Shown here: positions 1 through 64,000 of the stretch, piece by piece
How positions within the stretch are numbered: position 1 is the stretch's first letter
Layout: each line of letters starts with the position of its first letter
Source of the DNA: a virus
Taxonomy: Duplodnaviria > Caudoviricetes
Strand: one strand, 5' to 3'
DNA: 64,000 nucleotides
Virus record (IMG/VR): IMGVR_UViG_3300020202_000075
Span: 1,180-65,179 of that record
Notes under the pieces: model-generated
Databases searched by the model: none
Told to the model about the DNA's origin: nothing
The model's input: only the letters and a program-made list of their open reading frames with translations
Made by a program: the position numbers and the translations under genes

Positions 1-1
1 G

Positions 2-169
2 AAGCGCCCTAGCGTGATCCTGGACCCGTACATGGGCAGCGGGAGCACGGGCATTGCCGCCGTCACGATGGGGCTGGAATTCGTCGGCGTAGAGGTCCAC
101 GAACCATATTTCAACGTCGCCTGTGAGCGCATCGAGCGGGCGCAACGTCAGGAACGGCTATTCGCATGA
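2..169 (+). CDS. DNA N6/N4 methyltransferase, C-terminal part (5'-truncated by window)
   Basis: Manual translation VILDPYMGSGSTGIAAVTMGLEFVGVEVHEPYFNVACERIERAQ; SAM-binding DPxxGSGT-like motif. Confidence 0.85.
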   Translation, partial: KRPSVILDPYMGSGSTGIAAVTMGLEFVGVEVHEPYFNVACERIERAQRQERLFA

Positions 170-375
170 GCCGCGAATTGGCATGGAGCCTCGGCATGCG
201 CGGGTACTGGATCAACCGCAGCGGCTCGCTGACGGTAACGTTCTACACGCCCGGCCTATGGGAGAGATTCGTTGAGGGCCTACTCCATGACCGGCAGTGG
301 GTAGCGTATGCCGCACCGCACCTAAGCCGTCCTTCCACACAGAACGTCCCTTTTCAACCAAGGAGTAAACGATGA
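166..375 (+). CDS. hypothetical early protein
   Basis: ATGA overlap with upstream stop and with downstream start. Confidence 0.55.
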   Translation: MSRELAWSLGMRGYWINRSGSLTVTFYTPGLWERFVEGLLHDRQWVAYAAPHLSRPSTQNVPFQPRSKR

Positions 376-692
376 ACGAAGCAGCCGCAGCATCTGACAT
401 AGCCAAGGCGTATGCCGCACAGGCGCAGCGCGAGAAACATTGGGAAGAATGCGATCCCGGCGAGAAGATCGAGCGCCTGCGTGACGAGGTAGCCCGCCTC
501 CTCCACCTGAACACGGCCCTGTCAGAGCTTGCCGAGCACCTGATGCAGCACCAGCACGGCAGCGACGGCGCGCTGCTCACCCCCATGCGGCACCCGCTGG
601 CGAATCGCGCTCAGTCCGCGATGATCGGCAGCGGCACGTTTTCTGGCCGCATCGGAAGCAGGATCGCCAACAAGTGGGAGCGCGGTTCCTAG
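372..692 (+). CDS. hypothetical coiled-coil early protein
   Basis: AGGAG RBS, 106 aa ORF. Confidence 0.7.
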   Translation: MNEAAAASDIAKAYAAQAQREKHWEECDPGEKIERLRDEVARLLHLNTALSELAEHLMQHQHGSDGALLTPMRHPLANRAQSAMIGSGTFSGRIGSRIANKWERGS

Positions 693-714
693 CCGTTGTA
701 CGTAGCATGTATAC

Positions 715-955
715 CGATTTCTGGACGCACCCCGGCGCAAGCCGAGAAGTCCATGCCGGCGGAGATGGTGCGGTACGACCCGGCCCCCGAGTGCAAGGGA
801 GTAAACGCGGCATGAGAAAGCCTGGAGCCAGAAGGTCCGTCCTAGCCGTCCGTGGGGCACCCGCAGATAAGAAAGCGGCCCCGGAGTACCACGGCGGCGG
901 GTTTGATGGACACGCACGGAACGGCTTGACACCCCGGAGAGACGGGGACGGACAT
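715..955 (+). ncRNA. candidate structured RNA (family unassigned)
   Basis: Nested complementary stems, GCAA tetraloop hairpin, CCCCG-GAGAGA-CGGGG hairpin in a gap of an otherwise tightly coupled operon. Confidence 0.45.
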
Positions 956-978
956 TGCATATCAAACAGCGAGGCCAA

Positions 979-1131
979 GTGAAACTGAACTGGCGAGAAA
1001 ACGAAACGCTGCGGCGCTGGTCGATGACGGATGCACCGTGGTGGCAGTTCTGGATGCCGCAGAGCGGGCCGCTTGGTGGGCTGATCGGTGGCTTCGTAAT
1101 CACGGTCGCGCTGATCGCTGTGTTTGGGTAA
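979..1131 (+). CDS. small membrane protein (50 aa, PWWQFW motif)
   Basis: GAGG RBS + GTG; manual translation, C-terminal hydrophobic helix. Confidence 0.6.
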   Translation: MKLNWRENETLRRWSMTDAPWWQFWMPQSGPLGGLIGGFVITVALIAVFG

Positions 1132-1158
1132 GCGCGACGACATACCGGAGCGTCCCTA

Positions 1159-1371
1159 ATGCGTGAATGGCTGGTGATCCAGAGCAGCATGAAGAACGCC
1201 GTGTTCGCCCCCGAGGAGGCGAAGAAAACCAAGGGCTACATCCCGCGTGACGTGGCCGAGAATCTTCTAGGGCGCAGCATGGAAGGAACCGTTTGGTTCA
1301 CGCGCGAGGAAGGCGAAGCGATGCGTGCTCACCCTGAATGGCGCGAACAGCTTGATGGAGATAACGGCTAA
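1159..1371 (+). CDS. hypothetical protein
   Basis: GGAG RBS, TAATG coupling to next gene. Confidence 0.65.
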   Translation: MREWLVIQSSMKNAVFAPEEAKKTKGYIPRDVAENLLGRSMEGTVWFTREEGEAMRAHPEWREQLDGDNG

Positions 1372-1655
1372 TGGCTCAATTCACGCATTCGCTTTGCGAG
1401 GAAGTCATCCGCACCAATGGCAAGTGCGGCTTGACCATGAACGAAACCGTGCAAATGGCGAAGCTGGCACTCCGGGCGCTCAAGAACGAGAACCCGCTAC
1501 TGCTCGATGCCATGCGCTACCGTTGGCTGCGTGAAGCTGCCGCCGACGTAGACATGAGCAATCTCCTGCGCGATGGTGGCGCGGAAATGGACGCCAACAT
1601 CGACGCCAGGATGGGCGGTAGTTCTGGACCTCAGCACGGCGAAGGAGGCAAGTGA
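1371..1655 (+). CDS. hypothetical protein with DAxRYRWLR phage motif
   Basis: LDAMRYRWLR is a common phage early-protein motif; coupled starts/stops. Confidence 0.7.
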   Translation: MAQFTHSLCEEVIRTNGKCGLTMNETVQMAKLALRALKNENPLLLDAMRYRWLREAAADVDMSNLLRDGGAEMDANIDARMGGSSGPQHGEGGK

Positions 1656-1879
1656 TGCCGCAATGCCCGAGAACGGGAAACTGGTGCATGACGTGCTACC
1701 TCGGCTGCATCTTCCAAGGTCAGCCATCACAGCCATACGTCGCGCCGAACATGGGCTGGCAATGTCCGAAGTGTGGCCGGTGCAATGCGCCGGTCGTCAT
1801 GCAATGCCCGTGCGGGCCGAACGTCACCAGCGCGGGTTCTTCGCTTACCGCCGCAGACAGCGAGGGGAAACCGAAATGA
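1652..1879 (+). CDS. Cys-rich zinc-finger-like protein
   Basis: GWQCPKCGRCNAP..QCPC. Confidence 0.65.
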   Translation: MMPQCPRTGNWCMTCYLGCIFQGQPSQPYVAPNMGWQCPKCGRCNAPVVMQCPCGPNVTSAGSSLTAADSEGKPK

Positions 1880-2064
1880 ACGTGAGGATGGAGTATCACC
1901 CACGCACTAACACGACGCTACAGCAGATCACCGTTCAAGGCGCGACCTACGTCTTGGCCGAGGAACTGAAACTGAAGAGCGGCAAGCGGTACATTGTGGA
2001 ACTGTGCGACGGCAACGCCATGCTGTACGAGCTTGTCGCCAAGACCCCGGCGATAGAACGATGA
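1876..2064 (+). CDS. hypothetical protein
   Basis: GAGGGG RBS, ATGA overlaps at both ends. Confidence 0.6.
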   Translation: MNVRMEYHPRTNTTLQQITVQGATYVLAEELKLKSGKRYIVELCDGNAMLYELVAKTPAIER

Positions 2065-2228
2065 GCAGTGCTCTGGAGACGGCGAAGGAGTGCGCGAAGT
2101 GGGTAGGCGCGGTGCTTGGCGTTCTTCTAATGATCGTCATCGCGCCGCTGGTGCTGATCTGGAAAATCTTCGGGCCGATGGTCATCGACATGAAGAAGGT
2201 CATCGACGGCGAGATGGACCTGTGGTGA
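2061..2228 (+). CDS. small membrane protein
   Basis: One hydrophobic segment; coupled. Confidence 0.55.
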   Translation: MSSALETAKECAKWVGAVLGVLLMIVIAPLVLIWKIFGPMVIDMKKVIDGEMDLW

Positions 2229-2446
2229 TGGACCGTGCCCTGAAGCGCGCTAGGGACCGCGTGTTCCGGGCCGCGCTGGCCTGCGTCAACAAAAAGGGGC
2301 ACGCATTCCTGTTCGCCCGTCAGGACGTGAACCTCTACGTCATTGACCGCGCCAAGTTTCAGCGCCTTGAGGAAGCCGTTTCCAAGTACCGAGAGGCCCT
2401 GAAGAAATGGCCTCGCCGTTCCTCAAACACTGCTCGGGGAAAATGA
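2228..2446 (+). CDS. hypothetical protein (MDRALK...)
   Basis: TGATG coupling; start sequence shared with 48537. Confidence 0.6.
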   Translation: MDRALKRARDRVFRAALACVNKKGHAFLFARQDVNLYVIDRAKFQRLEEAVSKYREALKKWPRRSSNTARGK

Positions 2447-2886
2447 GCGAACTGCTCCTCGCCGGAAAGGACTACTTCACCGAGGAGGAAGCGGCGGCTT
2501 ACTGCTGCGTGTCCGCTGACAAGTTCTTTGTCGTGGCTGGGGCGTATGGGCTAACCGGCCCCAAGTACAGCCGGGAGGATCTGCGCGGCGCTATCGAGGA
2601 AGCATTCGCCAACCCAGCCGCCCACAGGCAGCGCATCGCGGATTTCTTGCCACGCGACTACGGCATAGCCAAGGCCATTCGCACCCCCGCTTGGGCAGAC
2701 CGGAAAGCCATAGCGGCGGTCTACAAGGCGGCAAGGCAGTTAACCAAGGCGACAGGCATCAAGTACGCCGTAGACCACATCATCCCTCTACGTGGGTCCA
2801 AGGTTAGCGGCCTGCACGTCCACAACAACCTGCAAGTCATCACTGCCTCCGCGAACAGCGCGAAGCACAACAAGTACCAGCCGTGA
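2443..2886 (+). CDS. excisionase-type HTH fused to HNH endonuclease
   Basis: YFTEEEAAAYCCVS HTH-like N-terminus; RTPAWAD...VDHIIPL..GLHVHNNLQVI..N..KHN HNH. Confidence 0.8.
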   Translation: MSELLLAGKDYFTEEEAAAYCCVSADKFFVVAGAYGLTGPKYSREDLRGAIEEAFANPAAHRQRIADFLPRDYGIAKAIRTPAWADRKAIAAVYKAARQLTKATGIKYAVDHIIPLRGSKVSGLHVHNNLQVITASANSAKHNKYQP

Positions 2887-3116
2887 TCCCAAAGGAGTTC
2901 TTCACGCCGGAAGAGCTTGCCGAGCTGCTAGGAACCCCGCAGCCCAAGCGCCAGCGTGAACTCCTGACCGAAGCCGGGGTTCCGTTCGTACCCTCAGTCT
3001 CGGGCTACCCGAGGGTCTACCGCGACAAGTTGCTCCCCCAAGCCAAAACTGCACAGAATGACGTTTTCGACTTCGCAGCCATTGCCCGCAGGCCGTCCAA
3101 AGCAGCCAGCAAATAG
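2883..3116 (+). CDS. xis: excisionase (DUF4224-like)
   Basis: FFTPEELAELLG..Q...L...GVPF; directly upstream of integrase. Confidence 0.7.
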   Translation: MIPKEFFTPEELAELLGTPQPKRQRELLTEAGVPFVPSVSGYPRVYRDKLLPQAKTAQNDVFDFAAIARRPSKAASK

Positions 3117-4098
3117 AGACCTGATGCCGCGCATGAAGCGGCGCGAGTCAGGCGATGGCTACCTCTATTACTACATACACGGCGACGGCTACCAAGAGCC
3201 TCTAGGAGGCGATTTCAAGGCCGCCGTGGAGAAATGGAAGCTTCTCCACTATCCAGGCGAGGACGACGCTCCTAACGGCTTCAGGAAGCTATCTGAGGCA
3301 TGGGAAAAGTCCGCTACCTTCGCCGCTCTATCCCCTAAGACGCAGTACGAATACGGCTTGGCGATGGAGCGTTGGCGCGACGTGTTCAAGTCCGCCCCTC
3401 TAGAGCGCATCGGGCATGCGTCGCTAGTGGCAACCAAGCGGCAGATGAAAGCCGCGCCAACCCAGTTCAAGCGATTCAAGTCCGCCCTGTCCTCTTTCTG
3501 GTCGTGGGCTGTGGATGAGGAGGAGTTGACCGACGTTCCTAACCCCTGCCTTGGAGTTAAGGGCTACAAGACCAAGAAGCGGGGGAAGGTGAAGGTGGCA
3601 GACTGGATGTACTACGCCGTCTATGACGAGGCCGAGCAACCGTTGAAGGACTGGATGGATCTAGGCGTCGTCTGCGGCCCGAGGGTCATGGACTGCTGCA
3701 AGCTCCAGATCACCCACATCGAGCACGGCAAGCTTCACGTCAAGCATGGCAAGAAGGACACAGGGACGGTACTCCCCATCGAGGGCGACCTGAAACTCGT
3801 CATCGACCGCCTGAAGGCCCGCAAGGTGTCGAGTGTTTACCTAGTAGCCGACGAAGCAGGCCAGCCCCTTACCTATGGCCGACTGCGGGAAATGTTCGAT
3901 GAGGCGATGGAGCGGGCGCTGAAGAAGAACCCCGAGATGCCGCGCTGGCAGAGGAGGGATCTGCGCGGCAAGAACGCCACCGACGCTGACACTTTACAGG
4001 AGGCTCAAGAGCGGCTTGGGCATGACGACTCACGGACCACCGCCGCCTTCTATCGGCAGGCCATGAAAGCGAAGCCCGGGAGGCTTCCGAAGCGCTGA
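3058..4098 (+). CDS. int: tyrosine integrase 1
   Basis: Catalytic R (GPR), RDLR box, LGH and C-terminal Y; next to att core; start may be 3124. Confidence 0.92.
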   Translation: MTFSTSQPLPAGRPKQPANRDLMPRMKRRESGDGYLYYYIHGDGYQEPLGGDFKAAVEKWKLLHYPGEDDAPNGFRKLSEAWEKSATFAALSPKTQYEYGLAMERWRDVFKSAPLERIGHASLVATKRQMKAAPTQFKRFKSALSSFWSWAVDEEELTDVPNPCLGVKGYKTKKRGKVKVADWMYYAVYDEAEQPLKDWMDLGVVCGPRVMDCCKLQITHIEHGKLHVKHGKKDTGTVLPIEGDLKLVIDRLKARKVSSVYLVADEAGQPLTYGRLREMFDEAMERALKKNPEMPRWQRRDLRGKNATDADTLQEAQERLGHDDSRTTAAFYRQAMKAKPGRLPKR

Positions 4099-4302
4099 AT
4101 TTTGGACGCCGTCCTAAATATGGACGGAGCATTCAGCGTAAGTGCTTGATTATGGTGCTGCTGGCCTGACTCGAACAGGCGACCTACTGATTACGAATTA
4201 TGGTCGGCTTTGTTTGTCGTCAATGCGATAGGCGATTTACGTCCATAAAGGCGCGGCTTCTAAGGCATTGAAACGCATAGATGCCGAAGCGAATTTTGGA
4301 CG
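4097..4302. other. attP region of phage 1 (arm repeats, IHF site, core)
   Basis: GAATTTTGGACG at 4097-4108 and 4291-4302, variants at 4116-4126 and inverted 4240-4249; IHF consensus on - strand 4139-4151. Confidence 0.8.
4153..4197 (-). repeat. att core = 3' half of tRNA-Thr(CGT)
   Basis: Reverse complement ATTCGTAATCAGTAGGTCGCCTGTTCGAGTCAGGCCAGCAGCACCA: anticodon loop, T-arm, CCA; 5' half absent. Confidence 0.9.
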
Positions 4303-4373
4303 GCCCCAAACCGTGGATGATCGGCCCCTTTGTTGCAAACTATGTGCGGTGCTTGCAACAAGCGGCGCAACAA

Positions 4374-4880
4374 TCAGCGCTTCGCCAGCATCGCGTCCTT
4401 ATTCTGACTCCCTGCGCTGGACCCGAAGAAGAATTGAATGATCGCGCCCCAAGCCGTACCGAGCGCGCCCAGCATCACCAGCAGGGCCTCGGAATTAGAG
4501 GTTTTCAGGTGGCCGGTAAGCATCCCGACCAGTATCCCGAAAAACCCGATGGTCACTAGGATAGCCAGCACCGCCGGAATCTTGCTGCGTGTATCGGCCT
4601 GCATCTTCCTAGCTGAGTCCCGGTCCCCGGCATGGATCTTCTCTAGGTCGATATCCAGCTCGCGCAACTTCACCGTGAACGCCTGCTCGGCCTGCTTGGC
4701 AGCGATGATCTGATCCCCGGTCAGGGAACCACCCTTAAAAGCCTCCTCAATGGCGTCCTGGGTGGGCTTCTCGATGCCGAGGGCCTTACCCAGCACTTCT
4801 ACGGCTAGCCCTCCTACGGGGCCTGCAAGGGCCGTGGCGATGGTCGGGGCAATGCCTCTGAGTAGATCGGTGAGTTTCAT
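4374..4880 (-). CDS. holin-like membrane protein (3TM type)
   Basis: IAPTIATALAGP N-terminus, DRDSARKMQ, two TM helices, FFFGSS C-terminus; next to lysozyme. Confidence 0.75.
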   Translation of the reverse strand: MKLTDLLRGIAPTIATALAGPVGGLAVEVLGKALGIEKPTQDAIEEAFKGGSLTGDQIIAAKQAEQAFTVKLRELDIDLEKIHAGDRDSARKMQADTRSKIPAVLAILVTIGFFGILVGMLTGHLKTSNSEALLVMLGALGTAWGAIIQFFFGSSAGSQNKDAMLAKR

Positions 4881-4996
4881 GGTTGTACTAGCTTCCTTTG
4901 TTGTTACGTATAACTCTCATTTCCGGGCACCGCAGGCGCAGACCCTCCAAGGTCTACCGCCGTAGTAGGTTTTTACCCACCACGAATGCCGATGCT

Positions 4997-5419
4997 TCAT
5001 CCCTTCTCCATCTTCGCGGCGAGCCGTTCAACCCTCTTCGGGGCTTGCGTGTACCACTTGCTGTTCCGCATCTCAGCGGCGGCGGCAGCGTAGTTGCCAG
5101 CCTCCAGCGCTGCCTTGAGCTTCTTGAACGCCGATAGACCGTCCCTGAAGATGTGCGCCATATTGAGTAGCACCGCCTTGCGCTCGTCCGTCAGGGAGTC
5201 GAAGCCGGGGAAGAACACCTTGGCAGCGGTTTCGTTCCGCACCATGTCGTTTTCCAGCAGGACGTTGATCTCGTAAGGGCTCAGTCCTCCACCCTTGCGC
5301 TTGTCGATTAGCCTGCCGACCCCGATAGTCCAGTAACCCTCGGAATCCGGGTAGGCATATGGAACGATCCCCTCGTCAATCTTCAACTGCTCGCGGGCAA
5401 TGTCGCGGTAGTTACCCAT
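4997..5419 (-). CDS. T4-like lysozyme (GH24) endolysin
   Basis: DEG-x-YPDSEGYWTIGVG (E-D-T triad), SKWYTQAPKRVERL. Confidence 0.92.
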   Translation of the reverse strand: MGNYRDIAREQLKIDEGIVPYAYPDSEGYWTIGVGRLIDKRKGGGLSPYEINVLLENDMVRNETAAKVFFPGFDSLTDERKAVLLNMAHIFRDGLSAFKKLKAALEAGNYAAAAAEMRNSKWYTQAPKRVERLAAKMEKG

Positions 5420-5732
5420 TGGACAGCGGCTTGAATATCTGCACCGGCATAGGTGCTACAGACTTATCCGAGAAGTAACCCACGATCACCCCGGCGTGCT
5501 CAAAGAACAGGAAGCACCCCTCGAATGTCTTTCCGCCCTCCTGCCAAGTAGCCCTGTAGGGAAGGTTTGCCACCGCATCGAGTTTGCAGGGCTCGTCGTA
5601 GAGCGTGATCGTTATCCCCTCTACATTCGCCACGTAGCGGGGGGCGGCATTCGCCGTTCCCGAATATAGAACGATCGTTCCAACCATTAGCACGACCACC
5701 AGCAGCAACATCCCTACGTTCCACCTGTTCAT
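5412..5732 (-). CDS. secreted protein in lysis cassette
   Basis: Signal peptide ending ANA-AP; homolog at 51159-51527. Confidence 0.75.
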   Translation of the reverse strand: MNRWNVGMLLLVVVLMVGTIVLYSGTANAAPRYVANVEGITITLYDEPCKLDAVANLPYRATWQEGGKTFEGCFLFFEHAGVIVGYFSDKSVAPMPVQIFKPLSNG

Positions 5733-5926
5733 GGCGCTACCTCTTCTTGTCGTGACTGCAAATCGTGTATTCGGTGAATCAGCTCTTCCGAAACCTTGTT
5801 GATCCGCGCAACCGTCCTCGCCAGTTCGCTCAACCGGCCATCGCGCATGTAAACCTGCAGCGCGTCGCCTAATTTGCGTAACTCCACGCAGCGCTCATTG
5901 ACGTAAATGTCATTCAGGGTGCTCAT
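5729..5926 (-). CDS. small helical protein
   Basis: ATGA coupling; positional and sequence counterpart at 51524-51736. Confidence 0.65.
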   Translation of the reverse strand: MSTLNDIYVNERCVELRKLGDALQVYMRDGRLSELARTVARINKVSEELIHRIHDLQSRQEEVAP

Positions 5927-7035
5927 ACCGCCGCCACGAACCTTTGCTGCCCAGGCTGTAGCCTTGGCGTTATCGAACGATTGCTCCTGAACCACGTACC
6001 GCAGTCGGAACACTGATAGCGCTGGTACTTCAGCACTTGCGCCCGGTGGTCCCCGTCCCTCACGTAATCAAACGACCCGCAAGAGGGACACACAGGATCG
6101 TTGTTGCTCGCCCCCCTGTTGGGATGGCCCTTGATCCAAGGGAGAAGTCTTTTGTAAAGCTGCTCCAGCAGTTCAACGTCGCGGCGGTTGTAGGCTTCCA
6201 TCTTCGCCCATGCCTCCGCGTTGTCCCTCATGCACTCAAGCCATAACTCAGGCCCTTCGTGCCTTAGCTTCCCGCCGATCTCCAGCGTCTTGCAGATGTA
6301 GTCGAGCTTGTTCGAGGGAAAGAGGAACGTCTGCCACATGGTTTTCAGCAGATCGACTTGCTTGTAAGGCGAGGGTGGTTTCAGCCCGTGGACGAGAAAT
6401 TCCTTGTTGAGCGTTGGGATGTCGAACTTCTGCCCGTTGTAGTGGACTACCGCGTGAGCTTCCGAGAGAAGCTTCTGCATCGGCTGGAGAAGCTTCCTGT
6501 GGTTCTTGTCGGTCAGCCGGTGGAAGATGACTTCCTTGCTCCCTAACCACTTCGCCGTCCAGCAAAGGACGTGTCCGTTGGCATCGATGAAGTCGGGGTT
6601 GATGTTCTGCTTGTAAACAGCACCCCAGAAGTAAGCCCTGTTAGGCGCAGTCTCTATGTCCAGCAGGAGAATCTTCGACTCGTCGCCAATGACTCCAGCG
6701 GCCTGCAGGAACTCCGTCCACGTAGCCCAATGGGTTTTCCACTTAGACCCAACGGAACTGTGCTTGTAGAAGTTCTCCCGAGAAGGAAGCGCTTTGTGGT
6801 CCGCGATCCACTTCTTCAACCCGTCTATGCAATCCTGCTGGGAGAGAAGCGGCTTTCGGTAGGTCCGTCTGCCGTGAGACAGGAGCCACCGGGAAAGCGT
6901 GCCGGGGGACATGCCGAGAGATTGCGCCGCTTTGGTCACTGAGCCCGTAGGATGCAGGGGAGATCTGCTGTCCTCGAAAGCCTTGAGCCTGCGCTTTTCT
7001 TCCGCCAGCGTTACCTGATTAGGCTTGCGCTTCAC
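5923..7035 (-). CDS. HTH + DEDD/RNase H-like 3'-5' exonuclease + Zn ribbon
   Basis: SVTKAAQSLGMSPGTLSRW HTH; LLDIET, YNGQKFDIP, YNRRDV; CPSC...CSDC. Confidence 0.85.
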   Translation of the reverse strand: MKRKPNQVTLAEEKRRLKAFEDSRSPLHPTGSVTKAAQSLGMSPGTLSRWLLSHGRRTYRKPLLSQQDCIDGLKKWIADHKALPSRENFYKHSSVGSKWKTHWATWTEFLQAAGVIGDESKILLLDIETAPNRAYFWGAVYKQNINPDFIDANGHVLCWTAKWLGSKEVIFHRLTDKNHRKLLQPMQKLLSEAHAVVHYNGQKFDIPTLNKEFLVHGLKPPSPYKQVDLLKTMWQTFLFPSNKLDYICKTLEIGGKLRHEGPELWLECMRDNAEAWAKMEAYNRRDVELLEQLYKRLLPWIKGHPNRGASNNDPVCPSCGSFDYVRDGDHRAQVLKYQRYQCSDCGTWFRSNRSITPRLQPGQQRFVAAV

Positions 7036-7361
7036 GTCTTAGCCCTCAGATAGCGGACGAGCGAGGGATTTTCCTTCATGACTGCCAGGAGTCCCGTTGC
7101 GAGCCCCTGCACCCACTGTTCCTCGGTGCCGCGCTTGTTGATCGCCCCATCCACGCCCATCTGAAAGCAGATGGCATGTATGCATTCATGGAGCAACGTG
7201 TCTTGATCGTTGCCTAAAGACCTACCAGCAAGGATGGAGATAACGTGCTTGTCGTTGTCGCACTCCCCGTAGTCACCATCTTCAAACCCCTGCGCCCGCT
7301 CGGTGACTACCCTTACCTTGTAGACCTTCCCGAGGATTTTTATTCTTGTCGGGCGCTTCAT
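7032..7361 (-). CDS. HEXXH zinc metallopeptidase-like protein
   Basis: DTLLHECIHAI...EEQWV. Confidence 0.8.
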   Translation of the reverse strand: MKRPTRIKILGKVYKVRVVTERAQGFEDGDYGECDNDKHVISILAGRSLGNDQDTLLHECIHAICFQMGVDGAINKRGTEEQWVQGLATGLLAVMKENPSLVRYLRAKT

Positions 7362-7529
7362 CTAGTGAACCGGCTCCCCGGCCCTCTCTCTCGCTAACAA
7401 GAGAGCACCGAACATCGCCATGTAGATTTCGACTACCGTTTCCTCTACGCCCAACTCACGGATTTCGGACTCCTGCCAAGCTAGGACACCCTGCTTGACC
7501 ATCTCGGGGAGGATTACGACTTCGCTCAC
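7362..7529 (-). CDS. small hypothetical protein
   Basis: GTG overlapping upstream TGA; 55 aa. Confidence 0.55.
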   Translation of the reverse strand: MSEVVILPEMVKQGVLAWQESEIRELGVEETVVEIYMAMFGALLLARERAGEPVH

Positions 7530-7699
7530 GCGCGACCCGTCCACCGCTTCACGGTTTCTGTTTCCCAAATACGGATGCCGGTCCAGATGATCGTAAAGAG
7601 CGCCGCGATGGCAGGAAGCCACCCAGCGACGGTTGCGATTGCCGTGCTTACCGAGAGCGCGTCGGCAACGTGCTTGAGCTGTTCCTGATTGGCGGACAT
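7526..7699 (-). CDS. small holin-like membrane protein (57 aa)
   Basis: Manual translation MSANQEQLKHVADALSVSTAIATVAGWLPAIAALFTIIWTGIRIWETETVK. Confidence 0.7.
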   Translation of the reverse strand: MSANQEQLKHVADALSVSTAIATVAGWLPAIAALFTIIWTGIRIWETETVKRWTGRA

Positions 7700-7721
7700 T
7701 TAGTATGTCTCTTGTTGTTGG

Positions 7722-8900
7722 TCATTGGCTGGATTTGGCGATGATGTCTGCTAAGGTCATGCGGCCAGTGGGGGACATACCAGCACCAGCGGCGCCAGCC
7801 CCAAGGGCGAAAGGAATGGCTCTTGATCCAGCGTTCACGCCTCGCGCCGCGAGGGAAGTCATCAGCGGGCTTCTGTCAGCCAGCCACCACGCGAGCCTTC
7901 CAAGGTTTTCCGGTTCAGCCGTGAGAATCCCAAGGCCCACAGGATTCTTGTTAGCGCTCATCTGCACCCGAGGCTCTACCACCTTCAAGGCGTTCAAGAG
8001 CCTGGATTCCGCTGCGTTCAGGTTCTCGATGCCAGGAGCGGCCTTGGCGATTTCATCCTTAAGACCTCGGGCCAAGGCTTTCTGCGCCTCGATTTCGGCA
8101 CCCTTTAGCTCCCCGTAGGCTTTATTCCCTAACGCCCTGTAGGTGCCCTGCTTCATCTCCTGCGCCATCTGGATAGGCATTTCGGAGAGCGTCTTGGTAG
8201 ATGGATGGTTCAGGAAGTCATCTGCGGCTTTGCGTATTGCCGCAAGGTCGGATTGCGGGTTGACCTGTTTTTTGAACTTCTCCGCCAGATCATCAAGAAC
8301 CTTGACCACGTTGCGCTGCTCAATCGTCCCCGGATGGTTCTGGAGAGAAACCTTGATCGCCTCGTTCAGTCGGTCGATTTCCGCCCGTAGCTTTTGCATC
8401 CCACCGGCCGAGACGTTGATGCCCTCCTCAAGCATCGTGTCTATTGCCTTTGCCGCAGCCCCCGTCCTTTGGTCGTACTTGGTGGGCTTTACGGCGCTCT
8501 GCATCAGACGTTGAGCAAGAGCCTCAAACTTGGGAGCAAGGGCCGCTGAAGTGCCCACCCCCGTCAATATCGTAGGGGCGGCTTGTACGGCCACGTTGGC
8601 GGCAAATCCGGCCCCCGGCGAGCCGGTCGCGTCAGTTACCGCCCCACCTGCGTCGTAAGCCACCTTCTCTAGTTTCTCGCCAGCCGCTTTGGCGACCGGT
8701 TGGGCGAGGCGGAACGGCAGTGGTACGGCGGTATGCGCCTTGTCGGCAATCGCTCCTGCGACCTTCCCGGCAACGTCTAGAGGCCCCATCTGCGGCTTGC
8801 TACCGCTGGGGACAAATGGGGTCGGCTTGGGACCAGCCCCCATCGCCCTTTCCCGTTCTAGGGAAAGAAGCTCAAACTCCTCTTGTTCGCTAAGAGCCAC
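7722..8900 (-). CDS. DNA ejection/internal virion protein
   Basis: Ala/Gly-rich helical protein, last of three large genes after tail genes (P22 gp16-like position). Confidence 0.6.
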   Translation of the reverse strand: MALSEQEEFELLSLERERAMGAGPKPTPFVPSGSKPQMGPLDVAGKVAGAIADKAHTAVPLPFRLAQPVAKAAGEKLEKVAYDAGGAVTDATGSPGAGFAANVAVQAAPTILTGVGTSAALAPKFEALAQRLMQSAVKPTKYDQRTGAAAKAIDTMLEEGINVSAGGMQKLRAEIDRLNEAIKVSLQNHPGTIEQRNVVKVLDDLAEKFKKQVNPQSDLAAIRKAADDFLNHPSTKTLSEMPIQMAQEMKQGTYRALGNKAYGELKGAEIEAQKALARGLKDEIAKAAPGIENLNAAESRLLNALKVVEPRVQMSANKNPVGLGILTAEPENLGRLAWWLADRSPLMTSLAARGVNAGSRAIPFALGAGAAGAGMSPTGRMTLADIIAKSSQ

Positions 8901-10347
8901 GTTTCTTCAGCAATTCTTGGTAGCGGCGTTCTTTTTCATCGCTCCATCCGCTCCCAGTTGGCGACGGTGGTTTCTGTTCTGGCAGTCCAGGAGAGCCGGG
9001 GGCGACACGCTTACCCATGCGGGCACGAATCGCCGCGATCTGCTCCTCAAGCGTTTCCTTCCGGTTGTTGAAGTCACGCTCCAGAAGATCAACCACCTGA
9101 CGCACCTGCTGGGCCGATGCGTTATCCCCAAGGACATGCTCCATTTCCTTGCGGGCCGTGTCCGTGAGGACGCCCGAAAGATTGGGCTGGGTAAGAATCC
9201 GCGCCGCTTCCGCCCTAAACAGGTTCATCTGCGCGTGGAACTTGGCGACATCTGGATCGCCAGCAACGGCCTTCCGCCCCGCCCTGACCCACCGCTCCAC
9301 CACCGGCACGCCGGTCGTATCAACCTTGTCCGCAAGCTCCTGCAGAATCTTGCCGTTCCGAATGGCTGTCTTTTCAAACGCCGTGATGGCGTCGTACTGC
9401 GGCGTGATCTTCTCCAGAGACTTCGTGTCGGCTTTGAATCCAGCCCTGCCAGAAACCACGTCCTCGGAGGTAATCCCAAGCTCCTTCATTACCGCAACGC
9501 GAGCACGCTGGATGTGCCCCATCGTCTTTGTGTCGCGCCGATATCCGGCTAGGGAGTTTGGATCGTAGAGCGATTGAACAGCAAGGTCTCGGATCGCTTC
9601 CTTGTCCTTCTCGGGGTCAAGAGCGCCTTGCTGTGCGTACCCGCCTTGGGCTACCGGCGCAATCTGCCTCGCAAACCGTGGCCCCCGGCTAACCTCCGTC
9701 CACTTGCCATCCTTGAACTCCTCGAATATCTCCTGATCTCCTACTGCGCGTCTACGCTGCGGAGCTGGCTTTGCAGGCTCGTCTAGCTTCGCCATCTCAC
9801 CGGCAACGAGCCGCTGCATGGCAGGATTGTCAGCGTAGATTTCGGAGAGCCGTACAAGGTGGGCGCGCTTCGCAGCTTTCGGGTCATCCTGAACCATCGG
9901 CCCTGATGGGATGACTTTGCCAGGATCACCGGCAATCGCTACAGGATGCCCCTCGCCTACTTCCTGCGGCGCAGTCGCGGCTGGAGTGCCGTGCAAGCCG
10001 CGCACCGCATCGCTGATCTCCTCACGGCGGCGGGCCTCCTCATCGCGCTTGGCCTTCGCCGTGGCCGCCTGCTGCCGATAGTGGAGAACGTCCTTGGCCG
10101 GGGCGTACTTGCTTGCTACCGCAGCAACCTGCTCGTCAGTGGCTTGAGGGCCTAGCGCCGCTAGTTCCGCCCTGAAAGCCTGCTCTTGCCCTAGAAGCCT
10201 CTGCTTCTCCTGCTGCGCCTGCACCGCCCCGATGATAGACATTAACCCCTGCGCCTGCTGTAGATCGCGCATGGGCTGTTGCTGGATTTGCTGCTCCCGC
10301 GCCCGGTATTCACTGAGGAACGGGATGTAACTATTGTTGTGCGGCAT
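8890..10347 (-). CDS. DNA ejection protein (gp20-like position)
   Basis: Gln/Ala-rich helical 485 aa; position. Confidence 0.6.
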   Translation of the reverse strand: MPHNNSYIPFLSEYRAREQQIQQQPMRDLQQAQGLMSIIGAVQAQQEKQRLLGQEQAFRAELAALGPQATDEQVAAVASKYAPAKDVLHYRQQAATAKAKRDEEARRREEISDAVRGLHGTPAATAPQEVGEGHPVAIAGDPGKVIPSGPMVQDDPKAAKRAHLVRLSEIYADNPAMQRLVAGEMAKLDEPAKPAPQRRRAVGDQEIFEEFKDGKWTEVSRGPRFARQIAPVAQGGYAQQGALDPEKDKEAIRDLAVQSLYDPNSLAGYRRDTKTMGHIQRARVAVMKELGITSEDVVSGRAGFKADTKSLEKITPQYDAITAFEKTAIRNGKILQELADKVDTTGVPVVERWVRAGRKAVAGDPDVAKFHAQMNLFRAEAARILTQPNLSGVLTDTARKEMEHVLGDNASAQQVRQVVDLLERDFNNRKETLEEQIAAIRARMGKRVAPGSPGLPEQKPPSPTGSGWSDEKERRYQELLKKRGS

Positions 10348-10382
10348 GGGGCTTTTGCCCTCTTGTTATTAAGGTGCTGCTG

Positions 10383-11882
10383 TTACGGTGGCGACCAGCT
10401 CCACTTCCCCCCGGTGGCTTTACCAAGCTCACCGAGCATTTCTGAGAGAGTCTTTGGCTTGGTAAGAACGGACGCGGCAGCATCGCCTAGTCCGCCCCAC
10501 ACTCCAGAACCAGCCTGCGCGGCATTGCTCATCACCGCATTGCGCGAGTCCTCACCCGACAGACCTAGATTCCCGAAGCCAGTAACCGCGTTCTGCCAGT
10601 TCTTCATCCCCGCGTCGGTTGCGATACCAAGGGAGGTAGCGTTCCCAAACGGGTTGCCGTTGACCGATAGAGCTCTGAGTGTCGCGTCGAATGACTGCTT
10701 ACCCGGCCCTTCAAAGTAGGCGTTGGGGTTGTTGAGCCAGTTCGTCGCGGTATTGAGGAAGGGAAGCCTGTCCGTCCTAGATTGCGTGGCGATGTTCTCT
10801 AGGCTGTTCGCCAAGTCCTGAGAGCCGATGGCTCCTGCGATGCCCGGCGCGATCTTGCCCGCGACCTCCAGCCAGTCCGCAGCGGTGTCCTTGCCCTCAA
10901 GAATCCTCTGGAGCGCCGAGCCCGCAGTTGTCCCGGTAGTCGTGCCCCCGGTGGTCGTTCCGCCGGTGGTGGTGGTAGTCGTTCCTGTTCCGCCGCCTCC
11001 AGCAGTAGCGGCGGTGCTCGCTACAGTGGTGGCCGCTTGCAGCGTGCCGTTAGGACCGGAGGGGAGGTAAACGTCACCAGCGGGCGAAGTGTAGTTGGGG
11101 TCTGGAATTACGGTTCCGTCGTTGACTGGGTAGGGGTTGTCGAGGAACGTGGTGTCTACGCCACCGGCCACGCCGCCAGCGGTGCCCGTACCCAACGTCT
11201 CAACCCCGGCGTTGTACGCGCTCCCCGACCCGAACATGTCTCCAGCACCAGCAAGCGAACTCGCGTCGGGACTCACAAGCCCACCGAAGCCGGTAGCAAA
11301 ACCACCAGCAAGACCAAGCGCCAGCGCTAATCCGGGGTCCATTAGGTCACTCGTATGGATGGTCATCCTGTCCCACCCGCTCCCAGGGGAGACAGCCGAC
11401 CACTGTACGTTACCACGCTCGTTTACACCCCCGCCAGATACCCCGTCAAATCCGACCAACGGGTTGTGCCACGCATACTCCACCGGCCCAGCAGGCGTCC
11501 CATCAAGGTTGAACCGCTGCCGCGCCTGCTTCTGATCCGGGGTCGATACAGCCTGCGTATAGGTGTTAGTCGCCGGGTCGTAGTTCTGAATCTGGTTCGA
11601 CGGATCGCCAACGTAGTACCCGCCGACATTCCCGGCATCGTCGCCGCTGGTGGTGATGAATGACTGCACCGGACCGCTTCCGAAGTCCCGCGAGTTGCTG
11701 TTCTGCCACGCATTCGAGGGGTCAGCCAGAACCGCCGCGAGAGTCGGCTGTGCGGGTACTAGCGACGTGGCAGCAGGCGTCTGCCCCCGAGCCTCTAATA
11801 TCCTCGGGTGGTCATCGGGCAAGAACACATCCCCCTGCTCAAGAGCGTGGAAGTTAGGAATAACCTCTGATAACCAAGGCAT
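10383..11882 (-). CDS. DNA ejection/pilot protein (gp7-like position)
   Basis: Gly/Thr/Ala-rich with hydrophobic segments; position. Confidence 0.55.
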   Translation of the reverse strand: MPWLSEVIPNFHALEQGDVFLPDDHPRILEARGQTPAATSLVPAQPTLAAVLADPSNAWQNSNSRDFGSGPVQSFITTSGDDAGNVGGYYVGDPSNQIQNYDPATNTYTQAVSTPDQKQARQRFNLDGTPAGPVEYAWHNPLVGFDGVSGGGVNERGNVQWSAVSPGSGWDRMTIHTSDLMDPGLALALGLAGGFATGFGGLVSPDASSLAGAGDMFGSGSAYNAGVETLGTGTAGGVAGGVDTTFLDNPYPVNDGTVIPDPNYTSPAGDVYLPSGPNGTLQAATTVASTAATAGGGGTGTTTTTTGGTTTGGTTTGTTAGSALQRILEGKDTAADWLEVAGKIAPGIAGAIGSQDLANSLENIATQSRTDRLPFLNTATNWLNNPNAYFEGPGKQSFDATLRALSVNGNPFGNATSLGIATDAGMKNWQNAVTGFGNLGLSGEDSRNAVMSNAAQAGSGVWGGLGDAAASVLTKPKTLSEMLGELGKATGGKWSWSPP

Positions 11883-11895
11883 CTAGCGCCCTTTC

Positions 11896-12162
11896 TTATT
11901 CATGTACCCACCCAAAGCAATGCCTCATCTCATGACCCAACACCGCGTCGCTCGTTCCCTCTGGGGCCACGATCCGGCACATTGACCAATCCCGCGACGG
12001 GAAGGTGCAGGCAAGCACCGTGACGAGCGGCGGCATCCCGCAAGAATCCGGTGCCCTTCTCTCCCACGTCACAGCCACGGTCTGAGGCTCCGCAACCTTG
12101 ACCATCTCCCCGCCGTAGGTGCAACCCATAAGCAGGATCAGGATGGAGCTACGGAGCACCAT
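11896..12162 (-). CDS. lipoprotein with C-terminal HEXXH
   Basis: MVLRSSILILLMG-C lipobox; VLGHEMRHCFG; GGAGG RBS. Confidence 0.7.
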   Translation of the reverse strand: MVLRSSILILLMGCTYGGEMVKVAEPQTVAVTWERRAPDSCGMPPLVTVLACTFPSRDWSMCRIVAPEGTSDAVLGHEMRHCFGWVHE

Positions 12163-12643
12163 TGCCTCCTCTGCGCGGCCTTTTAGTGGGGTCAAGCCAG
12201 CGACGCCGCTGGGCTTCGGCAAGCGCGGCACGGTGTTCAGCAGTGAACGTGCGTTTCCGCGTAGCCCACTTTTGCCGCCTGTGGCACTTGGCGCACAACG
12301 CTCGTCCATTACTTACATCAAGCCTCAACTCTGGATATTCCGCGAACGCCTTGATGTGATCGGCCTCTAATTTCTCTGTTGATCCGCATAGCGCGCACTT
12401 GTGGCCACCATTGGTCAATACAGCAGCACGCCATTGCGCATATTCCATCGAATTGCGAATACGCATCGCCTCGGTGGTCTTGCCCCCCTTCCAGTTCCAA
12501 TGCAATGGGCCAGAAAGGTTCGGGCGCTTCTTCCCCTCCTTGCGCTTTGCAATGTTGTCCAGAGTAGGGTCGGTGGCGCGAGTGCGCCCCTTGTTCCACG
12601 GCGTAAAACCGGGCTTGAACCGACCGTCGTTATGGGCCTGCAT
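12149..12643 (-). CDS. HNH homing endonuclease with NUMOD-like DNA-binding segments
   Basis: FKPGFTPWNKG, HWNWKGG, CALCG..EADHIK..NGRALCAKCH. Confidence 0.85.
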   Translation of the reverse strand: MQAHNDGRFKPGFTPWNKGRTRATDPTLDNIAKRKEGKKRPNLSGPLHWNWKGGKTTEAMRIRNSMEYAQWRAAVLTNGGHKCALCGSTEKLEADHIKAFAEYPELRLDVSNGRALCAKCHRRQKWATRKRTFTAEHRAALAEAQRRRWLDPTKRPRRGGNGAP

Positions 12644-13460
12644 CGCGCCAAGCTCCGTTGCTATAAAAATACAACTTCGAATTCGTGCTATCCACGACGA
12701 TAGGGATGGCCCCCGTAACAGCCGTAGGAACGCCTGTAGGGGTTCCAGCGCAGCTTGGAACGTAGGTGAACCCATCCGTCGCCGTCGTCGCTAAAGCGCT
12801 GCCAGAAGCGTTCAGGATGACGCTCCCGGTGTTCTTGATCTGCGCCCTAGCCGTCAGCGTGCCGCTGGAATTCGCCGTGGAGAAGGTAATTCTTCCGGGC
12901 ACCTGATTCGCCCCAACCGTCCCGTCAGCGGTGAACGTGATCCTCGCCGCTACCGCAAAATCGGTTCCGTCCGAGCCCTGAACGTCTATGAACAGCAACT
13001 CGTCGTTGTTCGCAACGGCTGTGTATGTTCCGATAACCCCTGCCTTGGAGCGCGCCGCAAAAATCTTGGCCGGGTTGCCAGCGGTGTTGTTGAAGAACGC
13101 AATTCCAATCGCCCCGCTCGTCCCCACCGCGTTGCCGATGAACTGAGTAGACGGCGTATCCCCCGAGGCACTGAAGGTCGTAATCGCCTCGGTATGCCCC
13201 CGGATAATCCTGCCGCTCGCATCTACCACGAATGGCGTAGCGTCAGGGTTTGTCGAGTCCTCAACGACAATCGCATTCCCCGCCCCGGTCTGCCTTACCT
13301 CGAAAGCATTGCCAGCCGAATTGGCCGAGATAAGAGCAGTGGTAAACGTAGGGTCGGATGTCCAAGTCCCATCCCCACGCAGAACATCCGTAGTCGTCCC
13401 CGAGAGCTTCCTTAGAAGCCCCCTGCGGTTCGTAGTAGCTAGAGAATGATTAAGAGGCAT
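12630..13460 (-). CDS. tail fiber/needle-like protein
   Basis: VLRGDGTW motif, beta-rich Gly/Thr composition, LYFYSNGAW end. Confidence 0.65.
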   Translation of the reverse strand: MPLNHSLATTNRRGLLRKLSGTTTDVLRGDGTWTSDPTFTTALISANSAGNAFEVRQTGAGNAIVVEDSTNPDATPFVVDASGRIIRGHTEAITTFSASGDTPSTQFIGNAVGTSGAIGIAFFNNTAGNPAKIFAARSKAGVIGTYTAVANNDELLFIDVQGSDGTDFAVAARITFTADGTVGANQVPGRITFSTANSSGTLTARAQIKNTGSVILNASGSALATTATDGFTYVPSCAGTPTGVPTAVTGAIPIVVDSTNSKLYFYSNGAWRDAGP

Positions 13461-13818
13461 TGCCCATCACGTACCAGCCAACGCCTTTGTCCCAGCAAAG
13501 GGACTCAAGAGTCGCCAGCGTTTGCCTCACCAGAATCCTCTCCGTGCCGTCGTCTGTCTTGACGATCACCGTCACAGATGCTGTGTCCTTGTTATAGATC
13601 GCAATACTGATTGGTTCCAAGACCCATCCCTGCTGGCCTGGAGCGGCAAGGATCGTTACATCGGTCGTGCTATTGAGCGCGGCCCTGAACGTCCCCGGCT
13701 TAGTAGGAACGCCATCGTTGTTCCACGTCACATAGGTGACGGTAGCCTCGGGCTGGTTGGCCGAAATCGCGCCGGCAAGCACGGCCTCCAGTTTGAGCGT
13801 CGTTTTGTCGAGGATCAT
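13450..13818 (-). CDS. virion structural protein
   Basis: Beta-rich 122 aa, coupled in tail operon. Confidence 0.6.
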   Translation of the reverse strand: MILDKTTLKLEAVLAGAISANQPEATVTYVTWNNDGVPTKPGTFRAALNSTTDVTILAAPGQQGWVLEPISIAIYNKDTASVTVIVKTDDGTERILVRQTLATLESLCWDKGVGWYVMGNAS

Positions 13819-15353
13819 TCAATCCTCGCAATGAACTTCTCAAGCCTGCACGCCGAAGCATGGGAGTGCGTCAGTCTGACCGCACGATCACGATAAGACC
13901 CGCAGCGATAGATATGCTTCTTGCGCTGCGACATGTCTATGTCCCTAGCAGTTGAAAACGTGGGGTAATCGTCGTCGCTGAACGAAACACCAACAACACT
14001 CGATGCCGAGGAGGCAGAATCTCCAACAACCCCGCACCACGGCATCCGCTGTCTAGCGTTATCTCCCTTCGGCAGCTTGAACTGAGCCGTCATGGTGTAG
14101 GCGGTGCTTGCCCCATCCACCCATTTTTCAGTGCCGTCGTTCTGGAAACGGTGAAGTTTCCTCGGGCCGTTCCCGTTGTGCGCACCGATGAAATACCCGC
14201 CAGAGCAAACAGGCTGAACCTCAGTCGATTGCCATTCAAACCATTCGTTCCACGACGGGTTGAATACTAGCCACCGCTGAGTAGTAGCGGTGGGAACATC
14301 CAGAGCTATTCCTATGGCGTCTTGGCCGTAGAAACTGAACGCCGACACATGATACGGCTCCGTTCCAGCAGTCGGTCCGGCAGACAGTATCTTTCTGATA
14401 GCCGGTGTTGAAACATTCTCAAAGGTCTGCCCGTTGAACGCATACAGAGATGCTTCGTAATCCCTGCCGGCTTCCGCGCCAATGAAATAAGTCCTAGACC
14501 CCAAGGCAGCGCTGTAGTGGCGTGTCCCGGTGGCATACCCTGCCCCGCTTGAAACGTGCGGCCCGCCAAGACCGATGCGCGCAGTAATCCCGTTCCTTGA
14601 AAGCGGGCTCCCCGTTGTATTCCCTGCGTTCTGGAACCCCTCCACTGTCTCTGCCCCAAACGCGAGCGTAATCCTGTCGTGCTGTATGAGGCCGCAAGCC
14701 TGATCCTCTACAACGGCCCTAGAAATAAACGACGTAGCAGACCACGCTGAAAGGCTATTCAAATCCGAGCTTCTGATCTTATTGTCGGTCCCAAGGATGT
14801 GCGCGAAACCATCCCTGTGCGCCATCATCCCCACCGCCGTAGACGCCGAAAAATCGGAATCAGTAATCTCCGTCCACGTCGTTATGTCGCTCATGGCGGC
14901 GAAGAACACCCGCTGCACGCCGGATGAATTGACGTACTGCACCACTACATACCCCAAGCCGCTCAGGCTGGTTTTGGTGACGTAAATCGGTTGCAGAGAT
15001 GCGGTAACGATGGTCGGGTGCGACGATCCATTGCTGGCGCTCTGCGTCGTGCCGTTGGTAAAGAAAATCCAGACAAAAGGCCCCGTGCTCGGTAGTTTGA
15101 AATCAGTTACCAGCCAAGCCTTGTCTGACGCCGACAAGCCAAAGTCGCTGCTTAGTTTGGATAGCCCAGGTCTTTTCGCCAGATACAGCGTTTTCTTGCC
15201 CGTAGCTTGGTTCGCAATAGGCTCATAGACGCAGTTGATCTTGCGCTGATCTATCGCATTGGTCATGGCGTTCGCGGCGGCAGCAGCAAAGCCCCGCGTG
15301 TTGTACGACATCGCAAGGGGAATGGTGACGTTGGGCTTGTCGAGAGGGCTCAC
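13815..15353 (-). CDS. tail hub / packaged-DNA stabilization protein (P22 gp10-like)
   Basis: 512 aa beta-propeller-like, LAKRPGL near N-terminus, SFSDDDY.TFS near C-terminus. Confidence 0.75.
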   Translation of the reverse strand: MSPLDKPNVTIPLAMSYNTRGFAAAAANAMTNAIDQRKINCVYEPIANQATGKKTLYLAKRPGLSKLSSDFGLSASDKAWLVTDFKLPSTGPFVWIFFTNGTTQSASNGSSHPTIVTASLQPIYVTKTSLSGLGYVVVQYVNSSGVQRVFFAAMSDITTWTEITDSDFSASTAVGMMAHRDGFAHILGTDNKIRSSDLNSLSAWSATSFISRAVVEDQACGLIQHDRITLAFGAETVEGFQNAGNTTGSPLSRNGITARIGLGGPHVSSGAGYATGTRHYSAALGSRTYFIGAEAGRDYEASLYAFNGQTFENVSTPAIRKILSAGPTAGTEPYHVSAFSFYGQDAIGIALDVPTATTQRWLVFNPSWNEWFEWQSTEVQPVCSGGYFIGAHNGNGPRKLHRFQNDGTEKWVDGASTAYTMTAQFKLPKGDNARQRMPWCGVVGDSASSASSVVGVSFSDDDYPTFSTARDIDMSQRKKHIYRCGSYRDRAVRLTHSHASACRLEKFIARIE

Positions 15354-16087
15354 GGTCCCGTCAGGATGCTTCCGCGATGAACTGAACTCACAATCCCAGC
15401 GTCGAGCCTCAGAAACACGCCAGGAAGATTGAAGCTCTTGATCGCCGCCTTAGACTTCTTCGCAATATCAACCACCACCGCAGGGATAGGCATATCCCCG
15501 GCCAATTCCAAAGCCAGGTTGTGCTCGATGAACCTCTGATACCCCGGAGGTAGCTGAATCGGAACGTCCAGCGTCCCGAACTGCTGCAGAGGCTTGAGGC
15601 TCGTTATGTAGAGCGTGAGCCCGCTACCCGGCTCTGGATAGAGCTTGATCGTGCCCCACCCCACTCCTGCACCAGTCAATCCCTGCCCCCTGTACTGAAA
15701 CCCGCTGTCGTAATAGAGGTAGGAGGGATAAGACCCGTCCACCGTCTTTAGGGGGATGGAGTTATATGCCTTGTCGTTGAACACTTCGACCGGCGTATCG
15801 GCGTCGTCCGAATCACGAATCCACGCCTGCTCGATCCTCAACGGTCTTACGGTGTTGAAGTCCGCACCAGGCCCTATCGTGTAAACCCCGTCCGACGATG
15901 TGAGGGAAAGGCTGTCCTCGGTGATGTATGGAACCATCAGCCTCTCAATACCTAACGAGTCCATGAAGGCATTGATATCCCCGAGATGCGCAGTCTCCTC
16001 CGCAGAGGTCAGCGTGTCCCCCGGAGCCTTCAGGCCCAGCTTCCGCAGGGCCGAGAGGATCATCGTCCGAGCCGTTACCGCAGCCAT
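15350..16087 (-). CDS. head-tail adaptor (P22 gp4-like)
   Basis: TARTMILSALRKLG, LPPGYQRFIEHNLALELA. Confidence 0.8.
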   Translation of the reverse strand: MAAVTARTMILSALRKLGLKAPGDTLTSAEETAHLGDINAFMDSLGIERLMVPYITEDSLSLTSSDGVYTIGPGADFNTVRPLRIEQAWIRDSDDADTPVEVFNDKAYNSIPLKTVDGSYPSYLYYDSGFQYRGQGLTGAGVGWGTIKLYPEPGSGLTLYITSLKPLQQFGTLDVPIQLPPGYQRFIEHNLALELAGDMPIPAVVVDIAKKSKAAIKSFNLPGVFLRLDAGIVSSVHRGSILTGP

Positions 16088-16458
16088 CAGGCGTCGAACA
16101 TCACAAAGCGAACATTGACTGCCCCGGTGTTGGCAATCGCATACGGAGCCGAAGCATCCGCACTCGTCCTGAAGATCGCCCACTCACCAGCGTTTAGCCG
16201 GATAAAGTCCGTCGCCCCGGTGCCGCTTCTCAGCTCGACAAAGTTGCTCGAATCCAAGTTCTGCACGAACCAGACCCCGCCAGTAGCAACGTCCCCGAGG
16301 CTGATAGCCTCCTCAGAAGTCCCGACGTTCTGGACGAAATCGGCAATCTGAGCGCCCGAGACAGTGATGTTCACCGTCCCCGCCGTGAAGTTCACCGAGG
16401 GAGAACCGGACTTGGAAAACGCAACCGTCAGCCCGGAAAGAGATAGTTCATTAGCCAT
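16087..16458 (-). CDS. virion structural protein
   Basis: Beta-rich 123 aa, coupled. Confidence 0.6.
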   Translation of the reverse strand: MANELSLSGLTVAFSKSGSPSVNFTAGTVNITVSGAQIADFVQNVGTSEEAISLGDVATGGVWFVQNLDSSNFVELRSGTGATDFIRLNAGEWAIFRTSADASAPYAIANTGAVNVRFVMFDA

Positions 16459-17298
16459 CTACGCGGCCTCCTGAATCGGCTGCACATGCTCTGCCAGTTT
16501 CGTAGAGATATGCGTGCAGTCGTAGTCGTCGTCAGCAATCATCGCCGCGAGCAACCCGCCACTTCGGTTCTTAAAGACAGATGGCAAAGTCTTGAAAAGC
16601 TCAGCCATCCATTGCGCCTGCATGAAAAACTCAGCCGACGTAATAAAAGCCTTCCCGTTGGTCACGATCCTGACCATGTTGGGTTCCGGCTCGGTCTTGA
16701 AAGCATGAGTCCTCGGAGAGACATTGAATCTCTCCGGCATCTCCTCCACCGGGCCCTCGTCGTAGCTCGAATCGAACCCGAAGAACGTCACGTCGAGATA
16801 GCCCATCTTCACCGACAAATCGAACGCAGCCGAAGCAGTCGTAGGGCCGTGATGCACCCCGACGTTCTCGTTCGCCAGATCGAACGTCTCGACATACGCC
16901 CCAGCCTCTTTCAGAACATCAAAAGCAGAAGGGTCGCAATTCGAGGCCAGGAGGGCTTTAGAAGCGCCCTTCACCATCCCCGCGAGACAGGGTTGAGGGT
17001 CAACACAGAACACCGTAGAGAGAATCCCAAGGCTTTCCAGCCATTGGTAGACGCTCCCGCAGGCCCAAATGTCGCCCTTCCAGTTTTTCAGGACTTCGAT
17101 GTTTTGCGCCGCTGACTTCCCGCCACCAACTACAGCGAGGATCGGCCTGTCGGACTGCCATCCGGCTACAGGCAACCCCCTCGCCTTGCAGAGAGCCACG
17201 TTCCGGTACATCGTGTCCATAGGCACGCACCCGCCCGGAACCAGGTGCAGCTTTCGCTTTCCCACTACTCGGCCATCAGCCCGGCGTTCTTCAGACAC
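16459..17298 (-). CDS. DUF115/MptE/Maf-like (glycosyltransferase-related) protein
   Basis: AVVGGGKS, VFCVDP, GPTTA, MGY...FFGFDSS motifs. Confidence 0.7.
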   Translation of the reverse strand: MSEERRADGRVVGKRKLHLVPGGCVPMDTMYRNVALCKARGLPVAGWQSDRPILAVVGGGKSAAQNIEVLKNWKGDIWACGSVYQWLESLGILSTVFCVDPQPCLAGMVKGASKALLASNCDPSAFDVLKEAGAYVETFDLANENVGVHHGPTTASAAFDLSVKMGYLDVTFFGFDSSYDEGPVEEMPERFNVSPRTHAFKTEPEPNMVRIVTNGKAFITSAEFFMQAQWMAELFKTLPSVFKNRSGGLLAAMIADDDYDCTHISTKLAEHVQPIQEAA

Positions 17299-17567
17299 GC
17301 CAGAATCGAGTTAATCGCCGCCTGCGCCGCAATCAACTGCGCCGAGGTCGAGAACCCGAAGCCAGAGTTCTGCGCAACCGTGGAGATGATCGCCACAGTC
17401 GCCGCCGCAGAAACCGCCGTCTTGCCGTTCGCTCCAAACTTCCCGGTAGCGGTCAGCGTGGTAAACGTCCCAGCCGCAGCCGTAGTCCCACCGATTACCG
17501 CGTTGTCGATAGTCCCGCCGTTGATATCCGGCTCGTCCGTCGCAACCCCGACAAAATTTCCTGCCAT
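17265..17567 (-). CDS. head decoration/fiber-like protein (paralog 2)
   Basis: INGGTIDNAVIGGTT repeat-type motif; C-terminus similar to 17619-17870. Confidence 0.65.
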   Translation of the reverse strand: MAGNFVGVATDEPDINGGTIDNAVIGGTTAAAGTFTTLTATGKFGANGKTAVSAAATVAIISTVAQNSGFGFSTSAQLIAAQAAINSILACLKNAGLMAE

Positions 17568-17585
17568 GTTCTTCTCCTTGTTATG

Positions 17586-17605
17586 CCCCGGCCCGAAGGC
17601 CGGGG
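17586..17605 (-). promoter_or_regulatory. UUCG-tetraloop hairpin (pause/processing/weak terminator)
   Basis: CCCCGGCC-TTCG-GGCCGGGG; no U tract. Confidence 0.5.
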
Positions 17606-17618
17606 TCTGGTCAGGGGA

Positions 17619-17870
17619 TTACGACGACGCCATCAACCCCTTCTCTTTCAGAAGGTCGATGATCGAGTTGATGGCCGACACCGCCGCGTTGAAACCAGCG
17701 GAGGTCTGGAAGCCAAAACCCGACGAAAGAACCGTCGTAAGAGTCAGGGTTGAAACAGCAGCGTACTGATCGACCGGCGTTGCGCCGTGAAACGCGATCA
17801 GTTCGCTCGCGTCCTTGCCGATCTGCGCGCCATCCGGGCTGTCGTAGGTGACTTTTTCGTAGGTAGCCAT
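17619..17870 (-). CDS. head decoration-like protein (paralog 1)
   Basis: Directly after coat; GAQIG...IAFHGATPV. Confidence 0.65.
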   Translation of the reverse strand: MATYEKVTYDSPDGAQIGKDASELIAFHGATPVDQYAAVSTLTLTTVLSSGFGFQTSAGFNAAVSAINSIIDLLKEKGLMASS

Positions 17871-17895
17871 TTGTTTTTCTCCTTGTTGTTATGGC

Positions 17896-19107
17896 TTACG
17901 AAGCGGACCCGATCATTCGGCACGCCCATTCCGGTCGAACTGCCTTGTAACCGTAGAGCACGTCAATTCTCGTAATCTGCTCGTCGTTGCGAATGTCAGA
18001 ATCAGTCCAGACACGCAGCGAAAGACCCTCGACGGTCTTGCGAACGCACTTGTCCGCACCAGCCATCAGCGGAAGCTCACCCGTAACGAACGTGAACGCC
18101 TCCTTCTGGTACATGATCGGCTGCACGTAGTTCGTGCTCGTAGAACCGACGAACGTAACGGCCTTCGTCGTGTAGTTAGACGCAGTGATCGCCGCACCAG
18201 TCGACGTGCCGACGTTCCTCCGCGCACCCGAGATGTAGATCGGGGGCGAGAAGTTCAGATCGGTGGTCGTGGAGCCCGAAGTCACCGTGAACTGCATCAG
18301 GTGCGGGAACGCGGCCTTCGTCTCGGGGTGGACTTCGTACAGGTCGGCGATGGTGAACACCATGCCCTCAACCGGAGCGGTCGAGAAGCCCGTAACCGTC
18401 AGATCCTCGTCGCCGTTGGTGATGGTGTACGTGTCCAGCGAGCCAGCCACGTCAGCGCTATTCGGCATCGTCCAGACGCGCTCGTTCTCGTAGTAGTCGG
18501 CCATCGCGGTACGACCCACGAAACCCTCGCGGTACTGCGTCTTGAGCTGGCCAGAATCCTGAAACAGACCCGACAGGCCGTTGACGAGATGCGCCATCGT
18601 CACCGAGTCCATCTGAATGTACCGGTCGGTTTTCGGCGCAAGCGCCTGGTTGAGCTTCGCGCGGGCAAGACCCGGCACCGAAAGGTTGGTGATCGCCGTC
18701 CCGGCAGTACCGGCAACGCGAGCCACCGCTTTCGTGCAACCCTGCAGAACATCGTTCTCGATGTCCGACACAAGCACCTTCACGGCAGGCGCGATCTTGC
18801 GCTTGGAGAAGTCGTCAATGTCGGTGAACAGTTCCGCCGAGTTGAAGCGCATGGCAACGTGCTTCTGCGTCGCCATCGTCAGCGTCGTGGAAACTTCCGT
18901 CGAGTCCTGCACTTCGATTGCTCGGCCAGTCGTCACCGAATACTGCTCGGGCAGACGGATACGCAGGGTGTTGCCGTGCTTCGCTCCAGACTGACCGAAG
19001 CTCGAATCGAACTGGCGGTCAATGGTCCCAATGAAGGACAACTCTTCGTGTGCGATCCGCATGACCTCATTGGTGATCATGTCAATCGTAAGATTCGTGT
19101 TGCTCAC
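17896..19107 (-). CDS. major capsid protein (P22 gp5 family)
   Basis: MSNTNLTIDMIT, GNTLRIRLP, TRIDVLYGYKAVRPEWACR. Confidence 0.93.
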   Translation of the reverse strand: MSNTNLTIDMITNEVMRIAHEELSFIGTIDRQFDSSFGQSGAKHGNTLRIRLPEQYSVTTGRAIEVQDSTEVSTTLTMATQKHVAMRFNSAELFTDIDDFSKRKIAPAVKVLVSDIENDVLQGCTKAVARVAGTAGTAITNLSVPGLARAKLNQALAPKTDRYIQMDSVTMAHLVNGLSGLFQDSGQLKTQYREGFVGRTAMADYYENERVWTMPNSADVAGSLDTYTITNGDEDLTVTGFSTAPVEGMVFTIADLYEVHPETKAAFPHLMQFTVTSGSTTTDLNFSPPIYISGARRNVGTSTGAAITASNYTTKAVTFVGSTSTNYVQPIMYQKEAFTFVTGELPLMAGADKCVRKTVEGLSLRVWTDSDIRNDEQITRIDVLYGYKAVRPEWACRMIGSAS

Positions 19108-19131
19108 GTTTGAACTCTCTTTTTATTCTTG

Positions 19132-19950
19132 TTAGCGAGTCCTCCCGAGCTGTCGATTCCTGATCTTCACGAAATCCTTGAAGTCCATTCCGTCCTTGAT
19201 TTCCGTAGCGGTGTTAGCCGCTGCGGCTCCCTGGACCGGAGTAATCGGAGCCGGAGCACTGGAGGGTTTCTTTGGCTTCGGCGGTTCAGCGGATAGCTTC
19301 GCAGCGAGACGCGCGATCTCCTTGGCCTGCCGCAGAGTATTGAGACCGGCGATGCGCCGCGCCTCGTCGGGGTTCTTGGCAAGGTGGTAGGCCACTTGCG
19401 GGCCGTTGTCCTCGTCCATGATCGCCACGACTAGAGCGTTGACGGGTTTAAGCTCCCCGACAACGGAATCGAAGTCCTCGGCTTCCGCCGCAAACTTCTC
19501 AACCTTTTCCTCCCAAGATGCAGTCAAGTCCTGTACGAACTTTCTCTGCTGCTGGGCGGAACGCTCCGTTTCCTCTTTGGTCTTGGCCTGCTTGACCGCG
19601 TACTCAGCCTTGGCTTTAGCGAACTCCTCGATGTCGGAGAACTGCTCCAGCTTCGGCTCGTTAGGATCAGGCGAGGGCTTGCTTTGCGAGCGCAATTCCT
19701 CGATCTGACGCCTTAGTAGGTCTGCTTCTGCTCTTGCTTCTGCTGCCTTCCGGTAAGCCGTGTTTATCCTTCGTCTCTGTCGGGCCTCAGCCTTTTCTCG
19801 GTCATCGGCGACGACAGGTTTGTCAGGCGTCTCGCCTGCAGGCGTTGATGTTTCAACGACAGGCGCGGGCGTCTCGCTCGCTGGAGTGGCATTCGCCACT
19901 ACCGCCGCAGGTACGGCGGTGGTTGCTACTTCGGCTACAGCTTCAGTCAT
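19132..19950 (-). CDS. scaffolding protein
   Basis: Coiled-coil, GPQVAYHLAKNPDEA, SSAPAPITPV; ATGA overlap with HNH stop. Confidence 0.88.
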   Translation of the reverse strand: MTEAVAEVATTAVPAAVVANATPASETPAPVVETSTPAGETPDKPVVADDREKAEARQRRRINTAYRKAAEARAEADLLRRQIEELRSQSKPSPDPNEPKLEQFSDIEEFAKAKAEYAVKQAKTKEETERSAQQQRKFVQDLTASWEEKVEKFAAEAEDFDSVVGELKPVNALVVAIMDEDNGPQVAYHLAKNPDEARRIAGLNTLRQAKEIARLAAKLSAEPPKPKKPSSAPAPITPVQGAAAANTATEIKDGMDFKDFVKIRNRQLGRTR

Positions 19951-20525
19951 TGCATCCTTGCAATGTTGCACGAGTGATCCGCACTCGCTACGGAGGGAGC
20001 ATCGGTCGGCATATCCGGCCAATGCTTGTTGTTCTTCCTAAGGTTCTCCACGCCAGGGATGACACGGAGGTTGTGTTCCACGTGGAGCCCACAAACAAGC
20101 GGCGAGATGAGCGGTACGATGTGGTCAACGTGCCAATCAATTCCGGTCATCTTTGTTCTTAGATCGGCAAGCCGGTAAGCCTCTTCGATGAAGAACTGAT
20201 TGGCCCACGCGGGAGTGGCTTGGCGTTTCGCGGCCTTACGACGCGATGTGTAGTGACGAAATAGCGCTGCGTTCTCCTTCACCCACGCAGCCCGTTTTTC
20301 CTTATTCGCCGCTCTGTAGGCGGCATTCGAGCGGCGCTTCTGTTCCGGGTTAAGACGAATGCGCTCAAGTTCTTTCTTGTTGATGCGATCCTTGTTGGCG
20401 TCTCTGTACGCCTTTTGCTTTGCCCTTATCGCCTCCCTGTTGGCCGCGTAGTACGCCTTATGCTTGGCGAGAATAGATTCCCTATTCCTAGCCGCATAAG
20501 CCTTGTGGTACTCGCGGTCGTACAT
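19947..20525 (-). CDS. HNH endonuclease
   Basis: ATPAWAN...WHVDHIVPL..VCGLHVEHNLRVIPG.EN..KNN. Confidence 0.9.
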   Translation of the reverse strand: MYDREYHKAYAARNRESILAKHKAYYAANREAIRAKQKAYRDANKDRINKKELERIRLNPEQKRRSNAAYRAANKEKRAAWVKENAALFRHYTSRRKAAKRQATPAWANQFFIEEAYRLADLRTKMTGIDWHVDHIVPLISPLVCGLHVEHNLRVIPGVENLRKNNKHWPDMPTDAPSVASADHSCNIARMQ

Positions 20526-20893
20526 CAGATTGGGCGGTACGCCACAGTGATTGATCCCGTACCGGAGTCGTTGGGGTTCACGATCAACGACGTTTCAAAA
20601 CGGATGCCGGGGAACGAAAGATTCGTCCCGGCAGCAAGAGATGCGGGCAGCGTGATTACGTCCGTAGACGAGTCCTGAATCGGGCAGGTATGCGCCGAAA
20701 GAACGGTGTTCACGTAGACGCCGAAGAGGAGTGCCGGGCCGTCGTAGACGGTCGTGGAGTTGTCCGCTACGTCCACCACCTTGTATAGAGTCTCGGTGTG
20801 AACGGCGCGGGTCGCCTCTTTCAGACCGGATGCATCGGTGGAGGTCTTTACAGGTACAAGCTCCGCGATGGTCGCGGTGCGGGCTGTTGCCAT
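20525..20893 (-). CDS. hypothetical virion-associated protein
   Basis: AAGGA RBS; beta-rich. Confidence 0.65.
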   Translation of the reverse strand: MATARTATIAELVPVKTSTDASGLKEATRAVHTETLYKVVDVADNSTTVYDGPALLFGVYVNTVLSAHTCPIQDSSTDVITLPASLAAGTNLSFPGIRFETSLIVNPNDSGTGSITVAYRPI

Positions 20894-20986
20894 TCCTTCG
20901 TCTCCTTCGCCTTGCGGCGCGGATGTCTTTTCCAGCCTCTTAGCGGGCTGTTTGGGGTGCTACACTTTCAGACGTGATGGCCTAAG

Positions 20987-21385
20987 TCAAATGCTCGCCG
21001 CCACCAGCAAAAGCAGGACGGTTTCCTCCTCCAACAACTGCAATTCCTTAAGCCTTCGGCCTATCTCCGTCGCTATCAGCCGCTCCCGCATCATGTTCAG
21101 GAGGTCTAGGTACTGAGCCTCAAACTCAATCCCCTGTAGCTCAAGCTCCCTCTCCAAGTGCTCAAGCCTCTGCTGCTCGTCTAGGCTTAGTAGGTCGGCT
21201 TGCTGGGCGGCAACCTGCGAGATGACCTTTGCTACCTTTGGGATGACCCCGAACTTCTCTCGGGCCTCCCGAATATCGTCCTTGGTTCTGAGCGTCCCTA
21301 GATTGGCAAAGCCTGACCCATCGCCGGATATTGAGCCGAAGAACCCGCCGCCAAAAAACTTCCCCCCGAAGAACCTCCCGCTAAT
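20987..21385 (-). CDS. hypothetical protein with probable ATT start (132 aa)
   Basis: Open frame GRFFGGKFFGGGFFG...EEETVLLLLVAASI; GGAG 7 nt before ATT; in-frame stop upstream. Confidence 0.7.
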   Translation of the reverse strand: MSGRFFGGKFFGGGFFGSISGDGSGFANLGTLRTKDDIREAREKFGVIPKVAKVISQVAAQQADLLSLDEQQRLEHLERELELQGIEFEAQYLDLLNMMRERLIATEIGRRLKELQLLEEETVLLLLVAASI

Positions 21386-22403
21386 TCGGAATCTCCATCA
21401 CGTTCACCCACGCGATTTGAGTAGCGGTGTTCGCGTCCGTGTTCAGGTTGATGAAGTCGCCGGAATTTAGTGTGGCTATAGTGGCGTTTGAGTTTCGAGT
21501 AAGGTTGGTTACGGAGATAGTGGCGGTAATGCGGTGTGCCGCCGCTACTGCCGATCCGCTCGGCACCACATGCCACCGAATTGTTCTTGTGCCCCCGGAG
21601 CTATTCACGTAGGACAGTGCCGCCAAATTCACCCCGCCAACCGCGAACGTATTGCCTATGATCATTGCGTTCGTGTTAGCGGGGGCGGTGTAAACGGTGT
21701 TATCGCCCGTCGCCAAGCTGAGTAACTTCGCGCTCTTAACAGAGATGGTGCTGTCGAACTCGACTACCCAAACAATGACGTTTAGCCCGTTGGTGGTCGC
21801 TACGTTAACCGCTAATGTTTCTCCTGCCTCTGCGATGTACCCAACCGTGCTGGTTGAGGCGGCCGCCGTTCCAACGGTTGCAGTAGAGGCGAGCCGGTAA
21901 TACGTCCCGCTGATCTTGACGGTCGGGTAAAACGCTATCGTTCCGGCAGAATCGTTATAGCCAAAGTAGACTCCAACAAGCCAACGCTTACCCGTAGGAA
22001 CCGTCGCAGCGCCACCACCAGACAACACAAGATCGTTGTCGCCGGTAGCAAGCCCGCCACCACGCACCAGAACGTACTTGCACCCGGTCATGAAAACCCC
22101 ACCGGGGACTGTCGGACCTACACCTAGCGTCGTCCTCTGAGCGGCAGCATTGGCGTCGTCAAGCAACGCCCTGCCTGCAGAAGTGCAGGCGATCTCCTCA
22201 ACATCACCCGCCCCGGAGCTAGACCGGCCTAGTACCTTGTCCGTAGCGCTTACGTTCTGCAGCTTGGCATAGGTAACGGCATCATCGGCAATCTGTGATG
22301 TAGACACCGTACCGTTAAGGGTGTGTTCCGCCGTCCAGGCTATTTCTCCGTCCCCCGAGAACGTGCCGTCAGGCGTGGTGCTGTGGACTACGCTTAGAGC
22401 CAT
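21381..22403 (-). CDS. fiber/decoration-like structural protein
   Basis: IADDAVTYAKLQNV, GRALLDDANAAAQRTTLG fiber-type motifs. Confidence 0.7.
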   Translation of the reverse strand: MALSVVHSTTPDGTFSGDGEIAWTAEHTLNGTVSTSQIADDAVTYAKLQNVSATDKVLGRSSSGAGDVEEIACTSAGRALLDDANAAAQRTTLGVGPTVPGGVFMTGCKYVLVRGGGLATGDNDLVLSGGGAATVPTGKRWLVGVYFGYNDSAGTIAFYPTVKISGTYYRLASTATVGTAAASTSTVGYIAEAGETLAVNVATTNGLNVIVWVVEFDSTISVKSAKLLSLATGDNTVYTAPANTNAMIIGNTFAVGGVNLAALSYVNSSGGTRTIRWHVVPSGSAVAAAHRITATISVTNLTRNSNATIATLNSGDFINLNTDANTATQIAWVNVMEIPN

Positions 22404-24751
22404 TACTGCACCGTCGCCGGGACGACACTAGCGCCGATCAACCTGCCAGCTTCGTCACGCTGAATCCCGCCGATCTTCTTGGGCTGGCTCACCGCTTGAG
22501 CTATAGCAACCATCCCCTCGGACTGCTTCGCCTCGATCCGCTCAAGGGTCTGGAGGAAACCCTGCATCATCTGCTGGAGGGTCTGAGCGAACATCGGCAT
22601 GGCGTTTTGCAGGAGAGGGGCTTCTTCCTCCTTCACCTTCGCCTGTAGTTCCTGATCGCGCTTCGCGGCTTCGTCCTTCGCACGGCATTCAATCTGGAAC
22701 TGCTGCTCCTGCTGCTGGAGTCCCAACTTCGCCTCGGCAACCATCCGCTCAAGCTCGATCTTCGCTTGGGCCTTTTCTCTCTCTAGCTGAAGCTCCTGCG
22801 CCTGCACCTGTGCCTTCAACTGAAGCTCGGCCTTCTTCGCCTCCATGTCGGCCATCACTTTTTCTCTGGCTTGCTGGGCACCTGACTTCAACTCGGCGTT
22901 CTCCGCCTGTAGAAGCTGCCCCGCCTCCTGCATCTGCGCCATCTGTGCGGCAACTTGGGGAGGAATGGGCTCCTGTCCATCCGCAGGGTCTTGCAGCGGA
23001 GGGGGAAGAAGTCTCTTGAACCGCTCGGCAAACTTGTCCGCCATCGGCCAGTCCATAGACTTGAAGATCAAATCCCCCGCGATCTTCAGAATCTCGGGCT
23101 GGGACTTGAGCATCTCTACGGCCGCCTCTGCGGCCTCCTGACGCTTCGTGTTGTAGGACGGACCAACAGTAACGGTCACGTCGTACTTCCCCACCCCGAG
23201 GTTGTAAGAGGTCTTGGTCTGATCCCCAACCTGGTACTCGTAAACCGCTTGTTCCTGATCTGGATCGATCTGAGCAGTGGTTACGGTCCCATCCTCGCCG
23301 GTAAGACGAACGATGCGCTTCGTGTCGATGATTCTCGGAGCAAGGTCGAGAAGAATCCGGCCAAGGTGCTTGATGGAGATGGCCTGGTTGTCCCCGAAGT
23401 GATACGTCCCCGTATCCGATGACCTTTGCAGAGCAAGAATTGCCCTACCGGACTGCTGAGACTCAGACTCTCCAACTGAAGCCCGGAACATCCCCAAGGC
23501 GGTTTGGACGTTCCGCTCCAAGAGGGGGAGCATCGCCATCATCCCCGCCTCGACCTGGGAGGGCTCTTGTCTCTTGGGGGCCGCTACGACGTTATTTGCA
23601 ACGTCAATCGGCTTGTAGGTCAGGTAGGCGCGGTTCTCTACATTGGCCCGCTCCCACTCATGCTCATGGCCCTCCGCCTGCCCCTCGGCAAGAATGAACG
23701 GCGCTTTAGGAGCAAGACCGACCTTCTCAGTAATGGTGGATAGCCAGTAGTTGTAAGCCCGCAGAACATCCTTAGCCGGTCTTACCAACCCCCAAAGCTT
23801 TCTCTTGCCGTCAACGAACGACTCTCTCCCGACTACCTCGATGATGGGGATGTATTTCCCCGCCCAATCTCTTTTCTCAAGAACCTCCACCCCGGAGTGC
23901 TTGCACCACTTCACAGACTTACGGGCAGAAGGTCGGCGGTCCTCAACCATATCTTCAGGACCGTCGAACTCATCGGCAAAGACAGTCGTGCCATCAACAA
24001 GGAAAAGAAGGTCTACCTGCGTCCTGACCACATAGAAGTATTCACAGACGACGATCTTTTCTTCCGAGCGCCAGAACGTCCCGACTTCCTCGGGTAAGTC
24101 ATCAAACGCCGCCCTTGAGTTTTTCGCCTTCGGAAACTTCGCCTTGAAGTCCGCGACGGACATTTCCTCGAAAATCCATCCCTCCTCCGCATCCGACCCA
24201 TCAGGGGAAATGTGCGACCCGAGGTAGCAGGCAAAGGTATTCGGAACCCGGACGATCTTGATTTCCTGATCGAATGAATCCGGTGCGACGTAATCTGTCG
24301 TTACCCTGAAAAATCCCAAACCGACCTTCGCCGCAGACTCGATAGCCGTTGAGTAGGCGATCTGAGCGTCGGACTGATCCTCGATGTGCCGCACCAGTTC
24401 TTGCAGGACTCTTGCGGTCTTTACATCTGCTCCATCGTCAATCGGACGGACCTTGATGCCCGGCTTGTCCTTTCTGGCGTCGTTTACGATTTGCGTCAGG
24501 TATTGGTTGAGATGATCCGATGTGAGACACGGACGCGCACCGTTGGGGTCTTTCTCCCTCGCAGCCCTGACTTCGGATGGCCACTGGTCGAGGTCTGCAA
24601 ACCTCTGGTCGTCCTTCATCAGACGCCTTTCCTCCTCCTCGGCGTCGATGCAGGCTTTCAGATGCTCGCGCGAGCGCTTCAGCAGCTCTTCGTCTGCTTT
24701 TTGCGCTTCGGTTTTCTCGACCGCTTCTGCGGTTCTTGTTCTTTTTGCCAT
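22403..24751 (-). CDS. portal protein (P22-like)
   Basis: DQWP...RPCLT, YIPIIEVVG, SGRAILA, GKYDVTVTVGPSY.TKR; long C-terminal coiled coil. Confidence 0.93.
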   Translation of the reverse strand: MAKRTRTAEAVEKTEAQKADEELLKRSREHLKACIDAEEEERRLMKDDQRFADLDQWPSEVRAAREKDPNGARPCLTSDHLNQYLTQIVNDARKDKPGIKVRPIDDGADVKTARVLQELVRHIEDQSDAQIAYSTAIESAAKVGLGFFRVTTDYVAPDSFDQEIKIVRVPNTFACYLGSHISPDGSDAEEGWIFEEMSVADFKAKFPKAKNSRAAFDDLPEEVGTFWRSEEKIVVCEYFYVVRTQVDLLFLVDGTTVFADEFDGPEDMVEDRRPSARKSVKWCKHSGVEVLEKRDWAGKYIPIIEVVGRESFVDGKRKLWGLVRPAKDVLRAYNYWLSTITEKVGLAPKAPFILAEGQAEGHEHEWERANVENRAYLTYKPIDVANNVVAAPKRQEPSQVEAGMMAMLPLLERNVQTALGMFRASVGESESQQSGRAILALQRSSDTGTYHFGDNQAISIKHLGRILLDLAPRIIDTKRIVRLTGEDGTVTTAQIDPDQEQAVYEYQVGDQTKTSYNLGVGKYDVTVTVGPSYNTKRQEAAEAAVEMLKSQPEILKIAGDLIFKSMDWPMADKFAERFKRLLPPPLQDPADGQEPIPPQVAAQMAQMQEAGQLLQAENAELKSGAQQAREKVMADMEAKKAELQLKAQVQAQELQLEREKAQAKIELERMVAEAKLGLQQQEQQFQIECRAKDEAAKRDQELQAKVKEEEAPLLQNAMPMFAQTLQQMMQGFLQTLERIEAKQSEGMVAIAQAVSQPKKIGGIQRDEAGRLIGASVVPATVQ

Positions 24752-24760
24752 CTCTTACTC

Positions 24761-27385
24761 CTACGCCATCCACCCCACGGCTTGAGGGATGTTCCTTCGC
24801 GGGGGCGGTGCTGGGGCGCGTTCCTCTTTCGGGAACACAATCTTCAAGTCCGGCTCGCAGATGCGCGAGAGTGCGTCTAGTTGATCGTCGTGCAGGGCAT
24901 GGGGGAAGGCGACGTATTCTTCCTCCACGAACGTCTGCACCAGATTTACCGGCACGCGCTCCCAATTTGTGACGTGCAACGTCTCTGGTAGCCAAATCTT
25001 CCCCTGCTCGAAAAGAGGAAGAAGTCTCTTGATGCGGTCGATCTTTGATGTTTGGCCTGCAACTTCTCGAATCTGGAAGCGGTAGTTCTCCTGCTCCATC
25101 TTGCCCTGCAAGGCTTCGATGTCGGCCATCATCCCGTAGCGCTCGTATCTCACTTCACGCGGTTTCCACTTCCTATGCAGATCGAAAACCCGCTGGCAGC
25201 GCTCGGCAAGGTTCAGCCTGTCCCTCACCATATCCAACACGTAGTAATTGCCGTCAGGGCCAAGACCCACCACCATCATCGCGCTGTAGTCGGAGCCCTT
25301 CTTCTTGCTTGAGGCCGCGTCCACCAGAAGATAGCGGTTCAACTTGTCGCTGTTGGAAACCCGCTTGTAATGACGTAACCACTCACGGCGGAAACCTTGC
25401 GCCGTATCAGCGGCGGGGTTCATCAGGATTTGGCTCGAATACGAGTAGGGCCCCATGTCACGGCGCTTCTCGAAATGAACCTCCTCGGGCCAGTAGACTG
25501 ACTTGCCGTCCTCCGTCCCACCTTCCCTGCCTGGATAGATACGGGGAATCGCAGTACCGCGCTTGATGATCGTCCCGTAAGCGTCTGCGTGGTGCCAACG
25601 AGTACCGGCGAATCTCCTGCATCCGCCCAACTTCCCGAGGTTGTAACTTTCCTCGAGACGGGTCATGGTCTTTTCGATCATCTCCGGTGTAGTCACCGAC
25701 GCCTGCACAACCACGTCGTCGTAAAGAAGCACCCGGAAATGCTTGGAAACCGGCTGGCCATCAACAAGGCCCCACGCTTCTACCGTCGCTTCGTTTGGGT
25801 TCGACTTTCTCTTGACGATGATCCCGTCGTCCTCGGACCACTTCGGAGCCTGCCGCGTGTCCTCCCAAAGAATGTCGGGAAACGCCGCCTTTAATGTGGC
25901 GTTCGTCTCCAGCTCGCGCATGATTAAACGGAGGAACGCCTTGGAGATCGGGCGTGTATGGCTGAAAATTCCGACCGTCACTTCCGGGTCTTTCAGGATG
26001 TCCTGAATCGTCAGCCCGAAAGTGATGATGGAACTGTTGTGCGTCGGGATCAGCTCTTTGCCGGCGAGGTACATCCCGCCCTCAACCTGAATGCAGCGCG
26101 TCGGCACACTTTCAATCTGTTCTATCTTGCTGACCAATCGCGTATCGCGGTGCAGATACTTGTCTATCGCTCTATCAGCCTTGCGCTTCAAGGCAAATGG
26201 GTTGCGGTCCTTGTGCGCTTGGAATGAAACTCGCCAAACAGGATACGGCTCGCCTTCATACATCTTCTCGTAGTAGGCGAAGCGAGGACGCAATCCCAAA
26301 CCTGCGGCCAACTCAAAAACCTGTCTCGCAAGTCTCTCGTTCGTATTTACGAAATCTGCAGTGCCCCGGTCGTTGCAGTAACCATCCGTATCCATGAGGC
26401 CGCGCAGTAATTCGGTGCGCTGGTGGATTGAGGCGCGCATGTACTTCTCAGGGATGTGCTTGTTCTTCCAAAGCCCCATCCTGCGAAGCACGCCGCCCAT
26501 TCCGGTCCCGCGCTTACCCTTGATCCCCGGATCAATGGCGTAATTCGAGCAATTCCTTTGGCGGCCATACGGCAGTTCGACAACAACGCATCCTTTAGAC
26601 CTGATACGTTCGATCAATTCCCGGTCGGCGTCGGCGCAGGTAATTACGGGCTTGGTGGCTGTTCCGTCGCCAAGCCACGCCCCCAGGACATAGGGGTCTA
26701 TCTCTAGGTTCTGCGCCACCGGCATCTCCAGCGCAGCAGCCACCCCGACATCACAACGATAGTCACCAGAAAGCTGCTCCGTGGTAACTACTTCCTCCGT
26801 AAACCTGATTTCGCGTAAGTCGCTATTCGCAACGCGGTGCTTGTGCTTGACTCGTAGCTTCCAAAAGTGACCCGCGCCGGCCACGATCTCGGCCCCATCG
26901 TGGAACGTCACTCGGTAGCACTTGGACGTTGTATAGCGCTCGCTCAACGCCAGAACGCGAACCTGCTTCCCGCTTGGAGCGAATACCACGTCTCCTACTT
27001 CGAGCTGGCCGTGTGTCGTCCAACCTCGATTAGCAGTGAGCATCGGCGTATCGTCGGCTAAGTCTTTCCCATGCTCCCGCGCCCATAGGTCTATGTGACC
27101 GTTGGGCGAGGTTTCGACCTCCCTGCACCTAGCGTAGAACCAGGGGTGGTAAAGGTCTTGCCGCTTGCACGCCCGCACAAGCATGTAGAAGAGGTCGGCT
27201 TGGCAAAGTATCCGCACCGCCCCGAGCAGGTTGCCTTCCTTCCTGCCCTTCATTTCAATCTCGTCCCAGACTTCGGCAGCGGACTTCATACGAAGGGTGC
27301 GAAGTTTCTTGCCGGTGTCGGCAATCACGTCTGCCGGCAGACGATCAGCGACTACTTCTTTCTTCTTTCTTACCGACGCGCCCAA
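24761..27385 (-). CDS. terL: terminase large subunit, intein-containing
   Basis: AREHGK/S Walker A split by intein, LLYDD Walker B, GTRWH, LLVDAA and HDDQLDA nuclease motifs. Confidence 0.93.
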   Translation of the reverse strand: MGASVRKKKEVVADRLPADVIADTGKKLRTLRMKSAAEVWDEIEMKGRKEGNLLGAVRILCQADLFYMLVRACKRQDLYHPWFYARCREVETSPNGHIDLWAREHGKDLADDTPMLTANRGWTTHGQLEVGDVVFAPSGKQVRVLALSERYTTSKCYRVTFHDGAEIVAGAGHFWKLRVKHKHRVANSDLREIRFTEEVVTTEQLSGDYRCDVGVAAALEMPVAQNLEIDPYVLGAWLGDGTATKPVITCADADRELIERIRSKGCVVVELPYGRQRNCSNYAIDPGIKGKRGTGMGGVLRRMGLWKNKHIPEKYMRASIHQRTELLRGLMDTDGYCNDRGTADFVNTNERLARQVFELAAGLGLRPRFAYYEKMYEGEPYPVWRVSFQAHKDRNPFALKRKADRAIDKYLHRDTRLVSKIEQIESVPTRCIQVEGGMYLAGKELIPTHNSSIITFGLTIQDILKDPEVTVGIFSHTRPISKAFLRLIMRELETNATLKAAFPDILWEDTRQAPKWSEDDGIIVKRKSNPNEATVEAWGLVDGQPVSKHFRVLLYDDVVVQASVTTPEMIEKTMTRLEESYNLGKLGGCRRFAGTRWHHADAYGTIIKRGTAIPRIYPGREGGTEDGKSVYWPEEVHFEKRRDMGPYSYSSQILMNPAADTAQGFRREWLRHYKRVSNSDKLNRYLLVDAASSKKKGSDYSAMMVVGLGPDGNYYVLDMVRDRLNLAERCQRVFDLHRKWKPREVRYERYGMMADIEALQGKMEQENYRFQIREVAGQTSKIDRIKRLLPLFEQGKIWLPETLHVTNWERVPVNLVQTFVEEEYVAFPHALHDDQLDALSRICEPDLKIVFPKEERAPAPPPRRNIPQAVGWMA
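26036..27064 (-). mobile_element. intein (343 aa) with LAGLIDADG homing endonuclease, class-3 signature
   Basis: Starts DLADDTPML, block B GHFW, block F TRCIQV, ends PTHN|S; LGAWLGDG and LRGLMDTDG. Confidence 0.9.
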
Positions 27386-27826
27386 TACAGCCTCTCCTGA
27401 AGGCGCAGGCGAAGCAGGCGGAACCAGTCGCGCAGCCTAGTAATCAAAACCTCGGTCTCTCCCGAGCGTCACGGGGTTCCGCATTCACGGTCGCCGTTGA
27501 CCGTAACAAGGCCAGCAAGAAGAGAGGCCCACGCTGCGGACTGCGGAAATCACTCGCATCTCCAGAAGCGCGAGATGCACAAACACAGGCACAGGCTTAA
27601 GCACCGGCTGAAACTCCCTCAGCCGCTCCAAATCACCCACCTGGTAAGAAGGACCAGCCGTCAACCAGCGACGAAACCGCTCCTCCAGCAAAGAAAAAGC
27701 CGCAGCTTCCTTTCGTTCACGGATCGCTTCGGCAAAAGTACGTCCCTGCGGCTGGCCCGGTCTTAGTCTTTTTATCGCCGCGCTTGTCGGTCGCACAGCA
27801 CAGCAACAATGGACAACGTGACGGCC

Positions 27827-28132
27827 CTACGCAACCCTCCTAGGCCACCAGCACGCCCTACCAGCCCTCACCGCTCGCGCAACCTGCATGTAGCCACGCA
27901 TGTACCCGTTGTACGCAGCGCGCGTCCTACCATTCGGTGCCCGTCTCTCCGGGCCGTCAACGCCAGCAGCTTCCACTGCTACCGGGATTACCGGCTGATC
28001 GAGCGGCGTTTCCCCATTGGACTTGTTAATCGGTACGGCAGCATCTAAACGCGACGTGTTAATCGGACAACTAGCGTGCTGCCACGCTTGAGCAGGCCAG
28101 TAACTCCTTCCGCATCCGCATTCCTTCTTCAT
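27827..28132 (-). CDS. hypothetical protein between terS and terL
   Basis: CxC...HxxC N-terminus, RAAYNGYMRGYM phage motif. Confidence 0.55.
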   Translation of the reverse strand: MKKECGCGRSYWPAQAWQHASCPINTSRLDAAVPINKSNGETPLDQPVIPVAVEAAGVDGPERRAPNGRTRAAYNGYMRGYMQVARAVRAGRACWWPRRVA

Positions 28133-28169
28133 CAGCGATTAACACAATCGCAAACGTGACGATCACCTT

Positions 28170-28390
28170 CCAGATTTTTTTGCGGCGGCGACACAGAAAC
28201 AGGACAAGGGGGGAGGTAAGCAGGGAGGGGACCACGTTCAGCCGGGGGCCTCGATCTCGTCCAAGGATGGCCACCCCCCCCTACCCGCCCCCTCTGGCTA
28301 TGGAAATCAGAGACTTATGTGTTTAACATAATAGCGGTTGGTTCTCACGCACAGCACCAACCAAGCTATGACAATGACTTAGGCCAGACT
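28170..28390. other. candidate packaging-initiation/terminus region
   Basis: Non-coding, immediately 3' of terS; IHF-like site 28305-28317, C-tracts 28274-28292, T tract near 28175. Confidence 0.45.
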
Positions 28391-28391
28391 C

Positions 28392-29021
28392 CTAGACTTC
28401 ACTCGAAGGATCAGCCGAATTGCTGCACTGCTCCTCGACTATCTCCGCATCCTCGGCCTGGCTCTTACGGTCGATAAGCTCGCGAATAGACCCAACTAAG
28501 CCAGCGTCTACATTCACCGTGTTTACAGTGACTTGCGTCGGTTTCAGCCCGAATATCCTAGAGCAAATGCGCTCAAGATCCCATTGGGCCGACTTGAGCT
28601 TCTCCCTTGCGCGTGCGAGGGACAACGGGTCGGCTGCGCCCTCTATTTCTTCTTCGGCTGATTCCTTGCGGGTGATGGCTCTAGCGACCTGGGCTGCCTT
28701 CCATTCATCCTCGCATGTGACGAGCAGCCATTGGTTGAGTGCTGAGCGTGAGACGCCGAGGGATTGGGCGATGTCTGCGGAGCGTTCGTCGTTTACCAGT
28801 CGGCGGATTACATCTTGCGGGCTGGCGTTGTCTAGAGGCGCTAGGAGCCCTTTACCGTTAGCTAAGGCTCCGCGCTTAGGTCCGAGCTTCTTGCGCCCTA
28901 CGCGCTTCCTGCGAGGTTCTAGGGCCGTTCCTGCGGGTGCTTGTCCTGGCGCGGTTTCCTGAGCTTCCGCGCTACCGTCCACTTCCCGACGCTCCCGGCC
29001 ATCTGTGATGCATTGCGGCAT
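28392..29021 (-). CDS. terS: terminase small subunit
   Basis: HTH IAQSLGVSRSALNQW, ARAREKLKSAQWDLER..IFG; upstream of terL. Confidence 0.75.
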   Translation of the reverse strand: MPQCITDGRERREVDGSAEAQETAPGQAPAGTALEPRRKRVGRKKLGPKRGALANGKGLLAPLDNASPQDVIRRLVNDERSADIAQSLGVSRSALNQWLLVTCEDEWKAAQVARAITRKESAEEEIEGAADPLSLARAREKLKSAQWDLERICSRIFGLKPTQVTVNTVNVDAGLVGSIRELIDRKSQAEDAEIVEEQCSNSADPSSEV

Positions 29022-29097
29022 CGGCGACCACTAGGCGAACTATATACTTGACAAATGCATGAGGAAGGCCGATCATGGGCTTATTGGAGATAAGTCA

Positions 29098-30024
29098 ATG
29101 AGCGACCACACAGAAAAGCGGTTCATTAACGAAGAAGCGGCTCGCCAGCATCTTGAGGCTATCCGTTGGCCGAAAGGCCCGGTATGTCCGCACTGCGGCG
29201 GCGCGGATCGCCAGCACCGCATTGAGGCCAATCCTGAGAAGGGTGTCCGCGCTGGATTGCTCGCTTGCGGCCACTGCCGCCAGCAATACACCGTCACGGT
29301 TGGCACCGTGTTTGAGCGTTCCAAGATCCCCCTCCACAAGTGGCTCTACGCCAATCATCTGATGTGCGCGAGCAAGAAAGGCATTTCGAGCCTTCAACTC
29401 TCGCGCATGCTCGGAGTGACCTACAAAACTGCGTGGTTCATAACCCATCGCATCCGCGAAGCCATGACCGACATTCCTACCGGCCAACTGGGAGGCTCGG
29501 GCAAAGTCGTTGAGGCTGACGAAACCTACTGGGGCAATAAGAAAGGCGCGACGCGACACACGCAGGGCATGGAGCACAAGCAAAAAATCTTCACGCTCGT
29601 TGAGCGTGGCGGCAAGGCTCGCTCGTTCCACGTCACCACCGTCAACGGCGCGACGCTCAAGCCCATCATCCGCGCCCATGTGAAGCGCGAGAGTGCCATC
29701 CATACCGATGAGCATGGCGCGTACAACAAACTGCGGTGGGAATTCGCCAAGCATGAAACCGTCCACCACGGCGCGAAGGAATACGCTAGGGGCGATGTGA
29801 CCACCAACACCGTTGAGGGCTACTTCGCCATCCTCAAGCGCGGCCTTATCGGCACGTTCCACAACGTCAGCGAGCAACACCTGCAACGCTACGTCAATGA
29901 GTTTGACTTCCGGTACAACAACCGCCAGTCGCTCGGCGTGGATGATGCTCAACGCGCCACGGAATCCCTCAGAGGCATCAGCGGGAAACGGCTGATGTAC
30001 CGTGCCTCTGATAAACGGGCATAA
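29098..30024 (+). CDS. IS1595-family DDE transposase
   Basis: CPHCG Zn ribbon, VEADETY, IHTDE, TNTVEG, YVNEFDFRYN. Confidence 0.95.
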   Translation: MSDHTEKRFINEEAARQHLEAIRWPKGPVCPHCGGADRQHRIEANPEKGVRAGLLACGHCRQQYTVTVGTVFERSKIPLHKWLYANHLMCASKKGISSLQLSRMLGVTYKTAWFITHRIREAMTDIPTGQLGGSGKVVEADETYWGNKKGATRHTQGMEHKQKIFTLVERGGKARSFHVTTVNGATLKPIIRAHVKRESAIHTDEHGAYNKLRWEFAKHETVHHGAKEYARGDVTTNTVEGYFAILKRGLIGTFHNVSEQHLQRYVNEFDFRYNNRQSLGVDDAQRATESLRGISGKRLMYRASDKRA

Positions 30025-30570
30025 GTGGACGAAGTCAAAAAACATCGGGTTTCCAAACTTGACGCTGCGAAGCGGCAGTTGGATTGCGCCATTGGCCTTT
30101 GGTTTGAAGAAAAAGATGAAATCTCGACTCATACGCTCGTCGGGGCGGCGTACCAAATAATCCACGACTTGAACAAGAAGCGCGGCGGCAAAGACCTGCT
30201 CTTTGACGCCGACTTCATCAAGGATGAATACCGCAAGGAAGTGCGCGAATTCATGCGCAAAGATTTCATGTTCTTCAAACACGCGGACCACGATCCCGAC
30301 GGCGTTACCGAGTTTGTGCCCGTGGGTACCTTGCTATTCATTCTGTGCGGTATCCAAACCCTGCGGAATATGGGCGAGCGAATGTCCGATATCCAGTCCA
30401 TCTTTGCCGCCTGGATGTTGTTCAACAAACCCGAGTGGGTTAGCCCGCAACACTTGGCCGCAGTCAGGGACGCCATTCCAATCGAATATCGGGCCGGTAT
30501 AACGAGCCTGAGCAAGCAGGACTTTTTGCAGCTCTGCCAGCAAGGTCTCTCGATCAAACGCGCCCATTAA
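30025..30570 (+). CDS. IS passenger protein, possibly HEPN-like
   Basis: KLDAAKRQLDCAI...HTLVGAA...FFKHADHD. Confidence 0.7.
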   Translation: MDEVKKHRVSKLDAAKRQLDCAIGLWFEEKDEISTHTLVGAAYQIIHDLNKKRGGKDLLFDADFIKDEYRKEVREFMRKDFMFFKHADHDPDGVTEFVPVGTLLFILCGIQTLRNMGERMSDIQSIFAAWMLFNKPEWVSPQHLAAVRDAIPIEYRAGITSLSKQDFLQLCQQGLSIKRAH

Positions 30571-30577
30571 ATCGCCC

Positions 30578-30700
30578 ATGAAAAAAGACAAACCGACGCA
30601 ACCATTGCCGCGCGAGGATGACGTGCTACGCCGCATGCTCTCCATGCCGCCGAAACCGCACGTCGAAAAGAAAGCCAAGAAGCCACCCAAGAAACGCTAA
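30578..30700 (+). CDS. small basic IS passenger peptide (40 aa)
   Basis: Manual translation ..EDDVLRRMLSMPPKPH.. lysine-rich tail. Confidence 0.55.
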   Translation: MKKDKPTQPLPREDDVLRRMLSMPPKPHVEKKAKKPPKKR

Positions 30701-30711
30701 CAGGAGGGGAT

Positions 30712-30945
30712 ATGCCTACCGTTGAGGATGTTCCTTGCCCTTGCTGCAACAAAGTCCTGTATCGCGCTGTAAAGCATGAGAACGGTTTGACCACGCGACA
30801 GGACACAACGCAGCCGCTAGGGAATGACGTGAATGGCGACTTCATGACGTGCCCTCATTGCCGGAAACGCATAGCTCTAGAGAATTGGATTGGTCCGGGC
30901 GGGCTAGCAAGTTTGCGTGTCTCGCAAGATCAAGACTGCGCGTGA
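30712..30945 (+). CDS. Zn-ribbon IS passenger protein
   Basis: GGAGG RBS; CPCC...CPHC. Confidence 0.65.
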   Translation: MPTVEDVPCPCCNKVLYRAVKHENGLTTRQDTTQPLGNDVNGDFMTCPHCRKRIALENWIGPGGLASLRVSQDQDCA

Positions 30946-31279
30946 GTTCGGCATCCGTGAACCGACCATGCCTCTGGCAGTAAAAGCCATCCCGATCCGC
31001 CATCAATTCCATCCACCGGCCCCCATCCAAGACACAACGTGGGCAAGCAGAAATACCCGGCCTGTCAGGAGCCACTGTGCTCGCCGCTCCCCGCGTTTGT
31101 CAAGTATATAGTTCGCACCACTAGGGGTTGTGGGGCGGGCCTTGGAATGATCGGCCGAGCTGGCAGGCTGGTACTCGCTGCGCCGCGATGCCCGGTTGCC
31201 GTCGCATTGCCGTCCACGCGCGTATCCGCTTTCGTGCCTGCCATCCCCTGAAACAATGGACTAAGTGACGATGGGACGC

Positions 31280-31344
31280 TATACACACTTATTTTCAGAT
31301 TTATTGACCTAGATCAATTCCTGTAAGCTTTGAGTGTGTATACT
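31280..31344 (+). promoter_or_regulatory. promoter with FNR/CRP-family-like box and inverted-repeat operator
   Basis: TTGAC-CTAG-ATCAA 31304-31317; TATACT 31339-31344; TATACACACT (31280-31289)/AGTGTGTATA (31333-31342). Confidence 0.6.
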
Positions 31345-31394
31345 GCTATCCACGCCCTACTGCAATAGGGCCTTACCTCGGAGGGAAATACCAG

Positions 31395-31586
31395 ATGGAC
31401 GCAAACCAAGTAATCGAGCTAGCCCGTCAACACATGGGCAAGAATTCATCCGCTCGCTTGGCGCTCATGGATGCCATGACGCTGAACGACAAGGGGCGCT
31501 GCTCGGACGCTAAGAAGCGCGCCCTTGACTCCCTTAAGCATAGCGTCGGCATCTTCCACGACGACTACCGCAAGGCCAGCATCTAA
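31395..31586 (+). CDS. hypothetical protein
   Basis: GGAGG RBS; RALDSLKHSVGIFH.DY. Confidence 0.75.
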   Translation: MDANQVIELARQHMGKNSSARLALMDAMTLNDKGRCSDAKKRALDSLKHSVGIFHDDYRKASI

Positions 31587-31627
31587 CCGCCCGCTGCAAC
31601 GGGCATACATAAACCGGAGGGAATTAC

Positions 31628-32002
31628 ATGATCTCGAATATCCGCAGGAACATCATGGGCACGACCAGTTTTGACGGGATGTTTCCGGGCATGCGCAAGC
31701 CGCAGGACTTCATCGTCTACCCGCTGCACCAAGGCAATGAGGCGACGCACGCCAAGGTGCAGAGTGATACGCGAATCGGCATGATCGACCTTGGCAACGG
31801 CCAAGTCATCATGAGCCCGCCGCGCGCTGGTGGGGCGTATGGGGTTCATCTGGCGCAAGCCAAGGCCGCCGGCAAGCTTTCCGCCGAGGAGCTGCTTATG
31901 CTCAAGGCCGCGATCTTCGCCAGCGCGCACGGCAAGGCGGGGACTAACGGCATCGTCTACACAGACAACAGCGCTGCGCTGGAGGTTTTCAAGCAAGCGT
32001 AA
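31628..32002 (+). CDS. hypothetical protein
   Basis: GGAGG RBS, 124 aa. Confidence 0.75.
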   Translation: MISNIRRNIMGTTSFDGMFPGMRKPQDFIVYPLHQGNEATHAKVQSDTRIGMIDLGNGQVIMSPPRAGGAYGVHLAQAKAAGKLSAEELLMLKAAIFASAHGKAGTNGIVYTDNSAALEVFKQA

Positions 32003-32084
32003 ATCGCGCCCCGGCCAGCCTGCAAGCTGACCGGGACGACTTCCCCACAGCGCCGGAGGGCGCGCTAGTAGAGCGAAAGGGATT

Positions 32085-32393
32085 ATGGAAACTAATCTGG
32101 AGTGGATCAAGCTACTGAGAAGCGAGCGCACCGCGATAGGGGCTTTCGAGTGCGATGTATGGCGTATTGGCGGCGGGGCCCGTTACACGGTGCTCGACAC
32201 CGAAACCGGCTGTTACCTTGACGGCGGCGAAAGCCACTCCTTGGCGAGCGCGAAGGGAATGGCGCTCCGTGTAGCGAACGCGGCATACCACCTTATCCAA
32301 ACCCGCGGCAAGACGGTGTGCCCTCAATGCGTAGCGAATAGTCAAGCCAAGTGCCAAGACCGCGACGCCCTCGCTGCCAAGGGGGAAGCGTGA
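32085..32393 (+). CDS. hypothetical protein
   Basis: RBS; coupled to next gene. Confidence 0.6.
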   Translation: METNLEWIKLLRSERTAIGAFECDVWRIGGGARYTVLDTETGCYLDGGESHSLASAKGMALRVANAAYHLIQTRGKTVCPQCVANSQAKCQDRDALAAKGEA

Positions 32394-32614
32394 GCACTCG
32401 ATTCCCTGTCGGCGGCCCCCGCGAACCTGTCTATGCCTTCCTGCGCGAGCACGGATTCACCATGTCAAACCGCAGCGATAAGGAATGGCATCGCCTCGAC
32501 GGCATGAAGGTGCATATCTACGGCGCCGGTTCCAAGGCGCGAGTAGTTGACCATAGCGGCGCCCTGCTAGCCGACGATGAACTTGAAGTCGCCATGCGCG
32601 CCACCCGTCCATGA
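32390..32614 (+). CDS. hypothetical protein
   Basis: GTGA overlap; 74 aa. Confidence 0.6.
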   Translation: MSTRFPVGGPREPVYAFLREHGFTMSNRSDKEWHRLDGMKVHIYGAGSKARVVDHSGALLADDELEVAMRATRP

Positions 32615-32805
32615 AACCCGCCAAGCCCAAAAAAGGCCCGCCCTTTCGCCTGGAAGGGGGCAAGAGGGTTAACGTGTACCTAGACGCCCCGACACTGGCA
32701 AAGGCTGAAATCATCGGCGGCGGCAAGGTTTCGATTGGGCTTAGAGTAGCCGTTGCCAAGTACCGCCTACGTCCACTTCCGCCCAAGGTGCCGTCCGACC
32801 GTTGA
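32611..32805 (+). CDS. ribbon-helix-helix-like DNA-binding protein
   Basis: GGKRVNVYLD...A..IGGGKVS.GLR.AV. Confidence 0.7.
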   Translation: MKPAKPKKGPPFRLEGGKRVNVYLDAPTLAKAEIIGGGKVSIGLRVAVAKYRLRPLPPKVPSDR

Positions 32806-32991
32806 CTTGCTAACTCCCGTTGCCTCCGCGATCTCGGCCATAGTCTTACCCTCGGCATCTAAACGCTGTATCCAGCGCTTGAGCCACAAGGTTCCGCCAC
32901 TCTCGGGTTCTTTTTGCTTGTGGGTCCGTATCCGGTCCTGCATCTGGGACCACAGCCTGAACGCTGCTCTTTGCGCGAGGGTTTGGCTCAT
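32767..32991 (-). CDS. HTH protein
   Basis: GKTMAEIAEATGVSKSTVGRHL. Confidence 0.75.
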   Translation of the reverse strand: MSQTLAQRAAFRLWSQMQDRIRTHKQKEPESGGTLWLKRWIQRLDAEGKTMAEIAEATGVSKSTVGRHLGRKWT

Positions 32992-33311
32992 GCCGGGATC
33001 TCGGCTAATAGCATCCGCTCGCGCCGGGCCCTCTCCGCATTGCTCGGCCTGCCCCGCTTGAATCCCTCGCCCCTAAAGCCCGTCCTCCGGGGTTGCTGAC
33101 TCTCCCAACTGTGAGACCTCTCCGCGTACACCCCTTGCGTTGATCTGTACCAGTCGCAGTCTGAGATGGATGGCACGGACAACTGCCGACCTATCAGCTT
33201 CCCCCGGTAGAAAATCCTATGGGTTAGAAACGCTGGGTTGGTTTCCAAGGGCAAAGCTACGATTGCGTAATCCCCGAGCTGGTACGTTCTGCTTGTGCTT
33301 GTCGGAAGCAT
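32988..33311 (-). CDS. hypothetical protein
   Basis: GAAGGAG RBS; coupled to HTH gene. Confidence 0.55.
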   Translation of the reverse strand: MLPTSTSRTYQLGDYAIVALPLETNPAFLTHRIFYRGKLIGRQLSVPSISDCDWYRSTQGVYAERSHSWESQQPRRTGFRGEGFKRGRPSNAERARRERMLLAEIPA

Positions 33312-33618
33312 CTTTTTCTTCTCTCCTTCGCCTGCGGTATTCACGATTCTTAGCGTTGATGTACTCGCGCCGGTACGGGTTGCGGGCATAGAACGCGCGG
33401 TCCGTCTCTCTCCTGCGGGGCTTGTACGCTTCTCGCCTAGCCTTACCCTTCTCGCTTGCTTCGTATCGCTTCTGCGCCTCGCGGTTAACAGCCCTTCCCT
33501 TGGCACTGCGGTAATAGCGATAGTCCGACGCCTTGCGCCTTCCCTCGGGGGTGGAGAGATCAAAGGTCCGCGTAGGAGTGCGCTTGATTAGACCTAGAGG
33601 AGCGGCTATCCAGGTCAT
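33217..33618 (-). CDS. basic Arg/Tyr-rich helical protein
   Basis: Repeated RY..S.KG motifs resembling HNH DNA-binding arms; ATGA overlap. Confidence 0.55.
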   Translation of the reverse strand: MTWIAAPLGLIKRTPTRTFDLSTPEGRRKASDYRYYRSAKGRAVNREAQKRYEASEKGKARREAYKPRRRETDRAFYARNPYRREYINAKNREYRRRRREEKDASDKHKQNVPARGLRNRSFALGNQPSVSNP

Positions 33619-33869
33619 CCCACGATTTCCTTAAGCGCTTGTTCAGGCCCGCGAACGATGTGGACTTTCCCCGGCCATCTGGCGATAAATTCGACCTGCT
33701 GCTTTGTAAGGCGCCCGTCCTCGCCCTTCACTTCAACCAACGCCGTCTCGCCGCGATGGCACACAAGCAAATCCAAGGGGAGCCCGATGATCTCTACTGA
33801 GACACCGCAGCGTCTAAGAGCCTCGACTACCTCGGCCTGGTTCGCGTCCACCTTCGCAGCGCGCCTCAT
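33615..33869 (-). CDS. VRR-NUC/PD-(D/E)xK nuclease
   Basis: RRAAKVDANQ, DLLV..LVEVK..GRLT..Q. Confidence 0.85.
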   Translation of the reverse strand: MRRAAKVDANQAEVVEALRRCGVSVEIIGLPLDLLVCHRGETALVEVKGEDGRLTKQQVEFIARWPGKVHIVRGPEQALKEIVG

Positions 33870-34129
33870 CGCGGCTTTCTCCGCCCCCTCTCGCGCGCAT
33901 AGGTGAACTCGTCAGCCTCATCCGCCGCAATGATGTAAGCCTTATCTAGCCTCGGGGATAACGCGATGACGATTTCATGCCCTGCAGCCCTGCCGTAGCG
34001 CTTGCACATTTGCTTGAAGCGCTTGCGGTCCTGCTCGGTTGAAAGATTGGTCCGCCACGGCAAAGTGTCGTCAGGCTGCATCGCCATGATTTCGGCCAGC
34101 AAGTCCTTATCCTTCGGCGGCACCGGCAT
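33866..34129 (-). CDS. hypothetical protein
   Basis: Coupled in late-early operon. Confidence 0.6.
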   Translation of the reverse strand: MPVPPKDKDLLAEIMAMQPDDTLPWRTNLSTEQDRKRFKQMCKRYGRAAGHEIVIALSPRLDKAYIIAADEADEFTYARERGRRKPR

Positions 34130-34135
34130 GGAGCA

Positions 34136-34459
34136 TCACCGAATCGTTGCCTCCGCGCGCCTTGTAGACTCCCTGGTGCGCATCAACTCGGCCCACATCT
34201 TCCCGGTCTCAAACTTCACCTTCGCGCGATTGGCTTCCTTACGCGCGGCAACCATCTTAGTTACGTGGAGCTTGTAGGAGGGATCGGCTAACGCCTGCAT
34301 TTCCTTAGCGGCCTGCGAGCCTTCGCACTTCAACATGATCTCTGCGAGGATTGTTTTTCTCGTTTCCTCTAAGACATTCGCGGCAGCGTCTAGTTCTGCC
34401 CATTCCTCGCCTACCTCGACTAAGCGAGTGCGAATGCGGTCAGGATCGAAGTCGGTCAT
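34136..34459 (-). CDS. helical protein, UvsY-like recombination mediator candidate
   Basis: WAELDAAANVLEETRK...E.QALADPSY pattern. Confidence 0.6.
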   Translation of the reverse strand: MTDFDPDRIRTRLVEVGEEWAELDAAANVLEETRKTILAEIMLKCEGSQAAKEMQALADPSYKLHVTKMVAARKEANRAKVKFETGKMWAELMRTRESTRRAEATIR

Positions 34460-34665
34460 GCCTGCGGAATCTTCCTGCCCACGTTTGCTATGTAGGCGTT
34501 GAGCAATTCCCACCCCGGCGTGAAACTCGGCGTCTTATCCCCGCGCAGCCATTGCGTAACAGCGGACTCGCACACCCCGCAATGACTGGCGATGTCCTTC
34601 ACCGTGCAATCGGTGGCCGCGATCACTTGCCTAACCACCAACGGCCAGTTTGGTTTCATCTTCAA
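34456..34665 (-). CDS. XRE-type HTH protein
   Basis: TVKDIASHCGVCESAVTQWLRG..PSF. Confidence 0.75.
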   Translation of the reverse strand: MKMKPNWPLVVRQVIAATDCTVKDIASHCGVCESAVTQWLRGDKTPSFTPGWELLNAYIANVGRKIPQA

Positions 34666-34831
34666 GCCTCACGTAACACGGCGCACCCTCGGGCTGCTTC
34701 TCACCGAGCTTGAATCCGTTTTCCTCAACGTACAGAACCGTCACCTGATCCTCCCCGAACACCTCGCGCATCTTCCTCACGAACGCCGCGCATTGCGGGG
34801 CGCGCTGGTGGTTAGAAGTCTTGAGCGTCAT
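34631..34831 (-). CDS. hypothetical protein
   Basis: PQCAAFV..MREVFG...ENG...G phage motif. Confidence 0.6.
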   Translation of the reverse strand: MTLKTSNHQRAPQCAAFVRKMREVFGEDQVTVLYVEENGFKLGEKQPEGAPCYVRLEDETKLAVGG

Positions 34832-35768
34832 TCCAAAACTTCATCGGGTGAACGTCCTCGATGAACTGCCTCGCGCCTTCGTGCCATCCGAAGCCCAAAC
34901 TGCCGAGCCAGTTCACGCGGCCCCTTTGCTTTTCCACCTTGAGCACCGCTTGCGGATTAGCGGGGTCTTTGCGTTGCACGTCACGCCACACGACGAACAC
35001 GTAATCCGCCTTGGAGCCGATCTCATGCCCGCCAGAAATGTCGTGCAGCGTTCCAGGCTGTTCATCACCACCTTTGCCGTCACGCTTTCGCATGTGGGCA
35101 ACGAGATGAACGGTTACGCCAGTGTCCTTGGCAACTGCCTTAAGCTCGCCGACAAAACGCGCCTGCGCCTCGTAATCGTCACGGTCGAGCGCAAGCATCA
35201 TCAGCGAGTCAACGACAACCTGCGTGATGTTCAGCTCGCTTGCTGCGTATCGAATCACCGCGATCATCCTGCGCGGATTGATCTGGCCTTGCTGGTCGTA
35301 GAGCCACAACTTCCCACTGACGAAATCGACGTAGCGGTTCAAGTCCTTCAGCGGCGGATTGCGGTCGTTGCAGGCAATCCATGCCATGTCTTTCCAGACT
35401 TCTAGGACTTCCTCTTCCATCGACGCAACGAGAGGCTTTTCGCTTTGCGCGATGCCGTGAAGCATGAGCTGCTTAAGCAGTTGCGTCTTGCCGTGGCGCG
35501 ACCACCCAGCCCATATTGCGAGCTTGCCGGGACGGATCAGGACACGGCCCTTTGCTTTCTCCCACGGCAGCGTGAGCCCTGGTTCTGCTTCATCACCAAG
35601 CAGCATCGACGCCTTGCCGCGCTCAGCAAGCGCTTCAGCAGGGATGATTCGCGTGCGGTCGTCAGGAGCCATCCAGCGGTCCCAATCAATCGCCTCGCCA
35701 TGCACAACCTCCATGTGCCGGCGAGCGGCCTGATCCAGAAACGCGGCCCCTCGATCAGCGCTTGGCAT
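34812..35768 (-). CDS. DnaB/Twinkle-like replicative helicase
   Basis: GWSRHGKT Walker A, SMEE, VVVDSL, HLVAHMRK, KQR. Confidence 0.9.
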   Translation of the reverse strand: MPSADRGAAFLDQAARRHMEVVHGEAIDWDRWMAPDDRTRIIPAEALAERGKASMLLGDEAEPGLTLPWEKAKGRVLIRPGKLAIWAGWSRHGKTQLLKQLMLHGIAQSEKPLVASMEEEVLEVWKDMAWIACNDRNPPLKDLNRYVDFVSGKLWLYDQQGQINPRRMIAVIRYAASELNITQVVVDSLMMLALDRDDYEAQARFVGELKAVAKDTGVTVHLVAHMRKRDGKGGDEQPGTLHDISGGHEIGSKADYVFVVWRDVQRKDPANPQAVLKVEKQRGRVNWLGSLGFGWHEGARQFIEDVHPMKFWNDAQDF

Positions 35769-36177
35769 TCGCTACCTCCGAGGCTTCGCGGATACGCATG
35801 ATCGCAACGCGCATACGCTCGCGGTCGGACTCGGGAACGTCCTTCCCGGCCTCGATGTCATGCGCGACGATTGCCACAATCCGGCATTCGTTCGTCAGCG
35901 ATTCGAGGATGTCTGCCGCAGGGAACGGACGATGAATCGCGGGCTTGAAATCGTCCGCCTGCTTCGGCGGGAACCACGGCTCATAGCCCAGACCGACAGC
36001 CGCAACGATCTCCGCGAAGCTGCATTGCGCGTGGCAGTAGACCACTATGCGCCCATCGTCTGCGGCATGGATCGAAAGGCTCGGACTGCGATCGTCGTGA
36101 GCTGGGCAGCACGCAAGCCAGTTGTTGCGGCCGGTGCGCTTGACCTTCTCCAGCCGCGAAAGGATGTCATCGATCAT
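35755..36177 (-). CDS. primase zinc-binding-domain protein
   Basis: CCPAHDDRSPSLSI...CHAQC (CHC2-like). Confidence 0.85.
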   Translation of the reverse strand: MIDDILSRLEKVKRTGRNNWLACCPAHDDRSPSLSIHAADDGRIVVYCHAQCSFAEIVAAVGLGYEPWFPPKQADDFKPAIHRPFPAADILESLTNECRIVAIVAHDIEAGKDVPESDRERMRVAIMRIREASEVANAKR

Positions 36178-36848
36178 GCGTCCACCCGAACGGTCTGCTG
36201 CTGCGGTTTCCCGACCCGTAGCTTCGGCCAGTCCTGACGGACGCAATTCGCAAAGGCTGCGTCGAAGTCGGCGTAGCGGTAAGCCCTGGCTCGGCAAACG
36301 TCGTGAAAGGCAGCGACGTAGCGATGTACGTCCTCGGGCACTAGCCCGAACTCCCGGCTGACTCTCTCAACGGTCGTGGGTGAAGGGGTCCAGTCCGTAG
36401 GCAACAAAGACTTCAACTCGCGGCTCGTCCGCGACGTTGCCCCCTTACCCTTACCCTTACCCTTACCCAAGCCGTCAGTTGTCTGACATATGTCGGACAG
36501 TTGACCGTCAATTGGCGTACACCCGTCGTCCGTAGGGCTTGGGTACTTCGCCCGGCTGCGGACACGCTGCTCCCACTTGCTGACAGCCAGATACGGCTTT
36601 TCGTCTTTACGGTAACGGGCGATTAAGCCCTTGCCAGCGAGCGCTCCCAGCCACCGCTCGATTTGTGCCGGCGTGACGCTATCCCTCAGCGGAAAGCATT
36701 GTGCTTTCAAGATCGCCGGCCTGGCATCCGCAAAGCCGAAGTCATCGCAAACCACAAGGAGCCGGTAGAACATCACCTCCTCCTCTGGAGCAAGTAGATT
36801 GATTAGTTCCGATGTACAGATACCGTCCCTTAACAACCTATTCGGCAC
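36174..36848 (-). CDS. replication initiator protein
   Basis: N-terminal winged-helix pattern DDFG...GLIARY, GK dipeptide linker, C-terminal YADFDAAFAN. Confidence 0.8.
   Translation of the reverse strand: MPNRLLRDGICTSELINLLAPEEEVMFYRLLVVCDDFGFADARPAILKAQCFPLRDSVTPAQIERWLGALAGKGLIARYRKDEKPYLAVSKWEQRVRSRAKYPSPTDDGCTPIDGQLSDICQTTDGLGKGKGKGKGATSRTSRELKSLLPTDWTPSPTTVERVSREFGLVPEDVHRYVAAFHDVCRARAYRYADFDAAFANCVRQDWPKLRVGKPQQQTVRVDA
36442..36468. repeat. (CCCTTA)4 tandem repeat encoding GKGKGKGK linker
   Basis: Direct inspection. Confidence 0.85.
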
Positions 36849-36953
36849 TACGCCTGCTCTTCCCCCCTGCTCTGTTGTTATGGGTCGGGGCTGGCGAGGA
36901 GAGCAGGGAACCTCGCCGGGCTCTAGATTCCCTGCCCCGTTAGTTCTTTGTCC

Positions 36954-37382
36954 TCATGCCGCCACCTGCATTTGCTGCTGACGAGCTGCCAGCAGAAAGG
37001 CGCGCCGTTGTTCTATTTCGTTCAGTTCCGCCTCTACGTCGTGCTCTTTGAGCTTGAATCCGAACTTGAGGCAATCGAATTGCATCGGCGCGAGGTTGCC
37101 GCAAATTGACATCAGTTGAGTTCGCTTCCTCGCAGGAAGATGCCCCCTGCCCTGCATGATTCGGCTCCAGTGGCCTTTATCGATCCCAAGCTTGAAGGCG
37201 ATGGTTTCGTTTGAAAGCCTGGAGAGGTGAACGCAGAGCTGCAGCGCCGCCAACTCGTCATCGCACTTCGCCACCACGTTCCAGTCAACGAGTTCAGGCT
37301 TCGTCCGCACTATCCCAATCAGCGCCATCTCGCGTTGACTTTGGTTGAGTGCGGTTGACTTGGTGGTATCGAACTGAGCCAT
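36954..37382 (-). CDS. CII-like HTH regulator
   Basis: IAFKLGIDKGHWSRIMQG; follows cro. Confidence 0.7.
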   Translation of the reverse strand: MAQFDTTKSTALNQSQREMALIGIVRTKPELVDWNVVAKCDDELAALQLCVHLSRLSNETIAFKLGIDKGHWSRIMQGRGHLPARKRTQLMSICGNLAPMQFDCLKFGFKLKEHDVEAELNEIEQRRAFLLAARQQQMQVAA

Positions 37383-37403
37383 TACGGTGCGCGAATGGTC
37401 AGC

Positions 37404-37447
37404 GAGAAAAGAAACCCCGGCGGGGCGATGGGAGCAACCCCGCCGGG
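37404..37447 (-). terminator. intrinsic terminator after cro (tR1-like)
   Basis: 10-bp GC stem 37416-37425/37438-37447 followed by TTTCTTTTCT on - strand. Confidence 0.65.
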
Positions 37448-37493
37448 TAATGCCCGCAAGCCCAACAGAGGAGGAGAGGCTTGCGGTAGGGGG

Positions 37494-37718
37494 TCATGCG
37501 TGTTCGGGGTAGAGGTCTGGCCGCAGATCGTGACGCAGCACGCGCGGCCTGCCGTTCTGGTCGCAAGTCGCCTTCTCGATTGCGAGCACCCGTTTCGCGG
37601 GGACGCCACGCTTGCGCCAGTTAACGATTACCTGCGGGGAGACTTGGAGCTTTTCGGCCAAGTCCGACAGTCCTCCCACGGCGGAAATCGCTCTGTCGAT
37701 TGGTGCTTTCTTAGCCAT
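37494..37718 (-). CDS. cro: Cro/YdaS-like HTH protein
   Basis: LAEKLQVSPQVIVNW..RGVP...HDLRPDLY; divergent from repressor. Confidence 0.85.
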   Translation of the reverse strand: MAKKAPIDRAISAVGGLSDLAEKLQVSPQVIVNWRKRGVPAKRVLAIEKATCDQNGRPRVLRHDLRPDLYPEHA

Positions 37719-37729
37719 CGCACCGCTAT

Positions 37730-37769
37730 CTAAACACAGGGTTTAGGTGTCTGTCAACGGCATGTTTAG
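37730..37769. promoter_or_regulatory. OR operators and pR-like promoter
   Basis: CTAAAC-N5-GTTTAG 37730-37746 and GTCAAC-N5-GTTTAG 37753-37769; TTGACA on - strand 37752-37757. Confidence 0.8.
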
Positions 37770-37794
37770 AGATGGGCAAATAGACTCATGCGGC

Positions 37795-38301
37795 ATGGCA
37801 AAGCCAAAAAAAGAACGAGCCAAGCCGCCAACGGTCTCGCACGATCCGCTTTTCAAATGGTTCGACAAGCACCCTGACAACCGGGCGGCGCTTCGGAAGG
37901 CTGGCTACTCGGACGGAAGGATCACGAACTGGAAAACACGGGGCATACCTAGGGGCCAGCTTGCCCACGTAGCCGAGGTAATGGGACTGTCCTTTGACCA
38001 GTACCTAGAGGCGGCTGGCGAGAAGCCGAAGGTAGCCACCGTGAACGGCTTAGTTTTGGAGCCAGAGGAAGCCGAGGCCATTCAAAGCCTAAGGGAAGCT
38101 ATGCCAGGGTGGCGCTCCTATGTCCTAAACCTCGCTATGACTAGGCAAGACCAGCAGGAGATGCTGCTGGAAGTCCTTACCCTGCCAAAGCCAAAGCCAG
38201 ACGATGCCCCACCCAAGCGCAAATCACACGTGATTTCAAGGGGTAGGCTACGCAAGTCAGGAAAACCTGACGCGGATGTGAAACGGTTGAAAAACAACTA
38301 G
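37795..38301 (+). CDS. phage repressor (CI-like HTH, no S24 peptidase domain seen)
   Basis: ITNWKTRGIP..L..VAEVMG HTH; divergent from cro between operator pairs. Confidence 0.75.
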   Translation: MAKPKKERAKPPTVSHDPLFKWFDKHPDNRAALRKAGYSDGRITNWKTRGIPRGQLAHVAEVMGLSFDQYLEAAGEKPKVATVNGLVLEPEEAEAIQSLREAMPGWRSYVLNLAMTRQDQQEMLLEVLTLPKPKPDDAPPKRKSHVISRGRLRKSGKPDADVKRLKNN

Positions 38302-38357
38302 AAAAATTATCAATTTGTAGGGCCAAAAGCTACAGGGTTTGTAGTACAAGTTGCGAC

Positions 38358-38606
38358 ATGGGCGATTTGGTTGATTTTCCACTCACCCGTGACCAGACCG
38401 ATACGGTCGAAGCACTACAAGACCTGTTGGCGGAAGCCGAAAGCGGGCGCATCAACGGCTTTGCGTACATCACTAGGGCGGCAGGGACCGACTACTCCAT
38501 AGGAGCGGCGGGATCGGCCATGAGGTGCCCTGATGCTACGCAGCAGCTCCTGATGCTCCTGTACGTAGAGCTTTCCAAGATCACGCGGACCAGGCAGCAC
38601 CCCTAG
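38358..38606 (+). CDS. small conserved phage protein downstream of repressor
   Basis: TVEALQDLLAEAESGRINGFAY. Confidence 0.65.
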   Translation: MGDLVDFPLTRDQTDTVEALQDLLAEAESGRINGFAYITRAAGTDYSIGAAGSAMRCPDATQQLLMLLYVELSKITRTRQHP

Positions 38607-38647
38607 CCGTTTCCTGACAGGACTGGCCACTGACGGGCGGTCCTGTC

Positions 38648-38688
38648 CTAAACAGCCTGTTGACTTATTCCTAAACCTGCTGTTTAAT
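38648..38688 (+). promoter_or_regulatory. OL operators and pL-like promoter
   Basis: CTAAAC-N5-GTTGAC 38648-38664, CTAAAC-N5-GTTTAA 38671-38687; TTGACT-17-TTTAAT. Confidence 0.8.
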
Positions 38689-38729
38689 CTCCCCTACACG
38701 CTTCAACCACCATAGGGGAGCGATACGGG

Positions 38730-39002
38730 ATGACTAAGTTCAACGCGTTGCAGATTCAGGAAGCGCTGGAAGACATCGGCTACGACGTGCGCGACGACTA
38801 CTCGGGCCGGAACATGTACGGCAAGGAGTGCCCCGGCGTCGAGGCCGGAAGCGAGGCGGAAATCTTCACGATGTTCGTGGAGTTGGCCGAGAACGATCCG
38901 GTGATGGCGAAGGAGCTTGCCAAGAGCGCTAAGACGGACAACATGGGCTTGGGCCTCATCGTCTACTGGCCGCGCTTCACCTACGAGCGCGAGGCCGCAT
39001 GA
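38730..39002 (+). CDS. hypothetical early protein
   Basis: YSGRNMYGKECPG...DNMG...IVYWP phage motif. Confidence 0.8.
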   Translation: MTKFNALQIQEALEDIGYDVRDDYSGRNMYGKECPGVEAGSEAEIFTMFVELAENDPVMAKELAKSAKTDNMGLGLIVYWPRFTYEREAA

Positions 39003-39187
39003 ACCGCGTTACTCCGCTCAAGCAGGCCATCAAGCGCAAGCCATGCGACGGGCAAGTGCGCTACCTGCCCACATCTTCTTTCCGGCCCTGTGCCAAAGCG
39101 GCGACGTACAGGGTTGGTAAGCGGCACTTCTGCGGCACCCATGCCAACGCCGCCGCGATCAGGATTCTTCTGATGGAGGCCGCATGA
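38999..39187 (+). CDS. small C-C-C-H zinc-finger-like protein
   Basis: PCD...PCAK...FCGTH; flanked by 17-bp direct repeats. Confidence 0.65.
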   Translation: MNRVTPLKQAIKRKPCDGQVRYLPTSSFRPCAKAATYRVGKRHFCGTHANAAAIRILLMEAA

Positions 39188-39317
39188 ACCGCCTCCCCGA
39201 CGACCTCCGCCACTTTCACCGCGACAGTTTCGCGCTGTTCACTCCTGACGAAGCCCTCGCCATCCTCGTCTGCCTGCTGTTCATCTTCTGGCTGGCGGAT
39301 CGGCTCGGGGTGTTCGC

Positions 39318-39500
39318 GTGATTACCAACCCCAAGTCTCAGGTAGCCGCCGAGGCGCTTATCAAGGCCCTCGGCAACACGCCCAACGCTCGCATCGTGGT
39401 CGAAGGCTTTTATGCGATGGCCCGGCTCGATGGAATGTTGGAAATCCTGCGCCTTGAAGAGCAGCGCAAGGTGAAGCCGCAGGAGCGCAAAGCCGCATGA
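39318..39500 (+). CDS. hypothetical protein
   Basis: Coupled ORF. Confidence 0.55.
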   Translation: MITNPKSQVAAEALIKALGNTPNARIVVEGFYAMARLDGMLEILRLEEQRKVKPQERKAA

Positions 39501-39733
39501 AGCGCGATCTGGAACTCCCCGAGTTCACCGGCCTAGCTGACGACCTCAAGCAGATCGTGCCCTCTGAGCTTGCCGAGCCCTTGGAGAGAATGTTCCTGAC
39601 CCTCTCCGAGATCAAGACAGTCAGAGCTTCGTTCGGCAAGCCCCATCTGCGCGAGCGTGTCGTGGTGGAAAGGCTGGAGGGGCACGCCGAGGAGATTTAC
39701 AGGGCGTGCGCGGCCCTCTGGAGGGATGCCTGA
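39497..39733 (+). CDS. hypothetical protein
   Basis: Coupled ORF. Confidence 0.6.
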   Translation: MKRDLELPEFTGLADDLKQIVPSELAEPLERMFLTLSEIKTVRASFGKPHLRERVVVERLEGHAEEIYRACAALWRDA

Positions 39734-40026
39734 TGGATAAGCAGTTGAAGGCGAAATGGGTAAAGGCTCTGCGGAGCGGCAAGTACAAGCAGGTCCGTGA
39801 GCATCTGTATCGAGATGGGGGCTACTGCTGCATAGGTGTTTTCCTCGCATGTAATTACGGCAAGCGACAACAAGAAGTGTACCGAGTTGGCTACACGGCG
39901 GCAGAGTCGATCATTGGCGGAGCGAATTGCGACAACCTCGTTGAGATGAACGACGGTCGCGGGAAGTTCATAGGCAACGCTCAATCATTCGAGCAAATCG
40001 CCGACTACATCGAGGCGAACCTGTGA
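39733..40026 (+). CDS. conserved phage protein
   Basis: KWVKALRSGKYKQ...YCCIGV...ND...SFEQIADYIE. Confidence 0.8.
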   Translation: MDKQLKAKWVKALRSGKYKQVREHLYRDGGYCCIGVFLACNYGKRQQEVYRVGYTAAESIIGGANCDNLVEMNDGRGKFIGNAQSFEQIADYIEANL

Positions 40027-40167
40027 AGCGCCTGACCGACCCCACGTTCCGCTACGTGCCCGCTGCCGCTACGGACATTCGCAAGACCTTCCAGCGCATC
40101 CGCCGCCAGCAGCAGGCCAATGCCAAGGAAGCCGCAGCAAAGACAGTTCAACTCCCCGCGAGGAAAC

Positions 40168-40341
40168 ATGGATGACTTCCAGCCCGGAGCCGACGCGCTC
40201 CCGCAGTTCCCTATGACCAACGAGCCCCAAGTCCTCACGGACGAGGACTGGAACCGCCTCTTCCGCGAAGAACGATTGTTCCGGCTTTGGGAAGATGGCG
40301 AGCTGGCCCGCCTGGATATGGAGGAACGCCTTGGGCGCTAA
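40168..40341 (+). CDS. small acidic protein
   Basis: GAGG RBS + ATG. Confidence 0.5.
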
Positions 40342-40927
40342 AGACACCGGCATCGTCAATATCCACGGTCGGGATTACGAAACCGTCGCCCTGCGGGTCA
40401 AGAAGTTCCGCGAGGGGATCGGCGCTGGAATGTCTCTCGTCACCGAGATAGTCCACCGCGACGAAACCTGCGTGGTGATGAAGGCCACGATCAAGGACGG
40501 CACCGGCAACGTTGTAGCCACCGGCCATGCCGAGGAGTACCGGGACTCCTCCAAGATCAACGCTACGAGCGCCTTGGAGAACGCAGAGACTTCGGCCATC
40601 GGTCGCGCCTTAGCAGCTTTGGGCCTCGGCGGCACCGAGTTCGCCAGCGCGGACGAACTGAAACGCGCCATCGTGGACAAGCAGAGCATAACCCCTACAA
40701 GCGGTGCTAGGGGCCGGGTAGAGGTAGCCCGCCGCAAGATCATCGAGGACACAGCAATTCTCGTTAAAGACGCCTTGGCCGAGGAGCGGGACTTCGACGC
40801 GCTAGGTCTGTGCGAGGAGTTCACCGACCCCGACGAAAAGACTTATCTATGGACGTTCCTTGATAGCAAGGAGCGCAGCAGGATCAAGACCCAGGCCGAA
40901 GCGGCCAAGCAAAGAAAGGTGGCGTAG
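40331..40927 (+). CDS. Rad52/Sak-like single-strand annealing protein
   Basis: [32 protein letters not shown]; GAGG + TTG start. Confidence 0.8.
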
Positions 40928-41179
40928 GTGGCATTCACGAAGAAAGAAGGTAACGGGGCGTTGTTCAAGAACAACGACCGTCAGAAGGAAACTCATCCCG
41001 AGTACAAGGGCGACATCCTCATAGGCGGGGTCGAGTACTGGCTTGGCGCTTGGGTGAAGGAGGGCAAGAACGGCAAGTTCTTCTCCATCTCCGCGACGCC
41101 CAAGAAGAAGGACGGGGCCTACCAGCCGGGTCCGAGCAAGCCTTCGCGGGATGACGATAAGGACTCTATTCCATTCTGA
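40928..41179 (+). CDS. SSB-like protein
   Basis: GALFKN..HPEYKG..YWLGAW; acidic C-terminus DSIPF. Confidence 0.8.
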   Translation: MAFTKKEGNGALFKNNDRQKETHPEYKGDILIGGVEYWLGAWVKEGKNGKFFSISATPKKKDGAYQPGPSKPSRDDDKDSIPF

Positions 41180-41577
41180 TGTTCTGCAAATCCTGCCAAC
41201 AAGAAAAGCCGGTGATGGATTTCTACGTCAGCAACCAGTCGCGCTGCATGGAGTGTGTGCGCAAGGCTGCGCGAGCAAACCGTCTGGCCAAGATCGACTA
41301 CTACCGGGCATACGACCGCAAGCGCGCCTCCATGCCGCACCGCATGCAGAAGAACCGAGACATTACCGAACGGTGGAAGGTGCTTAACCCATTGCGACGC
41401 GCCGCGCAAGTCAAGCTCGGGAATGCCTTGCGCGATGGCCGGGTAAAACGCCTGCCATGCCTCATCTGTGGCGGCAAGGCCGAAGCCCATCACACAGACT
41501 ATTCCGCGCCGCTGGATGTCGTGTGGCTCTGCCCGCCTCACCACAAGCAAGCCCACGCATTGGCTAAGGCAGCGTGA
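41179..41577 (+). CDS. HNH-like endonuclease
   Basis: CKSC...CLICG..AEAHH.DY..PLDVVWLC..HH. Confidence 0.8.
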   Translation: MFCKSCQQEKPVMDFYVSNQSRCMECVRKAARANRLAKIDYYRAYDRKRASMPHRMQKNRDITERWKVLNPLRRAAQVKLGNALRDGRVKRLPCLICGGKAEAHHTDYSAPLDVVWLCPPHHKQAHALAKAA

Positions 41578-41882
41578 CATTCCGCAGCCGAAAACTCCTA
41601 GACCTCGCTCACCAGATGCCTTGCATGGCCGACTTCCCCCACCAATGCAACGAACACTTGGGTTGTGTCCCCATGCACTCTGACTCTCATATCTTCGGCA
41701 GGGGTGGCTGGCACAAGTCCCATGACTTCGCCTTTGCTGCCGGGTGCTCAAACGCTCATGCGGTCATCACGGCGAAGGTAGGGGACAAGTTAACCAGGGA
41801 GCAGAAGTTCATGGACTGGCTAAGGGCCTACGTGAAAACGCAGGAATGGCTTTGGACGAACGGCAAGCTCAGAGTGGCCTAA
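41574..41882 (+). CDS. DUF1364/YbcO-like nuclease-fold protein
   Basis: RSRKLL..A...PC...HS...G...KSHD...A.GC..H. Confidence 0.7.
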   Translation: MTFRSRKLLDLAHQMPCMADFPHQCNEHLGCVPMHSDSHIFGRGGWHKSHDFAFAAGCSNAHAVITAKVGDKLTREQKFMDWLRAYVKTQEWLWTNGKLRVA

Positions 41883-41937
41883 CTCGATAGGTAGCACTGT
41901 CTAGAAGCACTGCACAAATTCAACCAAGGAGAAACAA

Positions 41938-42150
41938 ATGAAGCTCTACGAATACGCCGTCATCTACAACCCCCTGCAATCCAAGGAGCAGAACGAGCGC
42001 GGCGAGAAGCCGAAATCCACCCTCATCGTGGACGTGAAGCGCGTCCTCGCCAACAGCGACAAGGAAGCGCTGATGCTCGCGGCCCGCGACATCCCTGCCG
42101 ACTACACCGACAAGCTGGACCGCGTGGAGATCGCCTGCCGCCCTTTCTAA
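41938..42150 (+). CDS. small conserved protein ending RPF; candidate -1 frameshift extension to 42293
   Basis: AAGGAG RBS; C CCT TTC TAA plus downstream stem-loop. Confidence 0.8.
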   Translation: MKLYEYAVIYNPLQSKEQNERGEKPKSTLIVDVKRVLANSDKEALMLAARDIPADYTDKLDRVEIACRPF

Positions 42151-42322
42151 CTCCCCCTCCTGCAGCCGGACAGGCAGGGGGTATGGCAGCGGCGCTACAG
42201 AACATGAAGGCCGAGAACAACTGGCTTGGCGGCGGCATCTTGCGCGGATCGCCGTCAGCGGCGACGTACATGGCCGCGAGTTCTGTGCAGTAGTCACGCA
42301 CCCATACACAGCGAGGAACCCA

Positions 42323-42748
42323 ATGGCCCGCCTAGACCTGAACGTAAAAAACCTGACGATCCTCATCCACTTCATGGAGGGCTTGAATACCGACAAGTTC
42401 GACATGGACGAGTTTTTCCACGACTGCGGCACCCCGTCCTGTGCATTGGGATGGGCCACCACGATTCCGGCTCTGCAGGCCCAAGGACTCGACTCTGCGA
42501 AGCCGCTGCGGAACGAGGCCGTTGTTTTCGGCGAAGACGCCTACAACTGCTTCTTCAACGGGCTTCGTAACGGACACCTCAAGACCCCGCAGGAGTGGGC
42601 CGAGCACGCCAGGGCAGTCCTGAGGGGGCAGGGCTACGACGTTCCGCCGAAACGCGACGGTTTCAAGCGCTTTATGGACGCCGCGCTCAAGCCGATACCA
42701 GAAGCGACGCCGGATTTCATAGGCTACGTGGAGCGGTTCCCGCAGTGA
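42323..42748 (+). CDS. hypothetical protein
   Basis: FDM..F..CGT..CALGWA phage motif. Confidence 0.75.
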   Translation: MARLDLNVKNLTILIHFMEGLNTDKFDMDEFFHDCGTPSCALGWATTIPALQAQGLDSAKPLRNEAVVFGEDAYNCFFNGLRNGHLKTPQEWAEHARAVLRGQGYDVPPKRDGFKRFMDAALKPIPEATPDFIGYVERFPQ

Positions 42749-42774
42749 GGAACATTCCTACCTTCGGCACGGCT

Positions 42775-42975
42775 ATGAATGCAGCACCGCAGGCCAACGT
42801 CGCGGAACCTGTCGGGCCGGCCGAAGCCGCTAGGTCGGTCCCGCCTGCGGTTGCTGCACCCTGTCCCGAGTGCGGCGGAGAGCTTGACCGCGCCCACCGT
42901 GCAGGCGACGGATACGCCCCCGAGTGCTCCTACGAATACTGCCTGGAGTGCGGATGGCAGGGGGAGCCGGAGTAA
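42775..42975 (+). CDS. Zn-ribbon protein with hairpin-encoded N-terminus
   Basis: CPECGG...CLECGW; TAATG coupling. Confidence 0.55.
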   Translation: MNAAPQANVAEPVGPAEAARSVPPAVAAPCPECGGELDRAHRAGDGYAPECSYEYCLECGWQGEPE

Positions 42976-43151
42976 TGGAGCGTTTGACTGACCGGAATGT
43001 TCTCAGGCTGAAGGAGAAGCTGCTGGAGGAGTACGCCGAAATCATGCTCATCGCCCTGCGGAAAGAGGCCGGCGTTCTCCTCTCCACCGACGACTTCTAC
43101 AAAGCCAAGGAAAAGGTCATGGACGCCCTTAAGGGGATGACAACCGTATGA
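42975..43151 (+). CDS. hypothetical protein
   Basis: Coupled ORF. Confidence 0.6.
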   Translation: MERLTDRNVLRLKEKLLEEYAEIMLIALRKEAGVLLSTDDFYKAKEKVMDALKGMTTV

Positions 43152-43453
43152 AGCGCAAGACGAACGCCATACGCACGGAGCGTGTTACCCCTTCCGTTTA
43201 CCGGGAGGCTGCGCGCCGTATCGAGCGCGGATATTCCAACCGCTCCTGCGTGGCCATCGCTCACGTCCTGGGGCGCAACTACTACTGCGACGGAGGCGAT
43301 CAGCTTCCAGCGGTGCAGCGTTACGTCGAGGCCGTTCTTGGCGGCGTCGAGTGGACGTACATGCTTTACCCGGAGGAACACAGCGAGGCGCAAAACGCCC
43401 GCGTCGTCGCGCTCTGCTTCGCCGCAGAAATGTGCAGGACTGGCGACCTGTGA
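43148..43453 (+). CDS. hypothetical protein
   Basis: YREAARRI...RVVALCFAAEM. Confidence 0.7.
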   Translation: MKRKTNAIRTERVTPSVYREAARRIERGYSNRSCVAIAHVLGRNYYCDGGDQLPAVQRYVEAVLGGVEWTYMLYPEEHSEAQNARVVALCFAAEMCRTGDL

Positions 43454-43650
43454 ACGCCATGCACAGCTACACGAACGACCGCACGATCTACGCTGCGGCT
43501 TCCATCGTCGGGGCTGGCATAGCAGTTTGGTCGGCCATCATGGACCCGAACCTTACGGCCTTCACCGCAGGGCTGCTGCTCGGCGGCGGGATGGTGGCAT
43601 GGGACAGGGAACGCCGCGCTGCCACACCGAGGCGTCAACCCACGGAGTAA
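43450..43650 (+). CDS. small two-TM membrane protein
   Basis: Two hydrophobic segments; GTGA overlap. Confidence 0.55.
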   Translation: MNAMHSYTNDRTIYAAASIVGAGIAVWSAIMDPNLTAFTAGLLLGGGMVAWDRERRAATPRRQPTE

Positions 43651-43653
43651 ATA

Positions 43654-44007
43654 ATGGAAACCAAGAATGCCATCATTACCCACGCCAGCATCACAAATGC
43701 CGACCACGGCGTGCTGTCCGCGTGGCTGACGCTCGACTACGGCGGTAGCGGCCAGGGCTTCGGCGGCTACTCCCTGTACCTCCCCAAGTCGTTCAAGCAC
43801 CACAACCACGCCGGTCCGAACTACGCCGGCCACTTCATCTGGCGAGTGATGGAGATCGCGGGCGTCGAGCGGTGGGATCAGCTCGTCGGCACGACGATCA
43901 GGGTCAAGGCCGAGCATAGCGGCGTCCACGCCATCGGGCACATCGTCAAGGACGATTGGTTCTGCCCGAGCGACGATTTCCGCCGGCACGAGAAGGAGGC
44001 CGAGTGA
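43654..44007 (+). CDS. conserved phage protein
   Basis: NAII...DHG.L..WLTLDYGGSGQGFGGY...WFCP. Confidence 0.8.
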   Translation: METKNAIITHASITNADHGVLSAWLTLDYGGSGQGFGGYSLYLPKSFKHHNHAGPNYAGHFIWRVMEIAGVERWDQLVGTTIRVKAEHSGVHAIGHIVKDDWFCPSDDFRRHEKEAE

Positions 44008-44354
44008 GCGAAGGGAAACTCTCTACTACCCCAAAAGGACGACCGGAGGCGCCGCATGTCCCGGCGGCGTTCATAAACGCCATTGCCGAGGAAGGCACCA
44101 AGGCCGAGGCGGTCGAATGGCTGCAAAAGACGTGGAACGAACTGTGCCGCGCCGAGAGCGAGATCAGGAAGGTGCGGGAAGACCTTGAGCGCGCGGTGAG
44201 CAACCACGCCGCCGACCTGTCCCTAGCACGGTCGGAGAGCACGACGACTCTGCGCGAGGCCATCGCTCGGCACGTCGAGAGCTACCGAGGCCAGATGCCC
44301 GACCAGGTGCTGGACGTAATAGCTGCCGACATCAGGAACTTTCCCCATGAGTGA
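44004..44354 (+). CDS. hypothetical coiled-coil protein
   Basis: GGAGG RBS, GTGA overlap. Confidence 0.6.
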   Translation: MSEGKLSTTPKGRPEAPHVPAAFINAIAEEGTKAEAVEWLQKTWNELCRAESEIRKVREDLERAVSNHAADLSLARSESTTTLREAIARHVESYRGQMPDQVLDVIAADIRNFPHE

Positions 44355-44922
44355 GACGCGCCACGACGATAAGGAAAGGCCAGAACTGGAGCACCCGCTG
44401 CGCATGCTCAGGAACGCCACGATGCGCGTCGGCAGCTTCGGCAACATGAACATCGAGGTAGTACGCCGGGACGAAGCCGAGTCGATCCTGCGCGATGCGT
44501 TGCGGCCTGTCGTCGTTGCCGCGCTCGCCACGCCCGCCCCTGCCGCGCCCCTGTCTACCGCGCTCGGCCTTGCGGACGACATCGAGCGGTTCGTCAACAA
44601 CGGAATGACCGTGCAGCTTGGCACGGAGCAGTGCCGCATGGTGATCGACGCGCTGCGGTCGTCGCGCTCTGCCGGTATGTCCATCCCCGACCCGATGGGC
44701 AACGAGTTGGTGGCCCGTCTACGGTTCTTGGTGCAGGAGCGCCGTCACGTCCAGCTTGGGGTGGTTGACGCCGACCTGATAGCTGCCGCCGACCTGATCG
44801 AGCGGCTGGAGAAGGAGCAGGCCGACAACAGCATGAGCGTGCTGGTGCCGCTGGACGAATACGAGCGGCTGAAAGCCTGCGCAGGGTCCGCAACCGTGGC
44901 GTCTACACAGGAGAAGGGTTAA
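44347..44922 (+). CDS. hypothetical mosaic early protein
   Basis: LVARLR..AADLIERLE motif. Confidence 0.65.
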   Translation: MSETRHDDKERPELEHPLRMLRNATMRVGSFGNMNIEVVRRDEAESILRDALRPVVVAALATPAPAAPLSTALGLADDIERFVNNGMTVQLGTEQCRMVIDALRSSRSAGMSIPDPMGNELVARLRFLVQERRHVQLGVVDADLIAAADLIERLEKEQADNSMSVLVPLDEYERLKACAGSATVASTQEKG

Positions 44923-45356
44923 TGGCGAAGAAGCGCCTTCTCCTCCGGGACGTGGTGAAGAAACGCGGGCTAATCCACGGTCTGAGCCACTTCGTTTGCG
45001 GCGTGTGCGGTCGACATTTCGAGCGCGGCGGTGGCAAAGAGGGGTTCGTAAAGAGCGGCGCGAACAACCACGTTTCTCAGTGCAACCGCATCCTGCTCAT
45101 GCTCGCCGGCTATGTGCGCGGCGAATACGTGACGGTCAAGAGGGGCAGGATGGTCAAGACCAACCTCAAGGGCATGTCGGAGTTGCGCGGGCAGGACGGC
45201 GACCACGAAGCGCTGCCCATCGACCTGACCGACCCGTATCACAAGAGCGAGGTCCGCTCGCTCAAGGCCGGATTGGCAAGACGACGTCGTGATGGCGATG
45301 TGATCGACGAGAGTCTGATCCTGCGCCGTGTAGACGGCCAGAACGACCGCAAATGA
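44922..45356 (+). CDS. hypothetical protein with CxxC..H..C
   Basis: TAATG coupling. Confidence 0.6.
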   Translation: MAKKRLLLRDVVKKRGLIHGLSHFVCGVCGRHFERGGGKEGFVKSGANNHVSQCNRILLMLAGYVRGEYVTVKRGRMVKTNLKGMSELRGQDGDHEALPIDLTDPYHKSEVRSLKAGLARRRRDGDVIDESLILRRVDGQNDRK

Positions 45357-45577
45357 GATACGTCGAGGACTCGGAAGGGCGGCGCGTCGAAACCGGAGTC
45401 TGCGATTTGGAGGACAACGAGATCGTCGTATGGGACGCGGCAGGCTTTGGCGCTACTGATATCTTCATCGAGGCCGGGCACATGACCTGGCCGCAGGTTG
45501 ATCTGCTGAAAGCCGCCATCGCGGAAGCCGAGAAGCGCTGGAGGAACATTCCTTCAGATAGACGGAATGTTCCCTAA
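45353..45577 (+). CDS. hypothetical protein
   Basis: Coupled ORF. Confidence 0.6.
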   Translation: MRYVEDSEGRRVETGVCDLEDNEIVVWDAAGFGATDIFIEAGHMTWPQVDLLKAAIAEAEKRWRNIPSDRRNVP

Positions 45578-46708
45578 GTGATCTATGGCTCGGTCTGCTC
45601 CGGTATCGAAGCCGCCACCGTCGCCTGGCACCCGCTGGGCTGGCGGGCCGCGTACTACGCCGAGATCGAGCCGTTCCCCTGCGCCTTGCTGAACGCCTAT
45701 TACCCGACCGTGCCGAATCACGGCGACATGACCAAGTTCAAGGAGTGGCCCGATGCAACTCTCGATCTTCTCGTCGGAGGCACCCCTTGCCAGTCCTTCA
45801 GCGTCGCAGGACTCCGAAAGGGACTGGATGACCCGCGTGGCAACCTCACCCTCACCTATCTTGCCGTTGCTCACAAATATCGCCCCCGTTGGCTGGTTTG
45901 GGAGAACGTCCCCGGCGTCCTGTCAGATGGAACAGGGGCTTTTGGTGCCCTCCTCGGCGGGCTGGCAAAACTCGGGTATGGGTTCGCCTACCGAGTTCTT
46001 GACGCTCAGTATTTCCGAGTGGCCCAGCAACGCCGCCGTGTGTTCGTTGTCGGATGCGCTCGAGGTTGGCAACGTGCCGCCGCGGTACTTCTTGAGCGCT
46101 CGAGCCTGCGCGGGGATTCTGCGCCGAGCCGCGAAGCGGGGAAAACAGTTGCCGGAACGCTTGGCCCAAGCTCTAGCAGCGGTCGCAGCTACGGCTCAAG
46201 TCCAATCGACAAAAGCCTCATCGCCGCCCCCGACATCGCGCGCTGCATAGCCACGCGCGAGGGAAGCTCGCAGGACTACGAGACGACGACGATGGTGGCG
46301 CAGCCGGTGGCCCACGTTGACGTGATGCCGACGATGCTCAACGGCGCGAACACGCCGGCCGGCCACAACGCCAGGAGCGGACACAGCAAGGACAGCTACG
46401 TCGTTCCCGTCCATGCGTTCGACGCCAGACAGTCGGACGTGATCCAGTACGGCGATCGCACCGGGCCGCTGGATACCTGCGGCTTCACCATCGGCGTCCA
46501 GACCGCGATGGCAGTTCGCCGGCTCACGCCGCGCGAGTGCGAGCGCCTCCAAGGGTTCCCCGACGACTACACGCTCATTGAATACAAGCGCAAGCCGGCG
46601 AAGGACGGGCCGCGCTACAAGGCGCTCGGCAACAGCATGGCCGTGCCGGTGATGCGGTGGATCGGCGAGCGCATCCAGGCCGTAGACCAAATCAGGGAGG
46701 CAGCGTGA
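45578..46708 (+). CDS. C5-cytosine DNA methyltransferase (alpha-type chain)
   Basis: SVCSGIE, GGTPCQSFS, WENVPG, QQRRRVF, ERLQGFPD, GNSMAV. Confidence 0.95.
   Translation: MIYGSVCSGIEAATVAWHPLGWRAAYYAEIEPFPCALLNAYYPTVPNHGDMTKFKEWPDATLDLLVGGTPCQSFSVAGLRKGLDDPRGNLTLTYLAVAHKYRPRWLVWENVPGVLSDGTGAFGALLGGLAKLGYGFAYRVLDAQYFRVAQQRRRVFVVGCARGWQRAAAVLLERSSLRGDSAPSREAGKTVAGTLGPSSSSGRSYGSSPIDKSLIAAPDIARCIATREGSSQDYETTTMVAQPVAHVDVMPTMLNGANTPAGHNARSGHSKDSYVVPVHAFDARQSDVIQYGDRTGPLDTCGFTIGVQTAMAVRRLTPRECERLQGFPDDYTLIEYKRKPAKDGPRYKALGNSMAVPVMRWIGERIQAVDQIREAA
45753..46250 (+). CDS. nested alternate-frame MTase beta-type polypeptide (M.EcoHK31I beta-like)
   Basis: AAGGAG RBS before ATG; CSLSDALE..PPRYFLSARACAGILRRA.KRGK.LP..L..AL. 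Confidence 0.65.
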   Translation: MQLSIFSSEAPLASPSASQDSERDWMTRVATSPSPILPLLTNIAPVGWFGRTSPASCQMEQGLLVPSSAGWQNSGMGSPTEFLTLSISEWPSNAAVCSLSDALEVGNVPPRYFLSARACAGILRRAAKRGKQLPERLAQALAAVAATAQVQSTKASSPPPTSRAA

Positions 46709-46748
46709 AAGCGGTAAGCCGTCCTTCCACACAGGCTAAGGAGTAGCT

Positions 46749-46913
46749 ATGTACGGATCAGTTGACGCAATCATGGAAGTGGCCGAGGAACGGAGAAAGC
46801 TCGCCAAGGCGCTTAAGGATTTGCTGCGCTTGCTCGGCAAGCCCGACGAACAAGACGACCCGAAGCTGGCCCTTGCCATCGAACGGGCGCTGGAAGCGGT
46901 CAAGGGTTACTAA
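46749..46913 (+). CDS. small helical protein
   Basis: AAGGAG RBS; manual translation 54 aa. Confidence 0.6.
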   Translation: MYGSVDAIMEVAEERRKLAKALKDLLRLLGKPDEQDDPKLALAIERALEAVKGY

Positions 46914-46925
46914 CGCGAGTACGTA

Positions 46926-47138
46926 ATGGAACGTTCATACCTCGACAAGTGCATGGCAGCGATGACCTACGAAGGCGGCAGATTCGGCCGCGCCTGGAGC
47001 ATGGCCGTCGCCACCTACGCCTACACCCGCGCCCACGACGGCGACGTTATCAACGATTCCGGCGACACGATCAGCTTCAGCCGGTGGTACTGCTTCTGCT
47101 GCGCCGTCAGCCTGTGGTGGGAGTACGTGCGCAAGTGA
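46926..47138 (+). CDS. hypothetical protein
   Basis: Coupled to next gene. Confidence 0.55.
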   Translation: MERSYLDKCMAAMTYEGGRFGRAWSMAVATYAYTRAHDGDVINDSGDTISFSRWYCFCCAVSLWWEYVRK

Positions 47139-47344
47139 CCCGGCACAACTTCTACCAGCGGCGCACCAGGCTCCTCAACGAGCTACAGCAGGCGCACTTG
47201 GATTACATCTGGTACATGAACGAAACTGCGCCGATGAAGAAGCGGGCCGCGACGCTGGCGGCGAGGAGAATCATGGAGAGCAGCCGGGCGCTGTGGAAGT
47301 TGCAGAGCGGTCGGTCCACCATATCAGCGTGCGCAGGCAAATGA
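47135..47344 (+). CDS. hypothetical protein
   Basis: GTGA overlap. Confidence 0.55.
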   Translation: MTRHNFYQRRTRLLNELQQAHLDYIWYMNETAPMKKRAATLAARRIMESSRALWKLQSGRSTISACAGK

Positions 47345-47456
47345 ACAACGGGCGAATCGAGAGATTGGCGAGAACGCTGGTTAAGCCGGCCGTATCCATT
47401 CGGTGCGCACCAGCCGCCCACCACGAACAGCAGTGCGACATAGACGGTACAAGCAA

Positions 47457-47687
47457 ATGAGCGATGCCCAAGAGATAGCCGACAGGATCACGCTGCAGAA
47501 CGCCATCGAAAGGGTGCGCGACTACGTGAGCATCCGCGACGAGTACCCCATGCGCGAGCTTGGCGACGTGGTGCATGCCGTTCACCTGACCACGGATTGG
47601 GAGGCGGAAATCAGGCTGTCGGACCTACGCATGATCCTGGCCGCATGGGACAAACGCCACGATGGAGATAACGGCGAGGCCAAATGA
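47457..47687 (+). CDS. hypothetical protein
   Basis: ATG start, coupled. Confidence 0.6.
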   Translation: MSDAQEIADRITLQNAIERVRDYVSIRDEYPMRELGDVVHAVHLTTDWEAEIRLSDLRMILAAWDKRHDGDNGEAK

Positions 47688-48010
47688 ACAACGACCTGTA
47701 CCAAAAGCTGCTGGATTGCTCGTTGGCGTCAACGCTGGAGATTCAGCGCCTACGCGCAGCGCTTGAACCGTTCGCGGCGTGGGCCGACTCAATGCAAACG
47801 CTGAAGGACGGTGAGAAGGTATGCGGGATCGAGGTTCGCCACTTCCGCCGTGCCGCGCAACTTCTAAGTCCCTTGCAGTTACCTCAGACGCGCGAGGAAT
47901 GCCTGTCTGAAAGCGACAACTGTCGCAAGAACAATCCAAACGTAACGCAGGTGTGCTGCTCGCTCTACTCGCAGTACGCCGCACAGGAACGACCGCAGAA
48001 GGGGGAATGA
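47684..48010 (+). CDS. hypothetical protein
   Basis: EIQRLRAALEPFA...HFRRA phage motif. Confidence 0.65.
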   Translation: MNNDLYQKLLDCSLASTLEIQRLRAALEPFAAWADSMQTLKDGEKVCGIEVRHFRRAAQLLSPLQLPQTREECLSESDNCRKNNPNVTQVCCSLYSQYAAQERPQKGE

Positions 48011-48147
48011 TGGAGAGCTTCGCTGGACTTTTCTTTGTGGCGATGGCTGTGTTTCTCGGCCTGTCGGAGATAGCCGGGGCCATCCGCCGTATGAACATCA
48101 ACGTGACCGTTGGGACCATCACCATCAAGGGCTACCACGATGAGTAG
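48007..48147 (+). CDS. small membrane protein
   Basis: GGGGGA RBS; one TM segment. Confidence 0.5.
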   Translation: MMESFAGLFFVAMAVFLGLSEIAGAIRRMNINVTVGTITIKGYHDE

Positions 48148-48180
48148 GGACGTTCCGACTCTGGAGACGGCTTACCGCCC

Positions 48181-48537
48181 ATGAACGATCAATTCCACAC
48201 CCGCGCCGACATGATCGCCGCGGGACTAACGCTGGATCAGCAGAACGATTTGCTGATGGAAAAACTGGCGCGGCTAAAGATGCAGCTTGAAGGTGCCAAA
48301 GCCCACGCAGCGGCCACCGGGGACTTCAGCGACAGGGACTGGTACAACCGCGCCAACTTCGCCTACCGCATGCTCGCCAAGGAGCACCAGCAATGCCTGC
48401 GCGAGATCGGGGAACGCAACCGGGCACGCCGTAGGGCCACTGGCGAGGAGTTTGAGCAGAAGTTCTTGGAGGTAGCTCGCCGCCGCCTGCACCCCGACGT
48501 GTTCCGCGACATCTTCGATGAGGCAAAGGCGGGATGA
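48181..48537 (+). CDS. hypothetical helical protein
   Basis: DRDWYNRA...F.EVARRRL...F..I pattern. Confidence 0.7.
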   Translation: MNDQFHTRADMIAAGLTLDQQNDLLMEKLARLKMQLEGAKAHAAATGDFSDRDWYNRANFAYRMLAKEHQQCLREIGERNRARRRATGEEFEQKFLEVARRRLHPDVFRDIFDEAKAG

Positions 48538-48805
48538 TGGACCGTGCCCTGAAGCAGGCTGTTCCCTATTGGACTAGGTGGATCTTTGTGCTCAACCGGA
48601 ATGTCACCTGGAGGCCATTCAACATCGCTGCGGCATCGAAGGACGCGACCTCAAAGCATGGCGTCAACTCATGAGAACCCTCACGAGCTCGCGCACGAGC
48701 GCAAGGAAGTTGGCTACAACGAGGGGATTGCAGACGACGTTCTTCAACTTACGGGTCATTTTTTGACCTCTTCTTCTTGTAACAACTTACCAACACTACC
48801 AGAAC

Positions 48806-49024
48806 GTGAACGACGACACCTACCTGCGTCCGGATGAGCTAGAGCGCCTGACCGGCCGCAAGTACGGCAAGGCCCAGGCGAAGAAGCTGGCCGTCCTCGG
48901 CTGGACATTCGAGATGAGCGGCGACGGGAAGGTGCTAGTGCTGCGGGCCTACCACGACCAGCGTATGGGGCTGAAAAGCCCCGCAAAGCGGCGCCGACCT
49001 CGCCTCGACGGCCTGGCGGCATAA
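48806..49024 (+). CDS. xis: excisionase (DUF4224-like)
   Basis: YLRPDELERLTGRK...Q...L..LGW.F....G..LV; upstream of integrase. Confidence 0.8.
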   Translation: MNDDTYLRPDELERLTGRKYGKAQAKKLAVLGWTFEMSGDGKVLVLRAYHDQRMGLKSPAKRRRPRLDGLAA

Positions 49025-49031
49025 TAGGCCG

Positions 49032-50030
49032 ATGGGGAGGAGGCGCACTAAGACGCCAGCTTGGATGCCGCAGCGCTGCTATCCGCACCGCCGGCAGATC
49101 GTCTACAAGCCGATCCAAGGCAAGCCCATCCCCCTCGGGCCGATCGACGACCCAGCCGCTTGCCTTCGAAAGTACGGCGAGCTCGTAGGGGACTCTAGGA
49201 AGCGCCCACGGCTCATTGGCGACGTGCTGGACCGCTACCTGACGGACGTCCTACCAAGTCTTGCGCCGCGCACGCAGGAGGACTACCAGGCGTACATCGG
49301 CAAGCTGCGCAAGGGCTTCGGGCACATGCTGCCTGACGAGATCGACATCAACGACCTGTACGACTACCACGAAGCCCGAAACGCCCCGGTGCGCGCGAAC
49401 CGGGAAATCAGCGTCTTCGGAAAGATCTACCGATACGCGATCAAGTGGCGCGCGGCCACCAGGAACCCGGTCAGCGGATTCATCTTCGCCGAGGAAAAGC
49501 CGCGCGATCGCGAGGTGTCAGGCTCCGAGCGCCGCCGCTTCGCCCGCCGGTGCTGCCCACCGTGGCTCCGCGGCTACCTTTCCTTGAAGCACCTCGCAGG
49601 CCGGCGGCAGGGCGAGCTCCTGAAGCTGACCCTATTCAGCGAACGGCACGACGGCATCTGCTTCATGATCCTCAAGAAGCGTCGCATGCGGCCCCTGGTT
49701 ATCCGCTGGACGCCGCGGCTACGGATGGTCTGGGCATGGCTCAAGGCGTTGCCACGGCCCGCGCAGAGCACTGCAATCTTCCCTGCCACCAAGGGCAAGC
49801 GCCGCGGGCAAGCGCTGTCCACACGCGGTTTCAAGAGCGCCTGGCAGCGTTCGATGGCGAAGTGGGTAGCGCTCGGCGGCGCGCACTTCACCGAGCAGGA
49901 TCTGCGCGCAGCGAGCGCCACAGCGGCCGAGACGGATGAACGCGCTCGAGAGCTCATGGACCACGAAAGCATCCGCACGACCAGGCGCGTCTACCGCCGC
50001 GGAGAGGCGAAAGTCCGGCCGCTGCGATGA
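49032..50030 (+). CDS. int: tyrosine integrase 2
   Basis: ANREIS, GRRQGELL, QDLRA, LMDH, RVYRR; adjacent att core. Confidence 0.9.
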   Translation: MGRRRTKTPAWMPQRCYPHRRQIVYKPIQGKPIPLGPIDDPAACLRKYGELVGDSRKRPRLIGDVLDRYLTDVLPSLAPRTQEDYQAYIGKLRKGFGHMLPDEIDINDLYDYHEARNAPVRANREISVFGKIYRYAIKWRAATRNPVSGFIFAEEKPRDREVSGSERRRFARRCCPPWLRGYLSLKHLAGRRQGELLKLTLFSERHDGICFMILKKRRMRPLVIRWTPRLRMVWAWLKALPRPAQSTAIFPATKGKRRGQALSTRGFKSAWQRSMAKWVALGGAHFTEQDLRAASATAAETDERARELMDHESIRTTRRVYRRGEAKVRPLR

Positions 50031-50242
50031 AAATATTCACCAAGGCCGAAAATATTCACCAGAGGTAGGTGGGGTGACCGAGGGGATTCGAACCCCCAAC
50101 AACCGGAATCACAATCCGGTCAACGAAGCACGCATAAGCGCCTGATTCTACGGCCTATGCGAAGCGCTGATCGGTGAATAAATGGCCGGTCAGGCGCTGG
50201 AAAAGTCCAACAAAATCAGTAACCGATGTGGCGATATTCACC
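50029..50242. other. attP region of phage 2 (arm repeats)
   Basis: GAAAATATTCACCA at 50029-50042 and 50048-50061; inverted GGTGAATA 50173-50180; ATATTCACC 50234-50242. Confidence 0.8.
50070..50120 (-). repeat. att core = 3' part of tRNA-His(GTG)
   Basis: Reverse complement ACCGGATTGTGATTCCGGTTGTTGGGGGTTCGAATCCCCTCGGTCACCCCA; D-arm and 5' acceptor strand absent. Confidence 0.9.
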
Positions 50243-50269
50243 GCTCGTTATACGCACCTCGGCTCATTC

Positions 50270-50695
50270 CTAGTATAGAAGCGCCGCCTCGGCCGCCCGG
50301 CGGATTACAAGCCCCGGCAGCACCTTACCGCCGCCCCTGACCCACCTTGCGAGCTCACGCTTCGCCCCCTCGACGTCGTCCTCATTGAGGCGCCGGCGCA
50401 GCGTGGATGCCTTCAGGTTGCCTAGCCCGAGGTTGTAGGCGAAGTCGGATATGGCGCAGAGGCCGTCCGAGGCCAGCCGCGGGCATAGGATCAGCGTCCC
50501 CTTGGCGAACTTGAGCGCGTCCTGCTCGAGCCGTTTGTCAGCGTATTCCTGCGTCCACGGCCTTCCCGGGAAGACGTCCAAGCCGGTGGACCCCCATCCG
50601 CACGTCCAGACCCCCGCCGGGCAAATGTAGGGGGTCAGCCGGCACCCCTCAAAGCGCCGGATCAGCGCGTAGAGCGTGGCTAGCTGATCGATCAC
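50270..50695 (-). CDS. lysozyme (GH24) endolysin
   Basis: FEGCRLTPYICPAGVWTCGWG, FAYNLG, LPGL..RR.AE; GTG start. Confidence 0.92.
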   Translation of the reverse strand: MIDQLATLYALIRRFEGCRLTPYICPAGVWTCGWGSTGLDVFPGRPWTQEYADKRLEQDALKFAKGTLILCPRLASDGLCAISDFAYNLGLGNLKASTLRRRLNEDDVEGAKRELARWVRGGGKVLPGLVIRRAAEAALLY

Positions 50696-51162
50696 TTCCC
50701 GCGTTTTGCGAGGGTGCGGTCGGCAATGTAGAACCCGAGGATCCCGGCGATGAGTTCCCTGTCCCAGTCGCCGGCCACGAACCCCTGCTGGTATAGCGCG
50801 AAGCACCACATCAGGAGCGCGATCGACGCCATGGCCGGGCGGATGGAGCCGTTCCAGGCGTCAACCCACTTGATGCCGAGCGGCTTCATTGCCGTCTTCA
50901 TCGCCTCGACGAACGCCTCGGCCTCGGTCTTCTGGATGGCGAGGTCGCCCATGACCTGGACCTCCTTCACGTTCAGGTCGGACTGCAGTTTGAGCCGCTC
51001 CATGTCGCGCTGGTGGCGCTGCGCCTCGAGGTCGGACTGGAGCTTCATCCGGTCGAGTTCTTGTGCGTGGTCCTGCTTCTTGTTGAGCCACGCGGCGATC
51101 TCGCCCCAGATCATCCTGAAGGCGGACCCGCCGAGGAAAGAGAACAGGGCGGATAGGATCAT
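50692..51162 (-). CDS. holin-like membrane protein
   Basis: N-terminal amphipathic helix, coiled coil, SIRP + two TM, GFYIADR. Confidence 0.7.
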   Translation of the reverse strand: MILSALFSFLGGSAFRMIWGEIAAWLNKKQDHAQELDRMKLQSDLEAQRHQRDMERLKLQSDLNVKEVQVMGDLAIQKTEAEAFVEAMKTAMKPLGIKWVDAWNGSIRPAMASIALLMWCFALYQQGFVAGDWDRELIAGILGFYIADRTLAKRGK

Positions 51163-51527
51163 GTGCTGTGGTCCCTGAAAGCGCGCCGCGGGATGGCCTG
51201 TAAGGGCGAACCCTCCTCATCCACGGAGAACACGAACTTCTCCATGCGGCCGTTCGACATCATTTCGAGCTCAATCCAGCAACTGGACCACTGCCGCCCA
51301 CCCCACGTCAGGCGCGCGGCCTTGAGCTTCGCGTGGAAGGGCTGGTTGATGTGCCGCAGCACCTTCTCGTCCTTGCAGGCGTCCTGAAGGAGCACGAGAA
51401 CGATTGGGCCGTTGTCCCCTTGGCCTTTGAAGGTGGGCGCTGCGTTCGCCCTTCCCGAATAGAGAACGATCGTGCCAACAATCAGCACGACGACCAAAGC
51501 CAGCGCTCCAGCTTCCCACCTGCTCAT
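51159..51527 (-). CDS. secreted protein in lysis cassette
   Basis: Signal peptide nearly identical to 5412-5732. Confidence 0.75.
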   Translation of the reverse strand: MSRWEAGALALVVVLIVGTIVLYSGRANAAPTFKGQGDNGPIVLVLLQDACKDEKVLRHINQPFHAKLKAARLTWGGRQWSSCWIELEMMSNGRMEKFVFSVDEEGSPLQAIPRRAFRDHST

Positions 51528-51736
51528 GAATCACCTCTGCTTCGTGCATAACGGATGTCGTTGATCCTCCACAGCGCCTCGCGCGAGACGTCGTGGAGTG
51601 CTGCCATCGCTTCCCAGATGCCTGACTCGCTGCCGCGGACCAAGGCCGCCTGCAGGCCCTCTTGGAGGGCCTTGACGCGGTCGCAGTGCTTGCGGATCTC
51701 TTCGTCGTTGACGATCACTTGCGCTTTCTCTTCCAC
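51524..51736 (-). CDS. small helical protein
   Basis: Counterpart of 5729-5926 (C..L...LQ...S.E...RI.D). Confidence 0.65.
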   Translation of the reverse strand: MEEKAQVIVNDEEIRKHCDRVKALQEGLQAALVRGSESGIWEAMAALHDVSREALWRINDIRYARSRGDS

Positions 51737-52800
51737 TTCAAGAAATCCACGCCCTCGTCAGCGTTCCAGAACGGCTTGACCATGTCGGGGTGGTCGGTCG
51801 GCATCGTCGGGTCGATCACCGTAAGCACGCACGGCCCCAGCGTCTGGTCGCGGAAGCCTTTGTCGCGGGCGTATCGGTCGTAAATCTTGTAGCTCGCCAC
51901 CTGGAAGCAATGGCAGGCGATGCCGCTCTCTGGATCTTTGATGATTCCGTAGCCGCTCTTGTGCTTGTGGCCGCAGATGGAGATGTGGTCGCGGACACCA
52001 TGAAAGACGGCCTTCATCGGGCCATGCGCCGGATTCCACTGCGAACTGCCACCGAAGTCGTGGCGTGCGTTGATACGCACCACCGCGCCGTTCGGGAAGT
52101 TGAGCCCTAGCCTGACCTCGGATGACTGGTAGAGCGCGTTCTCCTGCCTCGCTATCCACTTCAGGGGGTCGCCGGCGCCGCTCCAGCCGTCGTGGTTGCC
52201 GCCGATCATGTAGAGCCAGCGCGTGTCCCTGATGAGCCATTCGGCCAGCTTCCACGCTTGCTTCGCCGAGGTGGACTGGTCCCCGTACAGCTTCGCTAGG
52301 CGCCCTACCCAGTTGTTCGTCGTGTCGCCTACGTTCGCCGCGAAGAGTCCCTCCACCGAGTTGCATAGGCGCTTGTGGTGCTCGAGGGCCTCGATGTCCG
52401 TGCCGTCGTCGTCCACGTGGGGATCGCCGAAGTGCAGGATGCCGATCGGCCCGGGCACCTTGATCTTGATCGGGATGAGCTTGCGCGCCTCTTCGTGCTG
52501 CCTCTTCTTCGCGAACTGCTTTTTCCGGTGAGCGACAAGTACGTCGATGTCAACGTCGTCGTCAGGCAGCGGCGTGAAGGTGAACTCCTCCTTCTTGGCG
52601 CGCTTCATGTAGCCTGCCGCCGCTGAGTCGGACGTATCAACGGGAACGCCGAGGCGGTCTCCGGCCTGCTCGACTCGCCGGCGGACGGTCTTCTCGTCGA
52701 GCCCCATCTTTCTGGCGGCCTCGGAGTAAATCTTCCCGCACTCGACCCACACCTCGTGGGTGTGTCGGAGAACCGCTTCCGGGACGGCGGGCGTTGGCAT
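51715..52800 (-). CDS. HTH + calcineurin-like metallophosphoesterase
   Basis: SEAARKMGLDEKTVRRR HTH; GDPH, VGD, GNHD, RH, GHKH. Confidence 0.88.
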   Translation of the reverse strand: MPTPAVPEAVLRHTHEVWVECGKIYSEAARKMGLDEKTVRRRVEQAGDRLGVPVDTSDSAAAGYMKRAKKEEFTFTPLPDDDVDIDVLVAHRKKQFAKKRQHEEARKLIPIKIKVPGPIGILHFGDPHVDDDGTDIEALEHHKRLCNSVEGLFAANVGDTTNNWVGRLAKLYGDQSTSAKQAWKLAEWLIRDTRWLYMIGGNHDGWSGAGDPLKWIARQENALYQSSEVRLGLNFPNGAVVRINARHDFGGSSQWNPAHGPMKAVFHGVRDHISICGHKHKSGYGIIKDPESGIACHCFQVASYKIYDRYARDKGFRDQTLGPCVLTVIDPTMPTDHPDMVKPFWNADEGVDFLKWKRKRK

Positions 52801-52803
52801 AGC

Positions 52804-53106
52804 TTATCTCGCGGCCAGGTATCGAAGGAAGGACGGGTTGTCCTTGATGACCGCGATCAACCCGGTGGTGAGCTTCTCGACCTCCTCCTCTTTGAGATCC
52901 AGCCCCATCGCGTGCTCGATTGCGTGGATGACCTCGTGGAGCACCGTGTCCTGCTCGCCCTCAAGGGGTTGCCCCTCGAGAACGGAAATCAACTGCCCGT
53001 CCGTGTCGCACTCGCCTCGCTCATCCTCTTGCAGGGCGCCGCCTGTACGCACGAACTCGACTCGATACCGCCGCCCGATCACCTTTATGGCGGCCGGCTT
53101 TTTCAC
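52804..53106 (-). CDS. HEXXH zinc metallopeptidase-like protein
   Basis: DTVLHEVIHAI..EEEV; homolog of 7032-7361. Confidence 0.8.
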   Translation of the reverse strand: MKKPAAIKVIGRRYRVEFVRTGGALQEDERGECDTDGQLISVLEGQPLEGEQDTVLHEVIHAIEHAMGLDLKEEEVEKLTTGLIAVIKDNPSFLRYLAAR

Positions 53107-53186
53107 CACGGCACGCCCTGGTCGCAGTCCCATGGGTACTGCTCCGCGTCGTCCCATGGGTCGTAGTCGTAGTCGGGCTCGTTCAC
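53103..53186 (-). CDS. acidic PW-repeat micropeptide (27 aa)
   Basis: GAGG + GTG; GTGA overlaps at both ends; MNEPDYDYDPWDDAEQYPWDCDQGVPW. Confidence 0.45.
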   Translation of the reverse strand: MNEPDYDYDPWDDAEQYPWDCDQGVPW

Positions 53187-53482
53187 TTCTGCCTCGCGCG
53201 CCTCTCGGCTCGTTGCTCGGCCTCCATCACCTTGATGGACTGGAGGATGACTTGCGTGTTCTGGTCGATGATCTTGACGTGCTCGCGCACCTCGCTGATC
53301 GCCTGCCGCGTGTCCTTCCTGTCCTCCTCCTGGCGCTTCTCGATGTGCTGCAGCCTTTCGGCAGAGCGCCCACGGTCCACCTGCGCCTCGCTGTAGACCG
53401 CCAGAGGGCCACCGACGATGCCAACGACCATCGCCACCGAGGCGAGCGAGATGCGACCGTTTTTCTTCTCGTCGCTCACCAT
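53183..53482 (-). CDS. membrane-anchored coiled-coil protein
   Basis: GGAGG RBS; TM then coiled coil. Confidence 0.65.
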   Translation of the reverse strand: MVSDEKKNGRISLASVAMVVGIVGGPLAVYSEAQVDRGRSAERLQHIEKRQEEDRKDTRQAISEVREHVKIIDQNTQVILQSIKVMEAEQRAERRARQK

Positions 53483-53736
53483 GTCCTCCGGTAGATCAGA
53501 TGCGCGCCGCCGAGGCCCACGGTTCCGTTCTGGCGGTTGACGATAGGCTGGAGGGACAGATCCACGGACTGCGCGCGCCCGTCCGACCATTGCCGGCCGC
53601 CGAGATTGAAGAGCTGGCCTTGATGCATCTCTGGAATCTCAGGGAGCGGGAGGAAACCCTGCGGCTGCGGACGCTCAAAGGTCGGCTGCTGCTTCGTGAG
53701 CGCGTCAACGAGCGCGCGGCGGGAGGCGTCGTCCAC
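53476..53736 (-). CDS. hypothetical protein
   Basis: Coupled ORF after tail fiber. Confidence 0.55.
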   Translation of the reverse strand: MDDASRRALVDALTKQQPTFERPQPQGFLPLPEIPEMHQGQLFNLGGRQWSDGRAQSVDLSLQPIVNRQNGTVGLGGAHLIYRRTW

Positions 53737-53738
53737 GA

Positions 53739-55106
53739 CTACCCCTGCATGCTCACCATCAGCCCGGACTGGATGTACGTCACGCCGCCATCCCCGAACC
53801 AGTTCGTTGTGCCAGTCGCTTGAGCTATTTCAAGGCGCGCGATGGTGTGGCGGCCAACGCCAGGATAGCCGCGGTACTTCGCCCACAACTGCATCGCCCC
53901 CTCCCCAGCTATGGGAGCGAATCCACCCATCAAGGTGGCGCTGTTCGCGTTCGTCGCATCGATGCCGATACCTGCGGCAGCGCCAGTCCCGCCGGTGGAG
54001 TTGTTCGCGATGGCCATAGCTTCAGCAGTGACCTGATCTTCCGAAACACCGACAACCACCTCGACCTGATTGGTGGTGGAGTTGTTCGCCTGCCTCCACG
54101 TCGCCAAGCTGTACGCCCAGGTATCTGTCGTATCGACGGCCCGCAGACTGCGCTCGAAGCGGTGGTAGTAGTTGAAGACGTAGCGCTTCGCGAGCGAATC
54201 CTCTGTCTGGCCGTTTCCTGCCGTCGTGCTGTAGAAGGAACCCACATAGCGGCGCCCGGTGGCCCCGGTCTTCACATACACGCCGTCCTGGGTGGCAAGC
54301 GCAGTAGCGCGTGTCGTGTCGTTCGTCCACGCAACGATGTCCAGCGTCAGCGTGCCGGCGTTGTCATATACGAACACGTCGTTCATCTGGGTCGCGTCGG
54401 GAACATCCCCGGAGATCTCCGCGAACGTGTAGAGCTTCCACGTAGACCCGGTGTAGAGCGCGATCTTGTTGCCCTTGTACGGCGTGAAGTAGATTGTTTC
54501 AGCCGCCGTCACATCGGATGTCGTGACCGCGGTTCCGCTCGTCAGCGTCAGCCTCCCTTGGCAGACTTCAGGCGAGACCATCGGCGGCATGGAGCCTGAT
54601 GCGATCAGGTTGAACTGCGTCCCGTCGTACTCCACCACCACCGGGATGCTTGCCACGAGCTCACCGCCGCGGAGCGATACCCCCCCTGAGAAGATGTTCT
54701 TCGCCCCCAGGCTTGAGACATTCAGCGTGGTGGCGCCGGTGTTGGTGTTCGCAGGCGAGAAGATGAACTTTTGACCAGAGGCATAGGCTGCTGGCGTAGG
54801 GGTAGCTGTGCCGGTCACGGTGTTCGTGCCGGCTACGGAAGCTAGGAGCGTGAGCCCGTTGTTCTGTACTTGCGCGGCAGTTACGGCATGGGCGACGCCG
54901 GTGGCGGCCCCCATGTTCTGGATGCGGAAGCCGCCCATGTCGAACAGGGCCGTAGCAGCGGCCTGACCGTCCCGGCAGAACGCCGTGTCGAACGCCGTGG
55001 CGATGTCGTTTGCCAGGTCGTTGTGCGTCGTGCTCGAGATAGTCGTCCCGGTGACGACCGGCTGGCCTGCGGGGAGGCTGTACTCCCCTGATCCGTTGTA
55101 GGACAT
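53739..55106 (-). CDS. tail fiber protein
   Basis: MSYNGSG.Y.LP..QPVVTGTTISST.HN head-binding-type N-terminus; NTGATTLNV..LGAK. Confidence 0.8.
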   Translation of the reverse strand: MSYNGSGEYSLPAGQPVVTGTTISSTTHNDLANDIATAFDTAFCRDGQAAATALFDMGGFRIQNMGAATGVAHAVTAAQVQNNGLTLLASVAGTNTVTGTATPTPAAYASGQKFIFSPANTNTGATTLNVSSLGAKNIFSGGVSLRGGELVASIPVVVEYDGTQFNLIASGSMPPMVSPEVCQGRLTLTSGTAVTTSDVTAAETIYFTPYKGNKIALYTGSTWKLYTFAEISGDVPDATQMNDVFVYDNAGTLTLDIVAWTNDTTRATALATQDGVYVKTGATGRRYVGSFYSTTAGNGQTEDSLAKRYVFNYYHRFERSLRAVDTTDTWAYSLATWRQANNSTTNQVEVVVGVSEDQVTAEAMAIANNSTGGTGAAAGIGIDATNANSATLMGGFAPIAGEGAMQLWAKYRGYPGVGRHTIARLEIAQATGTTNWFGDGGVTYIQSGLMVSMQG

Positions 55107-55168
55107 CTACCTCTCCTTACCCGTCGCCTCGCGGCGATGGTTCAAAATCAATGTGCTAGGCTTACGCC

Positions 55169-55303
55169 ATGACGTGGCTTGCCGTCCTCATCAAGCCGTT
55201 CGTGGCGCTCGTATTCCTCACGTCCCTTGCCTTCGTCCGCTGGTCGGTCATCCGTTGGTTTCCTGAGTCCAAGGTCAAGCGGCTCCTGCTAAGGCGCGTT
55301 TAG
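55169..55303 (+). CDS. small antisense membrane protein (44 aa), superinfection-exclusion candidate
   Basis: Manual translation MTWLAVLIKPFVALVFLTSLAFVRWSVIRWFPESKVKRLLLRRV; TGnTAGGCT just upstream. Confidence 0.55.
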   Translation: MTWLAVLIKPFVALVFLTSLAFVRWSVIRWFPESKVKRLLLRRV

Positions 55304-57142
55304 GTAAGTCGTAGCCCCGCCGATCGCCGCCGGCGGAAGCGTTGTCATCAAGGCTCTGGCAATCCTCGCCGCAGTGTCGCTGGGGACTGCGGACTGCATC
55401 ATCCTCGCGGCTTCGGAAGGCTCAAGCAGCGCATTGGCGAGCCTGCCGGCGATCTCGCGGTTTGCCCTGCCGTAGACCGCATCCGCCCCTCGGGCCGCGA
55501 ACCCGCCGACTGCCTGCGCGGCGCCCATGTTGCGCAGCCACGTCGGGATGCCGGCGTTGTCGATGATGTTGGAGTAGGCGAGCTTCTGAACGGTGTCCGA
55601 CCCGACGCCGCGTCCGGCGGTCTGGGCGAAGTTCGCGCGCTGGAGATCGCCGCGCAACGCCTCGAGGATGGCAAGCTGCCCCGGCGACATCGTGTTCTCG
55701 AGCGTGGCGCCGCTGAATCCAGTGGCCCTGGCCGGCAGGTTCGGATCGGCAAGCGCGCGCGCGTAGGCGCCGGGCAGCAGTTGATCGTCCAGCGGACGGA
55801 TGGAGCGCTGGGCGATATCGCTGGCGACGTCCATCTGGTTGATGGGGCCGCTCATCTGGGCGAAGGTTTGGCGCGCGTTCCCGTAGGCGGGACTGAGATC
55901 GTCCATCACGGTCAGCAGATCGCTCTTGAACTGCGTCAGGCCGCGGCGCGTTTGCGCCCCCATACCCGTCTGCGGCGCGGCCGAAAGGAGGTCGTCCACG
56001 GCGATCTTGACCCAGTGCAGGCCATTCAATGAGCCCGCGGCGTCCATCACTTCGCCGTTGATGCGAGCTAGTTCGCGGGCGCGTTCCATAACGCCAGCCG
56101 GCATGCGCTCCGTCAGGTTCTTGATCTGCGGCTGAAGGATCTGCGCCATCTCGGGATCAATACCAGCCTGACGCGCTGCTCCATAAAGCTGGTTCGCGGT
56201 GGTGTCCCTCGCCTGCTCTGCCGCTTCACGCGCGCCACTCGTGCCAGCCATTCCGCGGAGTGCATCCACGCGGGCGCTGTTCTGCTGCGCTAGGCGTTGC
56301 TGTACCGGGTTCGTGACCTCTGGGACAGTTGCGAACGCCGTGCGCTCGAGAGCGGCTACGCCGGCGTTACCTGCTGCCTGTCCCGCGGTCGGGAGGGAAC
56401 CCGGCACCAAGGGCTGCGCTTGGGATAGCGCCTGCACCACCGCATCGGCGTCTTGGCCTGCTGCGTTGCGGATAGCACGCCCCACGATGCGCTCTTGGCC
56501 CCCTTGGTACATCGGCTCAACGGCCGCACGTCCTGCCCGTAGGGCCATGCCGGCTACCGGCACAGCAGCGCCTGCGGCTCCTCCTATCGCGGCATTCGTG
56601 GATCGGCTCTCGCCGGTAGCCACAGGCTGCAGCGCCGCCTGCGTCGCCCCCATCGATCCCTGTGTCACCGCCCCTCCCATCGTGGCCGGCGAGGACAGCG
56701 CATAACGGCCAGCGGCCTGTACGGCAGGCGCTCGCAGAGCGTTCCCGGCGCGAATCACAGCCCCTCCAGGCGCCAGCGCCATGCCCACCTGCGTCCCTAC
56801 GTTGCCGACCACGCCGCCGGCGGTGTTCATCAGCGCCTTGTCGCGCTGCGCCGCTTCGTCAACCTCCTGATGGGAAGCGTTGCCGGTGATTTGCCGCACA
56901 CCAAGGCCGACGTCGGAAATGGCCTTACCGGCGCCGGCCGCGAGGTTGGAGAAGAAGCCGCTGTCCTGGTTGAAGTTCTTCGCCCCTTGCGTGATGGGGT
57001 CGTTCTCCACCATCGCCGCGGTCTTGGCGCGACGCTCCTTGACCATCGGCATGATGTCGCGCTCGATGGCCGCCTGCACCTGCTGCGGCGTCATCGTGTC
57101 GGGGAACTCCACCACCCCGAAGCCTTGAACCGTCACCCTCAA
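55289..57142 (-). CDS. DNA ejection protein (gp16-like position)
   Basis: VEFPD.M..Q N-terminus, Ala/Gly-rich, GSDT motif. Confidence 0.7.
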   Translation of the reverse strand: MRVTVQGFGVVEFPDTMTPQQVQAAIERDIMPMVKERRAKTAAMVENDPITQGAKNFNQDSGFFSNLAAGAGKAISDVGLGVRQITGNASHQEVDEAAQRDKALMNTAGGVVGNVGTQVGMALAPGGAVIRAGNALRAPAVQAAGRYALSSPATMGGAVTQGSMGATQAALQPVATGESRSTNAAIGGAAGAAVPVAGMALRAGRAAVEPMYQGGQERIVGRAIRNAAGQDADAVVQALSQAQPLVPGSLPTAGQAAGNAGVAALERTAFATVPEVTNPVQQRLAQQNSARVDALRGMAGTSGAREAAEQARDTTANQLYGAARQAGIDPEMAQILQPQIKNLTERMPAGVMERARELARINGEVMDAAGSLNGLHWVKIAVDDLLSAAPQTGMGAQTRRGLTQFKSDLLTVMDDLSPAYGNARQTFAQMSGPINQMDVASDIAQRSIRPLDDQLLPGAYARALADPNLPARATGFSGATLENTMSPGQLAILEALRGDLQRANFAQTAGRGVGSDTVQKLAYSNIIDNAGIPTWLRNMGAAQAVGGFAARGADAVYGRANREIAGRLANALLEPSEAARMMQSAVPSDTAARIARALMTTLPPAAIGGATTYLNAP

Positions 57143-58470
57143 GTGCGGCCCCCGGTGTAGACGTAGGAGCCATCCGGCTGCAGTTTCAGCCGGTCGCTTT
57201 CACGGCGGCCATATGCTGGCGTGGAGCCCTCTACGGACTCGCGGAAGATCTGGTCGAAGGGAAGGCCTCGGGCTGTCGCCGCACGCTCATAGACCGCCTT
57301 CGCGTCGTTGTAGCCCTTCTCGAGTTGGCCGACGCGGTTGCCCAGCATAGCCGTGAGCTCGGCGCGGTTCTGCTCGGTCAGACGCCCCTTCCCCTGCATG
57401 ATGTACTGCACCTGCCCCTTGAAGCGTTCCATCGGGGAGCCGGACTTTATGACGAGAGCCATCTCCCCCTCGCGCACCACCGAGGTCGGGTCGAGCACCT
57501 TGCCCACGGCGTAGATGAGGTCGAGGTCGCCGGCCGGGGTGTTTGGAGCCTTGCGGGCTGACTCGATGATCGGCAGCACCGCCCGGTAGTTCTTCACTTC
57601 CGGCACGTCGTCGAACTCCTTGCGGAGGTCCGTCACCGCCTTGTCCGACTTATCGCCGGCCGTCCTAGCGTTTGCCTCGGCCGCGCGGAAATCGGTCATG
57701 TCCTGCCCGCGGCGCGTCGTTGCATCTGACATGATGGCGGAACCGCTAGGCGTGGCGTGCAGTTGCCGTTGCGTGGTCGCGCTAAGTTGCGCGCTGCCGC
57801 TTGGCGTGGCATGCGTCTGCAGGGTTGTCTGGGCTGAAAGCTGCGCCGAGCCGCTAGGCGTAGCGTGCCTGCGATCCTCGCCAGCCTGCCGGAGGGTAGC
57901 GTCCGGAGTTGCGCCTTTCGGCAAGTAGCCAACCAGCGCCCCGTTCTTGAACAGGCCGATCTTGTCCCCAAGGTCCACCCGGGTGGGCTCCGCCTGATCG
58001 CGCTGTATCTGCGCCATGAGTTGCCCCATCGCAGCCTGCTGCACCTGCGGGTCTTGGATCATCGGCAAGGCCCCACGGAGGCTCTGCGCCGGCGTCTGCG
58101 CTGCGATGGGGTCGGCCTGTGTGACGTTGCCGGATGCGTCCTCCGTGAGCCCGCCGGGCTGCGCAGGACGTCCGCCAAGGGCGTTTACGAGCAGTCCCAT
58201 GTCCGCACCGCGGCGCTCCTGCTGACGCCTTGCAAGGGCCAAGCCCTCCTGGTCGGAGGCATCACCTGCGGCCATCGCGTTGCGGTAGTTGAGCGCCTGC
58301 GCGAGGTGGCTGAAGGGGGATGTTGGGACATAGAACTTCCCCACCATCTGGCCAGCAGGGACTGGCTGTGAATATTTACCCGCAAGGGCCTCGGCGAGGC
58401 GACGGCGCCTTGCAATGCTCTCGCCTTCCGCTTCATACTCCGTCGCTCCGTACAGGTTCTGGGAGGCCAT
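57139..58470 (-). CDS. DNA ejection protein (gp20-like position)
   Basis: RRRRLAEAL N-terminus, TTRRGQD, KVLDP.SVVREGE. Confidence 0.7.
   Translation of the reverse strand: MASQNLYGATEYEAEGESIARRRRLAEALAGKYSQPVPAGQMVGKFYVPTSPFSHLAQALNYRNAMAAGDASDQEGLALARRQQERRGADMGLLVNALGGRPAQPGGLTEDASGNVTQADPIAAQTPAQSLRGALPMIQDPQVQQAAMGQLMAQIQRDQAEPTRVDLGDKIGLFKNGALVGYLPKGATPDATLRQAGEDRRHATPSGSAQLSAQTTLQTHATPSGSAQLSATTQRQLHATPSGSAIMSDATTRRGQDMTDFRAAEANARTAGDKSDKAVTDLRKEFDDVPEVKNYRAVLPIIESARKAPNTPAGDLDLIYAVGKVLDPTSVVREGEMALVIKSGSPMERFKGQVQYIMQGKGRLTEQNRAELTAMLGNRVGQLEKGYNDAKAVYERAATARGLPFDQIFRESVEGSTPAYGRRESDRLKLQPDGSYVYTGGRT
57706..57867 (-). repeat. three 54-bp (18-aa) HATPSGSA repeats
   Basis: HATPSGSAQLSAQTTLQT/HATPSGSAQLSATTQRQL/HATPSGSAIMSDATTRRG. 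Confidence 0.85.
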
Positions 58471-58824
58471 GTGCGCTACGTCCTCATCGTTGTAGCCGTA
58501 ACCTTGCTTGCAAACTGTGCGCAACCACGCCGCGAACCAACGCCAGAAGAACGGGCAGCAGAATTCCGGGAGCGCGTCGAATATGTGCGAAAAACGTTCG
58601 GACCAGCCTGCGCGCAGTTCCACGCGGAAGGGTCAGAACAGTGGGCATCCTGCGCGGCCACCCTGTACTACCAAGACCTAGATAAGCGCTCGGCTGAAGC
58701 AGCGAGGGACGCGGCTGCGGCTGCTCATTTCGGGAGAGCGCTACAGGAATTTGGGAACACCGTGTATCAGCCAGCGCCCATACAGCGGTGCCAATGGGTG
58801 GGAAGAATCTGGACATGCCGTTAA
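58471..58824 (+). CDS. antisense lipoprotein (moron-like)
   Basis: GGGAGG + GTG; LLAN-C lipobox; four further Cys. Confidence 0.7.
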   Translation: MRYVLIVVAVTLLANCAQPRREPTPEERAAEFRERVEYVRKTFGPACAQFHAEGSEQWASCAATLYYQDLDKRSAEAARDAAAAAHFGRALQEFGNTVYQPAPIQRCQWVGRIWTCR

Positions 58825-59892
58825 TCACTTCCTCCCCCACGGCCCCATGGGGCCGCCAAGGAAGGCCCCGCCTAGGCTGAACAGACCCTGCGTTAGGGCG
58901 GCTTCCTGCGCTGCTTTCGCGTTATAGGCGCTCGCCGCGTAATCCCCTGCCGCCTGCGTCGCCCCGAACACCGGAGCCGGCGCCACGTTGGCGTTGTATT
59001 GCTGGAACTGCGGCGTCTGCACCTGATTTCCAGTCCGTAGCGCGTTCACCTCGTTCAGCGGCAGGCTGCGGAGGAACTGCGCCTCCTGGATCGCCTGCTG
59101 CCGCGCCTGGTTCTGGAAGCCGCCGGCGCCCATCTGCTGCGCATAGGCTTGCTGCTGCGCCTGGTTGGCGAACTGCCCCTGTGCCTGCTCCATGCCGAAG
59201 AGGCGCGACTGCTCCTGTCCGCCGGCAAGAATGGCCTGCATGCGCGCGTCGTTCTCCTGCTCGGAAAGACGGCGGTATTCCCGGTTCGCTGCCTCGCCGC
59301 CGGGGTCAATGCCCTGCACCGCAAGCTGCGTCCTGGTGGCGTCGCGCTGCTGCGCAAACCGCGGCTCGAGTCTGGACATTAACGCCTGCTCGACCTTCGC
59401 CCGATCGGCCGAGAAGTCAGCCGCTCCAATCTTAGCCTGCGGCTTGCCAGCGTCGATGGACTGCACCGCGGACGGTCCGGAGAAACTGAACGGGGCCGAT
59501 GTCGCGCTAGAGACACGCCCCAGCCCGCTTTCCGCCATCCCTCCAAGCTGGTTGATGATGCGGTTCTCCTGATCCAGCCGCGACTGCCCCAGTGGCGTGA
59601 GACTCACCTGCCCTTGCAGGACCGGGATGTCTACCGCTGGGTTGCCTTCCGCGCCTGGAATCGTGCGAGAGCCGATCTGCGACCATGTTTCTGAGCCGTA
59701 TGGCGTGATCTGGTTGGGGCGAGATAGCAGCGCCGAGGCAATGGCCGACTGCACGTTGGCCGCGCCTTGTGCAGCGGCGGCGCCGCGGTAATCCGGTGGA
59801 GGCGGGGGATCAGACTTCCCCATGTCGTTGAAGACTGGCTCATCCATTGACGCCCCTTGCAGGCGCAGATGGACGAAACGAGAAAGATTCAT
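58825..59892 (-). CDS. DNA ejection/pilot protein (gp7-like position)
   Basis: MGKSDPPPPPDY..AA..QG, NQITPYG; Gln/Ala-rich; alternative start 59823. Confidence 0.7.
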   Translation of the reverse strand: MNLSRFVHLRLQGASMDEPVFNDMGKSDPPPPPDYRGAAAAQGAANVQSAIASALLSRPNQITPYGSETWSQIGSRTIPGAEGNPAVDIPVLQGQVSLTPLGQSRLDQENRIINQLGGMAESGLGRVSSATSAPFSFSGPSAVQSIDAGKPQAKIGAADFSADRAKVEQALMSRLEPRFAQQRDATRTQLAVQGIDPGGEAANREYRRLSEQENDARMQAILAGGQEQSRLFGMEQAQGQFANQAQQQAYAQQMGAGGFQNQARQQAIQEAQFLRSLPLNEVNALRTGNQVQTPQFQQYNANVAPAPVFGATQAAGDYAASAYNAKAAQEAALTQGLFSLGGAFLGGPMGPWGRK

Positions 59893-60326
59893 GCCGCTTT
59901 CCTTTCCTCTGCGATCAACCCTCTAGCCAGGGCCTCGCTCCGCAATATCCCGTAGATGTGCATGTCGTCATTGCCGTAGTAACGGCGAAGGCATCCTTCG
60001 TACTGAAAACCAAGTTTGCGCACGAACCTGATGGCCTTCTTGTTCTTCTTCGCCACTGCAGCCGTTATCCGTTCCTTGCCGAGTTGGTTGAACGGGTAGT
60101 CGAACATTGCGCGGATGAAGGCCGGAGTAAGACGAGAGCCAGGCCAGATCGCGATGTGCCCGCAAATGTTGGCCCGCTCAAAGCGGTTGTAGACCACGCC
60201 GGCACGAAAGCAGCCGTCGTCGCCAACAAGGCCAAGCGCCGTATAGTTCCCCCAAGGCTCCTGCTGGCCCTGTATCTGCGCCACCATCTGGCCGATCCAC
60301 TCTCGAGGTTGAGCGATGATCTGCAC
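59889..60326 (-). CDS. GNAT acetyltransferase-like protein
   Basis: FDYPFNQLG, N.KAIRF..KLGF.YEG.LR. Confidence 0.8.
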   Translation of the reverse strand: MQIIAQPREWIGQMVAQIQGQQEPWGNYTALGLVGDDGCFRAGVVYNRFERANICGHIAIWPGSRLTPAFIRAMFDYPFNQLGKERITAAVAKKNKKAIRFVRKLGFQYEGCLRRYYGNDDMHIYGILRSEALARGLIAEERKAA

Positions 60327-61888
60327 TAGATCACCCCGCCCATTTCCATGACGTAGTCCGTCGCCTGGTGACGGACTTCGATCTGCGCAGACTGCCCCTT
60401 GAGGCGCAGAGCAGCGCAATGCCCGATCGCCGGCGCCTTCTGCCAGTTCTTCAGCACCGAGAGGCCGCCGCCCCAGACCCCGGTGTCCCACAACGACGAA
60501 TCCCACACCGCGTAGGACGTAGCAGTGAAAGAGAGAGAGCCGGATGGCTCCGCGTCCTCGTAATCGACATTCAGGCCGGACAGAATGGAGGGCGTGCCAT
60601 CCGATGCGAAAATCGGGCGAATGAGCTTGAAGTGCTTCTTCTGCCCGCGCCGACCGAAATAGTTGAACGCCTGCTTCAACTGCCAGCTGATGTTCGACCC
60701 GTTGTCGTCGAAGTCCTCGAAGACCTCATAGACCGCACCGCTGCCGCCGGCGTAGGCTTTGTCGTTGAGAACCGCCCAGCAGTTGAACGCCATGTTCTTG
60801 AAACGTCCCCAGCCCCCGGTGCTCAGGTTCATGGCGTATTGCTGCTGCTGCCCCTGCGCCACCGGGACGTTGAGGAGTAGCATTTGATGCCGCGGAATCT
60901 GGATCACTTGCCAGCCGAACGTCGAGCCGTAGAGACGAGCAGCGTCCGTCATCGCCTCGCGGATGTTGTCTGTGAGGGCGGCCCTCGGGTTGATGCGGTC
61001 CGATATGAGCGCCTTCGAAAGCGGCATTGCGCCATCCGTGCAGAGGAGCACCAGATCGCCGGCCACCTTCTCGAGGCAGCGCTGGCCTAGCGGTTGACCA
61101 AGCTGCCAGATACCGACGAGCGCCCACTTCGTGGCGTCGGATGGGTCGGTGCCCTTGTAGACCGCCACCTCGCCCTTGTCGGTGACGACGACGAAGTGGT
61201 CATCAACGCCTTCGCCAGCATCGAGCGTCCACGTTCCGAGCGCCCGAAGCGCTCCGCCGCGACGGAAGATCGACTCGAAGGAATACTCCGTCGCCGCACC
61301 GCCAACGGCATCGGCCGCCAGATACCAAGCCGAGAGCGTGTTCACCTCGATGAACCACAGCCTCTCCTTGAAGATGGCGGGGTTCGTGAGCGAGGTGGTG
61401 GTAACGCCTGTGATCGCCGGCGTAGATGCGGCATCGACGGCCGTCCATGCGGTGCCGTTGTAGTAGCGCGGCTTGTCCACGCCATTGGCTGAGATGAGCC
61501 AAGTGACGCCTGACGTGTCGGTCATGTTCGTCCACTGCCAGCGCGCATTCGTCAAGGTGCTCTGCACCGCAGCCCCGACTGCTCCTGCGCTCGTCACGTC
61601 GTAGAACGCCGTGCCGGCCGCCCCGAACATCTTGGCGGACGTGAATCCGTTCCAGACCATCAACGTCTCAACCTGTCCGGTAATGCCGGTGACGTGCTCG
61701 TCGTGCCCCTTCCTAACCATGATGTCCGCGGTGAGGGGGAAGAAGTTGTCCATCAGGATCGCGAACTCTGGGTCCATGTTCGCGATCGGGTCACGGGCGT
61801 TCCAACCACGAACAGCGGAAGGCACCGAGGCGGTCTTCGCAATCTGGCGGTTCGCGATTTGCGAGGTGCGAATCACGAAAGATCCCAA
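60326..61888 (-). CDS. tail hub / stabilization protein (gp10-like)
   Basis: GWNARD, FKERLWF, YKGTDP, WDSSLWD..VW. Confidence 0.75.
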   Translation of the reverse strand: MGSFVIRTSQIANRQIAKTASVPSAVRGWNARDPIANMDPEFAILMDNFFPLTADIMVRKGHDEHVTGITGQVETLMVWNGFTSAKMFGAAGTAFYDVTSAGAVGAAVQSTLTNARWQWTNMTDTSGVTWLISANGVDKPRYYNGTAWTAVDAASTPAITGVTTTSLTNPAIFKERLWFIEVNTLSAWYLAADAVGGAATEYSFESIFRRGGALRALGTWTLDAGEGVDDHFVVVTDKGEVAVYKGTDPSDATKWALVGIWQLGQPLGQRCLEKVAGDLVLLCTDGAMPLSKALISDRINPRAALTDNIREAMTDAARLYGSTFGWQVIQIPRHQMLLLNVPVAQGQQQQYAMNLSTGGWGRFKNMAFNCWAVLNDKAYAGGSGAVYEVFEDFDDNGSNISWQLKQAFNYFGRRGQKKHFKLIRPIFASDGTPSILSGLNVDYEDAEPSGSLSFTATSYAVWDSSLWDTGVWGGGLSVLKNWQKAPAIGHCAALRLKGQSAQIEVRHQATDYVMEMGGVI

Positions 61889-62790
61889 CTGCCTTCCGGC
61901 ACTGACCCCTCGTTGATGAGGAAGCGGCCCATCTGCGGAGAGAGCGAGAGCGTCGGGTTGTCGTCGTCGCCCGCCTTGGCCTTGGAGAGGAGATCCAGGA
62001 ACACCGCCTCCTCAGTCGCGAAGTCGAGCTTGTTCGCGCGCAACCAGTAGAACTTGAGTCCCCACGCCATCAGCGAGTCGTTGAAGATGCAGGTGTCGGT
62101 GTCTGCCGTGGTTCGCGCCTTCGTGGGGTTCGACCCTCCACTAGCGATCACCCAGTATTCGCTGACGTACTCATAGGCGAAGTTGAGGACATCCGCAGGA
62201 GCAGGGAATAGCCGCAGCTTGTTCCCCACGATGCGGTAGCGATAGCGAGGAGCCGTGGAAATCGCGCCACCATTGAGCCATTGCCACTCCTGCGCCGACT
62301 TCGCCCCGAGGTTCTTCCAGTGCTGCGAGCGGTTCCAGTTCGTCTGCGGAACCATGCGATTGAATCCAGTCGGCAGGCTGAAGTCCTGCGTGGAGAACGT
62401 CAGCGTCACGTCGTTCCCGGTGGCGGTGGCCACCATGTCGAGCGTGATCTGGGAAGCCGAATCAACAGACTCGATGAGCGCGAAGGCTGGAATGCCCGTC
62501 CCCGACACCTGCATCCCGGCCACCAGGCTCGTGGTGTTGCTCATGCCGGCGATGACCGCGGAATCGACCGTTGGGTCGCCGGTCTTGGTGATACTGTCCG
62601 AGGTGGCGAACGTCTCGATGAACGTCGAGCGGCGCCACTCGTACTCCTGGATGAGGTCCGCCCCCAGTCGGTTGTAGAGGGCGAGCAACTGCAGGACGTT
62701 GGTGTCCGCAGACCCCGTCACCGCGTTGGGCGCGGTGATGCCAATTTCTTGGCTTACGTCACTGACTAGCTGAAGGAGCGTTCTCGCCAC
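61873..62790 (-). CDS. head-tail adaptor / tail tubular protein
   Basis: TLLQLV...EIG, LP.GF.RM, YEYVS, PEGSW. Confidence 0.75.
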   Translation of the reverse strand: MARTLLQLVSDVSQEIGITAPNAVTGSADTNVLQLLALYNRLGADLIQEYEWRRSTFIETFATSDSITKTGDPTVDSAVIAGMSNTTSLVAGMQVSGTGIPAFALIESVDSASQITLDMVATATGNDVTLTFSTQDFSLPTGFNRMVPQTNWNRSQHWKNLGAKSAQEWQWLNGGAISTAPRYRYRIVGNKLRLFPAPADVLNFAYEYVSEYWVIASGGSNPTKARTTADTDTCIFNDSLMAWGLKFYWLRANKLDFATEEAVFLDLLSKAKAGDDDNPTLSLSPQMGRFLINEGSVPEGSWDLS

Positions 62791-63409
62791 TCACGGCCGC
62801 CTTAGGCTTGTTGCTGCTGCCTTTTGGCCGACCGCCCCGGCGTCGCGCCGGCTGGGCCTGCACTGAAGCGGTCAGTTCCCTGACCGTCCGTTCCAACTCC
62901 GCAATCCTAGCATCTTGCTCTGCCAGGCGCTTGTCCTTCGACTCTAGGACAGTCGCATCCCGAGCGAGTTGCAGGAAGGTCTCGGCCTTCTTCTTCAAAT
63001 GCTGGTAGCCCTGGATCTTCTGGGCGAACTGATCGGGAAGCCCGACCAACTGTTCCACGGTGAAGATCTTCATGGCCTTGAACTCCCACACCTGCGTCGT
63101 GGAAAGCTGCGGCCACATCTCCACCGGAGTCCCGTCCACCACCTGCGACCTTTTCGCTTGAAACGCTGCCCACTGCTCCGGGTACTTGTGCTCGTCCCCG
63201 GGCTTCATGGGCTTGTCCACCTCGAGCGAGGTGTCCCCCGGGGTGAAGTGCTTCAGGAAGATGCGCGTGCGGGCAACAGGCTTCCCTTGCCTTGCGGACT
63301 CGGCCTTGTCCTCCTCCACCACCTCGTGGAAGAACACGGTCTTCTTGCCCTGCTTCACCGCCTGTCCGTCGAGGTTGGTGTAGTGCGCCGGCCCGACTTC
63401 GATGCTCAT
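62759..63409 (-). CDS. conserved head-region protein
   Basis: GTPVEMWP, IFTVEQL..L.D, coiled coil and RGGRP tail. Confidence 0.7.
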   Translation of the reverse strand: MSIEVGPAHYTNLDGQAVKQGKKTVFFHEVVEEDKAESARQGKPVARTRIFLKHFTPGDTSLEVDKPMKPGDEHKYPEQWAAFQAKRSQVVDGTPVEMWPQLSTTQVWEFKAMKIFTVEQLVGLPDQFAQKIQGYQHLKKKAETFLQLARDATVLESKDKRLAEQDARIAELERTVRELTASVQAQPARRRGGRPKGSSNKPKAAVSGENAPSASQ

Positions 63410-63597
63410 CAGTTTCTCCTCATTCTCTTTTTGTGGAAGTTGACACCGTGCTCGGAGCAGCCGATGCGCGTCTTGCCGTCAACCTGTATTTCAGTGAGCG
63501 CCAGGGCGCAATACGGGCACCGCGGCGTGATGGCCTTCTCTGCCCATGCCTTGAGCTTCGCGCGCTGCTCGCGCTCTTTCAGCAGGTGCCACTTCAT
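63409..63597 (-). CDS. small Zn-finger-like protein
   Basis: CPYC...CSEH; coupled. Confidence 0.55.
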   Translation of the reverse strand: MKWHLLKEREQRAKLKAWAEKAITPRCPYCALALTEIQVDGKTRIGCSEHGVNFHKKRMRRN

Positions 63598-63998
63598 GCG
63601 GCTTTCCTCAGTTGCTTGGCGGTCTTGAGAAGCTCCTGCAGGAGCCCGTCTCCGTACATCGCAACCTGGATGTCCGCCTTGAGCTTGAGCACGATCTCGA
63701 CAAACTCGCGGGCAGACTCGTAAAGCTGCGGGCTGGTCTTGAATGCTCGGCCGTTCACGGTAACGTCGATGACTCGCTCCGTCTCGTTGGGATGCGCGCC
63801 GGCATGCCGCTCAACGTCATAGGAGCAGTCCATGCCGTGTATGGCGAACTTGCGGTAGCCCAGCTTCGCCGCAACCTCGAGCGCCCGAAGTCCTGCGGTG
63901 GAGCCGCCGCCAACGAGCGCAGCGCCCTCCCCTCGGGCCTTCACCCAGTCATTGGCCTCGTCGAAGCCGTACAGGTGCCAGAGCGTGACGTTGCGGCC
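63594..63998 (-). CDS. DUF115/MptE/Maf-like protein, C-terminal part (truncated by window)
   Basis: GGGSTAGLRA...LGYR.F.IHGMDCS; homolog of 16459-17298. Confidence 0.7.
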   Translation of the reverse strand, partial: GRNVTLWHLYGFDEANDWVKARGEGAALVGGGSTAGLRALEVAAKLGYRKFAIHGMDCSYDVERHAGAHPNETERVIDVTVNGRAFKTSPQLYESAREFVEIVLKLKADIQVAMYGDGLLQELLKTAKQLRKAA

Positions 63999-64000
63999 CT

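Follow-up and report, generated by a model that had tools for sequence, protein, structure and literature searches.

The window, that is, the whole 64,000-nt stretch of DNA analysed here, carries two copies of a gene pair encoding a small HExxH protein (mini-zincin) and a larger enzyme, one in phage 1 and one in phage 2. These are temperate podophages, and the pair sits far down their late operon, where the tail genes give way to the lysis genes. In phage 1 the array reads, in gene order:

7526-7699, minus strand: single-pass transmembrane (TM) protein, 57 aa, the chain's first coupled gene (ORF list; hydrophobic residues ~17-40 read from the translation)
7362-7529, minus strand: small ORF, 55 aa, GTG start at 7529-7527, TAG stop at 7364-7362; differs between lineages
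7032-7361, minus strand: mini-zincin, 109 aa, phrog_1233, ATG start at 7361
5923-7035, minus strand: enzyme with HTH-like N-terminus, DEDDy exonuclease and 4-Cys ribbon, 370 aa, PF13482, phrog_403
5729-5926, minus strand: helical protein, 65 aa, starting at an internal Met of a longer 94-aa ORF (5729-6013), ATGA coupling at both ends
5412-5732, minus strand: protein of 106 aa whose N-terminus is a signal or anchor sequence; homologue of 51159-51527
4997-5419, minus strand: endolysin of the phage lysozyme family, PF00959, 34.2 bits (cut-off 22.3)
4374-4880, minus strand: holin-like membrane protein, 168 aa, phrog_1544 (E 2.2e-22), the final gene ahead of the integrase region

The phage 1 zincin and exonuclease are genuine genes, start/stop-coupled on the minus strand, and the coupling is observed directly in the bases: from the TM protein to the lysozyme the junctions are GTGA, TAG-ATG, GTGA, ATGA, ATGA and an 8-nt overlap. 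The TGA stop (7528-7526) of the 57-aa TM gene overlaps the GTG start of the 55-aa ORF, the TAG of the latter directly abuts the zincin ATG at 7361, and the zincin stop and exonuclease start overlap by 4 nt. The TM protein, the 65-aa helical protein and the 106-aa signal/anchor protein match no Pfam or PHROG family, and the 55-aa ORF has no PHROG match. The small ORFs upstream of the zincin are unlike across lineages, the 55-aa ORF showing no similarity to its counterpart in locus L112; the 65-aa protein is 70% identical to the product of the equivalent gene in the metagenome contig L110. A protein similar to the 4374-4880 product is annotated as 'holin' in record MW202701, and the product is taken here as the probable holin.

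The phage 2 array occupies the following positions:

53183-53482, minus strand: TM and coiled-coil protein, 99 aa from an internal ATG, upstream of the zincin
52804-53157, minus strand: mini-zincin, 117 aa counted from the first ATG, phrog_1233 (7.4e-16)
51715-52800, minus strand: HTH-metallophosphoesterase (MPE), 361 aa, in the exonuclease slot, phrog_7339, HTH_30
51524-51736, minus strand: helical ORF, 70 aa (ORF list), positional analogue of 5729-5926
51159-51527, minus strand: secreted or anchored protein, 122 aa (ORF list and pairwise match to 5412-5732)
50692-51162, minus strand: holin-like protein (ORF list)
50270-50809, minus strand: lysozyme (ORF list)

A sequence-only reading of this DNA had proposed that both phages share one coupled order, including a membrane protein and a tiny ORF ahead of the zincin, with homologous HExxH, helical and secreted partners placed next to lysis genes. 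The full order is present in phage 1, but in phage 2 only 25 nt separate the membrane-protein gene and the zincin gene and there is no tiny ORF between them. The TM/coiled-coil protein of phage 2, which has no Pfam match, is preceded by a soluble 86-aa ORF (53476-53736) and has an equivalent 91-aa gene in L113. Pairwise comparison bears out homology for the zincins (45% identity, E 1e-30) and for the secreted proteins 5412-5732 and 51159-51527 (42% identity, E 9e-19), but not for the helical small proteins: BLASTP of the 94-aa version (5729-6013) against the 70-aa ORF gives E 2.6, so that homology is not detectable, and the 65-aa version is 25% identical to the 70-aa ORF in a MAFFT alignment only. 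The enzymes of the two phages are unrelated by pairwise comparison. The link to lysis is a positional one that holds within the group of these phages but is not general.

The phage 1 zincin matches phrog_1233, an unnamed phage family (E 2.8e-16), and both window zincins align to profile positions ~6-110 of 306. Its motif, H58-E59-x-x-H62 with E81 as predicted third ligand, is intact: G32, C34, I41, H58, E59, H62, A63 and E81 are invariant across 16 diverse zincin sequences, and H58, E59, H62 and E81 are unchanged in 16/16 aligned zincins as well as in 11/11 of a separate alignment. The AF2 model (pLDDT 90) has four strands and three helices, with E81 opening helix 80-97. An HExxH motif whose third zinc ligand is a Glu further downstream is of the ImmA/IrrE (Peptidase_M78) type. 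As part of the explanation preferred below, it is tentatively proposed that the protein is a minimal gluzincin-type zincin, with HExxH and a downstream Glu.

Structural comparison of this fold gives weak zincin matches. Foldseek with the zincin model returned 0/256 matches at E <= 0.001, and all VIA Z scores lie below the tool's level for more than a common arrangement. The top VIA match is AQ_1354 (Z 5.2, rmsd 3.8, 91 aligned), and YbeY scores Z 4.5; the RNase YbeY family being among the top VIA matches, the peptidase activity of the zincin is uncertain. The protein may be a metal-dependent nuclease or RNase that uses the zincin fold as YbeY does, or it may lack catalysis and act as a partner or inhibitor shielding phage DNA from the nuclease; tandem-duplicated zincins exist, one copy of the P0126 pair having lost the HE motif. 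We consider this improbable: HExxH and the Glu are invariant across the family sample, YbeY uses a different, His-rich motif, and the VIA scores in its favour fall under the level just given. The comparison with minigluzincins (selecase, jannalysin, abylysin), zincins made of one domain of some 100-110 aa, yields weak VIA matches (4jix_B Z 4.3, 4jiu_A Z 3.9, 4qhf_A Z 3.8), and that of 4qhi by Foldseek is weak too (E 0.4, TM 0.36).

Spartan 6mdx is the best PDB sequence match of the zincin (E 0.81), and 6mdx_A its second-best VIA match (Z 4.8, rmsd 4.0, 84 aligned; Foldseek weak, E 1.5). Like Spartan, Wss1 and SprT it is an HExxH zincin, and Spartan-type proteases act on DNA-bound proteins. The third zinc ligand of SprT is His, whereas that of the window zincin is predicted to be Glu; unlike these proteins it has no DNA-binding or Zn-binding subdomain, and it scores under the family thresholds: the SprT-like profile (PF10263, cut-off 25.6 bits) gives 17.9 bits for the phage 1 zincin (E 0.0029, over an 18-residue stretch around HExxH) and no match for the phage 2 zincin. 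A weak fold match to ArdC (6sna, Z 3.3) is also seen. The zincin-like MPTase domains of phage and plasmid polyvalent proteins, ArdC among them (Iyer et al. 2017, PMC5512222), resemble the window zincin in having a small beta-sheet, an HExxH helix and a second helix with a Glu ligand. Both occur in phages, and for both the processing of partner domains or of host proteins has been suggested; but the zincin here, at about 110 aa, stands alone and is not a domain of a giant injected protein.

The enzyme of phage 1 is composed of an N-terminal helical HTH-like region (residues ~1-115), a DEDDy 3'-5' exonuclease domain (~120-311) and a 4-Cys ribbon (316-345). It matches PF13482 (RNase_H_2; 53 bits, cut-off 22), phrog_403 (E 2.3e-87) and PF10108 (DNA_pol_B_exo2; 27 bits, cut-off 24). 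The exonuclease motifs are complete (Exo I DxE, Exo II D, Exo III Yx3D), and D126, E128, D205, Y282, D286, C316, C319, C342 and C345 are invariant in 14/14 exonuclease sequences. The model (pLDDT 74), confidently helical in the N-terminal region, has 107 PDB matches in Foldseek at E <= 0.001, the top ones being family B DNA polymerases (E 5.8e-6, exonuclease part); no DNA polymerase is found among the 20 phage 1 ORFs scanned, which by itself does not dispose of a proofreading role. The phage 2 enzyme matches phrog_7339 (E 2.1e-46) and, over residues 11-62, HTH_30 (27.5 bits, cut-off 27). Pfam Metallophos (PF00149) stays at 14.2 bits, under its cut-off of 21.5; the phrog_7339 match together with the motifs GDPH, GDTTNN, GNHD and GHKH in the translation identifies the protein, at the sequence level, as a calcineurin-like MPE. 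The catalytic domains that the sequence-only reading assigned to the two enzymes, a DEDD exonuclease with a Zn ribbon and an HTH-MPE, are thus recovered, but the HTH of the phage 1 enzyme is seen only as sub-threshold Pfam matches (HTH_1, 18.3 bits, residues 30-50) and a confident helical model.

The phage 1 enzyme matches 1,612 phage records, only 13 of them over 80% or more of its length; the match in LKA1 covers 90% and includes the N-terminal region. The enzyme shares its catalytic domain and Zn ribbon with stand-alone DnaQ/PolB-exo-like exonucleases (phrog_403; LKA1 ORF34, PA11, mycobacteriophage 'DnaQ-like' genes), but most of the matching genes belong to replication modules and have no N-terminal DNA-binding region, whereas this one follows a zincin gene in the tail-lysis position of a temperate phage. 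In LKA1 the HTH-DEDD gene follows exonuclease and endonuclease VII genes, and Friunavirus has an HTH-phosphoesterase in that position, after an exonuclease and an endonuclease and before a dNMP kinase.

Among the MPEs, the L032-type enzyme (phrog_221) matches Cluster A mycobacteriophage MPEs by tblastn at E about 1e-6 (L5 gp54, E 7e-6); like them, this partner of the zincin is a phage-encoded MPE. One Cluster A MPE, A10ZJ24 Gp48, is a toxic nuclease that attacks linear, plasmid and genomic DNA alike and is required for infection (PMC12287305). It is an early gene, which sets it apart from the zincin partners, as does its being described without a zincin partner. The phage 1 enzyme differs from Gp48 in being a DEDDy exonuclease, and the phage 2 MPE belongs to a different PHROG (phrog_7339) from the L032-type. 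These relationships bear on anti-defence nucleotide degradation, one function suggested by the sequence-only reading, in which the phosphodiesterase would destroy immune signals made of cyclic oligonucleotides or other nucleotides, with the zincin as a second anti-defence factor. Phosphoester hydrolysis is common to both catalytic folds and the genes occupy an accessory slot within a late operon; the DNA-binding N-terminus and Zn ribbon, however, suggest polymeric DNA. A cyclic-nucleotide substrate is unlikely because the exonuclease fold is nearest the PolB proofreading domain, and because DNase is the annotation or the demonstrated activity of the MPE kin, including the one tested phage MPE found (PMC12287305). 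Among the matches obtained in these general searches, none is to a known anti-signal enzyme family. We regard this function as very improbable.

The zincin and HTH-enzyme pair is conserved and recurrent, and its enzyme is exchanged non-orthologously. Where zincin identity to the phage 1 copy reaches 43% or more, an HTH-MPE lies directly downstream of the zincin in 8/8 loci (L110, L111, L112, L113, L032, L033, L115 and L118), and also in L050, with a zincin 37% identical. Four families, phrog_403, 704, 221 and 7339, fill the enzyme slot. In L110 the zincin is 91% identical to that of phage 1 and a phrog_704 MPE (E 2.8e-108) stands in the exonuclease slot; its DNA is 83% identical to the window over the zincin gene (window 7360-7034), homology ends at the zincin stop codon, which is the upstream border of the enzyme gene, none is detected across the enzyme gene, and it returns inside the next gene (window 5849-5747, 79% identity). 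Despite the 91%-identical zincin, the N-termini of the L110 enzyme and the window exonuclease are dissimilar. Elsewhere a homologous N-terminal HTH is carried by a DEDD in P0244 and by an MPE in L111 (first 60 residues 33/60 identical, 55%; whole alignment E 3e-11), and HTH_30 occurs in other DEDD relatives as it does in the phage 2 MPE. The non-orthologous swapping of the effector proposed from the sequence is thus confirmed, and more strongly than that reading put it, by the four families, the L110 breakpoints and this shared HTH.

The conserved adjacency could still lack a functional basis, the zincin and the HTH-nuclease being accessory genes, either morons or anti-host factors, that act independently and share a recombination-prone tail-lysis slot. 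This is in line with the size of the zincin family, for which the search returned at least 19,000 clusters (50% identity) at E <= 0.001, and with its many contexts; with the HTH-MPE and HTH-DEDD genes of LKA1, Friunavirus and MEP401, which occur without any zincin; with the variable small flanking ORFs; and with recombination breakpoints that bound the enzyme gene. Lack of functional coupling is nevertheless rather unlikely in our view, given that order and immediate adjacency are kept in 8/8 closest loci despite four enzyme families, that start and stop overlap by 4 nt, and that nuclease adjacency recurs in other zincin lineages. When zincins were grouped by single linkage at 50% identity, 13 of the 32 zincin-ascertained lineages had at least one member with a same-strand nuclease gene no more than 200 nt away, a count that is uncorrected for the genome-wide base rate and biased in that the nuclease classes were labelled after they had been sighted beside zincins. 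Six kinds of nuclease adjoin zincins (5'-3' exonuclease, DEDD, MPE, ERCC4, RuvC and phrog_244 resolvase), and an HNH endonuclease does so in two further lineages. The remaining contexts, in 17/32 lineages without an adjoining nuclease, include tail fibre, terminase and head genes, a lysogeny switch region being another; zincins are also seen next to a repressor. Starting from DEDD-ascertained loci, a zincin is found within 3 kb upstream in 10/80, and directly upstream of an HTH-less DEDD exonuclease in 4/80 (L138, L151, L153, L157); HTH-less 5'-3' exonucleases too have a zincin directly upstream. The linkage of the HExxH family to HTH-enzymes that the sequence-only reading had put forward applies to the closest loci; members of the wider family also stand beside HTH-less nucleases, terminases and tail fibres.

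That reading had linked the pair to proteolytic switches, in which the zincin would cleave its downstream partner, for example between HTH tether and catalytic domain, and activate, release or inactivate the nuclease in the manner of ImmA-ImmR, IrrE(PprI)-DdrO and CapP-CapH. The likeness is a small HExxH...E zincin gene beside an HTH protein in a DNA-linked context: the ligand pattern is conserved, the two genes are translationally coupled, and the partner has an HTH-type N-terminus in 8/8 closest loci, L050 and both window copies while its catalytic domain varies. In addition, 16% of members of Atlas clusters resembling the zincin bear the Peptidase_M78 label, and PprI/IrrE is among its weak fold matches, including the PprI-ssDNA entry 8sln. 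However, neither window zincin matches Peptidase_M78 (PF06114) at E <= 0.1 in the Pfam search, the partners are enzymes whose HTH, by its Pfam matches (HTH_30, HTH_1 and HTH_8), is of Fis/LysR/PucR type, none of them being an XRE repressor, and the pair sits in a late operon and not in a lysogeny or defence switch. The dissimilar enzyme N-terminus beside the 91%-identical zincin of L110 and the zincins upstream of HTH-less exonucleases also argue against cleavage of a dedicated partner, and we judge such a switch unlikely.

We propose instead, as a possible and still tentative explanation, an accessory pair in which a minimal zincin is translationally coupled to a DNA-tethered exonuclease whose catalytic module is exchangeable. 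The N-terminal HTH-type DNA-binding region would be kept while the module is exchanged by cassette recombination, the module here being a PolB-proofreading-like DEDDy exonuclease with zinc ribbon and that of relatives an MPE nuclease of PHROG 704, 221 or 7339. During lytic growth the enzyme would bind DNA through its N-terminus and degrade it from ends or nicks, both substrate and timing being presumed. T7 gp3 and gp6, phage nucleases that degrade DNA during infection, are analogues of this role. The host chromosome may be its target, or else DNA of competitors or DNA related to defence, by analogy with the mycobacteriophage MPE Gp48 (PMC12287305). The zincin would act in this DNA context as well, probably cutting a DNA-bound or DNA-sensing protein, and would not be a dedicated maturase of one partner.

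A broader form of this proposal, which we think quite unlikely, is that ~110-aa zincins are a general, hitherto unrecognised class of nuclease-coupled phage proteases: ssDNA or damaged DNA made by the neighbour would activate the zincin, which would then cut a DNA-bound host protein (nucleoid, repair or defence factor) or the HTH tether of its partner. ssDNA has been reported to switch on IrrE and CapP. In such a class the selected property would be DNA end-processing beside the zincin, so that unrelated nuclease folds become interchangeable.

If the function proposed for the pair holds, it would name a role for two very large 'hypothetical' phage gene families, the zincins and the HTH-fused MPE and DEDD nucleases, the latter present in hundreds to thousands of phage records. 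A zincin acting as a DNA-context protease on host proteins would, if real, add a new layer of phage host takeover or counter-defence, as well as a protease scaffold of compact size. Should the genes prove independent of each other, the locus is ordinary accessory-gene mosaicism. The locus offers a clean natural case of non-homologous catalytic modules exchanged behind a common DNA-binding domain, beside a conserved partner, and such exchange points to selection on activity (DNA end degradation) and not on fold. Only one longer form of the zincin was found, in P0039.

The mini-zincin (an HExxH...E protein of ~110 aa) and the HTH-fused nuclease gene directly downstream of it form a real and recurrent accessory module with a predicted role. 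In the sequences the two genes are conserved as a pair and coupled in translation, the catalytic motifs of each are intact, an N-terminus of predicted DNA-binding type recurs across the enzymes, and the enzyme gene is exchanged as a cassette. The component families are already catalogued (phrog_1233, phrog_403, phrog_704, phrog_221 and phrog_7339); the window adds a DEDDy exonuclease (PolB-type 3'-5' exonuclease) in a metallophosphoesterase (MPE) slot, mapped recombination borders, an HTH common to different catalytic types and a broader nuclease company of the zincin family. No description of a mini-zincin and nuclease pair was found in a search of the main text of open-access papers; the nearest concept is the zincin-like MPTase domains of phage polyvalent proteins, described in PMC5512222.

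The 65-kb virus record comprises two related temperate podophage genome segments, each with xis/integrase on the plus strand (both integrases assigned by PF00589) and then, on the opposite strand, genes for lysis, accessory functions, tail and head in that order. The portal, major head protein and large terminase were identified in phage 1, and tail and virion proteins in phage 2. Two short direct repeats (31 nt, 77% identity; 26 nt, 92% identity) lie among the early genes ahead of both xis-int pairs (window 1338-2251 versus 47645-48560), each with its copies ~46.3 kb apart, as would be the case if the record joined two related phage genomes head to tail. The large terminase ORF (window 24761-27385, minus strand, 874 aa) has two separate stretches matched by the terminase profile phrog_38, while other terminase profiles and, weakly, the DNA-primase profile phrog_510 match its N-terminal portion; this ORF may contain an insertion, for instance an intein. 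The genes of the two modules are as follows.

Module genes of phage 1 and the core pair of phage 2
7526-7699, minus strand, phage 1: membrane protein, 57 aa
7362-7529, minus strand, phage 1: ORF, 55 aa
7032-7361, minus strand, phage 1: HExxH protein (zincin), 109 aa
5923-7035, minus strand, phage 1: enzyme, 370 aa
5729-5926, minus strand, phage 1: helical ORF, 65 aa
5412-5732, minus strand, phage 1: signal/anchor-sequence protein, 106 aa
4997-5419, minus strand, phage 1: lysozyme
4374-4880, minus strand, phage 1: holin-like protein
52804-53157, minus strand, phage 2: zincin
51715-52800, minus strand, phage 2: HTH-MPE

The phage 1 interval is a chain of start/stop-coupled genes, in which the GTGA and TAG-ATG junctions were read from the bases and the remaining overlaps deduced from ORF coordinates; inside 4374-7699 there are no sigma-70 promoter-like sites, and no terminator-like site was found on the minus strand. 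The phage 2 core continues with a 70-aa ORF, a secreted protein, a holin-like protein and a lysozyme. The sequence-only reading had taken the HExxH, secreted and small helical proteins of the two phages to be homologous and their enzymes to be different. Homology holds for the zincins (45% identity, E 1e-30) and the secreted proteins (42%, E 9e-19), and the two enzymes are unrelated to each other; that of the helical ORFs is rejected as unproven, since BLASTP between the 94-aa version of the phage 1 ORF and its 70-aa counterpart scored E 2.6 and the 65-aa version is 25% identical to the phage 2 ORF in MAFFT. The tiny ORF said to stand directly before the zincin in both phages is absent from phage 2, and the small ORFs upstream of the zincin vary from lineage to lineage.

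Both zincins are members of phrog_1233 (E 2.8e-16 in phage 1 and 7.4e-16 in phage 2). The Pfam matches of the phage 1 zincin are all sub-threshold (DUF6782 17.5 bits, SprT-like 17.9 bits), the Pfam scan gave no match to Peptidase_M78, and a PDB sequence search returned nothing useful (best E 0.81). Eight positions, G32, C34, I41, H58, E59, H62, A63 and E81, are invariant in 16 diverse members, and the AF2 model (pLDDT 90) has four strands, an HExxH helix and a helix starting at E81, a layout that, as modelled, is minimal and gluzincin-like. Foldseek with this model found no match at E <= 0.001, the best being selecase, PprI/IrrE and Spartan; the VIA matches are likewise weak (AQ_1354 Z 5.2 as the best, Spartan 4.8, YbeY 4.5, jannalysin 4.3, lethal factor 4.2, PprI 4.0, Wss1 3.6 and ArdC 3.3), and the Atlas look-alikes are viral clusters with minority labels of M78 (16%) and SprT-like (14-19%). 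By profile search the family numbers 19,000 representative clusters (E <= 0.001), of which 2,754 reach E <= 1e-10. Stand-alone proteins of 95-135 aa predominate; P0039 is the sole longer or fused form among 8,000 scored candidates, on weak evidence. A few relatives of 185-250 aa (P0098, P0126 and P0053) are tandem-duplicated, the second copy of P0126 lacking the HE of the motif, a hint that these proteins may act as dimers. A Verrucomicrobia MAG (G002, the genome of loci L004/L005) holds 6 zincin-profile matches on different contigs, including loci L022, L026, L029 and L031. There are fragments among them, and one match is interrupted by 2 in-frame TAG stops, so that a decaying multi-copy element of bacterial DNA seems likelier here than an intact phage.

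The 370-aa enzyme of phage 1 belongs to phrog_403 (2.3e-87) and matches PF13482 (53 bits) and PF10108 (27 bits), both above the cut-offs; its DEDDy residues and four Cys are invariant in 14/14 exonuclease sequences. In the model, residues 10-112 form a helical N-terminal region predicted with confidence (pLDDT ~80-93), which is followed by the exonuclease domain and a beta ribbon. Of 107 structures matching the model at E <= 0.001, family B DNA polymerases rank highest (E 5.8e-6), which makes DNA the likely substrate, and a PDB sequence search with the exonuclease alignment (A3) gave no match at E <= 0.01. Among 8,000 scored proteins, 6,833 are relatives at E <= 1e-10, many of them full-length (~364 aa) and others with a different N-terminus bearing HTH_30 and HTH_8. 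Coverage of the query reaches 80% or more in only 13 of the 1,612 matching records from isolated phages, among them ORF34 of LKA1, which sits after exonuclease and endonuclease VII genes.

The conservation of the pair was followed in zincin loci fetched from genomes (5), IMG/VR (11, then 80) and metagenomes (28). An HTH-MPE gene lies directly downstream in each of the eight loci that have a zincin of 43% or higher identity to the phage 1 protein (L110 91%, L111 76%, L112 69%, L113 45%, L032/L033 44%, L115/L118 43%), and likewise at L050 (37%); L110 and L118 also retain the later chain of small ORF, signal-sequence protein and endolysin. The DNA of L110 is 83% identical to the window across the zincin gene (window 7360-7034), has no homology to it across the enzyme gene and is 79% identical again at 5849-5747, inside the small helical gene. 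This break marks a cassette exchange of the enzyme gene, bordered by the zincin stop codon upstream and by a point within the small helical gene downstream. The proposal that the pair is conserved while its enzyme is swapped is thus borne out.

The MPEs in this slot belong to several families: the L110 enzyme to phrog_704 (E 2.8e-108), those of L111, L112, L115, L118 and L032 to phrog_221, and the phage 2 enzyme to phrog_7339; at L113 the ORF downstream is truncated to 92 aa and differs little from the N-terminus of the latter. PDB sequence searches with the phage 2 and L032 MPEs gave no matches, and one with the L110 MPE a single match (E 0.027). The invariant columns of the MPE alignment (A5) were discarded, as the sequences are 16-22% identical and motif I of the window enzyme is misaligned.

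Enzymes of different catalytic type have a putative DNA-binding N-terminal region in common. In its first 60 residues the HTH-DEDD protein P0244 shares 33/60 identities (55%) with the HTH-MPE of L111 (whole alignment E 3e-11), and the phage 2 MPE can be aligned, at its N-terminus, with the second HTH of the DEDD protein P0249 (E 2e-4). The alternation of the window recurs in two genera of Autographiviridae, between LKA1 (L218; exonuclease, endonuclease VII, HTH-DEDD) and an Acinetobacter Friunavirus (L221; exonuclease, endonuclease, 'phosphoestherase with HTH domain', dNMP kinase), in both cases without a zincin. IMG/VR scans with the N-terminal alignments A6 and A7 gave 168 and 160 pattern matches and 0 confirmed relatives, and a scan with A3 gave at least 80 loci, 78 of the 80 listed being HTH-less ORFs of 233-277 aa (the exceptions are L138 and L217), so that HTH-DEDD behind a zincin remains a single case among the matches listed.

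Beyond the closest relatives the contexts of the zincin diverge. For a census, 137 zincin ORFs (a set leaving out loci L020-L031 and L218) were clustered at 50% identity into 37 clusters, of which 5 made up solely of DEDD-ascertained loci were dropped, leaving 32; several loci are the same contig fetched twice (e.g. L009 and L038, L012 and L047), each such pair falling in one cluster. Thirteen of the 32 clusters contain one or more members with a same-strand nuclease gene no more than 200 nt away, namely a 5'-3' exonuclease (which comes after the DNA polymerase in T7-like phages), DEDD, MPE, ERCC4, RuvC or phrog_244 resolvase, and in two further clusters an HNH endonuclease adjoins the zincin. 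These are raw counts without a genome-wide base rate, and the nuclease classes were labelled after being seen next to zincins, so the enrichment of zincin-nuclease adjacency in the wider family is suggestive only. An HTH-enzyme partner occurs in 5/32 clusters. Elsewhere the zincin lies between an internal virion protein and a tail fibre (a 21-locus cluster), before the small or large terminase, by an endolysin, among head genes in Lactobacillus phage CL2 or in a repressor-divergent position in Streptococcus phage Javan443. In the reverse direction, among the DEDD-profile matches listed, a zincin lies within 3 kb upstream in 10/80 loci and directly upstream of an HTH-less DEDD exonuclease in four (L138, L151, L153 and L157); HTH-MPE and HTH-DEDD genes are also found without a zincin nearby. 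In one T7-like contig (L018:6270-7420) the 5'-3' exonuclease gene after the zincin appears, by eye, to be split into a 117-aa N-terminal and a 145-aa C-terminal piece flanking a 151-aa ORF with an HNH-like CxxCH motif, which may be a homing-endonuclease insertion.

These contexts bear on how the pair might work. The ImmA-like switch of the sequence-only reading, in which the zincin cuts its partner enzyme, would suit the constant presence of an HTH in the partners of the closest lineages and the Zn-ligand pattern of the zincin, HExxH...E, which presumably resembles that of the M78 type; but almost the same zincin (91% identity) is found with enzymes unrelated in both N-terminus and catalytic domain, and the wider family adjoins HTH-less nucleases of several folds, and for these reasons we consider such cleavage less likely. 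We favour a model in which the zincin would act beside the nuclease on another, probably DNA-associated, protein. As for the enzyme, we infer that it degrades DNA as an exonuclease during the lytic cycle because of its fold, the gene company of HTH-nucleases in other phages (exonuclease, endonuclease and dNMP kinase genes) and the precedent of Gp48 of mycobacteriophage A10ZJ24. Gp48, the one phage MPE with a tested activity that was found, is described in PMC12287305 as a DNase that breaks down the host's DNA and switches off defence genes. The L032-type MPE matches Cluster A mycobacteriophage MPEs (tblastn), which are relatives of Gp48.

On the lysis side, a small signal-sequence protein without a lipobox immediately precedes the holin and endolysin genes (window 5412-5732 and 51159-51527) and is conserved at L110:1871-2164 and L118:~6444-6776, and a TM/coiled-coil protein precedes the zincin in phage 2, L113 and L118. 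Since no canonical Rz/Rz1 pair was seen, these two proteins could be spanin equivalents, in which case the zincin-nuclease pair would sit inside the lysis cassette.
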